Shown here: positions 1-64,000 of the stretch, piece by piece
Layout of the letters: the number at the start of each line of letters is the position of its first letter
Position numbering within the stretch: the stretch's first letter is position 1
NCBI GenBank assembly: GCA_018396535.1
Contig: JAGTQC010000001.1
Span: 192,001-256,000, forward strand
Length of the DNA stretch: 64,000 nt
Direction of reading: 5' to 3'
Source of the DNA: Candidatus Bathyarchaeota archaeon
GTDB lineage: Archaea > Thermoproteota > CALKCG01 > B24 > DRYS01
Translations under genes and position numbers: made by a program
The notes under the pieces: model-generated
Database searches by the model: none
The model's input: only the letters and a program-made list of their open reading frames with translations
What the model was told of the DNA's origin: nothing

Positions 1-100
1 TTTTAATAGTAATCTTCTTAATTTATATAAGCTCCTTTTCTAATATTACCTTTAATAAAATATTTATATGTGAAGGTTATATTTTTAGAGTGTTGGAGGG

Positions 101-3100
101 TTGGGGATGAAAAAACAATGTATAGGATTAGCGTATCTCGTCTTTACGATTATACTATCTCTACTAGTGTTAACTTCTTCGGTTCTAGGAATTTATGCAT
201 CACAATCTCCGTGGCCTACGATATGGATCCAAATAGATTGGGATAAGAATGAGGATGGAGCACAGGATGATTGGCGAGATGTGAAATACGCATACTATAA
301 TTTTGATAGTAGTTACCTGTATCTAAGGCTTGAATGTTATGATCAGCCTGGTAAGGATTGGCCGCAGAAAAAGGGGGCTCGCTATAAGTGGTTCATAGAT
401 TTTGATGGAAACCTCTATGTAAGTGGAGGGAATGTTATAGATGCTGAGTATCTACTCTTCGTCGAAGATACAGACGATGATGAGGTAGGGGAATTATACC
501 TATTATTCGATCAAGATGGTAATGGTGATTTTGATGAATACGAACCTTGGCCTCCAGCAAACTATAACGACTATAAGATAACAGATCCAACTATTGGAGG
601 ATGGAGGATAATCGGTAACTACATAGACATGTATGTAAGTTGGAATAGCCTCGGAAACCCATCCTCGTATGGATTATTCTTTGCTACAGATCAAGAAAAC
701 CCTAATCTCAACCAAGCCCCCACAACCGATACTAGGGATGAGGAGACGCTCATCATTATACGTGATGTAATTGCACTAAGTCAATCTGTAAACGCAACAG
801 AAGTGGTACAGGGAGATATCGTGAATATAACAATCATCGTTAGTAATCGAGGTATGCAGAGCGAAAGCTTCGATGTAACATGCTACTTCTATCCTACAAT
901 CATAGGAATTGAACGCGTAGAGAATCTTCCGATAGGGAGTAATAAAACGTTAATATTCCTCTGGAATACATCCATCGTCGAGCCGGGAACCTATGAAATA
1001 AGAGCTTTTGCAGATTCATCTGGGGAAATCTTAGAGATGGATGAAGGGAATAATTGGTGTACAGCCGAAGCTACAGTAACTGTTAAGGTTCATGATATAT
1101 CTGCGTTACGTCAATCTGTGAACGCGACGATCGTAACACAGGGAGAGGCAGTGGAGGTAGAGGTAGTTGTTAAAAATCTTGGAGACTTCACGGAAAGCTT
1201 CAATGTAGTATGCTACTACGATGATATACAGATAGGATCACCAATAAGAGTAGTGGATCTAGAACCTGGAGAGGAGAGGACGGTAAGATTTATCTGGGAT
1301 ACATCTGGTGTTGATCCTGGAGTCTACTTCATAAAAGCTTTCGCCGATAGTAGTAGAGAGATAACAGAGTATAATGAGGATAACAATAACTGTACCTCTA
1401 CCGAATACGTAGCGATAGTAGCGCCGCCAGGGGTATTGGATGTAGATAAGGTTTTAAGCCGTGTAGTTTATGGACCATCACCAGCGGTAGTGGGTAAAGA
1501 GACTACCTACGAAATACTCATTACAGTAGCTAATACTGGAGGAAGTCCTATAGAGAATGTTAATGTTACTGATACCATCAATGAAGGGGAAATTTCTAGT
1601 GTAGAAACGCCAAGCTTAGGAGAGATAACATCATGGAATAGTACAACTATAGTCTGGTATGTAGGCGATTTAGGTGTAGGGCAATCGGCAAATTTAACGT
1701 TCACTATACGATTTAAACCTAGTGAGAGCGGTATCCATGTACTAAACTATGGAGATAAACTCGTTGCCGAAGGGGAGGGTGTTTCGGATACCGGTGATCG
1801 AGATATAACTGTTACCGCTGTTATACGTGATGTAGCTGCTATTAGTCAAACACCCTTGAAATACGTCGTTATAAAGGGGGAGCTTATAGGTGTAGATGTA
1901 GTTGTTAAAAATCTCGGTGATTACTATAATGAGACGTTCGATGTAGTATGCTACTACAATGATACGCCTATACAACCCATAAGCTTAGTGAGGGTACTGG
2001 ATCTAGAACCTGGAGAGGAGAGGACGGTAAGATTTATCTGGGATACATCTGGTGTTGATCCTGGAGTCTACTTCATAAAAGCTTTCGCCGATAGTAGTAG
2101 AGAGATAACAGAGTATAATGAGGATAACAATAACTGTACCTCTACCGAATACGTAGAGATAATCGTTCACGATATAGCAGCAGTAAGCCAGATCCCATAC
2201 CCGACAAGGGTTGTTCAAGGTGAGAGCGTAACTATAGAGGTTACTATAAGAAATGAAGGTACTGAGTATGAGAGCTTTACTTTGAAATGCTACTATTATA
2301 ACGAGACTGCAGAGATACCGATGGAGTTGGGAGAGAGAAGTGTTAGTCTAGATCCAGGTTCCGAGAAGATCGAATACTTCATATGGGATACTACAGGTAT
2401 CCCACCTGCAATATACTATATAGAAGCTCGTGCAATACCGGTTGAAGGTGAATTGGATACGGATGATAATACGTGTATGAGCCAGGTAAACGTTACGATT
2501 ACGGTTGCTAGTATTAGCGGTTATAAATGGAACGATATCGATGGAGATGGTGAATGGGATGTAGCTGAGCCACCTCTCCAAAACTGGAATATAACGCTCT
2601 ACAAGCTTATCGATTCCTCATGGGTATACCAGACATCAGTCCTTACAGATGAAGATGGCTATTACGAATTTACAGATCTAGCAGCCGGAACTTATAGAGT
2701 CTGCGAAGTTCTCGAAGATGGCTGGATATGTACTTATCCACCTGATGGCTACTACGAGTTTACAGTAACCGTTGAGTTCGACGGCACTGATAAAAACTTT
2801 GGTAATTTTAAGAAGGCGACTATTATCGTCTGGAAGTATGAGGATGAAGATGGTAATCCTGATACTACAGATGATTGGATTCCGATAGACTGGACTATTA
2901 CCCTATTCAACGATACATATCCTTCAGGACAAAGCTTCTCTCTTGATTCTGACGGTATGATAATCTTCGATGGACAGGGCCCTGGTGTCGTAGCTATAAT
3001 GGAACACGATATTCCTGGCTGGATTCATATGAATTCTACGAATACATGGACTCAGAGTATGGAGAGTGGCGGAACATACATTATCAGATTCGTTAATACA

Positions 3101-3526
3101 CGTGTACGTGGATATATAATCGTTCGTAAATTAACTGTTAGTGGTGATCAGAGCTTCGAATTTACCACTAGCTATAGTACTAACTTCTTCTTAAGTAACG
3201 GTCAGGAGAACGTCAGTCAACCTCTAATCCCTGGTAACTACGTTGTAACGGAGTTGCCTGTCGATGGATGGAGCTTAACTAGTATAGATATAAGCGATCC
3301 TGATGGTGGTTCATCATATGATCTAGCTACGGGTACGGCTATCGTAGACTTGGATGCAGGTGAAACTATCTACGTAACGTTTACTAACACTAAGTACATA
3401 CCGCCACCTGTCGGTGGGATAATAGTTATTCAAACTCCATTACAGATACTCCTAACTATGGTAGCAACTGTAGTAGCTATCGTTATGGTTAGTATAATAG
3501 TGTTGAAGAAGCTTAGAATTGGGTAG
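101..3526 (+). CDS. Large cell-surface protein/adhesin: signal peptide, N-terminal beta-rich domain, 4 CARDB-like Ig repeats, DUF11-like domain, 3 SdrD-B/CnaB-like domains, C-terminal PPPVGG motif + TM + basic tail
   Basis: Hydrophobic N-terminus; repeated DV/IxAxxQ...V.N.G...E.F.V.CYY...WDT...PG.Y.I.A.AD...E.NN CARDB pattern; ISGYKWNDIDGDGEWD and NFGN SdrD-B pattern; C-terminal TM followed by KKLR. Start may be the ATG at 107. Confidence 0.8.
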   Translation: MGMKKQCIGLAYLVFTIILSLLVLTSSVLGIYASQSPWPTIWIQIDWDKNEDGAQDDWRDVKYAYYNFDSSYLYLRLECYDQPGKDWPQKKGARYKWFIDFDGNLYVSGGNVIDAEYLLFVEDTDDDEVGELYLLFDQDGNGDFDEYEPWPPANYNDYKITDPTIGGWRIIGNYIDMYVSWNSLGNPSSYGLFFATDQENPNLNQAPTTDTRDEETLIIIRDVIALSQSVNATEVVQGDIVNITIIVSNRGMQSESFDVTCYFYPTIIGIERVENLPIGSNKTLIFLWNTSIVEPGTYEIRAFADSSGEILEMDEGNNWCTAEATVTVKVHDISALRQSVNATIVTQGEAVEVEVVVKNLGDFTESFNVVCYYDDIQIGSPIRVVDLEPGEERTVRFIWDTSGVDPGVYFIKAFADSSREITEYNEDNNNCTSTEYVAIVAPPGVLDVDKVLSRVVYGPSPAVVGKETTYEILITVANTGGSPIENVNVTDTINEGEISSVETPSLGEITSWNSTTIVWYVGDLGVGQSANLTFTIRFKPSESGIHVLNYGDKLVAEGEGVSDTGDRDITVTAVIRDVAAISQTPLKYVVIKGELIGVDVVVKNLGDYYNETFDVVCYYNDTPIQPISLVRVLDLEPGEERTVRFIWDTSGVDPGVYFIKAFADSSREITEYNEDNNNCTSTEYVEIIVHDIAAVSQIPYPTRVVQGESVTIEVTIRNEGTEYESFTLKCYYYNETAEIPMELGERSVSLDPGSEKIEYFIWDTTGIPPAIYYIEARAIPVEGELDTDDNTCMSQVNVTITVASISGYKWNDIDGDGEWDVAEPPLQNWNITLYKLIDSSWVYQTSVLTDEDGYYEFTDLAAGTYRVCEVLEDGWICTYPPDGYYEFTVTVEFDGTDKNFGNFKKATIIVWKYEDEDGNPDTTDDWIPIDWTITLFNDTYPSGQSFSLDSDGMIIFDGQGPGVVAIMEHDIPGWIHMNSTNTWTQSMESGGTYIIRFVNTRVRGYIIVRKLTVSGDQSFEFTTSYSTNFFLSNGQENVSQPLIPGNYVVTELPVDGWSLTSIDISDPDGGSSYDLATGTAIVDLDAGETIYVTFTNTKYIPPPVGGIIVIQTPLQILLTMVATVVAIVMVSIIVLKKLRIG
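1254..1412 (+). repeat. 159-bp exact direct repeat, copy 1 (within CARDB repeat 2)
   Basis: tggatctagaacc...ccgaatacgtag is identical to 1998-2156 (offset 744 bp, in frame). Confidence 0.95.
1998..2156 (+). repeat. 159-bp exact direct repeat, copy 2 (within CARDB repeat 3)
   Basis: Identical to 1254-1412. Confidence 0.95.
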
Positions 3527-3575
3527 GCTTAGATAAACTCCATCCAGTAATATATCACGAATTTTTTCTTCTACT

Positions 3576-4385
3576 CTATATCTCAGGGTTGGTTAGGTAT
3601 ACTAGCTTCGACCTCCATATAGGATCTGGCCCCATATCATTCATGATTTTTTGGACAGCTTCGCTATAACTTAGCTTCTCAGTATAGACTAATCTGAGTA
3701 GTGTCGATGTAACTTTATCTGTGTATTCTAGGCTTACGTAGCCATCCCAAGCTATGATCGCTTTCACACCTCTATCGAAGAATCTCCTTATACTGTTATC
3801 AGAGCTCGTACCGTTACACCCCATCAATATTATGACTGTATCCTTAAGCCCATCATAATCTCCGAGTAGGTCAGCACGTATCGCGAAATATGGTCCCTCA
3901 CTCATATCGAATGTATAGGCTTCTCTATACTCGCCGTAGAGCTGCTCGTAGATATACTGTTCTGGGTTGTAAGCTTCAGCGCTGAAAAGGTATAGATCTC
4001 CATATACAGCATCGACTGCGCTATGTACCCTCAATACTATTAGTTTATAGCCTTTCATGTTATCGAGAAGCTTCATAGTAACTTGTCTTCCGATATAGAT
4101 TTCGACATCGAAGCCTGCTTGAGATAGCGTTTCATATACTACCCTTAGGAAGGATAGGTTGGGTTTCGTAAGACCGATCCCATCGATAATGATAGCTTTC
4201 GGGATGTTTACTCCGCCCGTATACTTTGATGGATCGCTGCGAACGCTAAGGATAGAGAGATGGTAGGCTAGGATGACTGCTAGTATCGTGAATATAGCTG
4301 CTGTAATAATCCTTCTTCGAGCGATACGCCTATACTCGCTTAAACTCTCTTCAGCTTTCAAATACCTCTTTCTTCGAATATTCAT
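3576..4385 (-). CDS. Hypothetical membrane-anchored protein (N-terminal TM, alpha/beta extracellular domain)
   Basis: 269-aa ORF, basic N-terminus then one TM helix; no family recognised with confidence. Confidence 0.65.
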   Translation of the reverse strand: MNIRRKRYLKAEESLSEYRRIARRRIITAAIFTILAVILAYHLSILSVRSDPSKYTGGVNIPKAIIIDGIGLTKPNLSFLRVVYETLSQAGFDVEIYIGRQVTMKLLDNMKGYKLIVLRVHSAVDAVYGDLYLFSAEAYNPEQYIYEQLYGEYREAYTFDMSEGPYFAIRADLLGDYDGLKDTVIILMGCNGTSSDNSIRRFFDRGVKAIIAWDGYVSLEYTDKVTSTLLRLVYTEKLSYSEAVQKIMNDMGPDPIWRSKLVYLTNPEI

Positions 4386-4573
4386 CAGATCTACCTAAAA
4401 TATTTTGATCTTCAATCTAATCCGCTCCTATATGGTCTATATGTTGTATGCATAGATTGTTCAAGACCATCTCTAATGCATGGCCTCCCGGTTCGATAGT
4501 GGAGCTTACCCTATCTACTAGATCTAGGTTTAAGTACCCTATCGATGCAATCTAGTGTAATCGGTGTCGAAGC

Positions 4574-5365
4574 TTGATTAGACCAGTTATATTTAGAAAT
4601 GAAGGACAGTGTTTAGTAGGTATACTCCATATACCTGATGGACTAGCTTCCAGAGGGGGGAGGGCGCCTGGGATAGTTATGTTCCACGGATTTACGGGTA
4701 ATAAAGTTGAGGCGCATAGACTTTTCATCCATGTAGCTAGGAGACTATGTGATTCCGGGTTTATAGTTCTCCGATTCGATTTCAGAGGTTCAGGCGATAG
4801 TGATGGAGAGTTTGAGGATATGACCATCCCTGGAGAAGTAAGTGATGCTAGGAGAGCTTTAACGCTACTTATGAGGCAGAGGTATGTGGATAAATCTAGA
4901 GTTGGGGTTTTAGGTTTGAGTATGGGTGGTAGAGTTGCTGCGATCTTAGCATCTATGGATAGGAGGATAGGGTTTGTAGTATTATACTCTCCTGCTCTAG
5001 GCCCGTTGAGGGGGAGGATGTTATCCTGGATGCCTAGGGAGTATATGGATATATTGGATCTAGGTGGTGCAGTAGAAGTATCGTCAGGCTGGTATTTGAA
5101 GAAGAGGTTTTTCGAAACTGTAGATTATATAGTTCCATCGGATGTTATGAAAGATATCAGAGCCCCGATCCTTATAGTGCATGGTGATAAGGATCAAGTT
5201 ATACCTCTAGATGAGGTTAAGAGATGTTTCGATTTAGTTAAGGATCTAGATGATAGGAATGAGCTATACATAGTAAGCGGCGGCGATCATACATTCTCGA
5301 AGAGAGAACATACAAAGGAGGTTATAGATAAAACATTAGAATGGCTTAGTAGGGCTGTATATTAG
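4574..5365 (+). CDS. Alpha/beta-fold hydrolase (esterase/peptidase)
   Basis: HGFTG oxyanion motif, RFDFRGSGDS, GLSMGG nucleophile elbow, HGDKD, GGDH triad. Confidence 0.9.
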   Translation: MIRPVIFRNEGQCLVGILHIPDGLASRGGRAPGIVMFHGFTGNKVEAHRLFIHVARRLCDSGFIVLRFDFRGSGDSDGEFEDMTIPGEVSDARRALTLLMRQRYVDKSRVGVLGLSMGGRVAAILASMDRRIGFVVLYSPALGPLRGRMLSWMPREYMDILDLGGAVEVSSGWYLKKRFFETVDYIVPSDVMKDIRAPILIVHGDKDQVIPLDEVKRCFDLVKDLDDRNELYIVSGGDHTFSKREHTKEVIDKTLEWLSRAVY

Positions 5366-5437
5366 TATGGCATCTATCCTAACCTAATCTTACGCTACCC
5401 ATTAAGGTTTCTAAGACTGAGATCTTTTACCGTATCT

Positions 5438-5875
5438 TTAGGATTTAGCAAGTTCTTCTATACTTACACCTAACTCCCTAGCCTTCTTGAGGAGTTCTGA
5501 CAGCATAGTTTTTAATTGCTCTACCTCCTTCAACTTAGTTTCTTCGAGAAAGTATGTTTTGAATGTTTCGACTGGCTTAAGTTCTAAGACTTCTACTGTA
5601 GCAGATATAGGTTTGAATAACCCCTTAGGATCTGCTTCATACTCCAGGACTATTCTAGTAGGCTTATCTGCAGCATTCCTTTTATTTATCTCCTCGATCA
5701 GCCTCCTAGATATATCTAGCCACGCCTTCCTATTAGATTCCTTAACCTCCTTATCTGAGATATTACTGTAGAATGTAGCGTAGAACCATCTCTTCATTCT
5801 GAATATAGCACCCCTACCAGATGGGGATATCCTGAACCTCTGCTGCTGAACTTTACTCATAGACAATCCCATCAC
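5438..5875 (-). CDS. Hypothetical archaeal protein with C-terminal coiled coil; possibly distantly ThermoDBP/DUF2258-like
   Basis: 145-aa charged ORF; helix/RIVLEYE/strand layout reminiscent of DUF2258; function uncertain. Confidence 0.6.
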   Translation of the reverse strand: MMGLSMSKVQQQRFRISPSGRGAIFRMKRWFYATFYSNISDKEVKESNRKAWLDISRRLIEEINKRNAADKPTRIVLEYEADPKGLFKPISATVEVLELKPVETFKTYFLEETKLKEVEQLKTMLSELLKKARELGVSIEELAKS

Positions 5876-6052
5876 CTCGAAATATATAATATCCTATTTC
5901 GATTATATATTAGAGGGAGGATATATACTTTATACTATCGGAGTATAGAATATGGTAATACAATTATATTCTTGAATACTGTAGTCGACGCTAGATGTTT
6001 AGAAAGCGAATACTTACTAGGAAGACGTATATATTAGATGCTTATCTGAAAG

Positions 6053-7303
6053 GTGTTTATGATGGCTAAGCTTGCTTTAAACGGAGGGAGACCTGTAAGG
6101 GAGAAGCCGTTCCCTAGATGGCCTATCTACGATGATAGGGAGCTTAAAGCTTTAACGAATGTTCTCGAAAGCGGTTTATGGGGGATAGGGGGGAGGTTCA
6201 AGAAGGAGTTCGAGGAGAAGTTCGCTGCATACCAGCATGCAAAGTATGGCGTAGCTGTAACAAGCGGGACGGCTGCTTTAGAGATATCTCTTAGAGCTCT
6301 AGGTGTAGGATGTGGTGATGAAGTTGTAGTTACACCCTACACGTTTATGGCTACCGTTATGGCTATCCTTCACGTTAACGCTATACCTGTATTTGCAGAT
6401 ATAGATCCGGAAACCTATACGATCGATCCTAGGAGTATAGAATCTGTGATATCTGAGAGGACTAAGGCTATAATACCAGTTCATATAGGTGGGAGGCCGG
6501 CTGATATGGATTCTATTACATCGATAGCTAAGAGGTATGATCTGTATATCGTCGAGGATGCATGCCAGGCATGGGGGTCTGAGTGGAGGGGGCGTAGGGT
6601 TGGGGCTATAGGTGATATGGGTGCGTTCAGCTTCCAATCTAGTAAGAACATTACCAGCGGGGAGGGGGGTATGATAGTAACTAACGATGAAGACTTGTAT
6701 ATTAAGGCGTGGTCTCTACATAACTGTGGTAGGCTCCCATATGGAGAACATTATGAGCATTACATGCCTGGATGGAACTATCGTATGACGGAGTTTCAAG
6801 CAGCTATACTTCTAATCCAGTTGGAGAGACTTGATGAGCATACTAGGAGGCGTATGGATAATGCATACTATTTAGATTCTAAGCTATCCAAGATTGATGG
6901 ATTGAAACCTTTGAAGAAGGATGATCGTATAACAAGGAATGCTTACCACCTATATATATTTAGATATGATCCAGAAGCTTTCGACGGTGTATCGAAGAAT
7001 GTATTCGCTAAAGCTCTGCAAGCTGAGGGGATACCTCTAAGTATCGGTTATTCCAAACCGTTGTATAGGGAGGAGTATCTAAGATACTTCGATAGATGTC
7101 CACTCTCATGCCCATACTATGGTAAACCTGTAGACTACTCTAATCTAAATCTACCAGCTGTCGAGAGGGCATGCTATCTAGAAGGGTTATGGCTACCACA
7201 ATACGTGCTGCTAGGATCTAGAGAGGATATGGATGATATAATAGCAGCTATAGAGAAGGTTAGAGAGAATATAGATGAGCTAGCTAGTGTAAAGGTATCA
7301 TAA
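6053..7303 (+). CDS. DegT/DnrJ/EryC1/StrS family PLP-dependent sugar aminotransferase
   Basis: SGTAAL, EDACQA, FSFQSSKNITSGEGG (PLP lysine), GWNYRMTEFQAA; start probably ATG at 6059 or 6062. Confidence 0.92.
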   Translation: MFMMAKLALNGGRPVREKPFPRWPIYDDRELKALTNVLESGLWGIGGRFKKEFEEKFAAYQHAKYGVAVTSGTAALEISLRALGVGCGDEVVVTPYTFMATVMAILHVNAIPVFADIDPETYTIDPRSIESVISERTKAIIPVHIGGRPADMDSITSIAKRYDLYIVEDACQAWGSEWRGRRVGAIGDMGAFSFQSSKNITSGEGGMIVTNDEDLYIKAWSLHNCGRLPYGEHYEHYMPGWNYRMTEFQAAILLIQLERLDEHTRRRMDNAYYLDSKLSKIDGLKPLKKDDRITRNAYHLYIFRYDPEAFDGVSKNVFAKALQAEGIPLSIGYSKPLYREEYLRYFDRCPLSCPYYGKPVDYSNLNLPAVERACYLEGLWLPQYVLLGSREDMDDIIAAIEKVRENIDELASVKVS

Positions 7304-7370
7304 CGATCTCCGTATAGTGTGTATACTATGCTTAATATCGTCTACGGTTAAGTATAATTTTGGATCCTAT

Positions 7371-8189
7371 ATGTCTCTTATACCCTACGAGGTATTGGAG
7401 AAGCTATCTTGGGATGAAGCATACGATGCTATAGTTGAAGTTAGACGTAGATCGATAGGAGATGTATTCAGAGAGGTTAAACGTGTTCTATGTATTCAAC
7501 CCCACCCTGATGATACGGATATAGCTGCTGGTGGTACTATAGCATGGATGAGGGATAACGGGGTTGAGGTATCCTATGTAACTATGACGGATGGATGTAT
7601 GGGTACCTCCGATCCTACGCTCTACCCTGAGAAGCTAGCGGAAGTTAGGAGGGGGGAGCAGGAGGAGGCTGCTAGAATACTAGGCGTAGATAAGCTTATC
7701 TGGCTAGATTATCGTGATAGCGAGTTTAGAGTCTGCTCTGAAGCTAGGAGTAGACTTATATCGATAATAAGAAGGTTTAAACCTGATATGGTGATAACAG
7801 TTGATCCATGGCTTCCATACGAGGCTCATCCAGATCATACAGCTACTGGTATACTTGCAGCTGAAGCATCCATGTTCTCTAGTCTTGTACACGTGAACCC
7901 GCAGGATCTTAGAGATGGTTTAACCCCTCATCGTGTGAGATTCATAGCCTTCTACTGGAGTAGAAAGCCTAATACGTTTATCGATGTAACTAGGTATGTA
8001 GAGGTTAAGTTTAAAGCGATCTCAGCTCATAGAAGCCAGTTTCCAGGTGAGAGTATAGATAGGTTTCTAGAAGTTATTAAAGCGTATATGAAGCTTATGG
8101 GTAAGAGGATAGGTGTAGATTATGCAGAGCCGTTCAAGGTTCTACCTATCGGAAGCCTACACTGCGATATATTCGCTGAAGATATCTAG
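7371..8189 (+). CDS. PIG-L/LmbE family deacetylase, similar to Thermococcales N,N'-diacetylchitobiose deacetylase (Dac)
   Basis: PHPDD, TDGCMGTSD, DPWLPYEAHPDH, HRSQF motifs; ORF track starts at 7317, but the ATG at 7371 is more likely. Confidence 0.88.
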   Translation: MSLIPYEVLEKLSWDEAYDAIVEVRRRSIGDVFREVKRVLCIQPHPDDTDIAAGGTIAWMRDNGVEVSYVTMTDGCMGTSDPTLYPEKLAEVRRGEQEEAARILGVDKLIWLDYRDSEFRVCSEARSRLISIIRRFKPDMVITVDPWLPYEAHPDHTATGILAAEASMFSSLVHVNPQDLRDGLTPHRVRFIAFYWSRKPNTFIDVTRYVEVKFKAISAHRSQFPGESIDRFLEVIKAYMKLMGKRIGVDYAEPFKVLPIGSLHCDIFAEDI

Positions 8190-9415
8190 GATGAATAGAG
8201 TTTTCTAAGGAAGTCTACTGATGCTTCTACAAGCTTCTCCCCGCTCCCCCTCTCTACTAGGCATACAGGTATGGATACTTCGTAGCCTCCTTCATCGTAT
8301 GCGTTAACCGTAGGTATGTATCCAAGCTCACTCGTAGAGCATCCGGCTATCATCGTATAGCGGAATGGGGACATCTTCTTAATCGATAAGCCTAATTCTA
8401 CGAATAATTCACCTGGTAATGCTACTATGCCTAGATCCCCTATCCTGAAACCTCGAATAGATACATCAGCTACCCCATGCGGGAATGATCTATCGATCAG
8501 CTGACGTATATGGAGTGTAAGCCTATCGATATCCCTAGATCCACCTGGAGTCGGTATAGGTCTAAGTTTAAGCTGGATCATTGTCGAAGCTACCGAGAAT
8601 TTAGCTTCATCTACCAAATCCGCCAGCTCCATAATCTTCACAGCTTCACATCCTATAGCTTTACCCATACGTATAGCATCATCGAAGCATCCCATACTTC
8701 TATCGTAGATCCTCTCTATATTCGTACCAGGAGTGTATGGATTTATATCACCGAAGGCTCCGTTTAGGAATAGGCAGATACCGCCTTCTAGAGATTCTAC
8801 AGTCCTAGATAGGTATCCTGGATATTCTCCTGTAATCAGTAGGTTATTCGATCCTAGAACGACGGCGTGGCATGTGAAGTTTACTATCGATGCAACTACA
8901 CGTCCATATTCATCCTCGGCTTTGAATACTATTAGTTCATCATCTACCGGGCCTGATCCAGGCTTCCTCCTATTTATAATCCATTTATCGAATCTACCTA
9001 CGCCGTAGCCGATCTTTACTCTACGTCTACGATTGTATGCTTCGATTATAGATGAGGATATCAGACCTGGTAGGAGTTCTAGATACTCATCTAGGAACCT
9101 GTATCTCTCTACTGAGTGGAATCCTATTACTGATGGTCCTGAATGGTTGTGGACGGCTGATAGGATTATAGAATCTCTAGGTATACCTATCTCGCTTTCC
9201 ACGGTCTCCTCTACTAAGGCTGCTATACTTCTAGTTACGTATAGTAGTTCTAGTGATGATAGAGCTACGAAGTTTTCTCCATCACCTAGAACTATACTCC
9301 TCGCGTATATATGATCGTGTATACCTATGGAGGGCATCCTCCTAGATAGATATCCATCCATAGGTACACCTATAGGAGGGGTTATCCTAACCTTAGATGC
9401 GCCTAACTCTACCAT
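8186..9415 (-). CDS. Neutral/alkaline ceramidase N-terminal-domain family amidohydrolase
   Basis: ITPP...GY..R, HNHSGP, NRR, NFTCH, NGAFGDINP, PGELF, GYIPT...GGYE. Confidence 0.85.
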   Translation of the reverse strand: MVELGASKVRITPPIGVPMDGYLSRRMPSIGIHDHIYARSIVLGDGENFVALSSLELLYVTRSIAALVEETVESEIGIPRDSIILSAVHNHSGPSVIGFHSVERYRFLDEYLELLPGLISSSIIEAYNRRRRVKIGYGVGRFDKWIINRRKPGSGPVDDELIVFKAEDEYGRVVASIVNFTCHAVVLGSNNLLITGEYPGYLSRTVESLEGGICLFLNGAFGDINPYTPGTNIERIYDRSMGCFDDAIRMGKAIGCEAVKIMELADLVDEAKFSVASTMIQLKLRPIPTPGGSRDIDRLTLHIRQLIDRSFPHGVADVSIRGFRIGDLGIVALPGELFVELGLSIKKMSPFRYTMIAGCSTSELGYIPTVNAYDEGGYEVSIPVCLVERGSGEKLVEASVDFLRKLYSS

Positions 9416-9475
9416 ACCATATCTAAATGAGGTTATTAACGCTTAAATCTCTATCGTATCGATCGTATCATAGGC

Positions 9476-10516
9476 ATGGTTAGACGTATACCTGTAGTAG
9501 ATCTACACGAGGATATAGCCTACCACTATGTTACTGGCGGTAACGGTGTATCTAAGCCTCTACCCTTCGATATGGATATCGAAGGTAGGGATGCAGATAT
9601 ACCTAAGTATCTTAGTGGGAATGTAAAGCTAGTATTCGCATCTATATTCCCGCTTATGCCTACGTTCAACCCTAAGCTAGCTTCTAAGATTTGGAGTGGG
9701 TATGGTGGTATAGAGACTGTATGCGTGAATACTGGTAGAGCTGTTAAATTGAATGTTCTAGAGCAGATTAAGGTGTATAGGAGGATGGCTAGCTCTTATG
9801 ATAGGATAATGCTAGTAGAGGAGCGGGGGGATATAGATAGGATTCTCCATACCGATAGTATAGGATTCTTGATATCGATCGAGGGGACGGAGGCTTTAGA
9901 TGATACCGATGATTTAGAGCTATTCTATAAGCTGGGTGTTAGGAGTATACAGCTTACATGGAACTATGATTGTAGAGCTGCTGCTTCGTGTATGAGTAGG
10001 AGGGATTATGGGCTTACAGGTTTTGGTGAGGAGGTTGTAGAGGAGGCTAATCGTCTAGGTATGTTGATCGATCTATCCCATGCGAGTGAGCGTACATGTA
10101 TAGAAGCTATAGAGGTATCGAAGCTACCGGTTATAGTTAGTCATGCGAATGTAGCTAGGGTTAAACCTCATCCGAGAAATCTATCTGATAAGGTTTTAGA
10201 GAAGTTGGAGTCTAATGGTGGTATCGTAGGGTTTACGTTCATCCCATCTACTATAGCAGATAAGCCATCGATCGATCGATTCGTAGATCATGTAATCTAC
10301 GTCTACGAGCATTATAGCGATGATATACTAGCTCTAGGTACAGACTACTTCGGCTTGATATACTCTAAGCCTCCAGAAGGTTTAGAGAATATATCTAGGA
10401 TCACGGTATTATGGGATAGGCTTCTCGAGAAGGGTTTATCCGAATCTTCTCTCGAAAAGCTAGCGTATAGGAATGCTCTGAGAGTATTGGATATGCATGC
10501 TCATCTTTGGAAGTGA
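9476..10516 (+). CDS. Membrane dipeptidase (peptidase M19)
   Basis: DLHED, SIEG, LTWN, DLSH, SHAN, HPRN, GTDY motifs. Confidence 0.92.
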   Translation: MVRRIPVVDLHEDIAYHYVTGGNGVSKPLPFDMDIEGRDADIPKYLSGNVKLVFASIFPLMPTFNPKLASKIWSGYGGIETVCVNTGRAVKLNVLEQIKVYRRMASSYDRIMLVEERGDIDRILHTDSIGFLISIEGTEALDDTDDLELFYKLGVRSIQLTWNYDCRAAASCMSRRDYGLTGFGEEVVEEANRLGMLIDLSHASERTCIEAIEVSKLPVIVSHANVARVKPHPRNLSDKVLEKLESNGGIVGFTFIPSTIADKPSIDRFVDHVIYVYEHYSDDILALGTDYFGLIYSKPPEGLENISRITVLWDRLLEKGLSESSLEKLAYRNALRVLDMHAHLWK

Positions 10517-10562
10517 ATATTATCCTCTCAATGTTTAATTACTACGAGTATACATCTTCAGT

Positions 10563-12176
10563 ATGGGTGTAGGTAGAAGGGTTGAGTATATGGCTGTAGA
10601 TAGCTTACCAGCTGAGCGTGATGATGGTAACGTAGAGTATAAGCTTAGGGTTACCGGTATAGGTGGGAGGGAACTTGAGAAGCTAGCTTCGCAGATGAAG
10701 TATAGGCTGGATGAGGGTGGAGGGGAGGCTTTCTATGAAATAGGTGTAGCGGATGATGGAGAGATTATAGGTCTACCTGAGGAGCAGTTGTATGAGAGTA
10801 TAGATAATCTTAGGAGGGCTGCTAGTATTATAGGAGCTAAACTTAAGATTCTGAGAATCGAGAGGGGTCGTAGAGGGTTTATCGCAGAAATCCATGTAAG
10901 ATATAGTAGGGATGATAGGTATCCGGTATTCGTAACTATACCGCTACTCGGGAATGTCGATTCGGGTAAATCTAGTTTGATAGGTGTATTGACGACGGGT
11001 GTATTGGATGATGGGAACGGCTCTGCTATGAGGAGGGTAGCCCGCTTCCTTCACGAGGTTAAGAGTGGTAGGACTTCATCGATATCCACTCATCTACTTG
11101 GTTTCGATGATAATGGTAAGCCAGTTAACTATGAGCTCTTATCACCTCTAGATGAAGCTCAGATCTTCATGAAGAGTGCTAAAATCCTCTGTTTTGTAGA
11201 TCTAGCTGGTCATGAAAGGTATCTTAGAACAACTCTTAAAGGTGTCCTGGGGCGTAAACCTGACTACGCTATCCTAACGGTAGCTGCTAACGCTGGTATA
11301 GTAGGTATGGCTAAGGAGCATCTAGGTGTAGCTATAGCTTTGAAGCTACCTGTAGTGATCGTCGTTACTAAGATAGATCTTGTAGATAGATCTAAAGTCG
11401 ATGAGACTGTATCGGATATATGTAGGCTTATCAAGATGCCTGGTGTGAACCGTATACCCTTCATCGTTAAGAGTAGGGATGATGCTGTAGTAGCTGCGAG
11501 AACTGTGACTAGCGAGAGGGTGACGCCTATATTCAAGGTATCGAATACTACTGGTGAGGGGTTAGATCTCCTCAGATTCTTCCTCGATATAATACCTCCA
11601 CGTCTAAGATGGGATGAGTATGTGAGGATGCCGTTCCTCATGTATATCGATGATAAATTCGATGTTAAGGGTGTGGGTCTAGTTGTGAGTGGGCTTACGG
11701 TTCAAGGTATGGTTAAGATTGGTGATATACTTCAGTTAGGCCCGTTTAGCGATGGATCGCTTAGACTTGTTAGGGTTAAATCTATACATGTATGTCGGAT
11801 GCCTGTCGATGAAGCATATGCTGGGCAGGATGTATGTCTAGCTATAGCTAACGTCGATTATGATGAGGTGGAGAAGGGTATGACTCTAGCTGGTGAGGGG
11901 GTGAATGTTAAGCCTGTATGGATGTTCGAATCTAGGATAACGGTTCTACATCATCCTACGACTATAAGGAGAGGGTATAATGCGACTATACACCTCCATA
12001 CGATAAGGGAGGCTGTGGAGTTCGTCGATATGGAGAGGGAGCCTTTAAGAACTGGTGATACCGCCTATGTTAAGCTTAGGTTTAAGTATAGGCCTAGATT
12101 CGTAAGGATCGGGGATAATTTCGTATTCCGTGAGGGTAGGACTAGGGGTATAGGCTATATAACATCCATACTGTAG
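10563..12176 (+). CDS. GTPBP1/GTPBP2-family translational GTPase
   Basis: N-terminal GNVEYKL...QMKYRLDEGGGEAFYEIGVADDG; G1 GNVDSGKS, HEVKSGRTSS, DLAGHERY, TKID; EF-Tu-like domains II/III ending FREGRTRGIG. Confidence 0.93.
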   Translation: MGVGRRVEYMAVDSLPAERDDGNVEYKLRVTGIGGRELEKLASQMKYRLDEGGGEAFYEIGVADDGEIIGLPEEQLYESIDNLRRAASIIGAKLKILRIERGRRGFIAEIHVRYSRDDRYPVFVTIPLLGNVDSGKSSLIGVLTTGVLDDGNGSAMRRVARFLHEVKSGRTSSISTHLLGFDDNGKPVNYELLSPLDEAQIFMKSAKILCFVDLAGHERYLRTTLKGVLGRKPDYAILTVAANAGIVGMAKEHLGVAIALKLPVVIVVTKIDLVDRSKVDETVSDICRLIKMPGVNRIPFIVKSRDDAVVAARTVTSERVTPIFKVSNTTGEGLDLLRFFLDIIPPRLRWDEYVRMPFLMYIDDKFDVKGVGLVVSGLTVQGMVKIGDILQLGPFSDGSLRLVRVKSIHVCRMPVDEAYAGQDVCLAIANVDYDEVEKGMTLAGEGVNVKPVWMFESRITVLHHPTTIRRGYNATIHLHTIREAVEFVDMEREPLRTGDTAYVKLRFKYRPRFVRIGDNFVFREGRTRGIGYITSIL

Positions 12177-12232
12177 ATAGTCTTAATTAGGCTATACCTG
12201 CTTCTAGATCCTTTAATCGGGGGGTGTGGTAG

Positions 12233-13069
12233 TTGAGGGTATACATTATGACAGATATGGAGGGGGCGACTTGTATAGTTAGACCAGAACAGGCTGGTTG
12301 GGATGGGTATACAGGGTTAGAGTATCAGGAGGCTCGTAGGATGCTTACTAGCGATGTGAACGCGGCGGTGGAGGGTGCTATTCAGGGTGGAGCTGATGAA
12401 GTCTACGTGGATGATCTCCATGGTGGTGGAGGAGCTTGGAATATAGTACCGGATCTGATGCATCCTAAAGCGGTCTATATACGTACCGATCACGAGTCTA
12501 GGCTTAGATTATCCCTACTCGATAGAGGCTTTGATTGCGTATTCCTGGTAGCCTACCATGCTATGGCTGGTAATCCTAAAGCCGTACTTTCCCATACATT
12601 CTCGTCTAGATCGATATATAGGGTTTCTGTAAACGGTGTCGAAGTTGGGGAGATATCTGTAGATTCAGCTATAGCTGGATCTCTAGGTGTACCGGTCGTA
12701 TTGGTGACTGGTTGTAGCGAAGCTGTAGCTGAAGCTAGGAGGTTTCTAGGCGGGGTGGAGGCTGTTGTGGTTAAGTATGGTTTAGCTCGTACATCAGCGT
12801 ATTGTCTACCATCTGGGAGGACTTCTGAGCTTATAAGAGAGGCTGCTAGGAGGGCTGTGGAGAATCTAGCTAGGGATAGGGGGGCTTATAGCGTATTCAG
12901 GTTCAGCGAGCCTGTAAGAGTTTTGGTTGAGTATATGCATCCTAACTATGCGGATAGGATGAAGGGTGTGTACGGCGTCGAGAGGGTTGGATCGAGGGAG
13001 ATTCTCTGTAAGACTGATAGGTTTATCGATGCTGCTAGGATGCTCGGCTGGGCTGGATCAACCCTCTAG
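12233..13069 (+). CDS. D-aminopeptidase DppA family (peptidase M55)
   Basis: DMEG, DLHG, YHAMAG, LSHT, GE motifs. Confidence 0.92.
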   Translation: MRVYIMTDMEGATCIVRPEQAGWDGYTGLEYQEARRMLTSDVNAAVEGAIQGGADEVYVDDLHGGGGAWNIVPDLMHPKAVYIRTDHESRLRLSLLDRGFDCVFLVAYHAMAGNPKAVLSHTFSSRSIYRVSVNGVEVGEISVDSAIAGSLGVPVVLVTGCSEAVAEARRFLGGVEAVVVKYGLARTSAYCLPSGRTSELIREAARRAVENLARDRGAYSVFRFSEPVRVLVEYMHPNYADRMKGVYGVERVGSREILCKTDRFIDAARMLGWAGSTL

Positions 13070-13608
13070 AGTTGTATGAAGCCTCTACTACGCATAGCTT
13101 CTATTATAGCTTCTACACATGATTCTGGATCGTTTACAGCTGTATTAAGCTTTAGATCTGGGTTTAAGGGTTCCTCGTATGGGACCTGTACTCCTGGTAG
13201 GGTTTCTATACTTCCTTCTAGAGCCATCCTGTATAACCCCTTCCTATCCCTAGCTATACATACCTCTAGCGGGCATTCTAGGTATACCTCCATGAATCTA
13301 CCTATCATCCTCCTAGCTTCATCCCTATACCTCCTCTTATTAGCTGTAGCATCGAAGATTACGTTAACACCGTTTCTAACTAGGAGCCATCCTATGTACG
13401 TTATAGCTCTATAGAAGTTATCCCTCTCCTCCTCTGTGTATTTTGGATTGGGTGTTAAGATTCTTCTAAGCTCATCTGATTCGAGTATCTGTGTATTGAT
13501 ACCGATTCTACGCAGCCTATCTGATAGCATCCTAGCTATAGTTGATTTACCACTTGATGGTAGACCTGTAATCCATACAGCCCATCCCTCACCCAACGAT
13601 ACCACCAT
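13066..13608 (-). CDS. Adenylyl-sulfate kinase-like (CysC-like) P-loop kinase
   Basis: WITGLPSSGKST, RDRKGLY, PYEEP; LESD instead of the canonical LDGD. Confidence 0.8.
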   Translation of the reverse strand: MVVSLGEGWAVWITGLPSSGKSTIARMLSDRLRRIGINTQILESDELRRILTPNPKYTEEERDNFYRAITYIGWLLVRNGVNVIFDATANKRRYRDEARRMIGRFMEVYLECPLEVCIARDRKGLYRMALEGSIETLPGVQVPYEEPLNPDLKLNTAVNDPESCVEAIIEAMRSRGFIQL

Positions 13609-13716
13609 AGTATATATGGGATGCTAGCTATCTTAAACCTACCGTATCTTCCAATATGGATTTTACGATCAAAGTGATATAGGGGTTTTAGTATATAGTA
13701 AGCTTATGGTGATCTT

Positions 13717-13983
13717 ATGCCGTATATAAAGCCTGAGAGAAGGCCTCCTCTGGATAGGATCGTAGATGAGGTGGTAGATGTATTGGCGGGTACGCCGAGC
13801 CAGGAGTGGGATGGACAGTTGAACTATCTTATAACTAGGATATTGAAGAGGCTTTATGAGCCATCATACCTTAACTATGAGAGGGTTATGGGTCTTCTCT
13901 CCTGTATCCAGCATGAATTCTATAGGAGGTTTATAGCATCCTATGAGGATCGGAAGATCGTAGAGTATGGCGATATCTGTTAG
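13717..13983 (+). CDS. Small helical conserved protein (DUF6899-like)
   Basis: MPYIK..R, GQLNY.IT, Y..Y...MG.L.C...EFYRR....YED.KI..YGD pattern. Confidence 0.75.
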   Translation: MPYIKPERRPPLDRIVDEVVDVLAGTPSQEWDGQLNYLITRILKRLYEPSYLNYERVMGLLSCIQHEFYRRFIASYEDRKIVEYGDIC

Positions 13984-14037
13984 AGTATGGATTGATGCTG
14001 GAGGTCTGGTAACGGCTATGCTATAGGTAGGGTTAGC

Positions 14038-15174
14038 CTATCCTTTATCTCTAAGGTATTCATCGACTTCTCTAGGATTGAACTCTTCTATCGATAGTGT
14101 ATTCTCTATGAAGTTTAGTATAGCTTTCCTCTTCCAATCCTCCATCTCCGGGTAGTATAGGGGGTGTACGACTACTAGTCCTCTAAAGCAGTAGAATGGT
14201 TGTATAACTCTCAGTATTTCTGTATCCCCTGTTTCACGTATGTATGCTTCGAATAGTTCTTCGAATAGTATTCTGAATGGCTGTGTATATGATCCATGCT
14301 TCCATATCGATATGAATAGGTAGTTTATAGTTAGAGCTGAGAGATCGTCTGCTGGTTCACCATATTCTTCACGCGAGTATTCTAGGATTACTGGTTGATC
14401 ATCGCTTCTAAACCTTATGTTTCCGAAGGGGTGGAAGTCACCGTGTATCCTGGATGCTCTATGCGTGTATCGTCTAAGCTTATACCTCCATTCGATCATC
14501 TTCTTCTCTAACTTTATGAGTCTATCTTCATCTATCCATCCTAGCTTAGCTAGATCTGGGTATGAATCTACTACCCCCATAAACATCTCTCCATGGCCTA
14601 CTAGATCTCTTATATGTCTCAGGTATAGGTTGCGGTTTTCGATCTTAACCCTATGGAGTATGGATAGATGTGATGCTAGTATCCTACACCTACGTATATC
14701 TCTATCTGTTATAGTGTTTCTCGAAGCTATATCGAATAGATCGTATACGTATGGTCTACCATAATCCTCTGTAACTTCATCCATAACGTGTATGAATTCT
14801 ACTGCATCACCTATCGATTCTACGCTACCATCTGGTAGGAGGCATAGGACGTCTATAGAGGATATCTGTGATGGTAGGGGTGAGCTCTTATACAGGTTGT
14901 GTTGTAGTAGTAGTGATGCAGCTCTATCTGATACGTAATCGTGACCCCAGCCTGTATCTCCACGCATAATTCTGAGGACGAGGCTCCTCTCCACACCGTC
15001 TATATTCAACCTAATCCTATAAGCTACTGCATGGAAGCCTTCACCTAGCTTCTCATATCCGATAATCTTAGTAGGCTTCGATAACCTCTTCGATAGGAGG
15101 GTTTCCAACGATACTTTATCTATGAATATCTCCTTCGAACCTACTCTTATATTCATTCTGCTCACATATATCAT
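14038..15174 (-). CDS. Aminoglycoside phosphotransferase (APH/kinase-like) family protein
   Basis: LGEGFH Gly-loop, HGDFHPFGNI Brenner motif, GEPADD. Confidence 0.85.
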   Translation of the reverse strand: MIYVSRMNIRVGSKEIFIDKVSLETLLSKRLSKPTKIIGYEKLGEGFHAVAYRIRLNIDGVERSLVLRIMRGDTGWGHDYVSDRAASLLLQHNLYKSSPLPSQISSIDVLCLLPDGSVESIGDAVEFIHVMDEVTEDYGRPYVYDLFDIASRNTITDRDIRRCRILASHLSILHRVKIENRNLYLRHIRDLVGHGEMFMGVVDSYPDLAKLGWIDEDRLIKLEKKMIEWRYKLRRYTHRASRIHGDFHPFGNIRFRSDDQPVILEYSREEYGEPADDLSALTINYLFISIWKHGSYTQPFRILFEELFEAYIRETGDTEILRVIQPFYCFRGLVVVHPLYYPEMEDWKRKAILNFIENTLSIEEFNPREVDEYLRDKG

Positions 15175-15223
15175 CTAATATATCTTCGTAGATATAACTA
15201 TGATATGATCCGTGTGTAGGGTT

Positions 15224-16684
15224 TCAGTATCCCCCTTCTATACGCCATATAGTTTTACCTGGTAGATCTTCGAGCTTCACGCCTATTAACGCTAATCTCC
15301 TTCTTATCTCATCTGCCGTAGCGTAATCCTTCCTCCTCCTAGCTTCATTCCTGATATCGATTATTATATCGATTAGAGCTTCTACTAGTTTACTCGAAGC
15401 CTCTCTTCTTGGAGGGGTATCTGGTAAGCCTAGTATTCTAAGCTTACTCTTAAGTATGGATTCAGCTTCGTTTAGTATAGGTTTATTGATGCTAGGTAGG
15501 TCTACTAGCTTGTTGATTGTTCTAGATATCTCGAATAGGAAGCTTAATGCTTCAGCTGTATTGAAATCGTCATCCATAGATTCATCGAAGCTGTTCGATA
15601 ACCTATATAGTTCGCTTAGTATCTGCCTCTCTTCTGATGATGCTGGTTTATCTGAAGCCTTCTCTATCTTAGCCTCCTCTATTCTAGCAAGGCTATTCAT
15701 AAGCCTCTTCATATTGGATTCGGCTTCGTTCAGCTTCTCTTCGCGATAATCTAGCGTACTTCTATAGTGTGCTGATAGTATGAATAGCCTAACCGCTGCT
15801 GGACTATACTTTTCGAGTATATCTCTAACTCTGATATAGTTTCCTAGACTTTTAGCCATCTTCTCACCGTTCACGGTTAGTAATCCTGTATGCATCCAGT
15901 ATTTTACGAATGGTTTTCTACCTGTTAACGCTTCTGCTTGAGCTATTTCATTTTCGTGATGGGGGAATATGAGATCTACTGCTCCACCATGTATATCTAT
16001 CTGTTCTCCCAGGTATTTCATAGCCATAACGGTGCATTCTATATGCCATCCTGGGAAACCGTATCCCCATGGGCTAACCCATTTAAGCGGGTAGTCTATG
16101 CTAGCCTTCTTCCATAGAGCGAAGTCTCTTGGATCCCTCTTCCCAGGATGCACATCGATTCTAGCTCCAGCTATCATCTCCTCGATTCTAACCCTGGATA
16201 GCTTACCGTAGTCTGTGAATTTAGATACATCGAAGAATACGTTTCCATCAACCTCGTATGCGTAGCCCTTCTCTATAAGCTGTTTTATAGCTTCTATCAT
16301 ATCGATTATATGACCTGTAGCTCTAGGCGATATATCCGGTCTCCTAACACCTAGAGCATCCATATCCCTGAAGTATTCACGCATATAGAATTCTACTAGA
16401 GCCATAGGCTCCACCCTCTCTCTCAAAGCTCTACCTACAACCTTATCCTCCCCAGCTTCTGTTAGATGACCTACATCCGTTATATTCTGTACATAGAATA
16501 CTCTATAACCCCTATACTCCAGCCACCTGATTATAGCATCGAAGGCTACGTATGTTCTAGCATGACCTAGATGAGTCCAATCGTAGACTGTAGGTCCACA
16601 TACATATATGCCAACCCATCCCTCATGCAGCGGTTTGAAATCCTCCTTAACCCTACTAAGCGAATTATACACTCTAATAGCCAT
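15224..16684 (-). CDS. cysS: Cysteine--tRNA ligase
   Basis: CGPTVY, HLGH, DFALWK, PGWHIEC, DIHGG, FPHHENE, KMAKS, DDDFNT. Confidence 0.98.
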   Translation of the reverse strand: MAIRVYNSLSRVKEDFKPLHEGWVGIYVCGPTVYDWTHLGHARTYVAFDAIIRWLEYRGYRVFYVQNITDVGHLTEAGEDKVVGRALRERVEPMALVEFYMREYFRDMDALGVRRPDISPRATGHIIDMIEAIKQLIEKGYAYEVDGNVFFDVSKFTDYGKLSRVRIEEMIAGARIDVHPGKRDPRDFALWKKASIDYPLKWVSPWGYGFPGWHIECTVMAMKYLGEQIDIHGGAVDLIFPHHENEIAQAEALTGRKPFVKYWMHTGLLTVNGEKMAKSLGNYIRVRDILEKYSPAAVRLFILSAHYRSTLDYREEKLNEAESNMKRLMNSLARIEEAKIEKASDKPASSEERQILSELYRLSNSFDESMDDDFNTAEALSFLFEISRTINKLVDLPSINKPILNEAESILKSKLRILGLPDTPPRREASSKLVEALIDIIIDIRNEARRRKDYATADEIRRRLALIGVKLEDLPGKTIWRIEGGY

Positions 16685-16948
16685 CGAGCAAAATGGATAG
16701 TGTACAGGAAGGATTTAAACACTATGATCCACAGATACAGAAGTTAACCCATAACCTAAGAGATATTAAGCACCATATATTCAACCCTAAACCCTGGATA
16801 ATCTAGGTAACCTCTCAACGATCATACATCGATAAACCCTAGCATATCTATGGATACATCATGGTGGAAACAATACCGGATAGCATGGATAAATAGGGTA
16901 GGGGTTATACTAACACCTCAACCATATCCATATATGGAATCGTATATA

Positions 16949-17036
16949 CGCCGGGGGTGGGATTTGAACCCACGAGGGGCATACGCCCCACAGGCTCTCA
17001 AGGCCTGCGCGTTAGTCCAGACTCCGCAACCCCGGC
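16949..17036 (-). tRNA. tRNA-Ser(UGA), long variable arm, no intron, CCA not encoded
   Basis: GCCGGGG/CCCCGGC acceptor stem; CAGGC-CTTGAGA-GCCTG anticodon arm; GGTTCAAATCC T-arm; G73. Confidence 0.96.
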
Positions 17037-17106
17037 TTACAGGAATCATAAGAGAGTAGAGCTAACTCTCCTCTATAAGGGTTTCACGTATGGAGCTTGA
17101 TTAAAC

Positions 17107-17652
17107 CTAACTCCCTTCTACATGCCTCCTATACATCTCTACAGCTTTCTCTACAGCTTCCTCTGCTTTATCCACATCTAGCCAACCCTCTACCTTAACC
17201 CATTTACCAGGTTCAAGCTCCTTATAATGTTCGAAGAAATGCTCTATCTCTCTAATTATTGCTTCAGGTATATCTTTAAGACATCTTATACTTGATAACC
17301 TTGGATCCACATCCTCAGTCGGTACGGCTATAAGCTTCTCATCCCTACCCTTCTCATCCTTCATAAGCATTAAGGCTACAGGTCTAGCTTTAACCAATAC
17401 ACCTGGGTTTAGAGGCTGTGATGTTATCAATAGGCAATCCAACGGATCCCCATCCTCGCATAGGGTTCCAGGTATGAAGCCGTAATCGCATGGGTATGCC
17501 ATAGATGTGAATAGAACTCTATCTAAGACTAGTAATCCAGTCTCCTTATCTATCTCATACTTATTCTTAGATCCTCTAGGAACCTCTACAAGTATATAGA
17601 CTTCCTTAGGAAGCCTACCTTCAGGTCCAGGTTTGAGTTTAGATATCCACAT
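17107..17652 (-). CDS. ppa: Inorganic pyrophosphatase (family I)
   Basis: KYEIDK, DR, YPCDYGFIPGT, DGDPLD, HFFEHYKELE.GKW. Confidence 0.97.
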   Translation of the reverse strand: MWISKLKPGPEGRLPKEVYILVEVPRGSKNKYEIDKETGLLVLDRVLFTSMAYPCDYGFIPGTLCEDGDPLDCLLITSQPLNPGVLVKARPVALMLMKDEKGRDEKLIAVPTEDVDPRLSSIRCLKDIPEAIIREIEHFFEHYKELEPGKWVKVEGWLDVDKAEEAVEKAVEMYRRHVEGS

Positions 17653-17662
17653 ACTACGCCAC

Positions 17663-18136
17663 CTATACCTTAGATAGAGCTTCTAGGATCATCTTCTTAA
17701 ACTCTTCTGTAAGCGATAGAAACTCCTCATCCCCAGCTAACCTATCCATAGTAACCTTCTGAGCTATAGCTTCAACCTCATTCTCACCGAACTTACTTAT
17801 AGCATAACCGATATTACACTCCTTCAAGAATCTTTCGAGAGCTCTACCTGCTAGAGCGTTGGAGACCGCATCTGCTAGAGTCTTCCTAATCATAGCTTCC
17901 TCACCGTATACATTCATTATCGCATAAACTACGATATCGGTGGCGAGGGAGAAGAGTATAGATGAGGATAGATCATCTATAAGCTCCTCTATACGCTTAG
18001 GATCTATACTAAGACGTTTAACCTCTCTACTCATAGAGGAGATAGCATCACTCCTAGCTCTAGGATCTAGGAGAGCTTCTCTTATAGACTTCTTTAAACT
18101 CCTATGTAGTAGCTCTTCAAAATACTCCTTACTCAT
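17663..18136 (-). CDS. Hypothetical helical protein, co-oriented with ppa
   Basis: 157-aa ORF with normal spacing in an operon-like run. Confidence 0.65.
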   Translation of the reverse strand: MSKEYFEELLHRSLKKSIREALLDPRARSDAISSMSREVKRLSIDPKRIEELIDDLSSSILFSLATDIVVYAIMNVYGEEAMIRKTLADAVSNALAGRALERFLKECNIGYAISKFGENEVEAIAQKVTMDRLAGDEEFLSLTEEFKKMILEALSKV

Positions 18137-18190
18137 CGAGTATACCTCCGATAGATGATCTTATACCAGCTAGATTATAGCCATACGATG

Positions 18191-18511
18191 CTACCAGTAT
18201 ACAGTCTCAGTCTTAATACCGTTTAAAACAGCTTCAGTCTCATCTGGTTCAAGCGTCTTTCTAACACCTAGTTTGAAATGCCAATCGAAGCATGCATACC
18301 TTACAAGCTTAACACGCATACCCCTAAGATGTTCAGGTAGCTTTTCATCAGGAGTTCTCTTACTAAAACCTGTAATCCTAACAGTATAGATAACCTTCTC
18401 CCACTCCAACCCCTCCTCATCCCTAATCTTCTCACCAGTACGATCGATAGCTTCGACAACTCCTTGAAGCTTCCTAATACTCTTAGTAGACATGACACTC
18501 CGACCGATCAA
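18191..18511 (-). CDS. Hypothetical beta-rich small protein
   Basis: About 100-aa ORF, charged, protein-like composition; start may be the ATG at 18493. Confidence 0.65.
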   Translation of the reverse strand: MIGRSVMSTKSIRKLQGVVEAIDRTGEKIRDEEGLEWEKVIYTVRITGFSKRTPDEKLPEHLRGMRVKLVRYACFDWHFKLGVRKTLEPDETEAVLNGIKTETVYW

Positions 18512-18578
18512 TATAACTTAGAGTATCGAGATAAAAGACTTTCCCCCCTCTAGGAGTCTAAACCTACGTATACCTCTA

Positions 18579-19589
18579 CTAAACGTATCGGAGATTGTCG
18601 ATAGCTATGCGTGGGCATAGAGGATCCACCTCGTCGAGTAGACCTGTCGTAGCGTATGCTCTAGCAATGCATCCACCGCGGCAGCGGCTAGATATACTAC
18701 AATCTCTACATCGATCAGGTATCCTCTTAGAGATCTTCTTAACTAGCGGATGCGATATATACTCACTCCACGCTTTAACAACACCTATACTAACATCAGA
18801 TACCCCTATCCTTAATGTATCGCATATAGGGATAGATCCATCTGGTAGGATATCCATAGATGATGCTATCGTACATGCACCTATACGGAAGTATCTACCT
18901 GAACCTATCCTCATAGCGAATGGCGTACACCATATCGAGGTATGGAAGCCTAGAGAGTATGCTTTATCACGTAGGGATGTTAGAGCTGAGAATAGCCTAC
19001 CTGGATCTGGTAGTAGCGAATATACTCTACTCGCTCGTCCTACAGGGATTATAGGTATGAACGCAGCATACCTAGAACCTAGATTACAGGAGAATTCCAG
19101 TATCGATGGAAGCTTATCTACATTAACATCGCTGATAGTTGTTACGGTAGCAAATTCTAAACCCATATCGTAGGCTATCTTCAACCCTCTAACTACAGCA
19201 TCCCAGCTTCCGATACCTCTATAAGCTTCATGTACTAGTTTATCAGCGCCATCAAGACTCGTAAATAGGAATATACCTAGATCGCTGAATAGCTTTGCAT
19301 AACCTACATCGAATAGCTTCATATTAGATTGAATAGAAACCTCAAGCCCCCCATCCCTTAGTATTTTCAAAACATCCCTTAGTGGAGGCCATAGTAGAGG
19401 TTCACCACCAGTTATCCCTACAGATCTAGATGCTAACTCTACTAATCCTTCAGCAGTCTTGATAGCTTCTTCATGATCGAACTCCCCTCTTAGATCACTA
19501 GTATAGCAGTAGCTACAATGTATATTACAACGTGAGGTTACTAACCATATAACGAAGCTGGGTGTAGATGCCATATAAGATCCCTCCAT
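18579..19589 (-). CDS. Radical SAM protein with SPASM domain
   Basis: CNIHCSYC, TGGEP, SLDG; C-terminal C...C and CRDC.....CRGGC.ARA...DPLC. Confidence 0.93.
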   Translation of the reverse strand: MEGSYMASTPSFVIWLVTSRCNIHCSYCYTSDLRGEFDHEEAIKTAEGLVELASRSVGITGGEPLLWPPLRDVLKILRDGGLEVSIQSNMKLFDVGYAKLFSDLGIFLFTSLDGADKLVHEAYRGIGSWDAVVRGLKIAYDMGLEFATVTTISDVNVDKLPSILEFSCNLGSRYAAFIPIIPVGRASRVYSLLPDPGRLFSALTSLRDKAYSLGFHTSIWCTPFAMRIGSGRYFRIGACTIASSMDILPDGSIPICDTLRIGVSDVSIGVVKAWSEYISHPLVKKISKRIPDRCRDCSISSRCRGGCIARAYATTGLLDEVDPLCPRIAIDNLRYV

Positions 19590-19830
19590 AATCGATGTTA
19601 AACGATACGTGAATCCATCGATAACTACTCTATTATAGACTCTATACTATTGATAGGGTAAGTAGTAGATAATCTTTTTGCATGGAAGAGTATAGTCTTG
19701 GTAGGGTTTCGCTAAGCATGGATTAGAAAGATTTGGAGAATCTCTACGATACCATCTATAGTATAGGAGGTGGTTTCAATATAGGGTATTAGAAAAACCT
19801 CCTAACCATTATATAGCTACCTAGTATCCG

Positions 19831-21783
19831 CTAAGCTTCCCAGCTCCATTGCGATAGGTTTTTGATATGCGTTACCATACCCGGCGGCCCTATCTTAGCA
19901 TAAACCTCCTCAGCCCAGCTGTACTCCTTAGGCCTAGGTCCTAGGAATACTAGGTGTTTAGGCCATAGAGATCCAGCTATATACGGTAGATCCGTATACC
20001 TTAATACGTTTAGTATCTCTATCGATAAGCCGCTTCCATCAGGGTTTGATCGAGCTAGATGCGTCGAAGGGGGATCGTGTAGTATAACCGCTGATACATC
20101 ATCCCTAAGCAGAGCTGTGTATAAGGCTATTACAGCCATCTCTCCGCTACCCATAACAGCTATCCTACCCCTATCTATCCAATCGAATATAGATAGCAGA
20201 GCTTCTATAGATCTAATAGCATCGTATATCCTCATACTAGCTATAGTTCTACCTGTAAGCATAGCTGCTCTCCTAATAAACCATTGTAGATCTTGAGCCC
20301 AGGATGTCTCACCCACCCCTCTAACCTCTACGATAGCTCTAGCCCATAGAGGGTTTAACCCATCCAATAGCTTATCACCGAAGTATAGATTCCTAGAATT
20401 CATAGCTAGGAATACTAGAAGCGGTATAGATTCTCTAGATTCGATAGGTCTAACAACATGGATATGCATCCTCCAAGGCTCCTCAGATGTATACCCGATC
20501 CTATAGCCTATCCGCTGCCTATCCTCCTGTATAAGCTCGATCTCAACCTTTAGATCGCATGGATCCTTCGGGAAGGATCCGAAGGATTTCTCTAGTAGAA
20601 TATCTCTAAGCCTCTCCCTATACCTACGTAGATCATCTATATCCTCGATCCTAGGAGATTCGAATCCTCTGATAAACCATTCATAGACTGTGTAGACCCT
20701 CTCATCTCTTGGGAAACTCTTCTCGAATACCTTTAGACTACTGTAGGATTCCTGAATCTCTGATCTCTCATCTACATCCTCAACCTCATCCATAGGTATA
20801 TCTAATCCTTTAAGATGTTTAATAAACCATCTAAATATCATACGTCTAGATATCTCATGGTATGCGTGACCACCAGGTGTTTCTACGAGTAGTATATTAT
20901 CAGGTGATCCGAGTAGGGTATATAACTTCTTAAGCTTACTATAGATCAACCTAACAGATTCTATATCGAATATCCAATCCCTCCTACCTGAAGCTATTAG
21001 AAGCGGTCTAGGAGCTATCAAAGCTCCTATATCTGTTAGATCCCATCTATAGCTGTTTATCCAGAACATACAATCGCAATGACCTTCTAATGTACGTTTA
21101 ACTATATGAGATGCTATAGTAGCAGTACCGCAGACAGGTGCAGCCGCTTTAATCCTATCATCGATAGCTGATGTAAACCAGCTTATAGCTCCACCACCAG
21201 AGATACCTGTTACACCTATACGATACGGATCGATATAATCCTTCGATTGTAGTAGATCTACAGCTCTTATAGCATTCCATACCTCAACCCCGGCTGGGGT
21301 ATAGCCTAAGCTATACCAGTAGAAGAATCCGTAATGGTACACTCCATGATGTATACCCGGAATCTCACCCTTCTGTACAGTTTCCAGTAGCAGAGTTACG
21401 AATCCTAGCTGAGCGAATCTACGAGCATGAGCTTGGTAATGGTATAGTTGATCTAGAGAATGGCCACATAGGTATAGGATAGCTGGATATGGAGGATTAC
21501 ACCTCTTCGGTATATATAGGTTCCCAGCAACATATAGTTTAGGTAGGCTTTCGAAGTATATCTTCTCCACTCTATAATCTAAGCGATCTAGTATACCTGT
21601 AACCCTAGCATACGGTGGATCACGATCCACGTTATCTAGATATCTATCTAAGCCTAGCATCTCTGCGAAGATCCTACGCCTAGAATCCCTACTCTCTATC
21701 CACCAGTTTGCATATTTAAGATCTGATAGAGAATCCTCTGTTATCCTCTCAGCTTCCCTACATAGATACGCGAATATATTCAT
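19831..21783 (-). CDS. Two-domain alpha/beta hydrolase (acetyl xylan esterase/dienelactone hydrolase-like)
   Basis: LYLCGH, GISGGG nucleophile, HCDC, IAPRPLL, GGH; second degenerate alpha/beta domain. Confidence 0.82.
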   Translation of the reverse strand: MNIFAYLCREAERITEDSLSDLKYANWWIESRDSRRRIFAEMLGLDRYLDNVDRDPPYARVTGILDRLDYRVEKIYFESLPKLYVAGNLYIPKRCNPPYPAILYLCGHSLDQLYHYQAHARRFAQLGFVTLLLETVQKGEIPGIHHGVYHYGFFYWYSLGYTPAGVEVWNAIRAVDLLQSKDYIDPYRIGVTGISGGGAISWFTSAIDDRIKAAAPVCGTATIASHIVKRTLEGHCDCMFWINSYRWDLTDIGALIAPRPLLIASGRRDWIFDIESVRLIYSKLKKLYTLLGSPDNILLVETPGGHAYHEISRRMIFRWFIKHLKGLDIPMDEVEDVDERSEIQESYSSLKVFEKSFPRDERVYTVYEWFIRGFESPRIEDIDDLRRYRERLRDILLEKSFGSFPKDPCDLKVEIELIQEDRQRIGYRIGYTSEEPWRMHIHVVRPIESRESIPLLVFLAMNSRNLYFGDKLLDGLNPLWARAIVEVRGVGETSWAQDLQWFIRRAAMLTGRTIASMRIYDAIRSIEALLSIFDWIDRGRIAVMGSGEMAVIALYTALLRDDVSAVILHDPPSTHLARSNPDGSGLSIEILNVLRYTDLPYIAGSLWPKHLVFLGPRPKEYSWAEEVYAKIGPPGMVTHIKNLSQWSWEA

Positions 21784-21809
21784 ACCCTACCAACCTAGCT
21801 ATGGATATA

Positions 21810-23087
21810 TCAACGCTCATATCCTATAACAAGTATATCACTATTGAAATCCGTCATCTTAATGATAGCCTCATCCCCTTTAACCTCAACCCTAGGTTTA
21901 AATATCCTCCTACCTTCAAGTTCTATACCCTCCCATCTATAAGCTGCCCCATCTATCCTCAACCCTACGCTACAATTATACGGTGTATAGACTACTATCT
22001 TACCCCTACCTATCGAAACCCTTATTTCATCAGTCCTATTTACCAATCTATCGTTCGCAGGTTCTATATCGAATAGATCGTATCTTTCGAATACCCATCT
22101 AGCGAAGGCAGCGTCGAAGGCTCCTGGAAATTTCAACGCTACGATCCAATGATATGGCTGACCGTATACATCGCTATACCTATACACCCCACCCTTATAC
22201 CACAGCCATACACCATGTGCCCCGTATGCTATACCTGCTTTAGCCCCTGATAGAATGCTCTGCCATATAGCTCTCCTCACATCTATATAGGTAAACCTAC
22301 CATATCTATCGTACATCCTTATAGATCCTATACCCTCATAGCATGGCTCCCCGTTAACTATAGGCTTCTTTACAGGTATATTATAGAATCTCTGAGCAAG
22401 CTCGTAAGCTAGATGCTGCCTATCCCTTCTATGACCAGACTGATACATGTAGAAATCGTAGTTAGGCGATTTCAATATTCTATCAGGTATATCGTATAAA
22501 CCCCCGGATAGATGCATAGTTGTTAGAGAGTTTGGAGCCTCCCTCTTAACCACATCCATAGCCCTCGTATAATACTCTATAGATTCCTCTGTTTCGAAAT
22601 TCGTATCACCACTCACGATGAATATAGGATTATATTTACCAAACCTCTCAGCTATATAACATACGTAATCCTCGACCTTCTCCACCGGTATAATCCTACT
22701 CGGATCTATCCTAGAACCCCAGGTACCCCTAACATAGTTACACCATAAGACTACGAGAGCAGGTATGAAACCCATATCCACAGCTATCTCTATCATCTTC
22801 TCAGCTCTATCGAAGTATGCCTCATTCCTCTTATCGAAATCCCATCCCCCACCGGGTGTAGGCTGAAATGGATCCATATAGTTCTCAGAATAGCTTCTAT
22901 CCCATTGCGGTAGGATGTTGATCTGTATAGCATTGAAGCCTTGCATAAACCTATACTCTAGATAATACCTCCACTCATCGTAGCTCGGGTTTGTGAAAGC
23001 ACTCCAGCATGTATCTGCTAAGTAGAAGAATCTCTCTCCATCCGTAAGGAAGTAATCCCTAGTACTAGAGATGTATAGTCTAGGCAT
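21810..23087 (-). CDS. DUF4038 / GH140 apiosidase-like glycoside hydrolase
   Basis: FFYLADTCW, QGFNAIQ, SGD, YQSGH, NGEPCYEG, SGAKAGIAYGAHGVW. Confidence 0.85.
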   Translation of the reverse strand: MPRLYISSTRDYFLTDGERFFYLADTCWSAFTNPSYDEWRYYLEYRFMQGFNAIQINILPQWDRSYSENYMDPFQPTPGGGWDFDKRNEAYFDRAEKMIEIAVDMGFIPALVVLWCNYVRGTWGSRIDPSRIIPVEKVEDYVCYIAERFGKYNPIFIVSGDTNFETEESIEYYTRAMDVVKREAPNSLTTMHLSGGLYDIPDRILKSPNYDFYMYQSGHRRDRQHLAYELAQRFYNIPVKKPIVNGEPCYEGIGSIRMYDRYGRFTYIDVRRAIWQSILSGAKAGIAYGAHGVWLWYKGGVYRYSDVYGQPYHWIVALKFPGAFDAAFARWVFERYDLFDIEPANDRLVNRTDEIRVSIGRGKIVVYTPYNCSVGLRIDGAAYRWEGIELEGRRIFKPRVEVKGDEAIIKMTDFNSDILVIGYER

Positions 23088-23105
23088 AAACTCGATACCC
23101 CCATG

Positions 23106-24746
23106 CTAGGTATACCTATGAACCTTTATCATACGAATCTTAGGCTTATCTTCGAAGTATACCCATGATCCATGCCCTGTTTCATCACCGTTAAGCCTCC
23201 TATCCCTAACCCACTTCCCATCCCTAAATACACCTTCATCAACCCATAGAATCTCTACGTTAGATGAGAAACCATCTAGGGGGAGGAATCTTAGTAGGAA
23301 GTTAACACCTACAGCTATATATGTATCGTCATCGATAGCTATTATCAAACCTGCGGGTGGCGTTCTAGCTTCGTATGGGAGTCCAGGCCATACCATCCTA
23401 GCCTTCTCCACTAACTCCTTCGCGAAGCTTATCTGCAGCTGGTAGTCTCCAAGCCTATATATAAAACCTCTTACACGTACTCTAATCCTCCATATAGATA
23501 ATGTATGAGTATAACCGTAGGATCCATCATCTACGAACCCGATTATCCTACCAGTACCCTGATACCTAGCTATCAACGGTATCATACCTAAGAGTAACCT
23601 ATAGCTATCTGCTAAGGGGTGCTTCTCAGGCTCGGCTATATCATCTATACCGAATGGTGAAAAACCTATACCATTATACCGGCCTAGAGCATGGAATACA
23701 TACGATGCACTTCTCTCATCCCTCACAGTCTCGGGTATAAGTAGAGGATTATCGAGTCTAGCATACTCATCGCATACAGAGCTGAAATCCTCCCTATAGA
23801 TATCCGGTGCTATCAAATCTATATTTGGAGCTGCTACACGCCAAACCTCTAGCATACGTGATATAGGACCGCCGCTTGGGTAATCTCCAGGTCTACCATC
23901 CTCATACATGTAAGCGCTAGGTCCGAGCCATGCATTCACATACATAGGTATAGGATACTCAGATTTACCCGCCGCGGCTACGCTATCTACGTAGCGTGCG
24001 AAATACCAAGCCATGAAAACTTCGTCAGCACCTGAACCGAATACTTCCCTCCATACACCTGAAGTCCTTCCCCCCTCCCTCTTCCATATACATCTCAGGT
24101 ATGGGTTAAGCTTCTCTTCGTTAGCTCTAAGATACTCTATCAACTCCTCTGGTACAGGTTGGTTGAAGTATTCCTCAGCTAACGGATTATAGTCTCTAGA
24201 TGATCCTAGGATGCCTACCTCATTCTCTACCTGCACCATTATAACGGTATGTTTCCCACCATCAACCTCGCGTATATGTCTCATTAACGTTTTAAACGCA
24301 CGTGAATCAGCTTCTAGAGCATTCCTACTGAAGCATGTGATAGAATCTAAACCCCTACCCATAGAGTCTTGAGCACGTGGAAATCTTCTAAAATCGGTTT
24401 TCACCCATTCAGGGGTGTAAGATGAGATTGCGTTCTTCCATGTACCAAACCATAGGAAGATAACCTTTAAACCATACCTACGAGCCCTATCTATAAGCCC
24501 ATCTACAAGGTGGAAATCGAACCACCCCTCCTCAGGTTCTATAAGCTCCCATGTAACCGGTAGTAGAACTGTATTCAATCCGAGGGATACTAGACGGGGC
24601 CATACCGGCTCCATATACTCTAAGCTAGATGAGGATGAATTATGCACCTCTCCACCAAGGATTATAAACGGCTTCCCATCGACCATCAGCTGCTTTGCTC
24701 CATCAAATCTACGGAGGTGAGGTATACCTTCATCCAGATTCGTCAT
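23106..24746 (-). CDS. GH35-like beta-galactosidase with DUF5597 C-terminus
   Basis: GGEVHNSSSS, WELIEPEEG, LWFGTWKN, VQVENE, YPSGGP, APDIY, IPE, RRLNGDE. Confidence 0.9.
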   Translation of the reverse strand: MTNLDEGIPHLRRFDGAKQLMVDGKPFIILGGEVHNSSSSSLEYMEPVWPRLVSLGLNTVLLPVTWELIEPEEGWFDFHLVDGLIDRARRYGLKVIFLWFGTWKNAISSYTPEWVKTDFRRFPRAQDSMGRGLDSITCFSRNALEADSRAFKTLMRHIREVDGGKHTVIMVQVENEVGILGSSRDYNPLAEEYFNQPVPEELIEYLRANEEKLNPYLRCIWKREGGRTSGVWREVFGSGADEVFMAWYFARYVDSVAAAGKSEYPIPMYVNAWLGPSAYMYEDGRPGDYPSGGPISRMLEVWRVAAPNIDLIAPDIYREDFSSVCDEYARLDNPLLIPETVRDERSASYVFHALGRYNGIGFSPFGIDDIAEPEKHPLADSYRLLLGMIPLIARYQGTGRIIGFVDDGSYGYTHTLSIWRIRVRVRGFIYRLGDYQLQISFAKELVEKARMVWPGLPYEARTPPAGLIIAIDDDTYIAVGVNFLLRFLPLDGFSSNVEILWVDEGVFRDGKWVRDRRLNGDETGHGSWVYFEDKPKIRMIKVHRYT

Positions 24747-24905
24747 GGATCAACCTACCTGAAGCTTTCATTCGATAGTATACCGATATAAGAGTTATCA
24801 TGACCGCATAGAGATCTAAGCTTATAACATAGCATCAAGCTACCGCCATTACGATAAGCTATGAGATATAGGATTCAATCTACCGTAAATCCTGATCATA
24901 ATCTC

Positions 24906-24920
24906 GAAAAACTTAAATAT
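24906..24920 (+). promoter_or_regulatory. Archaeal BRE/TATA promoter for the riboswitch leader
   Basis: gaaaaacttaaatat lies about 25-30 nt upstream of the aptamer's first G. Confidence 0.65.
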
Positions 24921-24944
24921 AGGGGCTGCTAACCCTCTCCACTG

Positions 24945-25003
24945 GGCGATGGGGCCCGCCTTTAACCGCCTAGGCTACCGCTCCTAGGCTGATGGCTCCT
25001 ACT
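24945..25003 (+). ncRNA. Fluoride riboswitch (crcB motif)
   Basis: GGCGATGGGGCCCGCC-TTT-AACCGCC-(stem-loop)-GGCTGATGGCTCCTAC fits the consensus GGCGAUGRRGYYCGCC...AACYGC...GCUGAUGRCYYCUAC; P1 GGCG/CGCC; pseudoknot GGGGC/GCTCC. Confidence 0.93.
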
Positions 25004-25035
25004 CTCTATACACGGCGGTTAGAGGTGTAGTCTGT

Positions 25036-25908
25036 TTGAGGGTATTATCGATCTCGTTGGATCTGGCTAGAAGCTTTATCGATATAGATGCTATACTAGG
25101 CTATATACTCGAACGTCAGAATGATGATGGAGGCTATACATTCTGTAGAGGTACAGATTCTAGTGCTGAAGATACATTCTACGCTATAGAAACACTTAGG
25201 ATCTTAGGAGTTAAGCCTAGGAATATCGATAAGACTATAAGCTTCCTGAAGAATCTCCAGCATAGCGATGGAGGTTTCGATTCTATTAAGATAGCGTACT
25301 ATGTCGTTAAATCTCTATCTATCCTAGGCTCTAATCTACCGAGATCTACATATCGTTTAATAGATGAGGTTAAGGATATTATCTCCAGCTTGGGGGAGCT
25401 ATCTGAAGTATACGTCGAGATAACATCCGAGTTAGAGTATCTACACCTAGCTGTAGAGTTATCTAGTATGCTTGGGATAGGGGTTGATCGAGATAATCTT
25501 ATAGATGGTGTTTTAAAGTTTAAAAATAGCGATGGGAGTTTTGGTAGCGTTAAACTTTCTAGGATAGCATCTACATCGTATGCCCTAGATATCCTTAGGA
25601 TAGCAGGCTATAGGATTGATACTCTCGCAGATACTCTGTTATGGGTTAGAAGATGCGAATCACCCTATGGAGGGTTTGGGTATGAACCTGGAGCTAAGCC
25701 TATAAACCTAGAGGATACATACTTCGGGTTGAAAATCCTGGAAGCTTTAGGCGAGAAGCCTAGATACCCGATCGAAACTCTAAGATTCATAGCTAAGCTT
25801 CAGAATATTAACGGAGGGTTCCGTAGATCTATATTCCTAGGTATATCAGATCTAGAATCTACGTATAGAGCTGTATACTCGGCTGCGGTTACATTCCCAT
25901 ACCTCTAG
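25036..25908 (+). CDS. Prenyltransferase/squalene-oxidase repeat protein (COG1689-like), riboswitch-controlled
   Basis: Repeated QNDDGGY, QHSDGGF, KNSDGSF, ESPYGGF, QNINGGF with TF/YxAV motifs; SD GAGGTG 8 nt before the TTG. Confidence 0.85.
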   Translation: MRVLSISLDLARSFIDIDAILGYILERQNDDGGYTFCRGTDSSAEDTFYAIETLRILGVKPRNIDKTISFLKNLQHSDGGFDSIKIAYYVVKSLSILGSNLPRSTYRLIDEVKDIISSLGELSEVYVEITSELEYLHLAVELSSMLGIGVDRDNLIDGVLKFKNSDGSFGSVKLSRIASTSYALDILRIAGYRIDTLADTLLWVRRCESPYGGFGYEPGAKPINLEDTYFGLKILEALGEKPRYPIETLRFIAKLQNINGGFRRSIFLGISDLESTYRAVYSAAVTFPYL

Positions 25909-25923
25909 GTGGAGACTAGATAA

Positions 25924-26583
25924 TTGTCCCATCGTATAATACCGGATCCCGTTATGAAGGTTATAGTAAACGGTCTACTAGATTCATCTTGGGGTATGTT
26001 TCGTAGGAGTACGATAGTAAGGCTGACGGTCGATGGAGATCAGGTTAAGATAGGTATAGGTGAGGGGTGCATCCATGGATGGGAGGTTGATATTATTAGA
26101 TCAAACCCTTTGAAGAGTAGATGGATGGAGATAGATCCACCAGAGCTAACGATAGTTAAAGGTATAAAGTATATTCCTGAAAGGATGGGATCAGGTATGC
26201 CTAGAGGTTTACTACCTATCTACGATACATACGTATACATATTCGTCAGCAGCAGTAATCGGATGATCTACCCAGCTTATAGATGCTTCGATATAAACCT
26301 CGGTGAGAGAAGGGTTATATCGATTATAAGTCCTAAAACATTGATTAAAGATATCGTAGAGACGATACACCCAATCTTCCCAAAGGAGAGGTATAGGAGG
26401 CGGGTGAATAACGTAGAGGTATCTACTGAATCTCTTAAAGAATTCTTCGAAGAAGGCTACGGCGTCGGGGTTCTAAAAGAGAATCCTATTAAAGCTAAAG
26501 GTAAGGTAAATGCTTTAACCCTATTTGGATCATATGATGTAAGATATATAATCGAGAACGTGAAGCTTAGAAGATTGAGTTGA
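25924..26583 (+). CDS. Hypothetical soluble protein, probably the second gene of the riboswitch unit
   Basis: 219-aa ORF 15 bp after the previous stop, GGTGGAG SD-like element; no TM segment, no recognised family. Confidence 0.7.
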   Translation: MSHRIIPDPVMKVIVNGLLDSSWGMFRRSTIVRLTVDGDQVKIGIGEGCIHGWEVDIIRSNPLKSRWMEIDPPELTIVKGIKYIPERMGSGMPRGLLPIYDTYVYIFVSSSNRMIYPAYRCFDINLGERRVISIISPKTLIKDIVETIHPIFPKERYRRRVNNVEVSTESLKEFFEEGYGVGVLKENPIKAKGKVNALTLFGSYDVRYIIENVKLRRLS

Positions 26584-26596
26584 AGTTTTCGAGTAT

Positions 26597-27727
26597 CTAC
26601 CGATAAGCTCTTATAGGATAAACTCCTATCTTCTTCGCATATTCTACCTCACACCTAAGGTTTTCGGGAGGTATACCTGCATAGGTCTCTCCACCATTAT
26701 CGAATATATATCCTCCAACCGGAGCTGCCGTATATATGCATCTCTCAACCTCCTTCTTAATCGCTTCGATATCACCATTAACTAGAACCCTCCAGTTTGC
26801 ATTACCATTGAATACCACCCTACCTTTAAAAGCTTCAGCTAGTATACCGAGATCATTCTCTACACCTACATCTACGGAATCCACCTTATAGATATCGGTT
26901 ATTATATCTGTTATATGATCCATATGGGAGTCCATATGTAATCCTCTATGCCTTCTACCATACCTCTCATACAACCTTAGGTTGTATGGTAGAGTAAACT
27001 TCTCATACATCCTACGACTTAGATAACCTGAATGATCGTCTGAAAGACTTATAGAATCCATATCCCCACCGATCCTCTCATAACGATACCTCTGTAATAC
27101 GTTATACGTCTCCTCAAGTTTCCTTAGAAGTTTATGCATTTCATCAGGATACCTATACAGCCATGTATAGAGTCTCTGAGGGCCTAGTAGAGATCCAGCT
27201 GCCGATACTGGTGGATGAATCTGTAATCCACCCTTACCTACAGGTATATCACCATACTCACTCCTAACAAATCTTTCAAACTCCTCAAGCCTACTATAAT
27301 ATGCTTGAATACCTGGATGATCATAAGGATCAGGTACCTCGAGTTTATCGATATCCTCGAGATCCCTTACACATGGGATTATCCATGGACTCCTCCAAGG
27401 ATAACTCTCATCAGGCATAGCTATACTACAACCGAAAACAATACCTTCAGCTATCGAACCTATATCTAGATGAACACCTACACCAGCTACATCATCCTGA
27501 AGCCATTCGAACCGCCATTTCAAACCCATAATCTGAACATCAACCATAACTCTGAAACTAGAATAGTACTCCATCAAAGTATAGCCGAAAAGCCAAGCAT
27601 AATAGGGGCCGCCGACACCTATAACCACAGGAACTCTATCAGGCTCCTCAAACCTATAGACAGCTTCTATCCTCTCACGATTCCTCTCAGCAATCCTAGA
27701 ATACTTTGAGTAATCGAATACTACCAT
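26597..27727 (-). CDS. Uroporphyrinogen decarboxylase/MtaA-CmuA superfamily TIM-barrel protein
   Basis: EPDRVPV, LS...YEKF.LPY, LHMD, GN, GGYIF, IPPEN. Confidence 0.85.
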   Translation of the reverse strand: MVVFDYSKYSRIAERNRERIEAVYRFEEPDRVPVVIGVGGPYYAWLFGYTLMEYYSSFRVMVDVQIMGLKWRFEWLQDDVAGVGVHLDIGSIAEGIVFGCSIAMPDESYPWRSPWIIPCVRDLEDIDKLEVPDPYDHPGIQAYYSRLEEFERFVRSEYGDIPVGKGGLQIHPPVSAAGSLLGPQRLYTWLYRYPDEMHKLLRKLEETYNVLQRYRYERIGGDMDSISLSDDHSGYLSRRMYEKFTLPYNLRLYERYGRRHRGLHMDSHMDHITDIITDIYKVDSVDVGVENDLGILAEAFKGRVVFNGNANWRVLVNGDIEAIKKEVERCIYTAAPVGGYIFDNGGETYAGIPPENLRCEVEYAKKIGVYPIRAYR

Positions 27728-27808
27728 AAATCATCCCTCTAAAACCTGTAGAATAATCGTTTATATAAATCTTAATCAAACAAATAAAAATGAAGGTTAA
27801 GTTTTATG

Positions 27809-29911
27809 CTACATTATCGATAACGTTGTTGATACCTGATATATGAATCCTAGTATTACTGCTGGTCCTGTTGCTGCAGCCATACCTATAGCGAATGGCA
27901 TAGCTACATCCTCGTATAGCTTAGCTCCACCAATCCTCATAACAACTATTTTAGCAACATACGCTACCATGGACGGTACTAGTACATTAGGTATAAGCAT
28001 ACCGAAACCTAAAGCTACACCTCCAGGGTTGAGAGGAAACCATGGATACTTCGCATGTAGAGCATAGACTATAGATACTATCGCTGCACCTATAGAGAAT
28101 AGTATCCACTGTGAGGCTCTAGGTCCGCCGCCACCTAGAGAGCCTCTCCAATACTCCCCTACCTCTGTTATACATGCATACGTGGGTGCTCTCTGATAGT
28201 AGTTATGAGGAGCTCCGGTATAGTTGAACGCTGATAGATTTAACGCTCCGAAACTACACCAAAGAGGTAAGAATGCGAATGCGGCCACGGTAATACCTAC
28301 GATTATAGCTATCACCGTCGCGATCAGTATATGCTTAGAATGCAAACCTTCAAGAGATGCTATCTTGTAAGACTCTAGAAGAGTAGCGGCAGGTGCTGCT
28401 CTTATAACAGTAAAGTACCATGGATAATCGCTTCTCAATACAAGATACCTAGATTGTACATTCCTTATGAAGAATGGTGACATAGGATCTGCGACAAACC
28501 ACTGCCTAAACGTATAAGTCCAGTTATGAGCCCAATAATTATCGTTCATGAAATCCAAGACTAATCCATACTCACCTGCAACTCTAGCTCTACACATAAG
28601 CCATAAAGCATACATGATATAATTTATAAACCCCCATACAACTGGTAGATTCCCTAAACTCGCATACCACCATAAAGCAACAGAGATGGTCATGAAGAAT
28701 ATTAAAGCTAGTAACTGCCAACGATATCTTAAAGGCTCCCTCGCCTCGATCTCAGATGGTGCTCTTCCTAGAAGAGCCTTTACACTATTCACGAGTTCTC
28801 CTCTAAAAGATATGAAGATAGGCGCGAATATTATAGCATACGCTGCACCAAAGCTTATGAAAGATACCGCACCCCATGTGAGAACCCATCTTTGCATATT
28901 AGGACCCATCCAACCGCGAAACATATTCGAATGCTGATAGCCTAGGCCAGATGTACCAGCACTCTGAGGCTCCCAGTATCCTAGCCAAGACATCATAGGC
29001 CACCAAACCCAGAAGAACACTACTGAAGTGACTATGTAGCTGAATAGCGTCTTTACAGGAACTAGGAATGCTGCTCCAATCCAGAAAGCTTCGAAATTAA
29101 AGCTCATAGGAGCACATGGAACTATTACATACGGCGTTAGATCTATACCTAAACTACCAGGATACATCATAGATACTGTTAGTCCTAGTCCTGGTAGTGT
29201 CCATGCCCAGTATGGGTATATTGCTAGGAATCCTATTAGTAATCCTAGCCATAGCCATACGTTTTGGAATAGTCTTGTTCCTCCATCAACCTTCTCATAA
29301 GCCATATCTATAAGCTTAGCAGCTGCAGTAGCATGTGGGAATGGCAGTGCTTCTATATCTATCCACTGCCTCCTCCATAGTGTTGCGAAGAATGCGAACA
29401 TAAGATAGTATGGTATTAATCTAGCTGTATGGAATAGTAGTGCAGGCATCCACTCAGCCCATGGTACTGGTCCACCATACATCCAAGACTCCCATAGCTT
29501 ATCGTTGAACGGATCGGGGCCCCACTGCCAATGAGCAGGTTTAAGATACTCTAGATTCCATCGGTGGAAGGCTGGAATCTGACGAGCAGTACCCATCATA
29601 GTAAATATCTCTAATATACCGTGTTGACTTGGTATAAGCCATGAAACCCATATCATAGATAATATGATTACAAGCTCATGCTTCGATACACCAACCCTAG
29701 ATAGTAGAGTCCCGAGGACAGAGATAACGAGAGGCCAAAACAATACGAAACTCATATTAGCTGGCCAAGCGTTTATCCATGAATCACCTGTCAACCCCCA
29801 AAGGGTTCCTCCTACTGTAAACAACGCTACGAACTCCATTAAGACTACTATGATAGCTGTTAGGAGCGCACCAGCAAGGTAGATGATGGGACGTACTCGA
29901 GCTTCTTCCAT
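27809..29911 (-). CDS. Polytopic membrane protein, DUF6785/DUF6784 (OPT-like peptide transporter) family
   Basis: Many TM helices; VPWAEW, RRQWIDIEALPFP, RVAGE.G, PWFPLNPGG, K.VVMRIGG.KLY...PFAIG. Confidence 0.8.
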   Translation of the reverse strand: MEEARVRPIIYLAGALLTAIIVVLMEFVALFTVGGTLWGLTGDSWINAWPANMSFVLFWPLVISVLGTLLSRVGVSKHELVIILSMIWVSWLIPSQHGILEIFTMMGTARQIPAFHRWNLEYLKPAHWQWGPDPFNDKLWESWMYGGPVPWAEWMPALLFHTARLIPYYLMFAFFATLWRRQWIDIEALPFPHATAAAKLIDMAYEKVDGGTRLFQNVWLWLGLLIGFLAIYPYWAWTLPGLGLTVSMMYPGSLGIDLTPYVIVPCAPMSFNFEAFWIGAAFLVPVKTLFSYIVTSVVFFWVWWPMMSWLGYWEPQSAGTSGLGYQHSNMFRGWMGPNMQRWVLTWGAVSFISFGAAYAIIFAPIFISFRGELVNSVKALLGRAPSEIEAREPLRYRWQLLALIFFMTISVALWWYASLGNLPVVWGFINYIMYALWLMCRARVAGEYGLVLDFMNDNYWAHNWTYTFRQWFVADPMSPFFIRNVQSRYLVLRSDYPWYFTVIRAAPAATLLESYKIASLEGLHSKHILIATVIAIIVGITVAAFAFLPLWCSFGALNLSAFNYTGAPHNYYQRAPTYACITEVGEYWRGSLGGGGPRASQWILFSIGAAIVSIVYALHAKYPWFPLNPGGVALGFGMLIPNVLVPSMVAYVAKIVVMRIGGAKLYEDVAMPFAIGMAAATGPAVILGFIYQVSTTLSIM

Positions 29912-30169
29912 CCCATGGATAACCTTGTTACTTGAATATTTAAATCTTTCGGTATATATAAAAAAGTAATTTTTGAAACTCTACCTATTTCTAATAACAT
30001 TCTAAGTTATATTACAATTCATGCGTCATCTTCTAATATAGTATAGTATAAAAGAGCAACATATAGGTTATAAAAGTTGTCAAAGAATATAAAGAGACAT
30101 AATAACTATAAGTATAGAAAAGAGAGATAGATGAGATCGATATCGCTCATTATAGCTATGGTTTTTGCT

Positions 30170-30278
30170 GCGTCCCAGAAGCCTAGGTAGGTCATTAGCG
30201 GAAACCAGACCTAATGCACTGCTATGGATGCTATGATAAAACTGAATAACGTTTTAACTAGGTATAAGAAATGCAGCT
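30170..30278 (-). pseudogene. Decayed fragment of a paralog of the adjacent DUF6785 membrane protein
   Basis: Reads AAFLIP(+1 fs)VKTLFSFIIASIAVH*VWFPLMTYLGFWD versus AAFLVPVKTLFSYIVTSVVFFWVWWPMMSWLGYWE in the intact gene (28971-29077). Confidence 0.85.
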
Positions 30279-30482
30279 CTTAGAGGTGGATTTATACTGG
30301 AGCCTACAGCGACACCACTACCTGATACCCCTATCGGAAATATACTAACTTTCATAAAAACTGGGAGAATTAACGGACGATACCAACTCTAAATTATTAA
30401 TGGAATATTAGTATATCTGCTACGTTTTAAAAGCATACAGATTATATTGTAAGCTATTTTATCGATAAATTTAAGATTTCTC

Positions 30483-31256
30483 CTATTTCATCTCCGATAC
30501 GATCTTCTCTATGAAGCTCGAATCCTCTCTTGTAGGCTCTGCTATCCCGATCATATCTGCTCCGAGTTGGAATGTTTTTCTAGCCGCTTCTACGCTCCAT
30601 ATATATCCGCTTACGAGTATGAATTCACTTGGATATTTTCTCTTCAACTCCTCTAGGAAGCTATAATCTGGCTTACCGTTTACACCTCTTATATTGAAGT
30701 GTACTCCAACTAGGTCTAGATTCTCTATATAATCCATTATAGGGCTATAATCAGGTATAACCCTAGCTCTGAACTTAGCTATAACAGGTTTATCAATATT
30801 GGCGAATGCATCAAGCCATCTAAATAGCTCGCTTCTATTCTCTGGTAGGACCATAGCTCTAAGTTTACCAATCCTGTAATATGGCTCGTATGTACCGTGA
30901 AAGTTTAGCTCGACTATATCTCCTCCAGCTTCGTAGAAGTATTCTGCAGCCTCTAACCCCCATTCAAGCTTAGGTGTAGCTAGATTCAAGCATACATATA
31001 TATCGCCTAGTAAGCTTCTAACCTTAGAGCACTCGTTTCTAAAGAAGTCTATGCATGCCGCCCTATCCGAGGGTAACACTGGTAGTCTATGTATACTGAG
31101 GCCATAGGCGGGAGGTTCGGCTAGATATGCACCTAACTGAACCATAATACATCCTTTACCTCTACTAGCACAGAAAGCTCCATCGGTTATGCCACCCATA
31201 GATGATAGGAAGAATCCGCCTTTAAGCCTACTCTTTAAACCACTCCATCTAGACAT
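30483..31256 (-). CDS. FMN-linked TIM-barrel protein, dihydrouridine-synthase-like (MJ0144-like)
   Basis: LSSMGGITDG, ELNFH, KFRA, GADMIGIA; likely start ATG at 31256 (ORF track gives 31373, overlapping the upstream gene). Confidence 0.7.
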   Translation of the reverse strand: MSRWSGLKSRLKGGFFLSSMGGITDGAFCASRGKGCIMVQLGAYLAEPPAYGLSIHRLPVLPSDRAACIDFFRNECSKVRSLLGDIYVCLNLATPKLEWGLEAAEYFYEAGGDIVELNFHGTYEPYYRIGKLRAMVLPENRSELFRWLDAFANIDKPVIAKFRARVIPDYSPIMDYIENLDLVGVHFNIRGVNGKPDYSFLEELKRKYPSEFILVSGYIWSVEAARKTFQLGADMIGIAEPTREDSSFIEKIVSEMK

Positions 31257-31278
31257 ATACCCCACCTTTATGGCAAGA

Positions 31279-31803
31279 CTATTCTTTCTTATACAGCCTC
31301 CTCGCCATCCTGTATTCCTCGCTAAATTTAGATAACTCATCGAAAACCGATGGATCCTTAGATAGCAGTTCATCTACTAAACTCAGGTATCTAGCAACCC
31401 TTACAGCATCGGGATTTATCTTCTTAAGCTTTCCACCTGATAGGACGTAATGCTCCCTATCCATCCTCTCGCCAAGTATATACTCTGCTTCGTTAACGCT
31501 AGCATGTAACGTAAAGCAATGTGGACTTCCATCGACAGTAACTACGACAAGCTTCCTAGGCTTAGAAGATCTAAATATGCTAGCTATTTTCCCATAATAC
31601 GTAGCCCCCTCCTTTTCAGGACAGACTAGAAGTATAATCTTACCCTTAGATAACTCATCGAAAACCATCGGATCTACAAGAGGTAGACATGCAGAGGATA
31701 ACATTACCTCCGAATCTCTGAGTATAGGTGTTTTAACCCATACACTTAGAAGCCATGGATAACATACTTCACCAACATGTCGAATCGGACTTATACAACC
31801 CAT
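31279..31803 (-). CDS. Cys-rich Fe-S-associated conserved protein
   Basis: GC, AC, CP.K, SPHC motifs. Confidence 0.65.
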   Translation of the reverse strand: MGCISPIRHVGEVCYPWLLSVWVKTPILRDSEVMLSSACLPLVDPMVFDELSKGKIILLVCPEKEGATYYGKIASIFRSSKPRKLVVVTVDGSPHCFTLHASVNEAEYILGERMDREHYVLSGGKLKKINPDAVRVARYLSLVDELLSKDPSVFDELSKFSEEYRMARRLYKKE

Positions 31804-31944
31804 AGATACATCCCTCTCTTACACCTACGATAATACACCAGCTCTAGTTAACTTTTCCACCATCAATCACCATACTTATTTTACGCTTAGGGAACCGATT
31901 ATGCTTCAGATACATTTAAACTCTTCTTGGATCTCTAATAATCT

Positions 31945-33118
31945 ATGAGATGCTATATCATAAACATACGTTATCGATGGGGCAAATCTATACTAATGAT
32001 TGTATCGCTGATTCTATCACTATCATCCATATGTACGTATATACTATACGCTAACCCTGTACCATCCCCGATAGCTCCGCTACTGAGCGAAGATATCCAT
32101 ATAACTATATGGGTTGAAGGCAAATCTCACATAACTTACGTTACTAGATTATACGAATTAGGTGAGCTAATTGGATCAGATAATACTCTAACATTAAGAT
32201 TCCCTATACCTAATAATTCATGGGATAGATCCATCTATATAGATAGTGGACAGATGTTTTTCAACAGAGTTACCGAAGCATATACTTGTAAACTTATGGA
32301 AGTCTCGTTCGATATTTTAGAATCGACCATCAGTAGAGGGGAGCATAACATGGAGGTAAGATATACGCATAGACTAATAGATCTAGGTAACAGTACACAT
32401 CTACTCATATATCCTATAGGTTCATCCAGGCTTGCACTTAACGCAACTCATACTAAAGGCTGCTGCTACGATGTAAATATTGAAACAATACCACCTCTAG
32501 GATCAGATATTAGCTTCGAAGTTTTAAAGAAGGTAATTAATCCCAACTCTATCCATCTCAACGTATACCTGGATGAAGCCTTCTCTCGATTATTCAAAAT
32601 TCAAACTGGAAGGCATACTGAGATTAGAGAATATGCTTGACGATCTTTATATAAGGCTTGCATCTAAATCAGAAGGATGGATGCTATATAAGCCTAAAAT
32701 GGAGGAGATACGTGAATATAAGGTTTCCACCTATGATAAATATATAAATGCTACCGTGAAATTCATTCTTAAACACTCAGGCTTTAAGATAGAACCTAGA
32801 TATAAGGCATTAAACGGTTATGTACGCTTCGACTTCTACGTATATGAATGGGCAGGTATGGCACTACCGGTATTAACGGAGAAAATATGTAGCCTAATTA
32901 CAGAGCCTTTAGATCCTGGAGGATACTTAGTACAGATATTCGTATCGAATGTAGAAGTGGCATCAGTAGAGGTGGCAATACTAGATAATGAAAGAAGCCA
33001 CCAATCAAACCAGATAGATTCTTTACAAGCGATGTTGAATTCAGCTTTCATAGGAGTAATCCTACTGCTACTATCAGTAATTGTGGTAGCAGAGATATAT
33101 CGATGTATAAAACCATAG
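31945..33118 (+). pseudogene. Probable single secreted, C-terminally anchored protein split by a +1 frameshift (ORFs 31945-32640 and 32573-33118)
   Basis: ORF1 has a signal peptide + NPVP but no anchor; ORF2 has a C-terminal TM but no signal; second frame is open from 32537; 68-bp overlap. Confidence 0.55.
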
Positions 33119-33480
33119 AATACAAAACTTTCCAAGGAATAACCGTTCATTTTAAAGTTATCCCTACAAGATTAAGACTAAGCTTATCTCTCTATCCATC
33201 TTCACCCTCTTAAGTTCCATATAATCATACAGCGATATTCAAAAACTTATTGTATAAAACTATACAACATTCGTATAACGAATTGATAGCCCATATTCAC
33301 TACTATATACGCGGATCTACATTAACTGGGGGGTTATATAGATAGCTAGGGTAGATGCCAGACCATGTGTATCCATTTAGGGATATCGATAAATCTCGAA
33401 TCGAGACGCCTATAAGTTTTACTCAATTCTTGAAGGCTTAATTAACTCTATATGTGTGTTTAAGATAAATACTTATAGAC

Positions 33481-34380
33481 ATGAGTCTAGCAGAAGGCAT
33501 GGTTGAAGGGTTTAAAGTAGTATTTGCATCATTCGACGATATAATCCTAGGTATAGCTACAGAGATAGGCCCTAGGATACTTTACCTAGGTCTTAGGGGT
33601 AAGCCTGGTTTTAACCTATTCGGAGTGCTACCAGGTATCGGTAGGGAGACTCCTGAAGGTTTTTGGAAGATCTACGGAGGACATAGACTATGGGTATCTC
33701 CTGAAGCTCTACCCAGATCTTACTCGCTCGATGATAAACCTGTGAAGGTGGAATCTACAGATGGTGAAATTGGAATATATGGTAATCCTGAACCTGAGAA
33801 TTCTGTTAGAAAAAGCATACGTTTAAGAAAGGCTAATGGAAAAGTAGAGGTTACCCATATCATAGAGAATATAGGTAGATGGCCTATAAAACTGAGCTGC
33901 TGGGCTCTATCCGTTATGAGGAAGGGGGGGTTTGCGATACTACCTATAGAGCCGTGTAGGGTTGATAAGGAAGGGCTCTTACCAGATAGGAGGATATCCC
34001 TCTGGCCTTATACACATTTAACAGATAGTAGACTAATACTATCTGATAGATACGTGTTCGTTAAGCAGGATCCTACCATAGAGAAACCGTTTAAAATCGG
34101 TGTAAAAGCGAATCCTACATGGATAGCATACTGGGTTGAGGGTTATGTCTTCGTAAAGAGTTTTAAGTATGAAGAGGGTGAGTACCCAGATTACGGATGT
34201 AACGCTGAGGTGTATACTAATGCCGATATGCTTGAACTTGAAACTCTAAGTCCTCTAAGGTATATAGATCCATCAGAAGTGGCTGAGCATAAGGAGGTTT
34301 GGCATATATTCGAGGTAGGTTATGTAAAGCCTGAAGCAGAAGATGTGGATAGGAAGATCGCTAGGATTCTATCCATATAG
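33481..34380 (+). CDS. Galactose-mutarotase-like/DUF4380-type protein
   Basis: GPRIL, YGGHRLWVSPE, YPDYGCNAEVY, ELETLSPL, H.E.W. Confidence 0.75.
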   Translation: MSLAEGMVEGFKVVFASFDDIILGIATEIGPRILYLGLRGKPGFNLFGVLPGIGRETPEGFWKIYGGHRLWVSPEALPRSYSLDDKPVKVESTDGEIGIYGNPEPENSVRKSIRLRKANGKVEVTHIIENIGRWPIKLSCWALSVMRKGGFAILPIEPCRVDKEGLLPDRRISLWPYTHLTDSRLILSDRYVFVKQDPTIEKPFKIGVKANPTWIAYWVEGYVFVKSFKYEEGEYPDYGCNAEVYTNADMLELETLSPLRYIDPSEVAEHKEVWHIFEVGYVKPEAEDVDRKIARILSI

Positions 34381-34443
34381 GTGTAGGTAAACGATACCCT
34401 TCTACCCTTATTAGTTACAACTTCGAAATATAGATGGTAGGAT

Positions 34444-35181
34444 ATGCGTATAACATTCATAGGATCTGGCGGATCTAAGGTTACTAAAAGAAGATGCTGC
34501 TCATCTATATTGATCGATGAAGATACGTTGATCGATTGCGGCCCAGGATCTATAAGGAATCTACGATTCATAGATAAAGATCTACTATCCATAGATAGGA
34601 TACTCGTATCGCATATGCATGCGGATCATATAGCAGACTTGATACCGATCCTATGGGCTATGCAGCTTGACGGACGGAGTAGAAGTCTTACCCTCATTGG
34701 GCCTAAAGGTTTGAAATCAATCGTAGATAGACTTCTAGAACTCCTAGGAACACCTACCAGCTTCATAGAATATCCTATATCCTATATAGAGCTTGATGGA
34801 GGAGAGAAGCTTGAAGATTTATCTACACGTAGAGTTGAGCATAGTATACATACGATAGCTTATAGATTAGATGTAGAGGGTAAAAGTATATGTTATAGCG
34901 GAGATACTAGACCCTGTAAAAGCTTGGTAGATCTAGCATATAGAGCAGATGTACTTATACACGAAGCATCATTCCCTATACTATACGCGGATATCGCTAT
35001 CAAGACAGGGCATTCAACCAGTATGGAAGCCGGTATGATTGCAAGCAAAGCCTCGGTTGGAAAACTAATATTATTCCATATATCTGTCGAGGAATATGAG
35101 GATACTATCGTAAGCGAAGCTGAATCAGTATTTAGTGGCGATATAATCGTAGCAGAGGATTTCCTTTCAATTGAAGTCTAA
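34444..35181 (+). CDS. MBL-fold hydrolase, RNase Z/BN-like
   Basis: DCGPG, SHMHADH, YSGDT, HEAS, GHST, LFH. Confidence 0.88.
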   Translation: MRITFIGSGGSKVTKRRCCSSILIDEDTLIDCGPGSIRNLRFIDKDLLSIDRILVSHMHADHIADLIPILWAMQLDGRSRSLTLIGPKGLKSIVDRLLELLGTPTSFIEYPISYIELDGGEKLEDLSTRRVEHSIHTIAYRLDVEGKSICYSGDTRPCKSLVDLAYRADVLIHEASFPILYADIAIKTGHSTSMEAGMIASKASVGKLILFHISVEEYEDTIVSEAESVFSGDIIVAEDFLSIEV

Positions 35182-35261
35182 TCTATATATCACTATATAT
35201 CAGTCATTATCGGTATATTGTAAAATTTATTTTACAATCCCTTACAATATTCATATACGTC

Positions 35262-36128
35262 ATGGATAGGTTTAAGAGCAAGACAAGTGTAGAAAGAATG
35301 GCTTTAATCGCTATATCTGCTTCCCTATACGCAGCAGCTATAGCTGTTACATCACCTATACCTACACCCTGGGGAATAGGCCATTTCAGACCAGGTGTAA
35401 TCGTACCTGCATTATTCGCTCTAATCTCAACCCCTATGGTTGCAGGTATGGGTGCAGCTATAGGTACATTCATAGGTAGCTTCATACTATCTCTATTCGG
35501 TCTAAGTAACCCTGTACTAAGCCTAGTATCAGGTGTACCAGGTAATTTCATAGCGTTCTACCTTCTAAGCTTTCTATCATATAGATATAGATCCCTAGCT
35601 GCATTCATAGCTTCAAGCCTAATATCACTATTCATAGGTAATATTATCGCAGCTTCAGGAGTACTATTATACTATTCTACAGTAACCCCATTATGGTTAT
35701 CATGGACTATAGAAGCTAAGCTATCCGTAATCATAGGTTTAACGCTATTCTGGGTTACGACCATGCTACCATTCGTAGTAACGTTAACACCGGTGATAGC
35801 TGGAGCTTTAAACCCGATCATATCTAACCTAAATTCGAGTATGCTTAGGAGGGTAGAGTTTACAAAGATAGGTAGTGGATCTAGAACGATATACTCTTCA
35901 CTAATAGTAGCTCTTATACTAATTTTGGTCTACATTACAGCAACTCTAACGCCTATAGGTGACATACTATTTGCTAAGGTTATTAAACCAGAGTATACTC
36001 CATGGGTTAAAACCTTAATACTAATCTCAGGACTAGTAACCCTAGTCTTCGGTATAGCAGTATCGGTAATGTTGAAAATTGAAAGTAAGATAAATAGTAG
36101 CAGTATACGTACATATACGGATAGCTAA
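35262..36128 (+). CDS. ECF transporter S-component-like membrane protein
   Basis: ALIAISASLY, FRPGVIVPA, GAAIGTFIG; multiple TM helices. Confidence 0.75.
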   Translation: MDRFKSKTSVERMALIAISASLYAAAIAVTSPIPTPWGIGHFRPGVIVPALFALISTPMVAGMGAAIGTFIGSFILSLFGLSNPVLSLVSGVPGNFIAFYLLSFLSYRYRSLAAFIASSLISLFIGNIIAASGVLLYYSTVTPLWLSWTIEAKLSVIIGLTLFWVTTMLPFVVTLTPVIAGALNPIISNLNSSMLRRVEFTKIGSGSRTIYSSLIVALILILVYITATLTPIGDILFAKVIKPEYTPWVKTLILISGLVTLVFGIAVSVMLKIESKINSSSIRTYTDS

Positions 36129-36152
36129 GGATAGCCTATCCATCCTCTAATA

Positions 36153-36702
36153 TCATATCCTCATACTCTTCTCTATCTCCATCTGCATTATCGAAGCTGT
36201 AAATGGGCCTAAACCTATACTCTCCTCATACTTACCTGGAGTCCAGTTATCTTCAGGTATTATATAGCCGATCTCATCGTTTCCGAGATAAGTTATGACC
36301 TTACATCTACAATCCATCACGCTTCTCACCTCCACACCAATTCTAGCGATACAAACTTCCGTTACCACCACTCCATTCACGATCGAACGTCTTACAAGAC
36401 CCCTTCTCATAGCCTCGAGGGGTATAGGATTCTCTAAGGGTATGGTTAACTCTCTATAAGCTATATCGATCCTAGCATCCTCGATTATCTATCCGTACCT
36501 TAAACATTCTAAAGCATACCTAACTAGTTTAACCCTGATACGTTCAGCTTCATAAAAGCTTCTAGCTTCGACATCAGGTGTTAGCATACCTCCTAGAGGA
36601 CCATTCACGAATACAGTTACACCGCCTATAGCATCTTCTATACTCGATCTAAGATAGTGCATGTAATCCGATGTTAAAAGCCTATCCTCGCTAGATAATA
36701 CT
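36153..36702 (-). pseudogene. Truncated ceramidase-like amidohydrolase pseudogene
   Basis: VLSSEDRLLTSDYMHYLRSSIEDAIGGVTVFVNGPLGG...YG*IIED...GNDEIGYIIP...KYEES; in-frame TAG at 36489-36491; N-terminal half and PGE segment missing; aligns to the 8186-9415 product. Confidence 0.75.
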
Positions 36703-36835
36703 TTATATGGTAACTATGGTATACATATATCCATCGTAGAATCTTGATATATATAGATAGCGATCAACTAACCCTCTATCAAGGCTATTCTTCACTATTC
36801 ACTATATCTAACCCCTTATGATTGAAAGTTTGAAT

Positions 36836-37201
36836 TTACCTTATGGATACTAAGCATTCTAGTATTCTTCTAACATCTAGATCATCCCTCAAATATATCC
36901 CTATCTTAGATGCTTCCACAGCTAACGGATCTCTCCTACGAATTAGCCTAGTAAGCTCGTTGATCGTTAAAGGTATTACCTCGAAGCCTGGTGGGTAATC
37001 TATAGCTTTAAGCCTTTCTAAAGGATTACCGGTAAACTCTGATATAAGTAGTATATCTACATCGCTCCATAGATTAAAATCGCCTCTAGCATAGGATCCT
37101 ATCAGGATCACGGTAGCTCTAAACTTTAAGCTATCAGCCCAATTCTTAGCTATCCTTATAACCCCTTCCCTCAACCTCCTCCTCTCTTCAAATACCTCCA
37201 T
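36836..37201 (-). CDS. Minimal nucleotidyltransferase (MNT) antitoxin
   Basis: GSYARGD...SDVDIL motif; overlaps the HEPN gene. Confidence 0.92.
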   Translation of the reverse strand: MEVFEERRRLREGVIRIAKNWADSLKFRATVILIGSYARGDFNLWSDVDILLISEFTGNPLERLKAIDYPPGFEVIPLTINELTRLIRRRDPLAVEASKIGIYLRDDLDVRRILECLVSIR

Positions 37202-37602
37202 ATGTCCTCAACCCACGAGATGACACGACTAGAATAACCGATAGCGTTAGTAGCATCTAGCTTAGTATAGTATTCATAAGGCATACCTTCAGCCCACGCA
37301 TTAGGATACCTAGTAGGTACATAGTACTTATCCAACGTCTTAGCATACTCTATAACATCATTTGGAATCGAAATACCTAGAGATCCAACATTCACTAACA
37401 GCTTCGATACACTATGACCGTAAGCTGGTGAACCGATACCATATAGTAATGCTTTAACAGCAAACTCAGCAGCTTGCTGAGCTTTAAAACAAGCCCAGTT
37501 ATAATCCCCCCTATCCATATCACCGCAAGCAGATTCTAGAGTCTTCTTAGCAGTAGATATCCATCTAAGATACTCACTATCATCGAGCATATTTATATCC
37601 AC
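37171..37602 (-). CDS. HEPN domain protein (HEPN-MNT toxin-antitoxin pair)
   Basis: YNWACFKAQQAAEFAVKA, GHS, LDKYYVPTRYP. Confidence 0.92.
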   Translation of the reverse strand: MDINMLDDSEYLRWISTAKKTLESACGDMDRGDYNWACFKAQQAAEFAVKALLYGIGSPAYGHSVSKLLVNVGSLGISIPNDVIEYAKTLDKYYVPTRYPNAWAEGMPYEYYTKLDATNAIGYSSRVISWVEDIWRYLKRGGG

Positions 37603-37729
37603 TAATTAAATACCGATTAGCTTCCTAATTAAAACATTCTACGACCGTTAAATCTTTACGCCGAATAACCTTTCAAACATAGCATCTCTGAATCGTAACT
37701 ACTAGAGAAGGAGATAGTATAATTAGTTA

Positions 37730-38866
37730 GTGTGTTCTCTATTATGTTTTAAAGCTATGTATTCTACCCCGTATGAAGATATATTAGCTATATTCGAGAG
37801 GAGGGATAGCGGAGTTCCATGGAATATAAGGCATGAATTCTGGTACTACTATAACCTTGCTAGAGGCGTTCTACCAGATAAGTATCGAGGTATGAGTTTA
37901 ATCGATGTATGTATAGAGTGGGGCGCTAGCTGGAGATGCTACTCCGGATATTTTACAGATAGCTTTGTCAGAGTATCGTATACTGGGGATGTGCATATCG
38001 AGAGGATTGTGAATGACAGGATTATTATAACATTATTCAGTACACCTAGAGGTGTATTGAAGCAGATATCTTTAAGGGATGAATATGGGTTGACATCTAG
38101 AATTATAGAATACCCGGTTAAGAGCTTAGACGATTTTAAACCTTTAGAGTATATCCTCGAGAATACGAGGGTTTTATTCGATATCGAAACCTACCACAGG
38201 ATGGAGAAGAATATCAGAGGTCAAGGCATAGTCTCATATTTCTTCCCTAGATCACCCTATCAGAGACTCATACTAGAGTATATGGGTTTTGAAAGAACAG
38301 TACGATTCCTATCTAGGTATAGGAGCGATGTAGAGGGGTTCATGGAAGTTATCCGTTCATCCGATCAAATATTCTACGATGTAATAGCTAGTACTCCTAT
38401 CAAGATACTTAACCTAGGTGAGAACATAGATGTAAGGATGACTCCTCCTAGGATATTCGAGAAATACTGTCTACCATACTATCAGGAGAGGGTTGAATAT
38501 CTACATCGACGAGGCAAGTATGTACATATACACGTAGATGGGTATGCTAAACAGCTACTACCACTTCTAAGAGGGTCAGGTTTAGATGGCGTAGAAGCTT
38601 TAACGGTAAAGCCTGTAGGAGATATGACTTTGGAAGATATCGAGAAGTATCTTGGAGATGAGATTATTATACTCGATGGTATACCATACATATACTTCAT
38701 ACCAGAAGCGGTAAGCCTAGATAAATTTGAAGAGTTCGTGAAGAGAATAATATCCATGTTTAGAGGCAGGTTGATACTAGGGGTATCTGATGAACTACCA
38801 CCCTCAGCAGATACATCTAGGGTGAGAAGGGTATCGGAGATCATAGATATGATGCTGAGAAGCTAG
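37730..38866 (+). CDS. URO-D/MtaA-CmuA superfamily protein
   Basis: TPRG.L, EYPVKS.DD, P..FEKY.LPYY, HVDG, ILGVSDELPP; start probably the ATG at 37757. Confidence 0.82.
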   Translation: MCSLLCFKAMYSTPYEDILAIFERRDSGVPWNIRHEFWYYYNLARGVLPDKYRGMSLIDVCIEWGASWRCYSGYFTDSFVRVSYTGDVHIERIVNDRIIITLFSTPRGVLKQISLRDEYGLTSRIIEYPVKSLDDFKPLEYILENTRVLFDIETYHRMEKNIRGQGIVSYFFPRSPYQRLILEYMGFERTVRFLSRYRSDVEGFMEVIRSSDQIFYDVIASTPIKILNLGENIDVRMTPPRIFEKYCLPYYQERVEYLHRRGKYVHIHVDGYAKQLLPLLRGSGLDGVEALTVKPVGDMTLEDIEKYLGDEIIILDGIPYIYFIPEAVSLDKFEEFVKRIISMFRGRLILGVSDELPPSADTSRVRRVSEIIDMMLRS

Positions 38867-38875
38867 AATTCAACA

Positions 38876-40048
38876 TCATATATAGTTGAGTCCATAACTG
38901 ATTGAAGGTAGAGGCATTACCCTTTTAAAGACTTCTGGAATAGCCTCCATATTTATCCTAATATCATCACGTGTGTTATGTACAACGCTAGGCCTACCTA
39001 ATATGAGAGCGGTGAGGACCCTAGGATCTTCGATCCTCATAGATTTACCTGAAGCGTATAGCTCGATATATTTATCGTACGATGAAATTTTAAACCCCTC
39101 TACACCTATCCTCTCCTCTATATATGGTCTAATTTTATCGATGAATTTTATCGGATCGAGTATAGCAAAGCTTGCAGGAGCATAAGATGATATAGGTTTT
39201 AATCCATAAGATTCTAGAAGGGTTACAAGATCCCAGTCGCCATAAGGAACTGGTAGTCTTATACAATTAGCTTCAAACATCCTTAAAGCATCATATAGCA
39301 TACCGAGGATAGCGCTTCTAGATCCAGCATACTCTATCACAGCTAATAAATCGCTATGCCATCCAGGCCATCTATGTAGTAGAACTATATATGCAACAGG
39401 CCTACCCATCCTGTAAGATAAAAGTATTGATACGTACCCTCTAGCTTCGATACCAGCCGTATATATCCTATCTACGAGAAGCTTAAACTCTTCATAGCTC
39501 CTCCTAAACCTCACAGGCTCTCTCTGATATACATCGATAAGATCTAAAATCCTATCTTCAGTATACTTTTCAATTTTCATCCTATCCATATGCTCAGCTA
39601 AAAGCCTAGCTGCTTCGACCGATATATGGTAATCGTAGATTATACCTGATTCCACACATCCAGCTCTACTATATAATGTCCTAGCACCAGAAATCATAGC
39701 TAGATCAATACCATCTCTACGAAGCTTAGATAGAGCATCATCAACTAGTATAGAAGCATAGCCCCTCATCCTATAATCCGGATGTGTACATACACATCCT
39801 ATAAGACCGACTTTAAACTGTATTCCGTAGAAGTATAACAGCCCCTCCCATATCCCTAGGTGAGAAACTACTCTACCATCACGTACTATAACCCTTAGGT
39901 TTTCTAAATTATTCTCAGAGAATACTTGAGGGAAGACCTTATCGATAGATATACCGTATCTATCAAAGCCGAAAATCCAGCTTACAAGCTTAATTACTTC
40001 AGGAAGCTCCTGGATCCTAGCAGCTCTAGGCCCTTCGAACATAACCAT
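38876..40048 (-). CDS. GNAT acetyltransferase, Eis-like
   Basis: VCTHPDYRMRGYAS acetyl-CoA motif, LYSRAG. Confidence 0.85.
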   Translation of the reverse strand: MVMFEGPRAARIQELPEVIKLVSWIFGFDRYGISIDKVFPQVFSENNLENLRVIVRDGRVVSHLGIWEGLLYFYGIQFKVGLIGCVCTHPDYRMRGYASILVDDALSKLRRDGIDLAMISGARTLYSRAGCVESGIIYDYHISVEAARLLAEHMDRMKIEKYTEDRILDLIDVYQREPVRFRRSYEEFKLLVDRIYTAGIEARGYVSILLSYRMGRPVAYIVLLHRWPGWHSDLLAVIEYAGSRSAILGMLYDALRMFEANCIRLPVPYGDWDLVTLLESYGLKPISSYAPASFAILDPIKFIDKIRPYIEERIGVEGFKISSYDKYIELYASGKSMRIEDPRVLTALILGRPSVVHNTRDDIRINMEAIPEVFKRVMPLPSISYGLNYI

Positions 40049-40153
40049 ATCCTGAGTACAGATAATCTATGAGATATTAACATTCAGACTGTAGTATTCA
40101 TAGAATTAGTGAAGAGATAAAAGTCTCGAGCATATCTAAACTCTACTTGCTAG

Positions 40154-40576
40154 ATGAGGTGCTTACGTTGCGGTCTATGCTGTAAGGATACAAAGATGGA
40201 GCTTTCGAATAACGATATCAGAAGGATAGTTAAGCTAGGATACAATCCGAGGGGATTCTTAGTGATACGTGATGGCATACCATACCTTAGGAATATAAAT
40301 GGCTACTGCTACTTCCATGATAAAGATAGTAGGAGATGTAGGATATACAGGTATAGACCGTTAGGATGTAGAGTATATCCGGTTATCTATATACAAGATG
40401 TAGATTTCACTATAGATAAACTATGTCCTATGCACTATACAGTATCTATAGATGAGCTCATAAGAAAATCATTGATCCTAATGAATCTTATTAAAAGAAT
40501 AGAGAAAGAACGTATAATACGTCTAAGATACGTTTATTATAATTTCTATAATAAGCATTCTATATTAGAAAATTAA
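40154..40576 (+). CDS. YkgJ family cysteine-cluster protein
   Basis: CLRCGLCC, C.F, CRIY..RP.GCR.YP. Confidence 0.9.
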   Translation: MRCLRCGLCCKDTKMELSNNDIRRIVKLGYNPRGFLVIRDGIPYLRNINGYCYFHDKDSRRCRIYRYRPLGCRVYPVIYIQDVDFTIDKLCPMHYTVSIDELIRKSLILMNLIKRIEKERIIRLRYVYYNFYNKHSILEN

Positions 40577-40811
40577 TATATTAAGCATAATTATACCTTA
40601 TTTGAATAGTTGAAGTATTTCTAATTAGAAATCTTAGATTCAGCATTTCTATATAGCGACTCTAACGCACATATAAAAGCATCTTATTGTAGGATTATCT
40701 TCTTATATTCACTACTAAACTTACTGTAAACAATAGCTTATCTAATCTAAGTTCTATATAAGAAAAAATAAATCTTCGAGAACCAGAATACCATATAGAT
40801 TTATCCTTAGC

Positions 40812-41561
40812 CTACTTGAATATGGAGGCTAGGAGCATCATTACTATAAAGCCAGCCACCAACCCGAATGCCGCTTCTCTACCAAACCCCTTCCTATGAC
40901 TTTCAGGCATCATCTCATCTGCAACCACGAATAACATCGCTCCAGCTACGAATGCTAAACACCATGGTAAAAGATATTGCGAGATTGAAACTGATACTAA
41001 CCCAAGCAATCCTCCTAGCGGTTCAACAAGCCCTGTTAGAGATGCGTATCCTGTAGCTTTAGAAGCCCTATACTTCTCTCTTAGTAGTGGTAATGCAACA
41101 GCTAAGCCTTCAGGCATATTCTGCAACCATATAGCTGTAGCGATTACTAACCTGGATGCTATATCACCGGAGCCGAAGCTCACCCCAACTGCCAACCCCT
41201 CAGGGAGGTTATGGATCGTTATAGCTATCATCAACAACCAGATGCGCGGCAGCTTTGATAAAGGACCCTCAGCTCCTGCAACAGGATGGAAATGTGGAGT
41301 GAACCGATCTATTAAGTGGATTATAAACGCCCCGATACCGAGGCTTATGGCTGATACTATTGGCCCGCCTAATTCGATTGCTGGTACAAGGAGGCTGAAA
41401 GCTGTCGCAGCTAGCATGATACCGGCAGCGAATCCTAGAAGGATATCGAGCAGATTATCTGAAATATTCTTTAAAAACATTACTGGTAGAGCCCCAGCAC
41501 CAGTAGCTGAACCAGCTATAAGACTTGCAGTAAACCTGATAGCGAACAGATTCATTGACAT
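40812..41561 (-). CDS. ZIP (ZupT/GufA) family divalent metal transporter
   Basis: GFAAGIMLAA, HNLPEGLAVG, QNMPEGLAV, AGAMLFVV..E..PE. Confidence 0.92.
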   Translation of the reverse strand: MSMNLFAIRFTASLIAGSATGAGALPVMFLKNISDNLLDILLGFAAGIMLAATAFSLLVPAIELGGPIVSAISLGIGAFIIHLIDRFTPHFHPVAGAEGPLSKLPRIWLLMIAITIHNLPEGLAVGVSFGSGDIASRLVIATAIWLQNMPEGLAVALPLLREKYRASKATGYASLTGLVEPLGGLLGLVSVSISQYLLPWCLAFVAGAMLFVVADEMMPESHRKGFGREAAFGLVAGFIVMMLLASIFK

Positions 41562-42484
41562 CCATTTCTCTATGAAAGGATGTTATCCCAAGTTAGGTAA
41601 TAGAGGGGGTCATAAGTTTTACCCTTAGGCTGTGATTATTTGGTTTACGTTCAAGTTTAAGACTGCTTCAACAATATCGCTTGAATATTCCCCGATTCTA
41701 TGGATACTTTCTAGAAATAATTATTATATTAATGGGAAGCACCCTATCTACCCCTCTTTCAGTCATAATTTTTACTGCCTCAGTCTATATCAAAACCATC
41801 TTCCCAGCTAAGAAGACTATAGCAAAAGCTGGAAAGATGGCTCTACAAACATATCCATCACTCAGCCAGCTACGCTAGGTCTAATCTAAGATCGCTACGA
41901 TACAGGTAAACAATCATCTCCAGAAGGTTTCACCCGCTCGTGTAGAGCCTTAGTAAATACCCTGTCATAACATTAAGCATATTGGTTACAACAGAATAGG
42001 AGGTATAAATAGATAGCTTCGAGTTTACGATATAAAGGTTTTATGTTATGATTTTATCCACGATCTTAGCGGGGATCATTATACATAACGTAAGTTAGTG
42101 CTACGCTTAGCAACCTAGCGTTATTACACTATCCCATCTGTAGGTAACGGATAGATACCTTAATCGCATTACGTTGAAAGGGCCCTCATAGACATCTGCT
42201 TTTATTCCATCATTTAAAGCGTACGAAGATCTTTCTATCCCTGCCTCAGCTTTAGATATAAGATAATCAATTGTCATCAATCAGCCTTTTATCTATTCAG
42301 TTGAATATAGTAGCTTATCGAGTAACCCTTCTAAATCTTCCTCTTCAATCGGTATAATCGAAGCTACTAGGCTTCCCTAGTTTAACTATAGTAGCTAACT
42401 AACATGGATGAATCCTAGATAAATCTTTAAGCCATCAGGTGAAAGTAATATACTATATGAAGAGCTACATTTCCGTGAAGATAT

Positions 42485-42814
42485 ATGGTGATTTCTATGA
42501 ATAGGAGAGTAGTTAAGAAGTTATTGATGATGTACATTGTATTTGTCTTAATGGTCGTTACGGGGATCATAAGCCTCGTATCTGGTATTATACTATGGCT
42601 TAGCGAAGAAGGTAGGTTTCGTGAAGGACTTCAACATGGTAGATACGTTAACAATGCTACGGAAGGATCTAGAAATGTCGTACTTAGACTAGGTAGAGGT
42701 TTATGGCGAGATATCCATATGTATTCTTCGCTTGCTTGCGTAGGAATAGTAGTAGTACATATATTATTCAACTGGAGATGGATAACTTCCGCGACTAAAG
42801 CCGTACTTAGATAA
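42485..42814 (+). CDS. DUF4405-type small membrane protein (possible heme-b binding)
   Basis: SGIILW...W.DIH.Y....VVVHI..NW.WI. Confidence 0.78.
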   Translation: MVISMNRRVVKKLLMMYIVFVLMVVTGIISLVSGIILWLSEEGRFREGLQHGRYVNNATEGSRNVVLRLGRGLWRDIHMYSSLACVGIVVVHILFNWRWITSATKAVLR

Positions 42815-42955
42815 CAGTACAGTAATCGATTACAGCAGATACAACATAATCTATAAATTGCTGATGGAAGGTTGACCTATGAAGTGATCGAGATAGTTTC
42901 AAGATAAACGGTAAAGATAATCGTTATATATTATTCGGAACCTTAACCTAATGGT

Positions 42956-43612
42956 ATGAGTATGTTTCAGGATATTCGTAAATGGTATCGTGAAGTTACA
43001 GCTTATAGAGTTGTAGATTCTTTAAGAAAGAGAGGGTTTGAAGCATTCTATGTAGAATCTAAGATTGAAGCTAAGGATCTAGCACTTAGACTCATACCTT
43101 CTAATACGGTTACTATAGGGGTGGGTGGATCTGTGACGATAAGAGAGATTGGATTATTAGAGGCTCTATCTGATAAAGGATATAGAGTTACCCATCACTG
43201 GATAGAGGGATTGAGCGGGGATGAGAGTAGGAGAGTTAGACTTGAAGAAATTAACGCTGATGTATTTCTTACAAGCGTTAATGCTTTAACATTAGATGGT
43301 AGATTTATATTAGTAGATGGTGTAGGTAATCGTGTAGCAGCATCAGCCTTTGGACCTAAAACGGTTATAGCTATAGTAGGCTTCAATAAGCTGGTTCCAG
43401 ATCTAGATTACGGTTTATGGAGGGTTAAGAATGTTGCCATGCCTATGAATGCTAGAAGATTAAAGCTGGATACACCATGTGCTAAACTAGGATACTGTAC
43501 AGAATGCCAAGGCACTAGTAGAGGTTGTAGAGCTACCCTAATATTGGATATGAAGCCGTCGATGACAGAACACTATTACCTGATACTAGTAGGTGAAGAT
43601 CTAGGATTCTAA
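42956..43612 (+). CDS. LUD-domain (lactate utilization/YkgG-like) protein
   Basis: GGSVT, NALTLDG, DGVGNRV, G.NKLV, PC...G.C..C...C. Confidence 0.88.
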   Translation: MSMFQDIRKWYREVTAYRVVDSLRKRGFEAFYVESKIEAKDLALRLIPSNTVTIGVGGSVTIREIGLLEALSDKGYRVTHHWIEGLSGDESRRVRLEEINADVFLTSVNALTLDGRFILVDGVGNRVAASAFGPKTVIAIVGFNKLVPDLDYGLWRVKNVAMPMNARRLKLDTPCAKLGYCTECQGTSRGCRATLILDMKPSMTEHYYLILVGEDLGF

Positions 43613-43652
43613 ACTTAGTATAATCTTATTCTAAGGCCATAATCTATATATC

Positions 43653-44174
43653 TTATATCGAATCAAGGATCTCTACGAGGTATCGTAAGACGAAATTAAC
43701 AGATTCCTCCACCTTATCCGACAAACCTACATTGAATCCTATAAATTGAGGTTGAATAGCTAAAACTAGTATACGAGCTTTTAAACCATTCATCTCCAAG
43801 TACTTAGCCATGATAGTCAAGGAAGGTTTATGCGTCGATATAGAGGCTCGATCAAGAGATGAAATATCGAGTAGAGATACAGAGCCTGGAGATCCACCGA
43901 AATCTACAGCATCCAAGATCAATATGAGATCAGGTTGAAAACGTAGGACGATCGATGTAAACGCTTCTGGGGCTACACCACACTCTAATACAAGTATACA
44001 CGGTTTATTAATTATAGCCGATAATCTTCTAGCAGCTATAATCCCAACCCCATCATCACCCATAAGCTCGTTACCCACACCTAAAATAGCTATCCTACTA
44101 CACCCAGCTACAACATTACCCAACATATCGATGAATGACTTCATCTCACGAAATAAATCTAATAATGATGACAC
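43653..44174 (-). CDS. hycI: Hydrogenase maturation endopeptidase, HycI-type
   Basis: GVGNELMGDDGVG, PE, DAVDFG, STH, IQP. Confidence 0.85.
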   Translation of the reverse strand: MSSLLDLFREMKSFIDMLGNVVAGCSRIAILGVGNELMGDDGVGIIAARRLSAIINKPCILVLECGVAPEAFTSIVLRFQPDLILILDAVDFGGSPGSVSLLDISSLDRASISTHKPSLTIMAKYLEMNGLKARILVLAIQPQFIGFNVGLSDKVEESVNFVLRYLVEILDSI

Positions 44175-44612
44175 TATTTCATCTATTAATATCTTACTCT
44201 GTAATTCAGCTAGGTAAGAAACTAAGCAGCATATATCATATAGTATAACGCTGACAAAACTCTACCAAGATAAAGTTTTCATAATAAGGTAGAGCCTATC
44301 ATTCTAAGTGACCTATCCCCTACTCATCGAATAAAGTCAACCTCACCCTGCCACTTCCCGTTCATCCATCATCCTCACTCAAAATTTTTACTGAATAGCT
44401 TAGCTACTTCCACCCTCTGTTAGGGCGCAGTCTGAATGTGCTTTACTTGAAAGAGCTAAAAGGGTGATGAGAATCGGCTGCTTCCAGGTTTTGGAAGAGT
44501 TGAATATTAAGAGGGGATATATGCTTAAAAATACTTTACGAATTTGGGATGGGGGTTGTCTTTAACTAAATATGAAGCCCGTTTTCATAAAAGTATGGAG
44601 GAGTATATTCAG

Positions 44613-44687
44613 CGGACCCGGCGGGATTTGAACCCGCGACCACCGGCTTAGAGGGCCGATGCGCTGTCCTGGCTGCGCTACGGGTCC
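44613..44687 (-). tRNA. tRNA-Arg(UCU) with non-canonical C33; no intron, CCA not encoded
   Basis: GGACCCG/CGGGTCC acceptor stem; GCGC D-stem with A20; TCGGC-CCTCTAA-GCCGG anticodon arm; GCGGG-TTCAAAT-CCCGC T-arm; G73. Confidence 0.92.
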
Positions 44688-46093
44688 ATACCACTAATAT
44701 TTTCAGCTTCTACTTTCTGATTTAAGGATTTCCTCGGTTCTAGGTGTATATCGACTTCATCTACTCCAAGCTTTTCTTTTAGATACGCTTCTATGCTAGA
44801 TGCTATTCGATGAGCCTCTTTGAGCGGTGTATCTGGTTTGAGTTCTAAGTGGAGGGTTAGTAGTTTCATACCCTTCGATTCTATTATTACTGCTTCATGA
44901 ATCTCTTCAACCCCCTGAACGATCATTCTAGCTTCCTCTATAGTTTTCGCTATCTTCTCATCTCTTACCTCTCTAAGTGTTGCTTCTGTTCTTTCAAGAC
45001 TTGTTTCCATATGTATACTTATGAACCCTAGGTTTGGTATAGCCTGTCTCAGATTACCTTCTATCTCTTCAGATATTCTATGTGCTTCATTCAGCGATAT
45101 CGATGGATCTAATTCTACATGGAATATGAGTGCTACTCGGCCTCTAGATGTATATATACGTATGCTATGTACATTCTTGACATTTTGATCTTTAGATACT
45201 ATATTTCTAATGATCGTCTCTATATCTGCCTTTCTAGGCGGCTCTATATGGATCGTTACATCTGCATCGGTGTATACGCTCTTAATCTTATCTTCTATAT
45301 GATCTGCGATACCATGAGCTTCGGCTATACTATAATCGTTTCTTAAAGATAACGATACATCTACCTGGAGTCTATTCCCTAGACTCCTTACCCTAACATG
45401 CTTAACATCCTCTACAGCTTCTATACCAGATACTATGGAAGATATCTTCTCAGCTACACCTGTTGGAGCTCTATCTAGTAGTATACCTGATGATTTTAAT
45501 AGAAGCCTATATGCTTCCCTAGCTAGTATTATCGATAGAACGATAGAAACTGCTACATCGACTAGGTAGAGGTTACTAAAAGCTATGAAGACTAGACAAG
45601 CTAATTCAGGTATGGATCTAGATATATCACCAAGCATATTTATAGAACAGGCTTCTAGAGCTGGACTTAAATACCGTATGGAAGTTCTTCTAGAATATAT
45701 GAATAGTGCTAGATCTATGAGGGTTGTGAGGGTTATTAGGGATATGCCTATAACATGGTTAACGATCAATATAGGATTTATCACACGCTGTACTGCTTCA
45801 TAGAGTATAACTACTACTATTATTACTATGAATAACGCCTCTATAAATGCTACTAGACTTTCAGTTTTACCATGTCCATAATGATGATCCACATCTGGTG
45901 GAGCCATAGATATTCTTAAAGCAAAATATACCATCACAATATTCAGTATATCAAGAATAGAATCGAAAGTTTCGGTCTTCAATATCAAGCTTCCAGTCAA
46001 TAATGCAGCTATAGCCTTAACTATAGTAACTATTATAACGGATATTAGTATCACCGATGCAGCTCTCAGCTTACCATAACTGTTACTTATCAA
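44678..46093 (-). CDS. Cation diffusion facilitator with three tandem C-terminal metal-binding/dimerisation domains
   Basis: DSILD (TM2), PPD.DHHYGHGK.E, NMLGD (TM5); three (E)AH.I...IE...IH.E(P) repeats. Confidence 0.92.
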   Translation of the reverse strand: MISNSYGKLRAASVILISVIIVTIVKAIAALLTGSLILKTETFDSILDILNIVMVYFALRISMAPPDVDHHYGHGKTESLVAFIEALFIVIIVVVILYEAVQRVINPILIVNHVIGISLITLTTLIDLALFIYSRRTSIRYLSPALEACSINMLGDISRSIPELACLVFIAFSNLYLVDVAVSIVLSIILAREAYRLLLKSSGILLDRAPTGVAEKISSIVSGIEAVEDVKHVRVRSLGNRLQVDVSLSLRNDYSIAEAHGIADHIEDKIKSVYTDADVTIHIEPPRKADIETIIRNIVSKDQNVKNVHSIRIYTSRGRVALIFHVELDPSISLNEAHRISEEIEGNLRQAIPNLGFISIHMETSLERTEATLREVRDEKIAKTIEEARMIVQGVEEIHEAVIIESKGMKLLTLHLELKPDTPLKEAHRIASSIEAYLKEKLGVDEVDIHLEPRKSLNQKVEAENISGMDP

Positions 46094-46125
46094 GGTTTAA
46101 ACATAAAACAGGCTACCTGTTTAAC

Positions 46126-46890
46126 TTAAAGATTTTCCGTTTCTAAACCTATTATCTCTGAGGGAATACAACAGATATCTTCGAGTATATAGTCTGGATC
46201 TCTAGCGTACATGTATTCTTCATAACATGCTTCATCGTATTTTTCAGATGGGTTTAAAACTAGTATAGTCTTCATACCGATTGATGAAGCACCATAGATA
46301 TCCGTGTATGGGTTATCACCTACGAAGATGCATTTAGATGCATCAACTCCTATTTCCGATAGGACTTTCATGAATATAGCTGGATGAGGCTTCCGGTAGC
46401 CAATATAATATGAGATAGCTATATAATCGAAGAAGTTGTCTAGCATAAGCCTAGATAGTATCGATCTAACAGCATCCCCCCACGTGAAATTCGATATCAA
46501 TGCTATCTTAAACCCGAGACTTCTAAGCATACCTAGCACATCATATACACATTTAAATGGTTTAGCAAACTCTATATATGGCTCGAAGTATTCTCTCACA
46601 GCTTCCTCTACACACTTATCCGATGGATCCACATTATACCCGATTTCTCTTAACGATTCAGCTATCCATACAGTATTCGGGACCTCTACTAGTAGACTAT
46701 GCCTTATCCTAGAATACTTAATGGAAACTCTACGATATATTTCTATAAAGTTCTCATCCAGACGGAAGCCTGAACGTATGAGGGAATCTAGCATACGCTT
46801 TTCTTGCAAATGCTCCACAGGCTCTACATATACTAGTGTACCGATTAGATCGAATATGAAAGCTTCAAAATCGCAAGGCGTATACGGCAT
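46126..46890 (-). CDS. HAD-superfamily hydrolase
   Basis: FDLIGTL, ISN, RKPHP.IF, VGDNPYTDIYGA. Confidence 0.9.
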   Translation of the reverse strand: MPYTPCDFEAFIFDLIGTLVYVEPVEHLQEKRMLDSLIRSGFRLDENFIEIYRRVSIKYSRIRHSLLVEVPNTVWIAESLREIGYNVDPSDKCVEEAVREYFEPYIEFAKPFKCVYDVLGMLRSLGFKIALISNFTWGDAVRSILSRLMLDNFFDYIAISYYIGYRKPHPAIFMKVLSEIGVDASKCIFVGDNPYTDIYGASSIGMKTILVLNPSEKYDEACYEEYMYARDPDYILEDICCIPSEIIGLETENL

Positions 46891-46917
46891 AGTTTACTCG
46901 AATACCTCCTATCGGTA

Positions 46918-48285
46918 TCAGTATTCTATACAACCATAATTCTCCATTATAGATGATACGAATAGTATCCCCTTTAGGAAGGCATCCCTTGTCGTATATT
47001 CATTAGGCGCATGAGCGTTGGATAACGGTGGCGCACATCCAGTCCATACAGAGTTTAAGCCTAATCGCTTAGTGAAGAGGTAATCTGGACCGGATCCAGG
47101 TGAATTTGGGTATATCTGAGGTTTGGATTGGTAGACTTCAGATGCAGCTATAGATACTGCTCTAACTATCGGAGCTGATGGAGGGGTTTTAGACGGTTCT
47201 AGAAAGTTTAGAGCCTTAACTTCTATATCCTCGAATCCCTTAGCCTTCAGATGTTTCTTAAGATTTTCTAAGAGTTTATATGGATTCTGATCGTATACAA
47301 GTCTGAAATCTATCTTAACATAGGCATCCCTTGGAAGAACTGTTTTCACACCTGGACCTGTATAACCAGCGTTTATGCCTGCTATATTACATGTAGGTTG
47401 GAATAGAAGTTTTTTAACAGCTTCAACCCTTTCGACCCCGCATAGGAACTTATCCAGGTTGAAATGAGATTTCAAGCCAGCGAGTAGTGTTTCGTAGTCA
47501 ACTTCCTCCAAGAGTTTGAGATCATCTTCAGTAGGTACACGTACATCGTCGTACCATCCATCTATAAGGATAGATCCATCAGGGGATCTCAGAGTATTTA
47601 AAGCTTGTATAAGCCTCCACGCTGCATTCTCTATCAATGGTGCGAGAGATGAATGCGCATCTACACGAGCAGTCCTACATCTAAGCTCTACGTAGAGCAT
47701 ACCTTTAAGTCCCAGCCATAGTTCAGGTCTACCTTTAGGATCTAACCCTCCATCGAAGCATATAGCGGCATCTGCTTTAAGTCTATCCTTATACGCTTCT
47801 ACATATCTAGATAAATTGGGGCTACCGATTTCCTCCTCTCCTTCGAATAATACTTTAATATTTACAGAAGGGGCTAACCCCAGTTTGGAATAGGATTCTA
47901 CAGCTTTAACTATAGCCATAACGTTAGATTTACTATCAGCAGCCCCTCTAGCTGTTATTTTACCATTACTCTCTACAGCTTCAAACGGTGGCGAAGACCA
48001 CTCCTCTAAAGGTTCTGGTGGTTGTACATCATAATGCCCGTATAGTAGTATCGTCTTAGAGGAGCTGGAGTACAACTCTCCATAGACTACCGGGTTAGCA
48101 TCTTTCATCCTCCATACTTCAACTCTAAACCCAGCTTTCTCCATGAACTCTCTAAGCATAGAAGCGCAGGCGTCTACTCCCTCACCTCTAGCTGATATAC
48201 TGGGTTGTCTAAGGAAATCTTTAAGATCCTCTATATACTCCTCGCCAACTTTATCTAGAAGACTCTTTATCTCATCTAGCTTCAT
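46918..48285 (-). CDS. M20/M25/M40 family metallopeptidase
   Basis: YGHYDVQP, RGAADSK, EGEEEIGS, HAPNE. Confidence 0.93.
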   Translation of the reverse strand: MKLDEIKSLLDKVGEEYIEDLKDFLRQPSISARGEGVDACASMLREFMEKAGFRVEVWRMKDANPVVYGELYSSSSKTILLYGHYDVQPPEPLEEWSSPPFEAVESNGKITARGAADSKSNVMAIVKAVESYSKLGLAPSVNIKVLFEGEEEIGSPNLSRYVEAYKDRLKADAAICFDGGLDPKGRPELWLGLKGMLYVELRCRTARVDAHSSLAPLIENAAWRLIQALNTLRSPDGSILIDGWYDDVRVPTEDDLKLLEEVDYETLLAGLKSHFNLDKFLCGVERVEAVKKLLFQPTCNIAGINAGYTGPGVKTVLPRDAYVKIDFRLVYDQNPYKLLENLKKHLKAKGFEDIEVKALNFLEPSKTPPSAPIVRAVSIAASEVYQSKPQIYPNSPGSGPDYLFTKRLGLNSVWTGCAPPLSNAHAPNEYTTRDAFLKGILFVSSIMENYGCIEY

Positions 48286-48339
48286 AACACTGCGTATAAA
48301 CCTAAATTAGAAGAATTCTTAAGATTTACGGGTAGAGGG

Positions 48340-49104
48340 ATGTTCCTAGCATTCATGGTTGGTTCAGCTGGATCTGGTAAGAGTATGTTAACCGCAGCGT
48401 TAGCAGAGTATCTACTCGAGAAGGAGCAGGATGTATGTATAGTAAATCTAGATCCAGGTGTATTGAATACACCATATAATCCGGATGTAGATGTAAGAAC
48501 CTACGTGTCTGTAGAGGATATACAGGAGGAGTATGGGTTAGGTCCTAACGGTGCACTCGTAATGGCTTCAGATCTTGTAGCAAACTATATAGAGGATATT
48601 AGGGAGGAGATAGAGGATATCGGCGCAGAATATGTAATTATCGATACACCTGGGCAGCTAGAGTTATTTGCTTTCCGTGCTAGCGGCCCGTTTATAGTTA
48701 GAGAGATTTCTAGGGATCCTAAAGTTATAGTTTACCTTGTAGATGCCCCATTCTCTGCTAATCCTTTAAACTTCGTATCAACCCTATACCTATCGGTTGC
48801 AGTCTATACTCGGATACTAGAGCCTCAAGTATACGTTCTCAGTAAGGTAGATCTATTGGATGAGGATACTAGGGAGAGGATACTAGGATGGTTTGAAGAT
48901 TTTGATATGCTAGAAGCTGATGTAGAAGGTTCTGTTAGAGATGAGAGTCTTATAATAGCGAGGAGTATAGTAGACGGATTGAGGGGTATAGATATATTCT
49001 CAGAGCTTATACCTGTATCTGCTAAAACAGGTGAAGGACTACCTCTACTATCTGCAGCTCTAACTAGAGTATTTACTGGTGGAGAAGAAATATTGGAAGG
49101 CTAA
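48340..49104 (+). CDS. GPN-loop GTPase
   Basis: GSAGSGKS, NLDPG, LGPNGA, DTPGQLE, SKVD, SA. Confidence 0.95.
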   Translation: MFLAFMVGSAGSGKSMLTAALAEYLLEKEQDVCIVNLDPGVLNTPYNPDVDVRTYVSVEDIQEEYGLGPNGALVMASDLVANYIEDIREEIEDIGAEYVIIDTPGQLELFAFRASGPFIVREISRDPKVIVYLVDAPFSANPLNFVSTLYLSVAVYTRILEPQVYVLSKVDLLDEDTRERILGWFEDFDMLEADVEGSVRDESLIIARSIVDGLRGIDIFSELIPVSAKTGEGLPLLSAALTRVFTGGEEILEG

Positions 49105-49162
49105 TCTAATTTGAGATAAGCTTTATGATAGTATGAGCATCTACGGTAATATTAGATAAGGG

Positions 49163-49759
49163 TTGACTGTTAGAAGGAGGCTAAAGGATTTAGTAATGCT
49201 TAACCTAGTCGAGGAGGCAGTTTTACTTATCGTATATAAACTTGGATCTATGGGGAGGATAACGTTATCACGTATCCTTGATCTACCTGAAGGTACTGTT
49301 AGAGGTATTCTACGACGTATGGAGCTATCTAAGATGATCGAATCTACAAGTAGAGGGGTTAAATTAACGGAGAGAGGGGTTGAAGAGTTATCTAAGTTAC
49401 TCGATAAGAGGTGTATAGAAGGCATATTCGTAATGGAGCCTGGTTTTTTAGGTTTGAATATGCCTTCAGTAATCGTGCATATACGTGGAAAAGCTAAAAG
49501 TATAAGGCTAGGGTTAGAGGAAAGGGATAGAGCTATTGGAGCTGGAGCTAAAGCTCTTGTAGCTATAAGATGTGTAGATGGACGTCTAGAGATACCTGGA
49601 GTAGTAGATGATATATGCAGGGAGGGGGAACAGTATGCACATATACTTAGAGAAAGATTTAATTTAAGAGATGGCGATTTAATTCTCGCAGTATTCTCAG
49701 ATAATGTTTGGCGAGCACTTATAGCAGCGTTGCATGTAGCTGAAAGTATACCAGCTTAG
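49163..49759 (+). CDS. Winged-helix protein with DUF4443-type C-terminus
   Basis: GRITLSRILDLPEGTVRGIL HTH; G..LTERG; GLEERDRAI.AGA. Confidence 0.78.
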   Translation: MTVRRRLKDLVMLNLVEEAVLLIVYKLGSMGRITLSRILDLPEGTVRGILRRMELSKMIESTSRGVKLTERGVEELSKLLDKRCIEGIFVMEPGFLGLNMPSVIVHIRGKAKSIRLGLEERDRAIGAGAKALVAIRCVDGRLEIPGVVDDICREGEQYAHILRERFNLRDGDLILAVFSDNVWRALIAALHVAESIPA

Positions 49760-49902
49760 ATGCTAGATGCCGGTAATAACGTAGTATAGCTACGAAATCT
49801 ATTGGCTTTCATCATCTATAGAGTATTATCAGCATATAGTGGCAATATTCATTAAGCGGTAGTTAAGCCTAATTAGCGTAAGGAAAATCAGGGGGAGATA
49901 CG

Positions 49903-52011
49903 ATGACGTTAGAGAAGCTATTTAACCCATCATCGATAGCAGTTGTAGGCGCTTCTCGTACACCAGGTAAGGTTGGATACGCTATACTATCGAATATACT
50001 TTCATCAGGATTCACTGGTGAAATATACCCTGTGAATCCTAATGCTACAGAGATTCTAGGTCTCAAATGTTATCCACGGATAACGGATATACCATCAGAT
50101 GTAGATTTAGCTATCATATCGATTCCTGCTCAAGCAGTTTTAGATGTAGCTGAAGAATGCGGGAGGAGGGGGGTTAAGTATATCGTCGTTATATCTGCTG
50201 GGTTTAAGGAGATAGGCCCTGAAGGCTTAGTTAGAGAAGTTAAACTTCAAACATTATGCAGACGGTATGGTATGAGGCTTCTAGGACCCAACTGTCTAGG
50301 CTTCATAGATATGTATACACCATTAAACGCGAGCTTCGCAGCTACACAGCCTCTAAAGGGGCGTATAGCATTCATATCGCAGAGCGGTGCTCTAGCTACT
50401 AGCATACTAAACTGGTCTAGATCGATCGATATAGGGTTTAGCCGGTTCATAACCCTCGGAAATAGAGCTGATATAGATGAATCAGATATCATAGAGAGTT
50501 TGAAAAACGATCCTAATACCAGCGTTATCCTCGCATATCTAGAGAGCGTATCAGATGGAGCTAAGTTTAGGAAGATAGTAAGTAGTGTCTCGCCTATCAA
50601 ACCAGTAGTAGTTGTTAAGGCTGGCGTATCTCGGCATGGAGCTGCTGCTGCATCACTACATACTGGTTCTATAGCTGGAAGCGATTCTGCATACGAAGCT
50701 GCTTTCAAACAATGCGGTGTCGTGAGAGCTAGAAGCTTAGAGGAGTTATTCCATGCTGCACGTATATTCGCATCACAGCCACTACCTAGAAACTATGGGA
50801 CGATAATCGTTACCAACGCTGGTGGCCCAGGTATAATCGCTACAGATGCATGTGAACGCTATGGTGTAGAGCTTAAAAGCATATCTGTAGAACTTGTTAG
50901 GGAGTTGAGGAGTAAACTTCCATCTGCAGCATCGCTACATAATCCTATAGATATACTAGGCGATGCTGATGCTGAAAGGTATAGGATAGCTTTAGAGACG
51001 TTATTAGCTAAGAGCGACGTCGATACATTCTTCGTTATACTTACACCTCAAGCTATGAGCCAGCCTAGAGAAACTGCTCAAGTTTTAGCTGAACTCAAAA
51101 CAAAATACCCGGAGAAGATTATAGTTGCGGTATTTATAGGTGGAGAAGAGATGGGTGAAGCTAAAGCTATACTTCGTAAATCTGGTGTGATAGATTTCGA
51201 TTTCCCAGAGGATGCTGCTTCAGCTTTAGGTATACTCTTCAATTATAAGCGTCTAGTAGAGAAGTTGCCGACCGTAACCGGGCTTAAGGAATTGAAGGAT
51301 GTAGATAGGGATTTCGTAGAGACATTGATATCGAGGTTTAAGTTAGAAAGGAGGACTACTACTCTATCATATGAAGCCTTCCAGATTCTATCCGCATACA
51401 ACATACCTACAGTACCATGCCGTCTAGCCAGGACACCTGAGGAAGCTGTAGAAGCTGCTGAGATGATAGGGTACCCTGTAGCTATCAAGGTAGCATCACC
51501 TGAGATACTTCATAAAACCGATATAGGTGGTGTAAGGCTTAACGTTAACTCACCTAAAGAGGTTGTAGACGCATTTGATGATGTTATATCGAATGCTAGG
51601 AGATACATGCCTAGAGCGAATATATACGGTGTTGAAGTGTCGAAGATGGCTACTAGGGGTATAGAGATTATCGTAGGTATGCATAGAGATCCACAGTTTG
51701 GTCCACTATTAATGTTTGGTTTAGGAGGGATCTATGTTGATTTCTTAAGGGATGTAAGCTTCAGAGTAGCCCCGCTATCCATGGATGATGCTTTAGAGAT
51801 GATCAAGGAGACTAAAGCCTATACGCTTCTAAGGGGGGTGAGGGGGATGCCGGCAGCTGATATAGAATCTCTAGCCGATATTATAGTTAGGGTTGCATGG
51901 CTTTCTGCAGAATTTAGAGAAATAGCTGATATAGATTTGAATCCCATATTCGTATATGAGAAGGGAAAAGGTTGTATAGCCGTAGATGCTAAGATTAGTC
52001 TATCTGTATAG
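49903..52011 (+). CDS. Acetate--CoA ligase (ADP-forming), fused alpha/beta subunits
   Basis: VGASR, GPNCLG, SQSGA, SLHTGS (phospho-His), TNAGGPG, NPID, HKTDIGGV, DPQFGP, DLNP. Confidence 0.93.
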   Translation: MTLEKLFNPSSIAVVGASRTPGKVGYAILSNILSSGFTGEIYPVNPNATEILGLKCYPRITDIPSDVDLAIISIPAQAVLDVAEECGRRGVKYIVVISAGFKEIGPEGLVREVKLQTLCRRYGMRLLGPNCLGFIDMYTPLNASFAATQPLKGRIAFISQSGALATSILNWSRSIDIGFSRFITLGNRADIDESDIIESLKNDPNTSVILAYLESVSDGAKFRKIVSSVSPIKPVVVVKAGVSRHGAAAASLHTGSIAGSDSAYEAAFKQCGVVRARSLEELFHAARIFASQPLPRNYGTIIVTNAGGPGIIATDACERYGVELKSISVELVRELRSKLPSAASLHNPIDILGDADAERYRIALETLLAKSDVDTFFVILTPQAMSQPRETAQVLAELKTKYPEKIIVAVFIGGEEMGEAKAILRKSGVIDFDFPEDAASALGILFNYKRLVEKLPTVTGLKELKDVDRDFVETLISRFKLERRTTTLSYEAFQILSAYNIPTVPCRLARTPEEAVEAAEMIGYPVAIKVASPEILHKTDIGGVRLNVNSPKEVVDAFDDVISNARRYMPRANIYGVEVSKMATRGIEIIVGMHRDPQFGPLLMFGLGGIYVDFLRDVSFRVAPLSMDDALEMIKETKAYTLLRGVRGMPAADIESLADIIVRVAWLSAEFREIADIDLNPIFVYEKGKGCIAVDAKISLSV

Positions 52012-52024
52012 GGAGGATACGAGT

Positions 52025-53098
52025 ATGCCCACCTGTAAAGGGCTCTATGTAGTCTCTCCGAAGGATTACTCTGGGAAAACCGCACTCTGCGTAGGATTAG
52101 CGCTTACCTTTAAAGAGGAAGGGTATAGGGTAGGCTACATGAAGCCTATAGGCTTATGGACAAGTATACTTGAAGGCGAGTACGTGGATGAAGACTCCAT
52201 ACTCCTAAAGGATATATTAGGCTTAGAGGATAGTTTAACCGATGTAACCCCCTATGTAGCTGGCGATAGAATTCTAGAAGATATAGCTAAGGGTAAGCTT
52301 CACGATGTATGCTCTAAGATAGCTGAAGTATATCGTAGAGCTTCAGAAGGAAAGGATATTATGCTAATCGAAGCTCCTAGGAATATAGGTCTCAACTATC
52401 TTACAGGATTAACCTACAGATTCTTAGCTGAGAAAATTGGGTGTAAGGCTCTAGTAGTATCTCTATTCGAGTCAGATGTAGATGTAGGCTCTATAATACA
52501 GATGTATGAGCATATGAAGCTTGAAGGATTGAAGACTATAGGTGTTGTATTAAACTATGTTCGGAGACATGTTATAGAGAGAGCTAGAAGTATAGTACCG
52601 CAGATACTTAGATCATATGGGTTAAACGTTTTAGGAGTTATACCTAGGAAGACGGAGTTGGTAGCGCCTACGGTAGCCGAGATATATGAGCGTATAGGTG
52701 GGGAGATACTTGCATGTGAGGATAAGTTGGATGGTATCGTCGAAGAGATAATGATAGGCGCTATGACACTCGAATCTGCATTATCATTCTTTAGGAGAGC
52801 TATTAATAAGGCTGTCATTACAGGCGGTGATAGAGCTGATGTAGCTCTTGCAGCTCTGGAGACGGATACATCTGTACTAATATTGACAGGCAATTTATAT
52901 CCTGATGTAAGGGTTTTAGCTAAGGCGGAGGAGAGGGGTATACCTGTAATACTAGTACCATACGATACCTATACTACGGTCGAGCTTGTAGGAGAGCTTG
53001 TAGGTAGAATCAGACCTGGTGATAGGAAGAGGGTTGATCTAGCGTATAAATTGGTAAGAGAGAATGTTGATTGGAGGAGCATAATCGGATCTCTATAA
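52025..53098 (+). CDS. Phosphotransacetylase N-terminal-like (BioD-like P-loop + DRTGG) protein
   Basis: SGKTA, GYMKP, IGAM, ITGGDRAD, LTG, DTY; ATG at 52025 preceded by GGAGG. Confidence 0.9.
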   Translation: MPTCKGLYVVSPKDYSGKTALCVGLALTFKEEGYRVGYMKPIGLWTSILEGEYVDEDSILLKDILGLEDSLTDVTPYVAGDRILEDIAKGKLHDVCSKIAEVYRRASEGKDIMLIEAPRNIGLNYLTGLTYRFLAEKIGCKALVVSLFESDVDVGSIIQMYEHMKLEGLKTIGVVLNYVRRHVIERARSIVPQILRSYGLNVLGVIPRKTELVAPTVAEIYERIGGEILACEDKLDGIVEEIMIGAMTLESALSFFRRAINKAVITGGDRADVALAALETDTSVLILTGNLYPDVRVLAKAEERGIPVILVPYDTYTTVELVGELVGRIRPGDRKRVDLAYKLVRENVDWRSIIGSL

Positions 53099-53144
53099 AA
53101 TTAATATCTTCTCTGGGGAATTCTTTAGAATTCGATGATGAACC

Positions 53145-53972
53145 GTGCTTAGGATAGGGACTGTAGCATTATTCTCACGTGTAGATCTAGATGAGGTATT
53201 ACTAGTATCATCTAAGATTAAAGAGAGGTTTGAAAGTAGCGGTGTGAATGTACTACTAGAGGATAGACTATATGAGAAGCTGGGAGGTGCTAGATGGAAT
53301 TCAAAATCGACTTTCGATCTACTCATAGCGATCGGAGGGGATGGTACTATACTCAGAGCTGTACATGCTACAGGGTTATCTAAACCTGTTTTCGCTATCA
53401 GAGCAGGGTTAGTCGGGTTTTTAGCTGATTGTGATCTACATGAAGCTTTAGAAGCTATAGATATGCTACTCAAGGATGAGTATAGGATAGAATCGTATAA
53501 GCTATTGGAGAATAACGTTAATCTACCTTATGCTTTAAACGAGGTTAGGGTTGGAGCTACTGATGTATTGAAGACAGTAGATTTAGAAGTTAGGGTTGAA
53601 GGGGAGGTTATAGCTTTAGATAGGGTTGATGCAGTGCTCGTAGCTACACCATTAGGTTCTACAGGGTATTCACTAAGTTGCGGAGGATGCATACTAGATC
53701 CTAGGGTTGAAGCATATATATTGACACCTGTCTCGCCTTTAACTCCAAGCTTTAAGCCTTACGTTGCTCCTTGGGATGCAACTGTGGAGATCAGGGTTAT
53801 TAGAGGAGATCTGTACGTATCGGTGGATGGGGTAGCATCCATTAAGCTTCCAGAGGGGTCGAGCGTAAAGGTGAAAGGGTCGAGTAAAACTGTGGATTTC
53901 ATAAGGGTTAAGGGAAGGTTTATCGAAAGACTACGTAGGAGAGTTAATCCTAGATTTAGATTGAATCTTTAG
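53145..53972 (+). CDS. nadK: NAD(+) kinase
   Basis: GGDGTIL, G.VGFL, ALNE, ATPLGSTGYSLS.GG, VDG. Confidence 0.92.
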   Translation: MLRIGTVALFSRVDLDEVLLVSSKIKERFESSGVNVLLEDRLYEKLGGARWNSKSTFDLLIAIGGDGTILRAVHATGLSKPVFAIRAGLVGFLADCDLHEALEAIDMLLKDEYRIESYKLLENNVNLPYALNEVRVGATDVLKTVDLEVRVEGEVIALDRVDAVLVATPLGSTGYSLSCGGCILDPRVEAYILTPVSPLTPSFKPYVAPWDATVEIRVIRGDLYVSVDGVASIKLPEGSSVKVKGSSKTVDFIRVKGRFIERLRRRVNPRFRLNL

Positions 53973-53975
53973 AAT

Positions 53976-55232
53976 CTAAGCCTTGTATCTTAGTATAGCA
54001 GCTATACCTCCAAAGCCTTTGAGCAGCATCTCTCCCTCCTCAGTTTCCGTGGATATCAGCTCTACGTTAACCTTATACTGTTCGGCTAATTCTATGAATT
54101 CGTCTGTAAGACTCTTCCACTCTTTAATCCTCAGTGTCTGATTACCACAGGATGGACATTTCGATCTAGAAATCTCCGCTTCGAAAGCGAATCTATCAGC
54201 TTCATTTATCGTACGTCTATCTGTATAACCACATACACTACACTCTACGGTAGCTCTAACCTTATCGATATTCTCTGATATGATTAGAGTATCTATTAAT
54301 CCACGTGTTAGAAGGGATCTAACTTCCTCCTCTCCGTATGCTGCGAGTCCATCGCTTAACGTAACCTCCCTAAAGAATCTTTGTAGTATCCTTTTCTCCT
54401 CCATATGCCTTACACCTCTGAGTATATCGATAGATTTACTTGCAACTTCTCGAAGACCTTCCTCACCGGTATAAGCTGTATCTATAACACCTACTACCTT
54501 CTTCTTTATCATATAGTTGAGGTAATCCTTATCAAGGAATTCGTATTTAGTCGGTCCCGGTCCAGCTACCAATATACCCTTTATATCATCTCTACCTAGG
54601 AATAATTCATCAGCATATTTAGCTACTCTTCGAAAGAATTCGTTAAGCTCCATCTCTCTAAGTCTCTCGAATCTACGTGCAGATTGGCCTCCAGCTCTAT
54701 GTTTTCCAGGTATACCGGAGGTTATCTCTCGTATAAGCTCCATCCTCCTCCCAGATATTATACCGAAGCTAGCTTCGCTAGAGTCTATTATTATAACTCC
54801 GTAGGACTCCTTCTCTTTGAGGATATCGTATAGCGGGTCTAAGTAGAATGTAGATGAACATCCATAGTATGATACATTGATAGGCTCCGGAGGTATTATC
54901 ACATAGTCTTCAAGTTTTTCACTGCCTTCACCATTCTGAGGAATAGCCCCACAGAATATTACTAGACCATTCTCAGGCGTTTTCTTAAAATATTTAAGCT
55001 TCTGAATTACACGCTCTATAGCGGATTGAACATTCTTCCTAGTTCTATCAGATTTTATATTAGAAGCCGTATTATACTCCTGCCATAAGTTGTTTATAAC
55101 TTCGTGAATAGGCCTACCCGGGGGTATGTATAGGCTTATAAGCTCAGTACCTCTACCAATCTTAGATTTAAGTTCTTCTAAGAGTTTTCTAAACCTGTAG
55201 TTCTCGAGAGAGTAGGATTTTATGCTGGACAT
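53976..55232 (-). CDS. prf1: Peptide chain release factor aRF1
   Basis: GTELISLYIPP, TASNIKS, Y.C...F, GGQSARRF, C-terminal Zn ribbon, GFGGIAAILRY. Confidence 0.97.
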   Translation of the reverse strand: MSSIKSYSLENYRFRKLLEELKSKIGRGTELISLYIPPGRPIHEVINNLWQEYNTASNIKSDRTRKNVQSAIERVIQKLKYFKKTPENGLVIFCGAIPQNGEGSEKLEDYVIIPPEPINVSYYGCSSTFYLDPLYDILKEKESYGVIIIDSSEASFGIISGRRMELIREITSGIPGKHRAGGQSARRFERLREMELNEFFRRVAKYADELFLGRDDIKGILVAGPGPTKYEFLDKDYLNYMIKKKVVGVIDTAYTGEEGLREVASKSIDILRGVRHMEEKRILQRFFREVTLSDGLAAYGEEEVRSLLTRGLIDTLIISENIDKVRATVECSVCGYTDRRTINEADRFAFEAEISRSKCPSCGNQTLRIKEWKSLTDEFIELAEQYKVNVELISTETEEGEMLLKGFGGIAAILRYKA

Positions 55233-55335
55233 ACCTAGAACACTCCTCCAACTATCTTAGGCTATAGTGATGGTGAGAACGGTGGATAGCATAACCTTGC
55301 CGGAATAATGAATGGAATATAGCTTATAAACTTTA

Positions 55336-56559
55336 CTATACCGTTTCGTAGAGCCATTCTATGAAGCTTTCAGTACTGTAGAATAGCTTCAAGATACTAT
55401 CAGAGAATACCCATTTAACATTAACCTTCCTACCGAATAAGTCTTCAAGCCTACCTATCCAGCGGTATATCTCAACCCTTATATCCGAGAAGCTAGGTGT
55501 ACCTGGACTACCAGTATAATATCCTAAGGCAGGATCCAATATCATTATCTTCCCATCTTTGAACGGTATATAGACAGCCATATGATCTGTAACTACTATA
55601 CACTCAACTCTAAGTTTCCCTCTAAAGTAGGCTGAGAGCATACTAGCTAATAATATAGCTTGATCATCACAATCACCTTCTCTAAATGCTAACGTCTGGT
55701 TAGGATATTGCCACATATCCGATACATATATTAATGGAAGGCTTGGATCTGATGGTAGCAGTGGATAGAGACCATCGCTTCTATATCTTACATTACCTAT
55801 AACCCAGTCAAACATAGCTTTAATATCCACAGCGATCTCGTCCAGATCGAGATAGCCGCTCCATCCGCCGGTAATCTGAAGCATAAGACTCTTAACTCTA
55901 AGATCGTTAGGTGTTATGAGGAGTAGATCTTCTATCTTAGGATGTAGAGCATGAATATTAACTTCACCAGTAAGTTTTAGATAGTCTTTAATGAATAGTT
56001 CAAGCCTACCAGTAGATAGCCTAGCTTCTAGAGTTTTATAGCTTTCATCTAAGATCCTATATCCTTCCAGTAGAATTTCATAATCTCTCAACATAGATTT
56101 ATAATTGTCAAATAAATCATTGTATGTATTATTTAATTTCTCATAATTTTCATATAGATGTAAAAGTGCATCTACAGTAGCATTATACTCACTATACAAT
56201 ATCCTATAACTTATGTTAAGTACCTCGATAGCCTCGATGAGCCTTTGATTATCTAAAAAGATACTTTGATAATCATGTAAAAGCCTCTGGTAATCGGAGA
56301 ATAATGCCTCATATAAACTAGATAGCATGGTATAGCTTGAATTTAATTTATGGTAATCTGATAGTAGAGAATCATACTTAGATTGCATCGATTCATAGTT
56401 AGATCTAAGATTTTCATACTCTAAAGATCTAGCTTCATACATACTCTGCAGGATTGATACCCTACTATACAGTATTAAAGATGAAGCCGCTAATACGATG
56501 GCTATAACAGAAGCCAATATAGTACTCTTATCTACAATCAAACCTATACACCTAAACAC
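55336..56559 (-). CDS. Membrane-anchored coiled-coil protein with C-terminal transglutaminase-like domain
   Basis: N-terminal TM, long Tyr/Leu heptad stalk, WQYP..T, GDCDDQA (Cys), HMAV (His), ILDP (Asp). Confidence 0.82.
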   Translation of the reverse strand: MFRCIGLIVDKSTILASVIAIVLAASSLILYSRVSILQSMYEARSLEYENLRSNYESMQSKYDSLLSDYHKLNSSYTMLSSLYEALFSDYQRLLHDYQSIFLDNQRLIEAIEVLNISYRILYSEYNATVDALLHLYENYEKLNNTYNDLFDNYKSMLRDYEILLEGYRILDESYKTLEARLSTGRLELFIKDYLKLTGEVNIHALHPKIEDLLLITPNDLRVKSLMLQITGGWSGYLDLDEIAVDIKAMFDWVIGNVRYRSDGLYPLLPSDPSLPLIYVSDMWQYPNQTLAFREGDCDDQAILLASMLSAYFRGKLRVECIVVTDHMAVYIPFKDGKIMILDPALGYYTGSPGTPSFSDIRVEIYRWIGRLEDLFGRKVNVKWVFSDSILKLFYSTESFIEWLYETV

Positions 56560-56743
56560 ATATAAACATTATAAGGATTTAAAGCTTAACAAAATACACT
56601 ATATACTAAAGGAGATATCGTAAAACATCCAATAAAACCTAGAATATCTCATCCTAGTAGAAATACTAAACCCAGCCACCATAAAAACCTCATCCACACT
56701 AAACCTTTTATACGAATTCATCTCCAAATATACGATCGGAGAA

Positions 56744-56832
56744 GCCGGGGTCACCTAGCCTGGTAGGGTGCAGGCCTGCTAAGCCTGTGGCGCATATGCG
56801 CCGCGCGGGTTCAAATCCCGCCCCCGGCGCCA
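56744..56832 (+). tRNA. tRNA-Ser(GCU), CCA encoded, no intron
   Basis: GCCGGGG/CCCCGGC acceptor stem; CAGGC-CTGCTAA-GCCTG; long variable arm; GGTTCAAATCC; GCCA end; TTTTATA upstream. Confidence 0.97.
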
Positions 56833-57015
56833 GTCTCTAGGGTTCAAATCCCTTCTCCTTTTAAATCCTGGGAAACGAGTTTAGCGTGAAGAATGAGATT
56901 ATACGATTATGATGTCTTCGTAATTTTTCAAGTTAACATTTAGGAGAGCACTGCTATCTATGACATCATATGAGTAGCGGTTTGCCGATACTAGGAGGGG
57001 GTTAAAGATTGTTTA

Positions 57016-57669
57016 TTACACGCTTATATCTGGCGGTGGTGGAGGTCTTAGGGATAGATAGAAGTATACTGCTGAAACTGTGAATACGGCGTTTAGGAGC
57101 CAGCTTACTATAGACCCGATATATGGACCGATTATCGGGATTATCGAAAAGCCATATGAGAATACTGCGCTTGCAACTATCACTAATAATATGAAGATTA
57201 TTACTTCTCCAAGATTTTTAATAACAAAATCGAACGCCCTCTTCACGCTTTCTACAGCATTTAACCTCTCTGTTATAGCTATAACTACAATAAAGATTCC
57301 TACTGGAAGTAGTATGACTGTTATACTACATAGTGCTGCTATTATAGCTACTATGATTAATACAGCGATTCTACTTATCACTAGATTTAAACTTCTTCTT
57401 AGATCTAACGGGCGGTTGTTAATTACATCGTTAGCCATATCTACAAGCATGCATCCCGCTATGAAACCAAGGATAGCAGCGATCAATGAGCCAAAAAGGC
57501 TTATGAACGGATTTGGTGTTTCAAAATGGTAATATCTTATCGGGAATATATATGCTAACGCATCGAAGAATAGATGTACGATAATAGGAATAATAAATGG
57601 AGCGAATAATACTGGATTCTTTACCGATATATCTATACCCTTTGAAATAGCTTCTATCGATTTTGACAT
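57016..57669 (-). CDS. Hypothetical polytopic membrane protein
   Basis: About 5 TM helices, IPIIG, C-terminal PPPPP. Confidence 0.75.
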   Translation of the reverse strand: MSKSIEAISKGIDISVKNPVLFAPFIIPIIVHLFFDALAYIFPIRYYHFETPNPFISLFGSLIAAILGFIAGCMLVDMANDVINNRPLDLRRSLNLVISRIAVLIIVAIIAALCSITVILLPVGIFIVVIAITERLNAVESVKRAFDFVIKNLGEVIIFILLVIVASAVFSYGFSIIPIIGPYIGSIVSWLLNAVFTVSAVYFYLSLRPPPPPDISV

Positions 57670-58142
57670 AGACTTTATTTTGCTACCTCGCTCCTTATAA
57701 ATATATCGAATCCCGCAGCTGGGATAGGGGGTGAGCCAGCTTAGATTATTACAAAGCTTTCGATGAAAGGGATTCTGTTAAACTAATACTCTTGCTATTA
57801 GAGTAGAAGGTATGGGATATCCATCTACAATAGTATTGTGGTAATGTGCTGATCTACCGTGTATATCTTCCTATTCTCTTTCTGCTTAGATAACTTTTAT
57901 CTTTGTTTGAAATCAATGTTTTGCTATCAATTATAAAGACTAAACTAAATCTTAACCAGAGTGTTAGCTATGTTAGATTAAGAAACGGATTCGGAAATAA
58001 GTAGTAAGCGTGGACTAAAGATGCTATATTGAAGGTCGAAAATACCTTATCGAGTTACAGATGCTAAAGAGTACAGATACTAGAGTATATCATGGAGAAT
58101 CATAAAAGCTATAATCGAGGAATCTAGAAAATATGTTAGAAA

Positions 58143-58562
58143 ATGATGGTTAAATTGAAGGGGAGGCTTTTTAGACTACTCTTAGAGGAGGTTAGGAGAA
58201 GGTATCCGATCGAAGCGTGCGGTATCCTATTCGGATATGTAAATAGCGACGAAGTACGTATAGAGGTTGCAGTATTTCTTAGGAATATGCTAGAATCTGA
58301 GTTTATGTTTCAGATAGATCCTGAGGAGCTTCTTAAGGTATTGATAGAATATGAGGGGAGGGGTTTAAGCCATATAGGCTTCTTCCACTCTCATCCAAGA
58401 TGTAGTAAACCCTCTACGATGGATCTAAGGTATATGAAGCTATGGCCAGGGAGTATATGGGTCATAGTATCGTGTAGAGAATCTAGGATGGAAGCCTACC
58501 GGGTTATCGATGGATGCTTAGAAAAGGCTACGATCGTAATAGAGGATGATAATATAGTATAG
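58143..58562 (+). CDS. JAMM/MPN+ metalloprotease (M67; desampylase-like)
   Basis: EACG, HSHP....PS..D. Confidence 0.92.
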   Translation: MMVKLKGRLFRLLLEEVRRRYPIEACGILFGYVNSDEVRIEVAVFLRNMLESEFMFQIDPEELLKVLIEYEGRGLSHIGFFHSHPRCSKPSTMDLRYMKLWPGSIWVIVSCRESRMEAYRVIDGCLEKATIVIEDDNIV

Positions 58563-58699
58563 CCAACCTAGGTTTTCTTCAACCCTGGTTCTACCTTTCG
58601 AGAATAGGATTTAAATAGTAATGCTAAAAGTTGAAGTTGCTGAACCCATTCTATCTCAGACTCTAGTATCGTAAGCTTGTAGGTAACTATATTCTTAGG

Positions 58700-59150
58700 G
58701 ATCTTTAGATCGTATACTTCAGGCTCTGCTTTCCCCACTTAAACTATAGTTAACGTCGAGAATAGGGGTATGCTACCTAATTCTATGCTGAATTTGTAGG
58801 AGATGCTTATGGACAGATCGATTATCGATATGGTTGCATCGCTACCCCTGATGGATCCACATCCACGTATTGATGCATCTCCACCTCCCTTAGCCACCCC
58901 TTCCTTAGGCTCTATGAGTATAGAGAAATCGAAGAGCTATGTGGGGATAGGGTTTATATTTATATATGGTGATATCCGAAGATCCCCCATTGTATAATGA
59001 CTTATTAGCATCTAAGCCTAAGCTATCAGCTGAATAACATCCATCTACTCGATACTCGCCACTGCTGTTAGATCCTCTATCAAAATATATGGCGTGGAGT
59101 GGGTATGCTACTTGGCAGAATTGGATAGCATAATTTCGGGATCCCCCCTT
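58700..59150 (-). pseudogene. Decayed fragment of an Ig-repeat surface protein
   Basis: DFSILIEPKEG...SYKFS...LFSTLTIV*VGKAEPEVYDLKI resembles the archaeal DFS...P..G...STLTI...PG.Y Ig repeat; stops and frameshifts present. Confidence 0.45.
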
Positions 59151-59239
59151 CATAAATGTGGAACCGGATATTATGCTCTATAACTGTTGGTAGAAAGTAT
59201 TTTAAGGCTGAGTATGTCTAGTTGGGTTAGTGGTTATTC

Positions 59240-59608
59240 ATGGTGAAGGTTTTCGGATACCGGGATGTAGCTACAGAGAGTGTTGAGGGGGGTGCCTTCT
59301 GCTATAGAGCTGAGGTTCAACGCTTCATAACTGGAGATGTATCGAAGGATTTCAGAGCGTTTATAGTCCATTTCCCAGCTGGACATAGGACTAGATGGCA
59401 TAAGCATAGTAGTGATCAGATACTCTACATAATAGATGGGGTAGGGGTAGTAGCGGATGAGAGTAGGGAGTACGAGGTAGTACCTGGGATGCTTGTACTG
59501 ATACCTGCTGGGGAGAGGCATTGGCACGGAGCTAGAAGGGATTGTCGTTTAACGCATCTAATGATACTTAGAGCTGATTCGAAGGAAGAAATGTTTGAGT
59601 GCCCGTAG
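59240..59608 (+). CDS. Cupin-domain protein
   Basis: F.AG.RT.WHKH..DQ...I.DG.G, PG....IPAGERHWHGA. Confidence 0.9.
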   Translation: MVKVFGYRDVATESVEGGAFCYRAEVQRFITGDVSKDFRAFIVHFPAGHRTRWHKHSSDQILYIIDGVGVVADESREYEVVPGMLVLIPAGERHWHGARRDCRLTHLMILRADSKEEMFECP

Positions 59609-59906
59609 AGGAGGAGCCTATCTAACATGGATCCTCCGCTCTGAATATCTACATAGTCTAAGGCTTAGATTAGGTCTTCTATATCCATGGATTAGACCCC
59701 GATAATTTTTTAGAACCCATCATAGATCTAGCTCTTCAATAGTCATGCTTAGCGTACTTATCCTTATCCATAGAATTGCCGATGATATCGTAACCTTATC
59801 GATGTAACAGACCTATCTCTTAGATGCTCCTAAGCTTTATGAGTATGGAGTATATTTTTAACATAAATAATTTATTTGCTAAGTATTGTAGTATTACTAG
59901 AATATA

Positions 59907-60371
59907 CTAAAGTTTAACTTTAAACTCTTTAGTTAGAGGTATATTTTTAACATAACGTGTACTAGCCAGTATATGTATGTATATCGTGAATTCGTTTAAT
60001 GCTATATACCTAGATAATCCTCTACTAACTATTCTGAATTTCTCTGTTATATTCGAGTTTGGAGATAAAGTTAGTTGTTTCAGTTCGTATTCCTTATATA
60101 ATCCGCCTAGATATACACCATACCTTTCTAGTGTTACACCTAGCCTCATTATATGTATGTATTCATCTGAGGTGTTGATAATATTTACTGATATCTCTAA
60201 GGTATCTTCATCTTCTATATTTAATTTTCGTATTTCAAATACTATATTTATTATATCTTTAACCTCTACTCCATAGTTAACAGTAATATAGTAAAGCTTG
60301 ATAGCTGACCAGCTAGATATAAAAATGAAGAGTACTGCTATTAAGAGTTTCAGAATAGATCTAGGTTTCAA
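59907..60371 (-). CDS. Hypothetical protein with N-terminal TM (LEA-2-like beta domain possible)
   Basis: 154-aa ORF, AT-rich, one TM. Confidence 0.6.
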   Translation of the reverse strand: MKPRSILKLLIAVLFIFISSWSAIKLYYITVNYGVEVKDIINIVFEIRKLNIEDEDTLEISVNIINTSDEYIHIMRLGVTLERYGVYLGGLYKEYELKQLTLSPNSNITEKFRIVSRGLSRYIALNEFTIYIHILASTRYVKNIPLTKEFKVKL

Positions 60372-60426
60372 ACAGCTTCGAATATCATCCTAACTTTTAA
60401 ACTTATATATTTATCGTATATATTTA

Positions 60427-60828
60427 GTGATCTATAAAGGTATGAATAGGTTTAAGGAGACTATATATCTTACCACTCTATCTATTCTAGCCTCTATACC
60501 AATAACGCTTAGACTAGTAGAATTATACCTAGGTTTATCTAGCCTAGTTTCCTGCATTATAACGGTTACACTTCTATACCTTCTTCTAGGCGCCTTGATA
60601 AGAGATATCAAGCATACATTACTATGCCTAATTGTGTCTATACTTCTACCCCTTCCGATAGGGGCTGCGATCCTCACGTATCAGCTGGTAATCTTAACTT
60701 TACCTCTATACGATACTTACATATTCATGCTCTACACATTTGTATCGAAATTCATCGTAATAATCATACTGGTATTCGTACCACTAGCTATATTGTCCAG
60801 CATGTTGGGGGGTAGCATTATACGATAG
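60427..60828 (+). CDS. Hypothetical 4-TM membrane protein
   Basis: 133-aa hydrophobic ORF. Confidence 0.6.
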   Translation: MIYKGMNRFKETIYLTTLSILASIPITLRLVELYLGLSSLVSCIITVTLLYLLLGALIRDIKHTLLCLIVSILLPLPIGAAILTYQLVILTLPLYDTYIFMLYTFVSKFIVIIILVFVPLAILSSMLGGSIIR

Positions 60829-60869
60829 GTTTATCGGAGAATAAAAAAAGAAATGATAGGGGGTTAAAG

Positions 60870-63233
60870 CTACCTCGAAGGTTTTCTTAAGAGCGAGACG
60901 ATAGATACGACTAACGTTATCACGACAACGGCTATAACTGCATAGGATATCGTCGATATCGCTACGAGATCTCCTCTTAGAGCAGATATATCGGCTCTAA
61001 GCCCTGCTATATCTGTCGATGTAGCAAGCCCTGCCACCTTATCAGATAGGGTTGCTATGGCAGTCTTCAAATCTCCGATAGACTTGGATAGAGCTTTCAC
61101 ATCGTCAGATAACGTCGTTAGCTTAGCCGATATTGTTTCTAGCCTATCTAGTATCTCTTCTATCTCCGGTATCGTAACAGGGGTTATAGGAGTATATGTG
61201 CCTATAACTGTTGTTATTACACCCTCCTTAACTTCGACTATCTCTGGGGATGGCGCGATATATCCTTCTATAGGCTTAAACTCTATCAGATACCTACCTA
61301 CAACAACCTCTTTTACTACAGGTGCTATACCCCAAGATTCTCCATTAACGATTACCTCAGCTTTAACCGGTGTTGTATCTATAGTTAATATACCCTTCTT
61401 TATCGCTAATACAGCTGCTAGATCCTCGAATATCTTTGTAGTAGGTATGCGTAGATTGTAAATCCATGATGGAACGGTGGGGGTCTCCCCTGCCTTAGCT
61501 AGACAGAATATGACTGGTAGGTTATCTGGATAGTTCCACGGATATGGTGACAGCCATCTTGGATCCTCTTCGCAAGGCCATCCAACCCATCGATCGGTTC
61601 TGAACTCATACCAAGCTGCACCGTAGAATAACGGGATAGCTGGAATATCCTTCAGGAATATCTCCTGCAATTTACTATAGATCCCTTTAAGCTTTACAGG
61701 ATCGGTTTCCTTAGCTGCAGCATCTATAAGCGATATGACCTCCCAGTTTATATAACGCTCCCAGTTTCCTGCTGGATAATCTTCGCCAACTGGTCCTGTG
61801 AGTCTTGGATCCATTATCCATCTGAAGGCGTTCCATGGATGATCGAATCCCATACCTCCATCCCATGAGATAACTAGATCGAACTGACCCTTAATTAAGC
61901 GATCCCACCAAACCGAGAAGTCTGGGAAGTATGTTGTACAATCTATACCTATAGATTGTAGGTTTGTCGCTATCATATCGCACATCATCATCCAATCAGT
62001 CCAACCGTAGGGAACGCTTATGGTGAACGGGCCGAGCTTAGTTCCATCAGGCATCTCCCTTATTCCATCACCATTTCTATCGATTATACCAGCTTCATCT
62101 AGGATCCTCTTGGCTTCAGCTAGATTATATTCGAACCCATACTTCTTAACTAATTCTTCATCTATCCATTTAGCGTAGGCGGGGATCGTATGTATTATCG
62201 GGACTGGCGCTGCTCTAACACTATAGTTGAAGTATGCTTTAGATACTAGTTCATCATACGGTATCGCATAAGCTATAGCTTTACGTATAGCTACAACTGT
62301 TAACGGATACTTCGCATAGTTGATGTAGAGATTTACTATACCTGAACCTATATAGTATGGCGGGTTAGCGTAGTATGTTCTAACTGGCAGACCTTTAACC
62401 TTCCACATATCGTAGATCGCTGCGAAGAAGTGTCCAGCTGCATCCATTACACCTTCTTCGAATCCGAGAGCGGCGGCTACATTATCCCTGAAAACCTTAT
62501 GTGCTATATACTTAGGTCTAGGTAGGCCGAAGATATCTTTACCCCACCAGTTATCGACTCTTTCATAGTACCAGATATCTTCACTCCATGTTAAAAGCCT
62601 GTATGGCCCCCCACCGATTATCTTAGCGGGATCGTCATCCCTAAACTCTGTTACGATCTTCATACCCAACGTCTTCTCAAGCGGCTCCCACCTATGTTTA
62701 GGTAGTATTATACCGCTATTCGAGCCGTGAAGTAATCCTACAAGCTGGAAGTAGTTCAACTTCTCCTCGCTAGTGATGAATCTTACAGTTTTACTATCTA
62801 CGGCTACAACCTTCTCCAAGTAATCCCATACAGGTGATAGCCATCCTATAACATACTTCTTACCAAGCTCGAACGTGAATACTACATCGTCTGCTGTTAT
62901 TGGGGTGCCATCCCACCATTTGGCTTCAGGTCTGATTTTAACTTCTAGAGTATATTTATCGATCCATCTATAGCCTTCCGCTAGGTATGGAATCCAAACA
63001 TCGTCACGTGTGCTATAGAAGAATAGTGATGGGTACATCATGAATGTACCCCAAGCTGTGGATGGCAGTAATGGATTCCAACCTGGAGGCGGACCCCATG
63101 CATCTGAGATTATGAGAGTCTCCTCTCTAGGTATCTGTTGAGCTACGTTGATGCTAGAATAGCTGGCTATTGACAGAAGGAATAGTAGAATGGCGAGTAG
63201 CGCTAAACCTGATTTCATCTTGCATGTTTTCAA
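60870..63233 (-). CDS. ABC transporter substrate-binding protein (family 5, Dpp/Opp; oligosaccharide-binding-like) with PEGA-like domain, coiled-coil stalk and C-terminal TM
   Basis: PYLAE, KWWDGTPITADDVVFTF, GGGPY, VPYGWTDW, PAIPLFY; LTIDTTPV.AEV.VNG PEGA pattern; heptads; TM + RK tail. Confidence 0.92.
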   Translation of the reverse strand: MKTCKMKSGLALLAILLFLLSIASYSSINVAQQIPREETLIISDAWGPPPGWNPLLPSTAWGTFMMYPSLFFYSTRDDVWIPYLAEGYRWIDKYTLEVKIRPEAKWWDGTPITADDVVFTFELGKKYVIGWLSPVWDYLEKVVAVDSKTVRFITSEEKLNYFQLVGLLHGSNSGIILPKHRWEPLEKTLGMKIVTEFRDDDPAKIIGGGPYRLLTWSEDIWYYERVDNWWGKDIFGLPRPKYIAHKVFRDNVAAALGFEEGVMDAAGHFFAAIYDMWKVKGLPVRTYYANPPYYIGSGIVNLYINYAKYPLTVVAIRKAIAYAIPYDELVSKAYFNYSVRAAPVPIIHTIPAYAKWIDEELVKKYGFEYNLAEAKRILDEAGIIDRNGDGIREMPDGTKLGPFTISVPYGWTDWMMMCDMIATNLQSIGIDCTTYFPDFSVWWDRLIKGQFDLVISWDGGMGFDHPWNAFRWIMDPRLTGPVGEDYPAGNWERYINWEVISLIDAAAKETDPVKLKGIYSKLQEIFLKDIPAIPLFYGAAWYEFRTDRWVGWPCEEDPRWLSPYPWNYPDNLPVIFCLAKAGETPTVPSWIYNLRIPTTKIFEDLAAVLAIKKGILTIDTTPVKAEVIVNGESWGIAPVVKEVVVGRYLIEFKPIEGYIAPSPEIVEVKEGVITTVIGTYTPITPVTIPEIEEILDRLETISAKLTTLSDDVKALSKSIGDLKTAIATLSDKVAGLATSTDIAGLRADISALRGDLVAISTISYAVIAVVVITLVVSIVSLLRKPSR

Positions 63234-63340
63234 GAATTTCCCCGATTAAGATTGTAGGATTGCTAACCTATATAAATATTTAGTTCTATAGTAATAATCA
63301 TAACTACCATTAATTACGTAGTATAAGTTTAGAAGTGGTG

Positions 63341-64000
63341 TTAGAATCCACTCCATTTACGATATAGCAGAGGTACATCTTCTCTAAGCTTTCTAGTGTA
63401 TGGGTGCTGCGGATTTTCCATAACCTCTTCTGGAGAACCTTCTTCTACTATCTCCCCTCTATACATGATCATTATCCTATCACTCACATAGTATGCTAAC
63501 CCTAGATCATGTGTTATGAAGATGACAGATGTTCCATACTCATCTCTTAATCTAGAAAATAGGTTTAATACTCCTGCACGTGTAGATGCATCTATCATAC
63601 TTACAGGTTCATCTGCTAATATCAATCTAGGTTTTAGAAGATAGCATCTAGCCACCATTATCCTCTGTCTTTGCCCACCGCTAAGTTCATGAGGATAGCG
63701 ACCGAGTACTTCATCAGGTCTGAGGCCAACCTCTTTCAGAGCTTCTCTTATCAAGCTTTCTCTATCAGCTCCGATATCACCTATAAGGTTGAATACCTGG
63801 TTTAAGACTCTATCTATCCTGTATAGTGGGTTGTAGGATGCGAAAGGATCTTGGAATATACCGTGAACCTGCCGCCAGTACCACTTTAAATCTTCCATCT
63901 TTTTGAGAGACCATACGTCTCTTCCTTGAAATCTTATCGATCCCGAGGTAGGCTTTAATAATCTGAGTATCATTCTAGCTGTAGTAGTTTTACCAGATCC
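63341..64000 (-). CDS. Dpp/Opp-type ABC transporter ATP-binding protein (5' end outside the window)
   Basis: GSGKTT at the window edge, FQDP, LSGGQRQR, ADEP, ITHD, HPYT. Confidence 0.95.
   Translation of the reverse strand, partial: GSGKTTTARMILRLLKPTSGSIRFQGRDVWSLKKMEDLKWYWRQVHGIFQDPFASYNPLYRIDRVLNQVFNLIGDIGADRESLIREALKEVGLRPDEVLGRYPHELSGGQRQRIMVARCYLLKPRLILADEPVSMIDASTRAGVLNLFSRLRDEYGTSVIFITHDLGLAYYVSDRIMIMYRGEIVEEGSPEEVMENPQHPYTRKLREDVPLLYRKWSGF

Follow-up and report, generated by a model that had tools for sequence, protein, structure and literature searches.

A fluoride riboswitch heads a two-gene unit for soluble proteins, an alpha/alpha-toroid and an orphan partner, in a Bathyarchaeia genome

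Fluoride resistance is explained almost entirely by the Fluc and CLC-F exporters (FEX in eukaryotes), together with a few induced enzymes. The locus described here raises the question of how archaea that lack these exporters cope with fluoride, since the sole detectable fluoride sensor of the genome is wired to two soluble proteins and not to a known exporter. The window, i.e. the whole 64,000-nucleotide stretch of DNA that was analysed, comes from the Bathyarchaeia assembly GCA_018396535.1, a MAG of 1.41 Mb and 93% completeness. The features of the locus, in window coordinates, are as follows.

24905..24921, + strand: BRE/TATA-like archaeal promoter element (CGAAAAAC + TTAAATATA), putative, read from the sequence by eye
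24936..25008, + strand: fluoride riboswitch aptamer, crcB motif RF01734 (cmscan), with P1 at 24945-24948/24957-24960
25014..25035, + strand: predicted expression platform, consisting of the anti-aptamer/Shine-Dalgarno segment GGCGGTTAGAGGTG (25014-25027, with the Shine-Dalgarno GAGGTG at 25022-25027) and a spacer
25036..25908, + strand: ORF1 (P0001), 290 aa, alpha/alpha-toroid protein with a PF00432 match, TTG start
25908..25914, + strand: ORF2 Shine-Dalgarno GGTGGAG, 9 nt before the TTG start, from sequence reading
25924..26583, + strand: ORF2 (P0002), 219 aa, open reading frame of a small orphan family, mostly beta, TTG start
26597-27727, - strand: URO-D/MtaA-like convergent gene (open reading frame and Pfam), which closes the two-gene unit

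An initial annotation of the window had described a fluoride aptamer just downstream of a TATA/BRE, followed by a prenyltransferase-repeat gene and a 219-aa gene, with products devoid of TM helices and with a convergent gene at the end of the unit. This layout is borne out by the present analysis: the first gene matches PF00432 (Prenyltrans) with 1.6e-20, the second has no Pfam or NCBIfam match, the 19-residue Kyte-Doolittle means peak at 1.39 in ORF1 and at 0.87 in ORF2, and the convergent gene is URO-D/MtaA-like. A search of the ESM Atlas gave no usable match. The explanation that we favour, and consider probable, is that of a fluoride-ON riboswitch unit with a soluble two-protein cargo, forming a complex that lessens fluoride damage in the cytoplasm. 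The regulatory side of this explanation has good support; its biochemical side is a guess, the link between ORF1, ORF2 and fluoride being one of guilt by association.

The covariance-model search matched RF01734 at 24936-25008 (+) over the full model (positions 1-64 of 64), with 52.9 bits against a gathering score of 34 and an E-value of 7.8e-12, and this is the only RF01734 match in the whole 1.41-Mb assembly. In the covariance-model alignment the aptamer carries every strongly conserved consensus letter, with P1 formed by GGCG/CGCC, a P2 of 7 bp and, as conserved letters, GAUGG, AACCGCC and GGCUGAUG..CUCCUAC. The pseudoknot, in which the loop of P1 pairs with the 3' tail, reads GGGGC/GCUCC where the consensus has GGAGU/ACUCC, i.e. 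both sides are changed and the pairing is kept. By sequence and structure class the aptamer is a genuine fluoride riboswitch, for which fluoride binding and fluoride-dependent expression are predicted. The start assigned to it earlier, 24945, is where helix P1 begins; the Rfam match starts 9 nt before that position. Homologous aptamers with scores of 45-55 bits are found in all related loci. The BRE/TATA-like element precedes the aptamer by about 20 nt; a scan for bacterial-type promoters and terminators gave nothing above chance, and no terminator was found 3' of the aptamer.

The region between the aptamer and ORF1 has the features of an expression platform that would link the folding state of the aptamer to the expression of the genes. 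Over 14 contiguous pairs, two of them G-U, segment 25014-25027 can pair with aptamer bases 24957-24970, a stretch that spans the 3' strand of P1, the linker and the 5' strand of P2, and the best platform-aptamer duplex reaches -35.3 kcal/mol (z -4.2), which was matched by 1 of 300 shuffles. The Shine-Dalgarno box within this segment, followed by an 8-nt spacer to the TTG start of ORF1, pairs with the P1 3' strand in 11/11 P0002-type loci, and the complementarity is kept despite a difference in P1, which has CGCC here and CCCACC elsewhere. Because this complementarity is conserved in the relatives, we infer a switch that masks the Shine-Dalgarno. When fluoride is absent, the P1 3' strand and the adjoining linker would sequester the Shine-Dalgarno region of ORF1 by base pairing and so block translation, and when fluoride is present the aptamer and pseudoknot would be locked, the ribosome-binding site freed and ORF1 translated. 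ORF2, which has its own Shine-Dalgarno on the same transcript, would presumably be made together with ORF1. The duplex z-scores are modest for most relatives (-1.5 to -3.3), and it speaks against this part of the favoured explanation that the MFE fold of the leader masks the Shine-Dalgarno in a local hairpin and not in the 14-bp long-range helix, with an overall z of only -1.6.

Riboswitches of the crcB motif (RF01734) control the crcB/Fluc or eriC-F/CLC-F exporters, and the other cargo named for them in the literature searched comprises mutS, K+ or Cl- transport and formate hydrogen lyase (Weinberg 2010 PMC2864571; PMC7266159, PMC5473149). The present unit shares with the exporter-type riboswitches the aptamer class with all its conserved features and the expected ON logic, but differs in its two soluble proteins, which are dissimilar to Fluc, CLC-F and this other cargo. 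Neither ORF1 nor ORF2 has a TM segment or a CRCB match. The absence of crcB/Fluc and CLC-F noted earlier for the 64 kb extends to the whole assembly, where neither CrcB (PF02537) nor CLC (PF00654) was matched at E <= 1, a reading taken from a 93%-complete MAG whose missing part could hold crcB. As CrcB was found in 64 of 400 genomes of the host phylum, being CrcB-less is the norm in this phylum and is not special to this genome.

The AF2 model of ORF1 (pLDDT 91.4, pTM 0.90) has its best Foldseek matches among the beta subunits of RabGGTase and GGTase-III (top matches 6o60_B and 3dss_B, probability 1.00), with class II terpene cyclases next, and together with the PF00432 match this gives an alpha/alpha-toroid fold made of PFTB repeats. 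The likeness to the prenyltransferase beta subunits (3dss_B, 6j7x_B) and the class II terpene cyclases covers both the fold and the sequence repeats (Foldseek E 3e-7, TM 0.6-0.7, about 20% identity; profile E 1.6e-15), and the beta subunit works together with a second subunit in a heterodimer, as is predicted for ORF1 and its partner. ORF1 differs from these proteins, however, in lacking the Zn-ligand Cys/His, the DxDD and a neighbour like the helical alpha subunit, and its 290 aa fall short of the 320-630 aa of the solved relatives. The Cys of the PDV-CYSWW segment, a Zn ligand of the prenyltransferase beta subunit (ligands Asp, Cys and His), aligns in the HMMER alignment to the Glu of the LEDxYF motif of the toroid family, and no Cys or His is invariant or 90% conserved among 20 family members. 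No acid motif of the DxDD kind is conserved in the family alignment, and the toroid shows no recognisable catalytic or anion-binding motif; its conserved residues include E208, E274, R263 and W203 and a loop with S131, E132 and E134. The protein is acidic (pI 5.2) and its median dN/dS is 0.09. The family counts 646 relatives at E <= 1e-5, which have 'prenyltransferase/squalene oxidase repeat-containing' as their sole annotation. One toroid gene is followed by a gene for the undecaprenyl-diphosphatase BacA/UppP and another by one for an inorganic pyrophosphatase, each as a single case.

With such a fold, the toroid could work as an enzyme on, or a carrier of, isoprenoids or lipids, in which case the unit would remodel the archaeal membrane or the pool of lipid carriers in response to fluoride stress, for example by bypassing a fluoride-inhibited diphosphate-dependent step or by lowering HF permeation. 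The nearest folds (RabGGTase beta, GGTase-III beta, squalene-hopene cyclase, MstE) do bind isoprenoid diphosphates or polyprenes, Mg-dependent pyrophosphate enzymes are inhibited by fluoride, and the BacA/UppP and pyrophosphatase neighbours, single cases though these are, also speak for such a role. The replacement of the Zn-ligand Cys by Glu, the lack of an invariant Cys/His, of DxDD and of a membrane segment, and the fact that the adjacent partners of the toroid belong to three unrelated families, none of them alpha-subunit-like, nevertheless make a lipid role improbable in our judgement.

ORF2, the adjacent partner of the toroid in this unit, has no match in Pfam, NCBIfam or the PDB sequences. 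Its relatives fall into 27 clusters at 90% identity, and a set of 1.84 billion proteins contains 11 representatives of the family, none of them a fusion. The AF2 model (pLDDT 88.4, pTM 0.87) is mostly beta; Foldseek found no counterpart for it (best E 0.17), nor did VIA-align at Z >= 2. The protein is basic (pI 9.5), contains only 2 Cys and has a median dN/dS of 0.15. Its TTG start is supported by conserved N-terminal residues that lie upstream of the first ATG. The assignment of ORF2 as a divergent DUF6062 (PF19538) was rejected, as the hhalign probability was 0.07%, Pfam gave no match and the paired CxxC...C...CxxC...CxxH motifs are absent from this protein with its 2 Cys. Kinship with a second partner family, of about 155 aa, was ruled out by hhalign, and a Cys-His-Asp catalytic triad (C121, H149, D123/D143) was dismissed since C121 is not conserved in distant members.

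An aptamer lies upstream of the toroid gene in 67 of 80 toroid loci, from Bathyarchaeia, Methanocellales, Brockarchaeota, Nitrososphaerota, Asgard and other lineages, and this frequent arrangement points to the toroid as a part of the archaeal fluoride response. No description of such a role for the toroid-riboswitch unit, and no paper that brings COG1689 together with a fluoride riboswitch, was found in the literature searched; the first 200 files of the Weinberg 2010 supplement mention neither COG1689 nor prenyltransferase. The partner of the toroid varies across the loci and is DUF6062, the protein of about 155 aa or a member of the P0002 family. The units with DUF6062 (26 loci) share with the present one the aptamer, the toroid family, the two-gene layout and a tight gene junction, whereas their partner is Cys-rich and unrelated to the beta-rich family found here (hhalign <1%). 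Judged from these gene neighbourhoods, the toroid is probably the constant subunit of an archaeal fluoride-regulated unit in several lineages, with an exchangeable partner.

All close relatives of ORF2 with enough flanking DNA show the order aptamer, toroid, partner (aptamer-toroid-P0002 loci L003, L008-L011, L016, L021-L028, L035 and L091), and in a quick IQ-TREE tree the P0002-partnered toroids form one derived subclade. The sole fluoride aptamers of five closely related genomes are those of this unit, which is the only fluoride-regulated function detected in them and in the present genome, and in a genome of the same genus (G009) the aptamer and both genes are missing together. The P0002 family adjoins the toroid gene in the reverse order as well, where the genes of distant homologues (25-27% identity) come immediately before divergent toroid genes and share 8-20 nt with them. 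These reversed pairs have no aptamer, even at E <= 1, and genome G005 has no fluoride aptamer anywhere, so that the complex may act in a process with no specific tie to fluoride.

In T. kodakarensis the fluoride riboswitch (Speed et al. 2018, as cited in PMC8241225) lies upstream of TK0513, and crcB (TK0514) comes next (PMC4247193). This differs slightly from the earlier statement that a Thermococcus riboswitch heads a crcB-containing operon, as TK0514 has its own start site (PMC4247193). As in the present unit, the first gene behind the riboswitch is not crcB, and TK0513, with 288 aa from the supplement coordinates (PMC4247193), falls into the length class of the toroid, a likeness by length alone; a search seeded with an Archaeoglobi toroid had no named Thermococcales protein among the 120 matches listed. 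The difference is that crcB follows directly in T. kodakarensis, while no crcB was found here and the second gene is of the P0002 type. A toroid unit does immediately precede a crcB unit in one genus (G069, G220, G280). Both arrangements would fit a relic, i.e. a unit that is still switched by fluoride and is no longer useful after the loss of a neighbouring crcB unit. We disfavour this reading and hold it to be highly improbable, since both genes are intact and under purifying selection by their dN/dS, the aptamer and platform are conserved, the unit persists with its aptamer in several families, and the adjacent crcB has a second aptamer of its own. CrcB is moreover lacking in 59 of the 66 toroid genomes of the 400-genome phylum sample and was found in 0/40 of a second set of toroid-carrying genomes (CLC in 5/40), which also disposes of the earlier concern that homologous operons might always include crcB. 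The toroid follows a fluoride sensor in most of the 80 loci, in several archaeal lineages that are mostly without both known exporter families. A strict mutual exclusion of toroid and CrcB was considered and rejected, as 7 genomes have both (about 10.6 expected) and the two are adjacent in the one genus.

Returning to the favoured reading of a fluoride-switched, two-protein cytoplasmic complex, the two genes are neighbours in two gene orders, their frames overlap in the second of these, and the products are oppositely charged, which suggests that the acidic toroid and the basic beta-rich ORF2 protein most likely associate in the cytoplasm. The cavity of the toroid would bind a ligand, either a metal-fluoride species or a phosphorylated or isoprenoid substrate of a fluoride-blocked step, and any export of fluoride would be left to other carriers. 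An acidic toroid is an odd candidate for direct anion binding, however, and at toxic concentrations of fluoride a protein could not plausibly sequester the ion stoichiometrically. It is tempting to go further and to regard the toroid and its exchangeable partner as a new, non-channel type of cytoplasmic fluoride defence, acting by capture at a protein-held hard metal site or by the shielding or bypass of a fluoride-poisoned phosphoryl-transfer step, an idea that we put forward tentatively and would not expect to hold on balance. If it were true, the 219-aa partner would represent a new fold with a new activity. The association with the riboswitch gives in any case a testable function for the toroid family, for DUF6062 and for the orphan P0002 family, which has no detectable structural relative.

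The proposal that the unit is a non-export module stands as far as the genuine aptamer, the soluble two-gene unit and the lack of detected known exporters are concerned, and it is weakened by an MFS transporter that occurs in 11 of 80 toroid operons and has an orthologue in the present genome. Export by an unrecognised carrier may therefore occur, and the term 'non-export' may not hold at the level of the whole cell. The toroid pair would then be a cytoplasmic accessory that regulates, feeds or protects an MFS fluoride exporter, which we consider rather unlikely. In 8 loci the next gene on the strand of the unit is an MFS_1 gene (directly behind the P0002-type gene in L025), and in two Asgard loci the MFS gene has a fluoride aptamer of its own. 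The orthologue here shows 54% and 41% identity to the operon-associated MFS proteins, and homologues are present in 5/5 close relatives. This orthologue is, on the other hand, unlinked to the unit, lying at positions 720-1886 of another contig behind housekeeping genes with no aptamer in front even at E <= 1, and in 69 of the 80 toroid loci an MFS gene is lacking within 3 kb. Among the 400 genomes MFS and CrcB occur together in only 5, against about 30 expected, an anticorrelation that comes largely from one CrcB-rich family of 57 genomes. The MFS family is also far commoner than the toroid (190 vs 66 of 400 genomes), at a cut-off of E <= 1e-40 that may pool paralogues with other substrates. 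As a by-product of this comparison, the MFS subfamily emerges as a candidate for a third type of fluoride exporter.

The only fluoride aptamer in the whole source assembly (G000; 1.41 Mb in 14 contigs, 93% complete, the window being G000:C1:192001-256000) heads a two-gene unit with the following layout.

24905-24921 (+): BRE/TATA-like element, CGAAAAAC-TTAAATATA, spotted by eye
24936-25008 (+): fluoride riboswitch aptamer (RF01734), full-length match to the Rfam covariance model
25036-25908 (+): ORF1, 290 aa, TTG start, matching Pfam Prenyltrans (PF00432) at 1.6e-20
25924-26583 (+): ORF2, 219 aa, TTG start, with GGTGGAG 9 nt 5' of the start
26597-27727 (-): URO-D/MtaA-like gene, convergent, closing the unit
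5' of the unit: GH35 beta-galactosidase gene, divergent

The aptamer is a genuine one, scoring 52.9 bits in the window against a gathering score of 34 (E 7.8e-12), with none of the strongly conserved letters of the RF01734 alignment missing. The P1 loop and the 3' tail still pair in the pseudoknot: GGAGU/ACUCC in the consensus is here GGGGC/GCUCC, a two-sided change that preserves pairing. Neither ORF1 nor ORF2 has a hydrophobic segment of transmembrane (TM) quality, ORF2 has no match in Pfam or NCBIfam, and neither of the known fluoride exporters CrcB and CLC gives a match at E <= 1 across the assembly. The initial annotation had described a fluoride aptamer behind a TATA/BRE, followed by a prenyltransferase-repeat gene, an unplaced 219-aa gene and a convergent gene, with no TM helices in either product and no exporter in the 64 kb. 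This description is confirmed, and since the assembly holds one aptamer and no CrcB or CLC, it applies to the genome as well as to the window. Glycoside-hydrolase genes, apiosidase-like and GH35 beta-galactosidase with DUF5597, flank the unit (21810-24746 (-), 27809-29911 (-)), together with the gene of a 700-aa DUF6785/DUF6784/OPT-like membrane protein; all of these flanking genes lie on the opposite strand.

The sequence between aptamer and ORF1 indicates that the switch is probably a translational ON switch. The 14-base segment GGCGGTTAGAGGTG (25014-25027) terminates in the Shine-Dalgarno (SD) box GAGGTG, 8 nt 5' of the ORF1 TTG, and is complementary, unbroken and with two G-U pairs, to aptamer bases 24957-24970, which comprise the P1 3' strand, the linker and the P2 5' strand. 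Pairing of the aptamer core with the following 55 nt gives, for the best duplex, -35.3 kcal/mol (z -4.2), which was equalled by 1 of 300 shuffles. An SD-P1 pairing recurs at the ten related loci of this subtype, whose SD box reads GGUGGG or GAGGUG and is complementary to CCCACC of the P1 3' strand; several of them have a second box, GCGGUU(U)AA, that is complementary to UUAACCGC. As P1 itself varies among loci, the complementarity follows the sequence of the aptamer. Taken singly, the duplexes of the related loci show a modest gain over shuffles (z -1.5 to -3.3). The minimum free energy fold of the leader instead has a local hairpin over the SD, which is not significantly stable (z -1.6). Either structure would hide the SD while the aptamer is unlocked, and there is no T-rich terminator 3' of the aptamer.

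The architecture of aptamer, toroid (the alpha/alpha-toroid protein with prenyltransferase repeats encoded by ORF1) and partner is conserved. ORF2 has 27 cluster-level relatives, nearly all from Bathyarchaeia, to which the named homologues belong, and 11 relatives among 1.84 billion representative proteins, none of the 11 fused to other domains. All six of the first close-relative loci with enough flank (L003, L008-L011 and L016) have the order aptamer, toroid, ORF2 homologue, with aptamers of 51-55 bits and toroid genes of ~295 aa, and ten further loci from a named genome collection have the same order. In five unit-carrying genomes fluoride aptamers are restricted to this unit; CrcB is found in none of these five, and one has a CLC of 591 aa. 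Aptamer, toroid and ORF2 are jointly missing from G009, a genome of the same genus (91% complete), and the unit was therefore gained or lost as a block. A relic is effectively excluded. Both genes are under purifying selection and neither is decaying, the median pairwise dN/dS being 0.09 (toroid) and 0.15 (ORF2) when the less saturated pairs are used. One genome (G034) has two such units, L011 (G034:C14), with the toroid spread over three frames, and L016 (G034:C10), with ORF2 split by a stop or frameshift; the one broken gene in each could stem from faulty assembly, or the duplicates could be decaying reciprocally.

The link between toroid and fluoride switch is family-wide. Among the best 80 of 167 ORF1 relatives from a pattern scan with one genome per species, 67 loci have a same-strand fluoride aptamer by Rfam, in most cases 0-60 nt from aptamer end to toroid start codon. 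Among the lineages are Bathyarchaeia, Methanocellales, Brockarchaeota, Nitrososphaerota, other Thermoproteota, and the Asgard groups Freyarchaeota and Jordarchaeia. The loci without aptamer include one truncated by a contig end, three bacterial MAGs, two Archaeoglobi and three (L078, L085 and L095) in which a CDF cation-efflux transporter gene is next. A PAS_10 protein gene lies 3' of the toroid in L047 and L069.

The gene directly 3' of the toroid belongs to three unrelated families (pairwise profile-profile probabilities <1%): the Cys-rich DUF6062 in 26 loci, a family of ~155 aa with no Pfam match in 15, and the ORF2 family in 11. A quick maximum-likelihood tree with midpoint root places nine of ten toroids with an ORF2-type partner in one clade, nested in a well-supported group (SH-aLRT 99) that also holds DUF6062-partnered and Methanocellales members, which suggests that the ORF2-type partner came in later as a replacement. 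Toroid operons exceed two genes in many lineages. At L031:836-918 a fluoride aptamer separates the toroid gene from the DUF6062 gene, so DUF6062 can have its own switch. Two more small families without Pfam match (~110 and ~160 aa) trail toroid and DUF6062 in ten loci (L040, L048-L050, L052, L055, L068, L074, L077 and L081), and a ~156-aa family with two TM segments follows the ~155-aa partner in seven.

ORF2 also has distant homologues (25-27% identity) immediately 5' of divergent toroid genes, in G005, G006, G008, G260, G284, G332 and a Thermofilales MAG. The positions of these reversed pairs include the following, with four more.

G005:C1:672964-674471: reversed ORF2-toroid pair
G260:C5:42000-43491: reversed ORF2-toroid pair
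L099:2298-3918: reversed ORF2-toroid pair

At the junctions inspected the reading frames overlap by 8-20 nt. No fluoride aptamer was found at the reversed pairs even at E <= 1, nor anywhere in the G005 genome, and the pair therefore seems to be used beyond fluoride control. The adjacency in two gene orders, the overlapping frames and the opposite charge (pI 5.2 for ORF1 and 9.5 for ORF2; family medians 6.1 and 9.4) suggest that toroid and ORF2 function as a heteromeric complex.

The ORF1 model is of high confidence (pLDDT 91.4, pTM 0.90), has 13 helices and matches best the RabGGTase and GGTase-III beta subunits (E 3e-7, TM 0.6-0.7, ~20% identity), followed by class II terpene cyclases and ribophorin II. 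No Cys or His is invariant or 90%-conserved in the family alignment, the zinc-ligand Cys of RabGGTase beta is aligned with Glu in the toroid, and ORF1 has no DxDD motif; judged by these residues, it is a canonical member of neither the prenyltransferase beta nor the class II terpene cyclase class. The invariant residues largely belong to the structural repeat motif; the others are a family-specific stretch near the C-terminus, NGGFRRSxxLGISxxEST, along with W203, E208 and an acidic loop (around S131/E132/E134) where model confidence is low. The ORF2 model, also of high confidence (pLDDT 88.4, pTM 0.87), is mostly beta, and Foldseek finds nothing like it in the PDB (best E 0.17). In VIA-align (model m870b869d1380) none of 48,161 chains reached Z >= 2, where models without relatives usually reach a best Z of 7-8; this empty result needs cautious reading, since either the fold is highly unusual or the comparison failed for technical reasons. 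R28, E54, K82, Y119, R130, H149, Y157, E165 and D205 of ORF2 are preserved over the deep split of the family, and C121 is not.

Our favoured reading, a guess, is that the toroid-partner complex mitigates fluoride damage in the cytoplasm, with a ligand bound in the cavity of the toroid. One might also guess at an isoprenoid or lipid role, as suggested by the toroid fold and by two single neighbours, a BacA/UppP undecaprenyl-diphosphatase (L087:3977-4786) and, in an Acidiferrales MAG, an inorganic pyrophosphatase (L041:1174-1704). The fluoride riboswitch class itself is well known; no link between it and prenyltransferase-repeat proteins, DUF6062 or Bathyarchaeota was found in the searchable literature, outside of which lie Baker 2012 and Speed 2018. 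The sensor is thus known and its cargo without description in that literature, and the ORF2-type partner, its reversed-order pairing with the toroid and the absence of a detectable structural relative are new.

The initial annotation had considered that homologous operons might always include crcB, which is contradicted by the absence of CrcB from all 40 toroid-carrying genomes; five of these have a CLC, each an ORF of ~590 aa. Of 400 genomes sampled evenly across the phylum, 64 have CrcB, clustered in few families, and 66 have the toroid. Both occur in seven genomes against ~10.6 expected, which rules out mutual exclusivity, and toroid carriers are therefore not exceptional in being without CrcB. 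Two fluoride-riboswitch units stand in tandem in one genus (L120 at G069:C4:77000-81500, L121 and L122), the first with a strong aptamer (~51 bits), the toroid, a 252-aa gene at the place of the partner and a 163-aa gene, and the second with a weak aptamer (~37 bits), crcB and a 103-aa gene; toroid and crcB are separate riboswitch units able to sit side by side. This layout resembles that of T. kodakarensis, where the riboswitch lies 5' of the 288-aa TK0513, here likened by position, and crcB (TK0514) has a separate transcription start (PMC4247193).

Another guess makes the toroid-partner complex an accessory to an MFS exporter, since an MFS_1 transporter of ~400 aa is present at 11 of the 80 toroid loci, including the following.

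L025:4507-5724: MFS_1, starting 7 nt past the ORF2-type gene
L092:1546-2745: MFS_1
L097:1544-2743: MFS_1
L039:5118-6332: MFS_1

At two Asgard loci MFS_1 lies directly 3' of a dedicated fluoride aptamer, and G000 has an orthologue (54% and 41% identity; G000:C12:720-1886 (-), L105), which is unlinked to the unit, follows genes for aIF2-gamma and PIN proteins on contig 12 and has no fluoride aptamer. The MFS family occurs in 190 of the 400 phylum genomes, yet in only 5 of the 64 CrcB carriers, a pattern that is no more than a lead because one CrcB-rich family of 57 genomes largely drives it. The MFS_1 subfamily is a candidate for an unrecognised fluoride exporter, with a count confounded by phylogeny. 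At L070 a P-type ATPase (E1-E2 ATPase and HAD domains; L070:1089-2795) lies directly 3' of an aptamer (L070:931-1006), both standing 5' of the toroid's own aptamer, and a related P-type ATPase (L025:84-2114) lies 5' of the toroid unit at L025.
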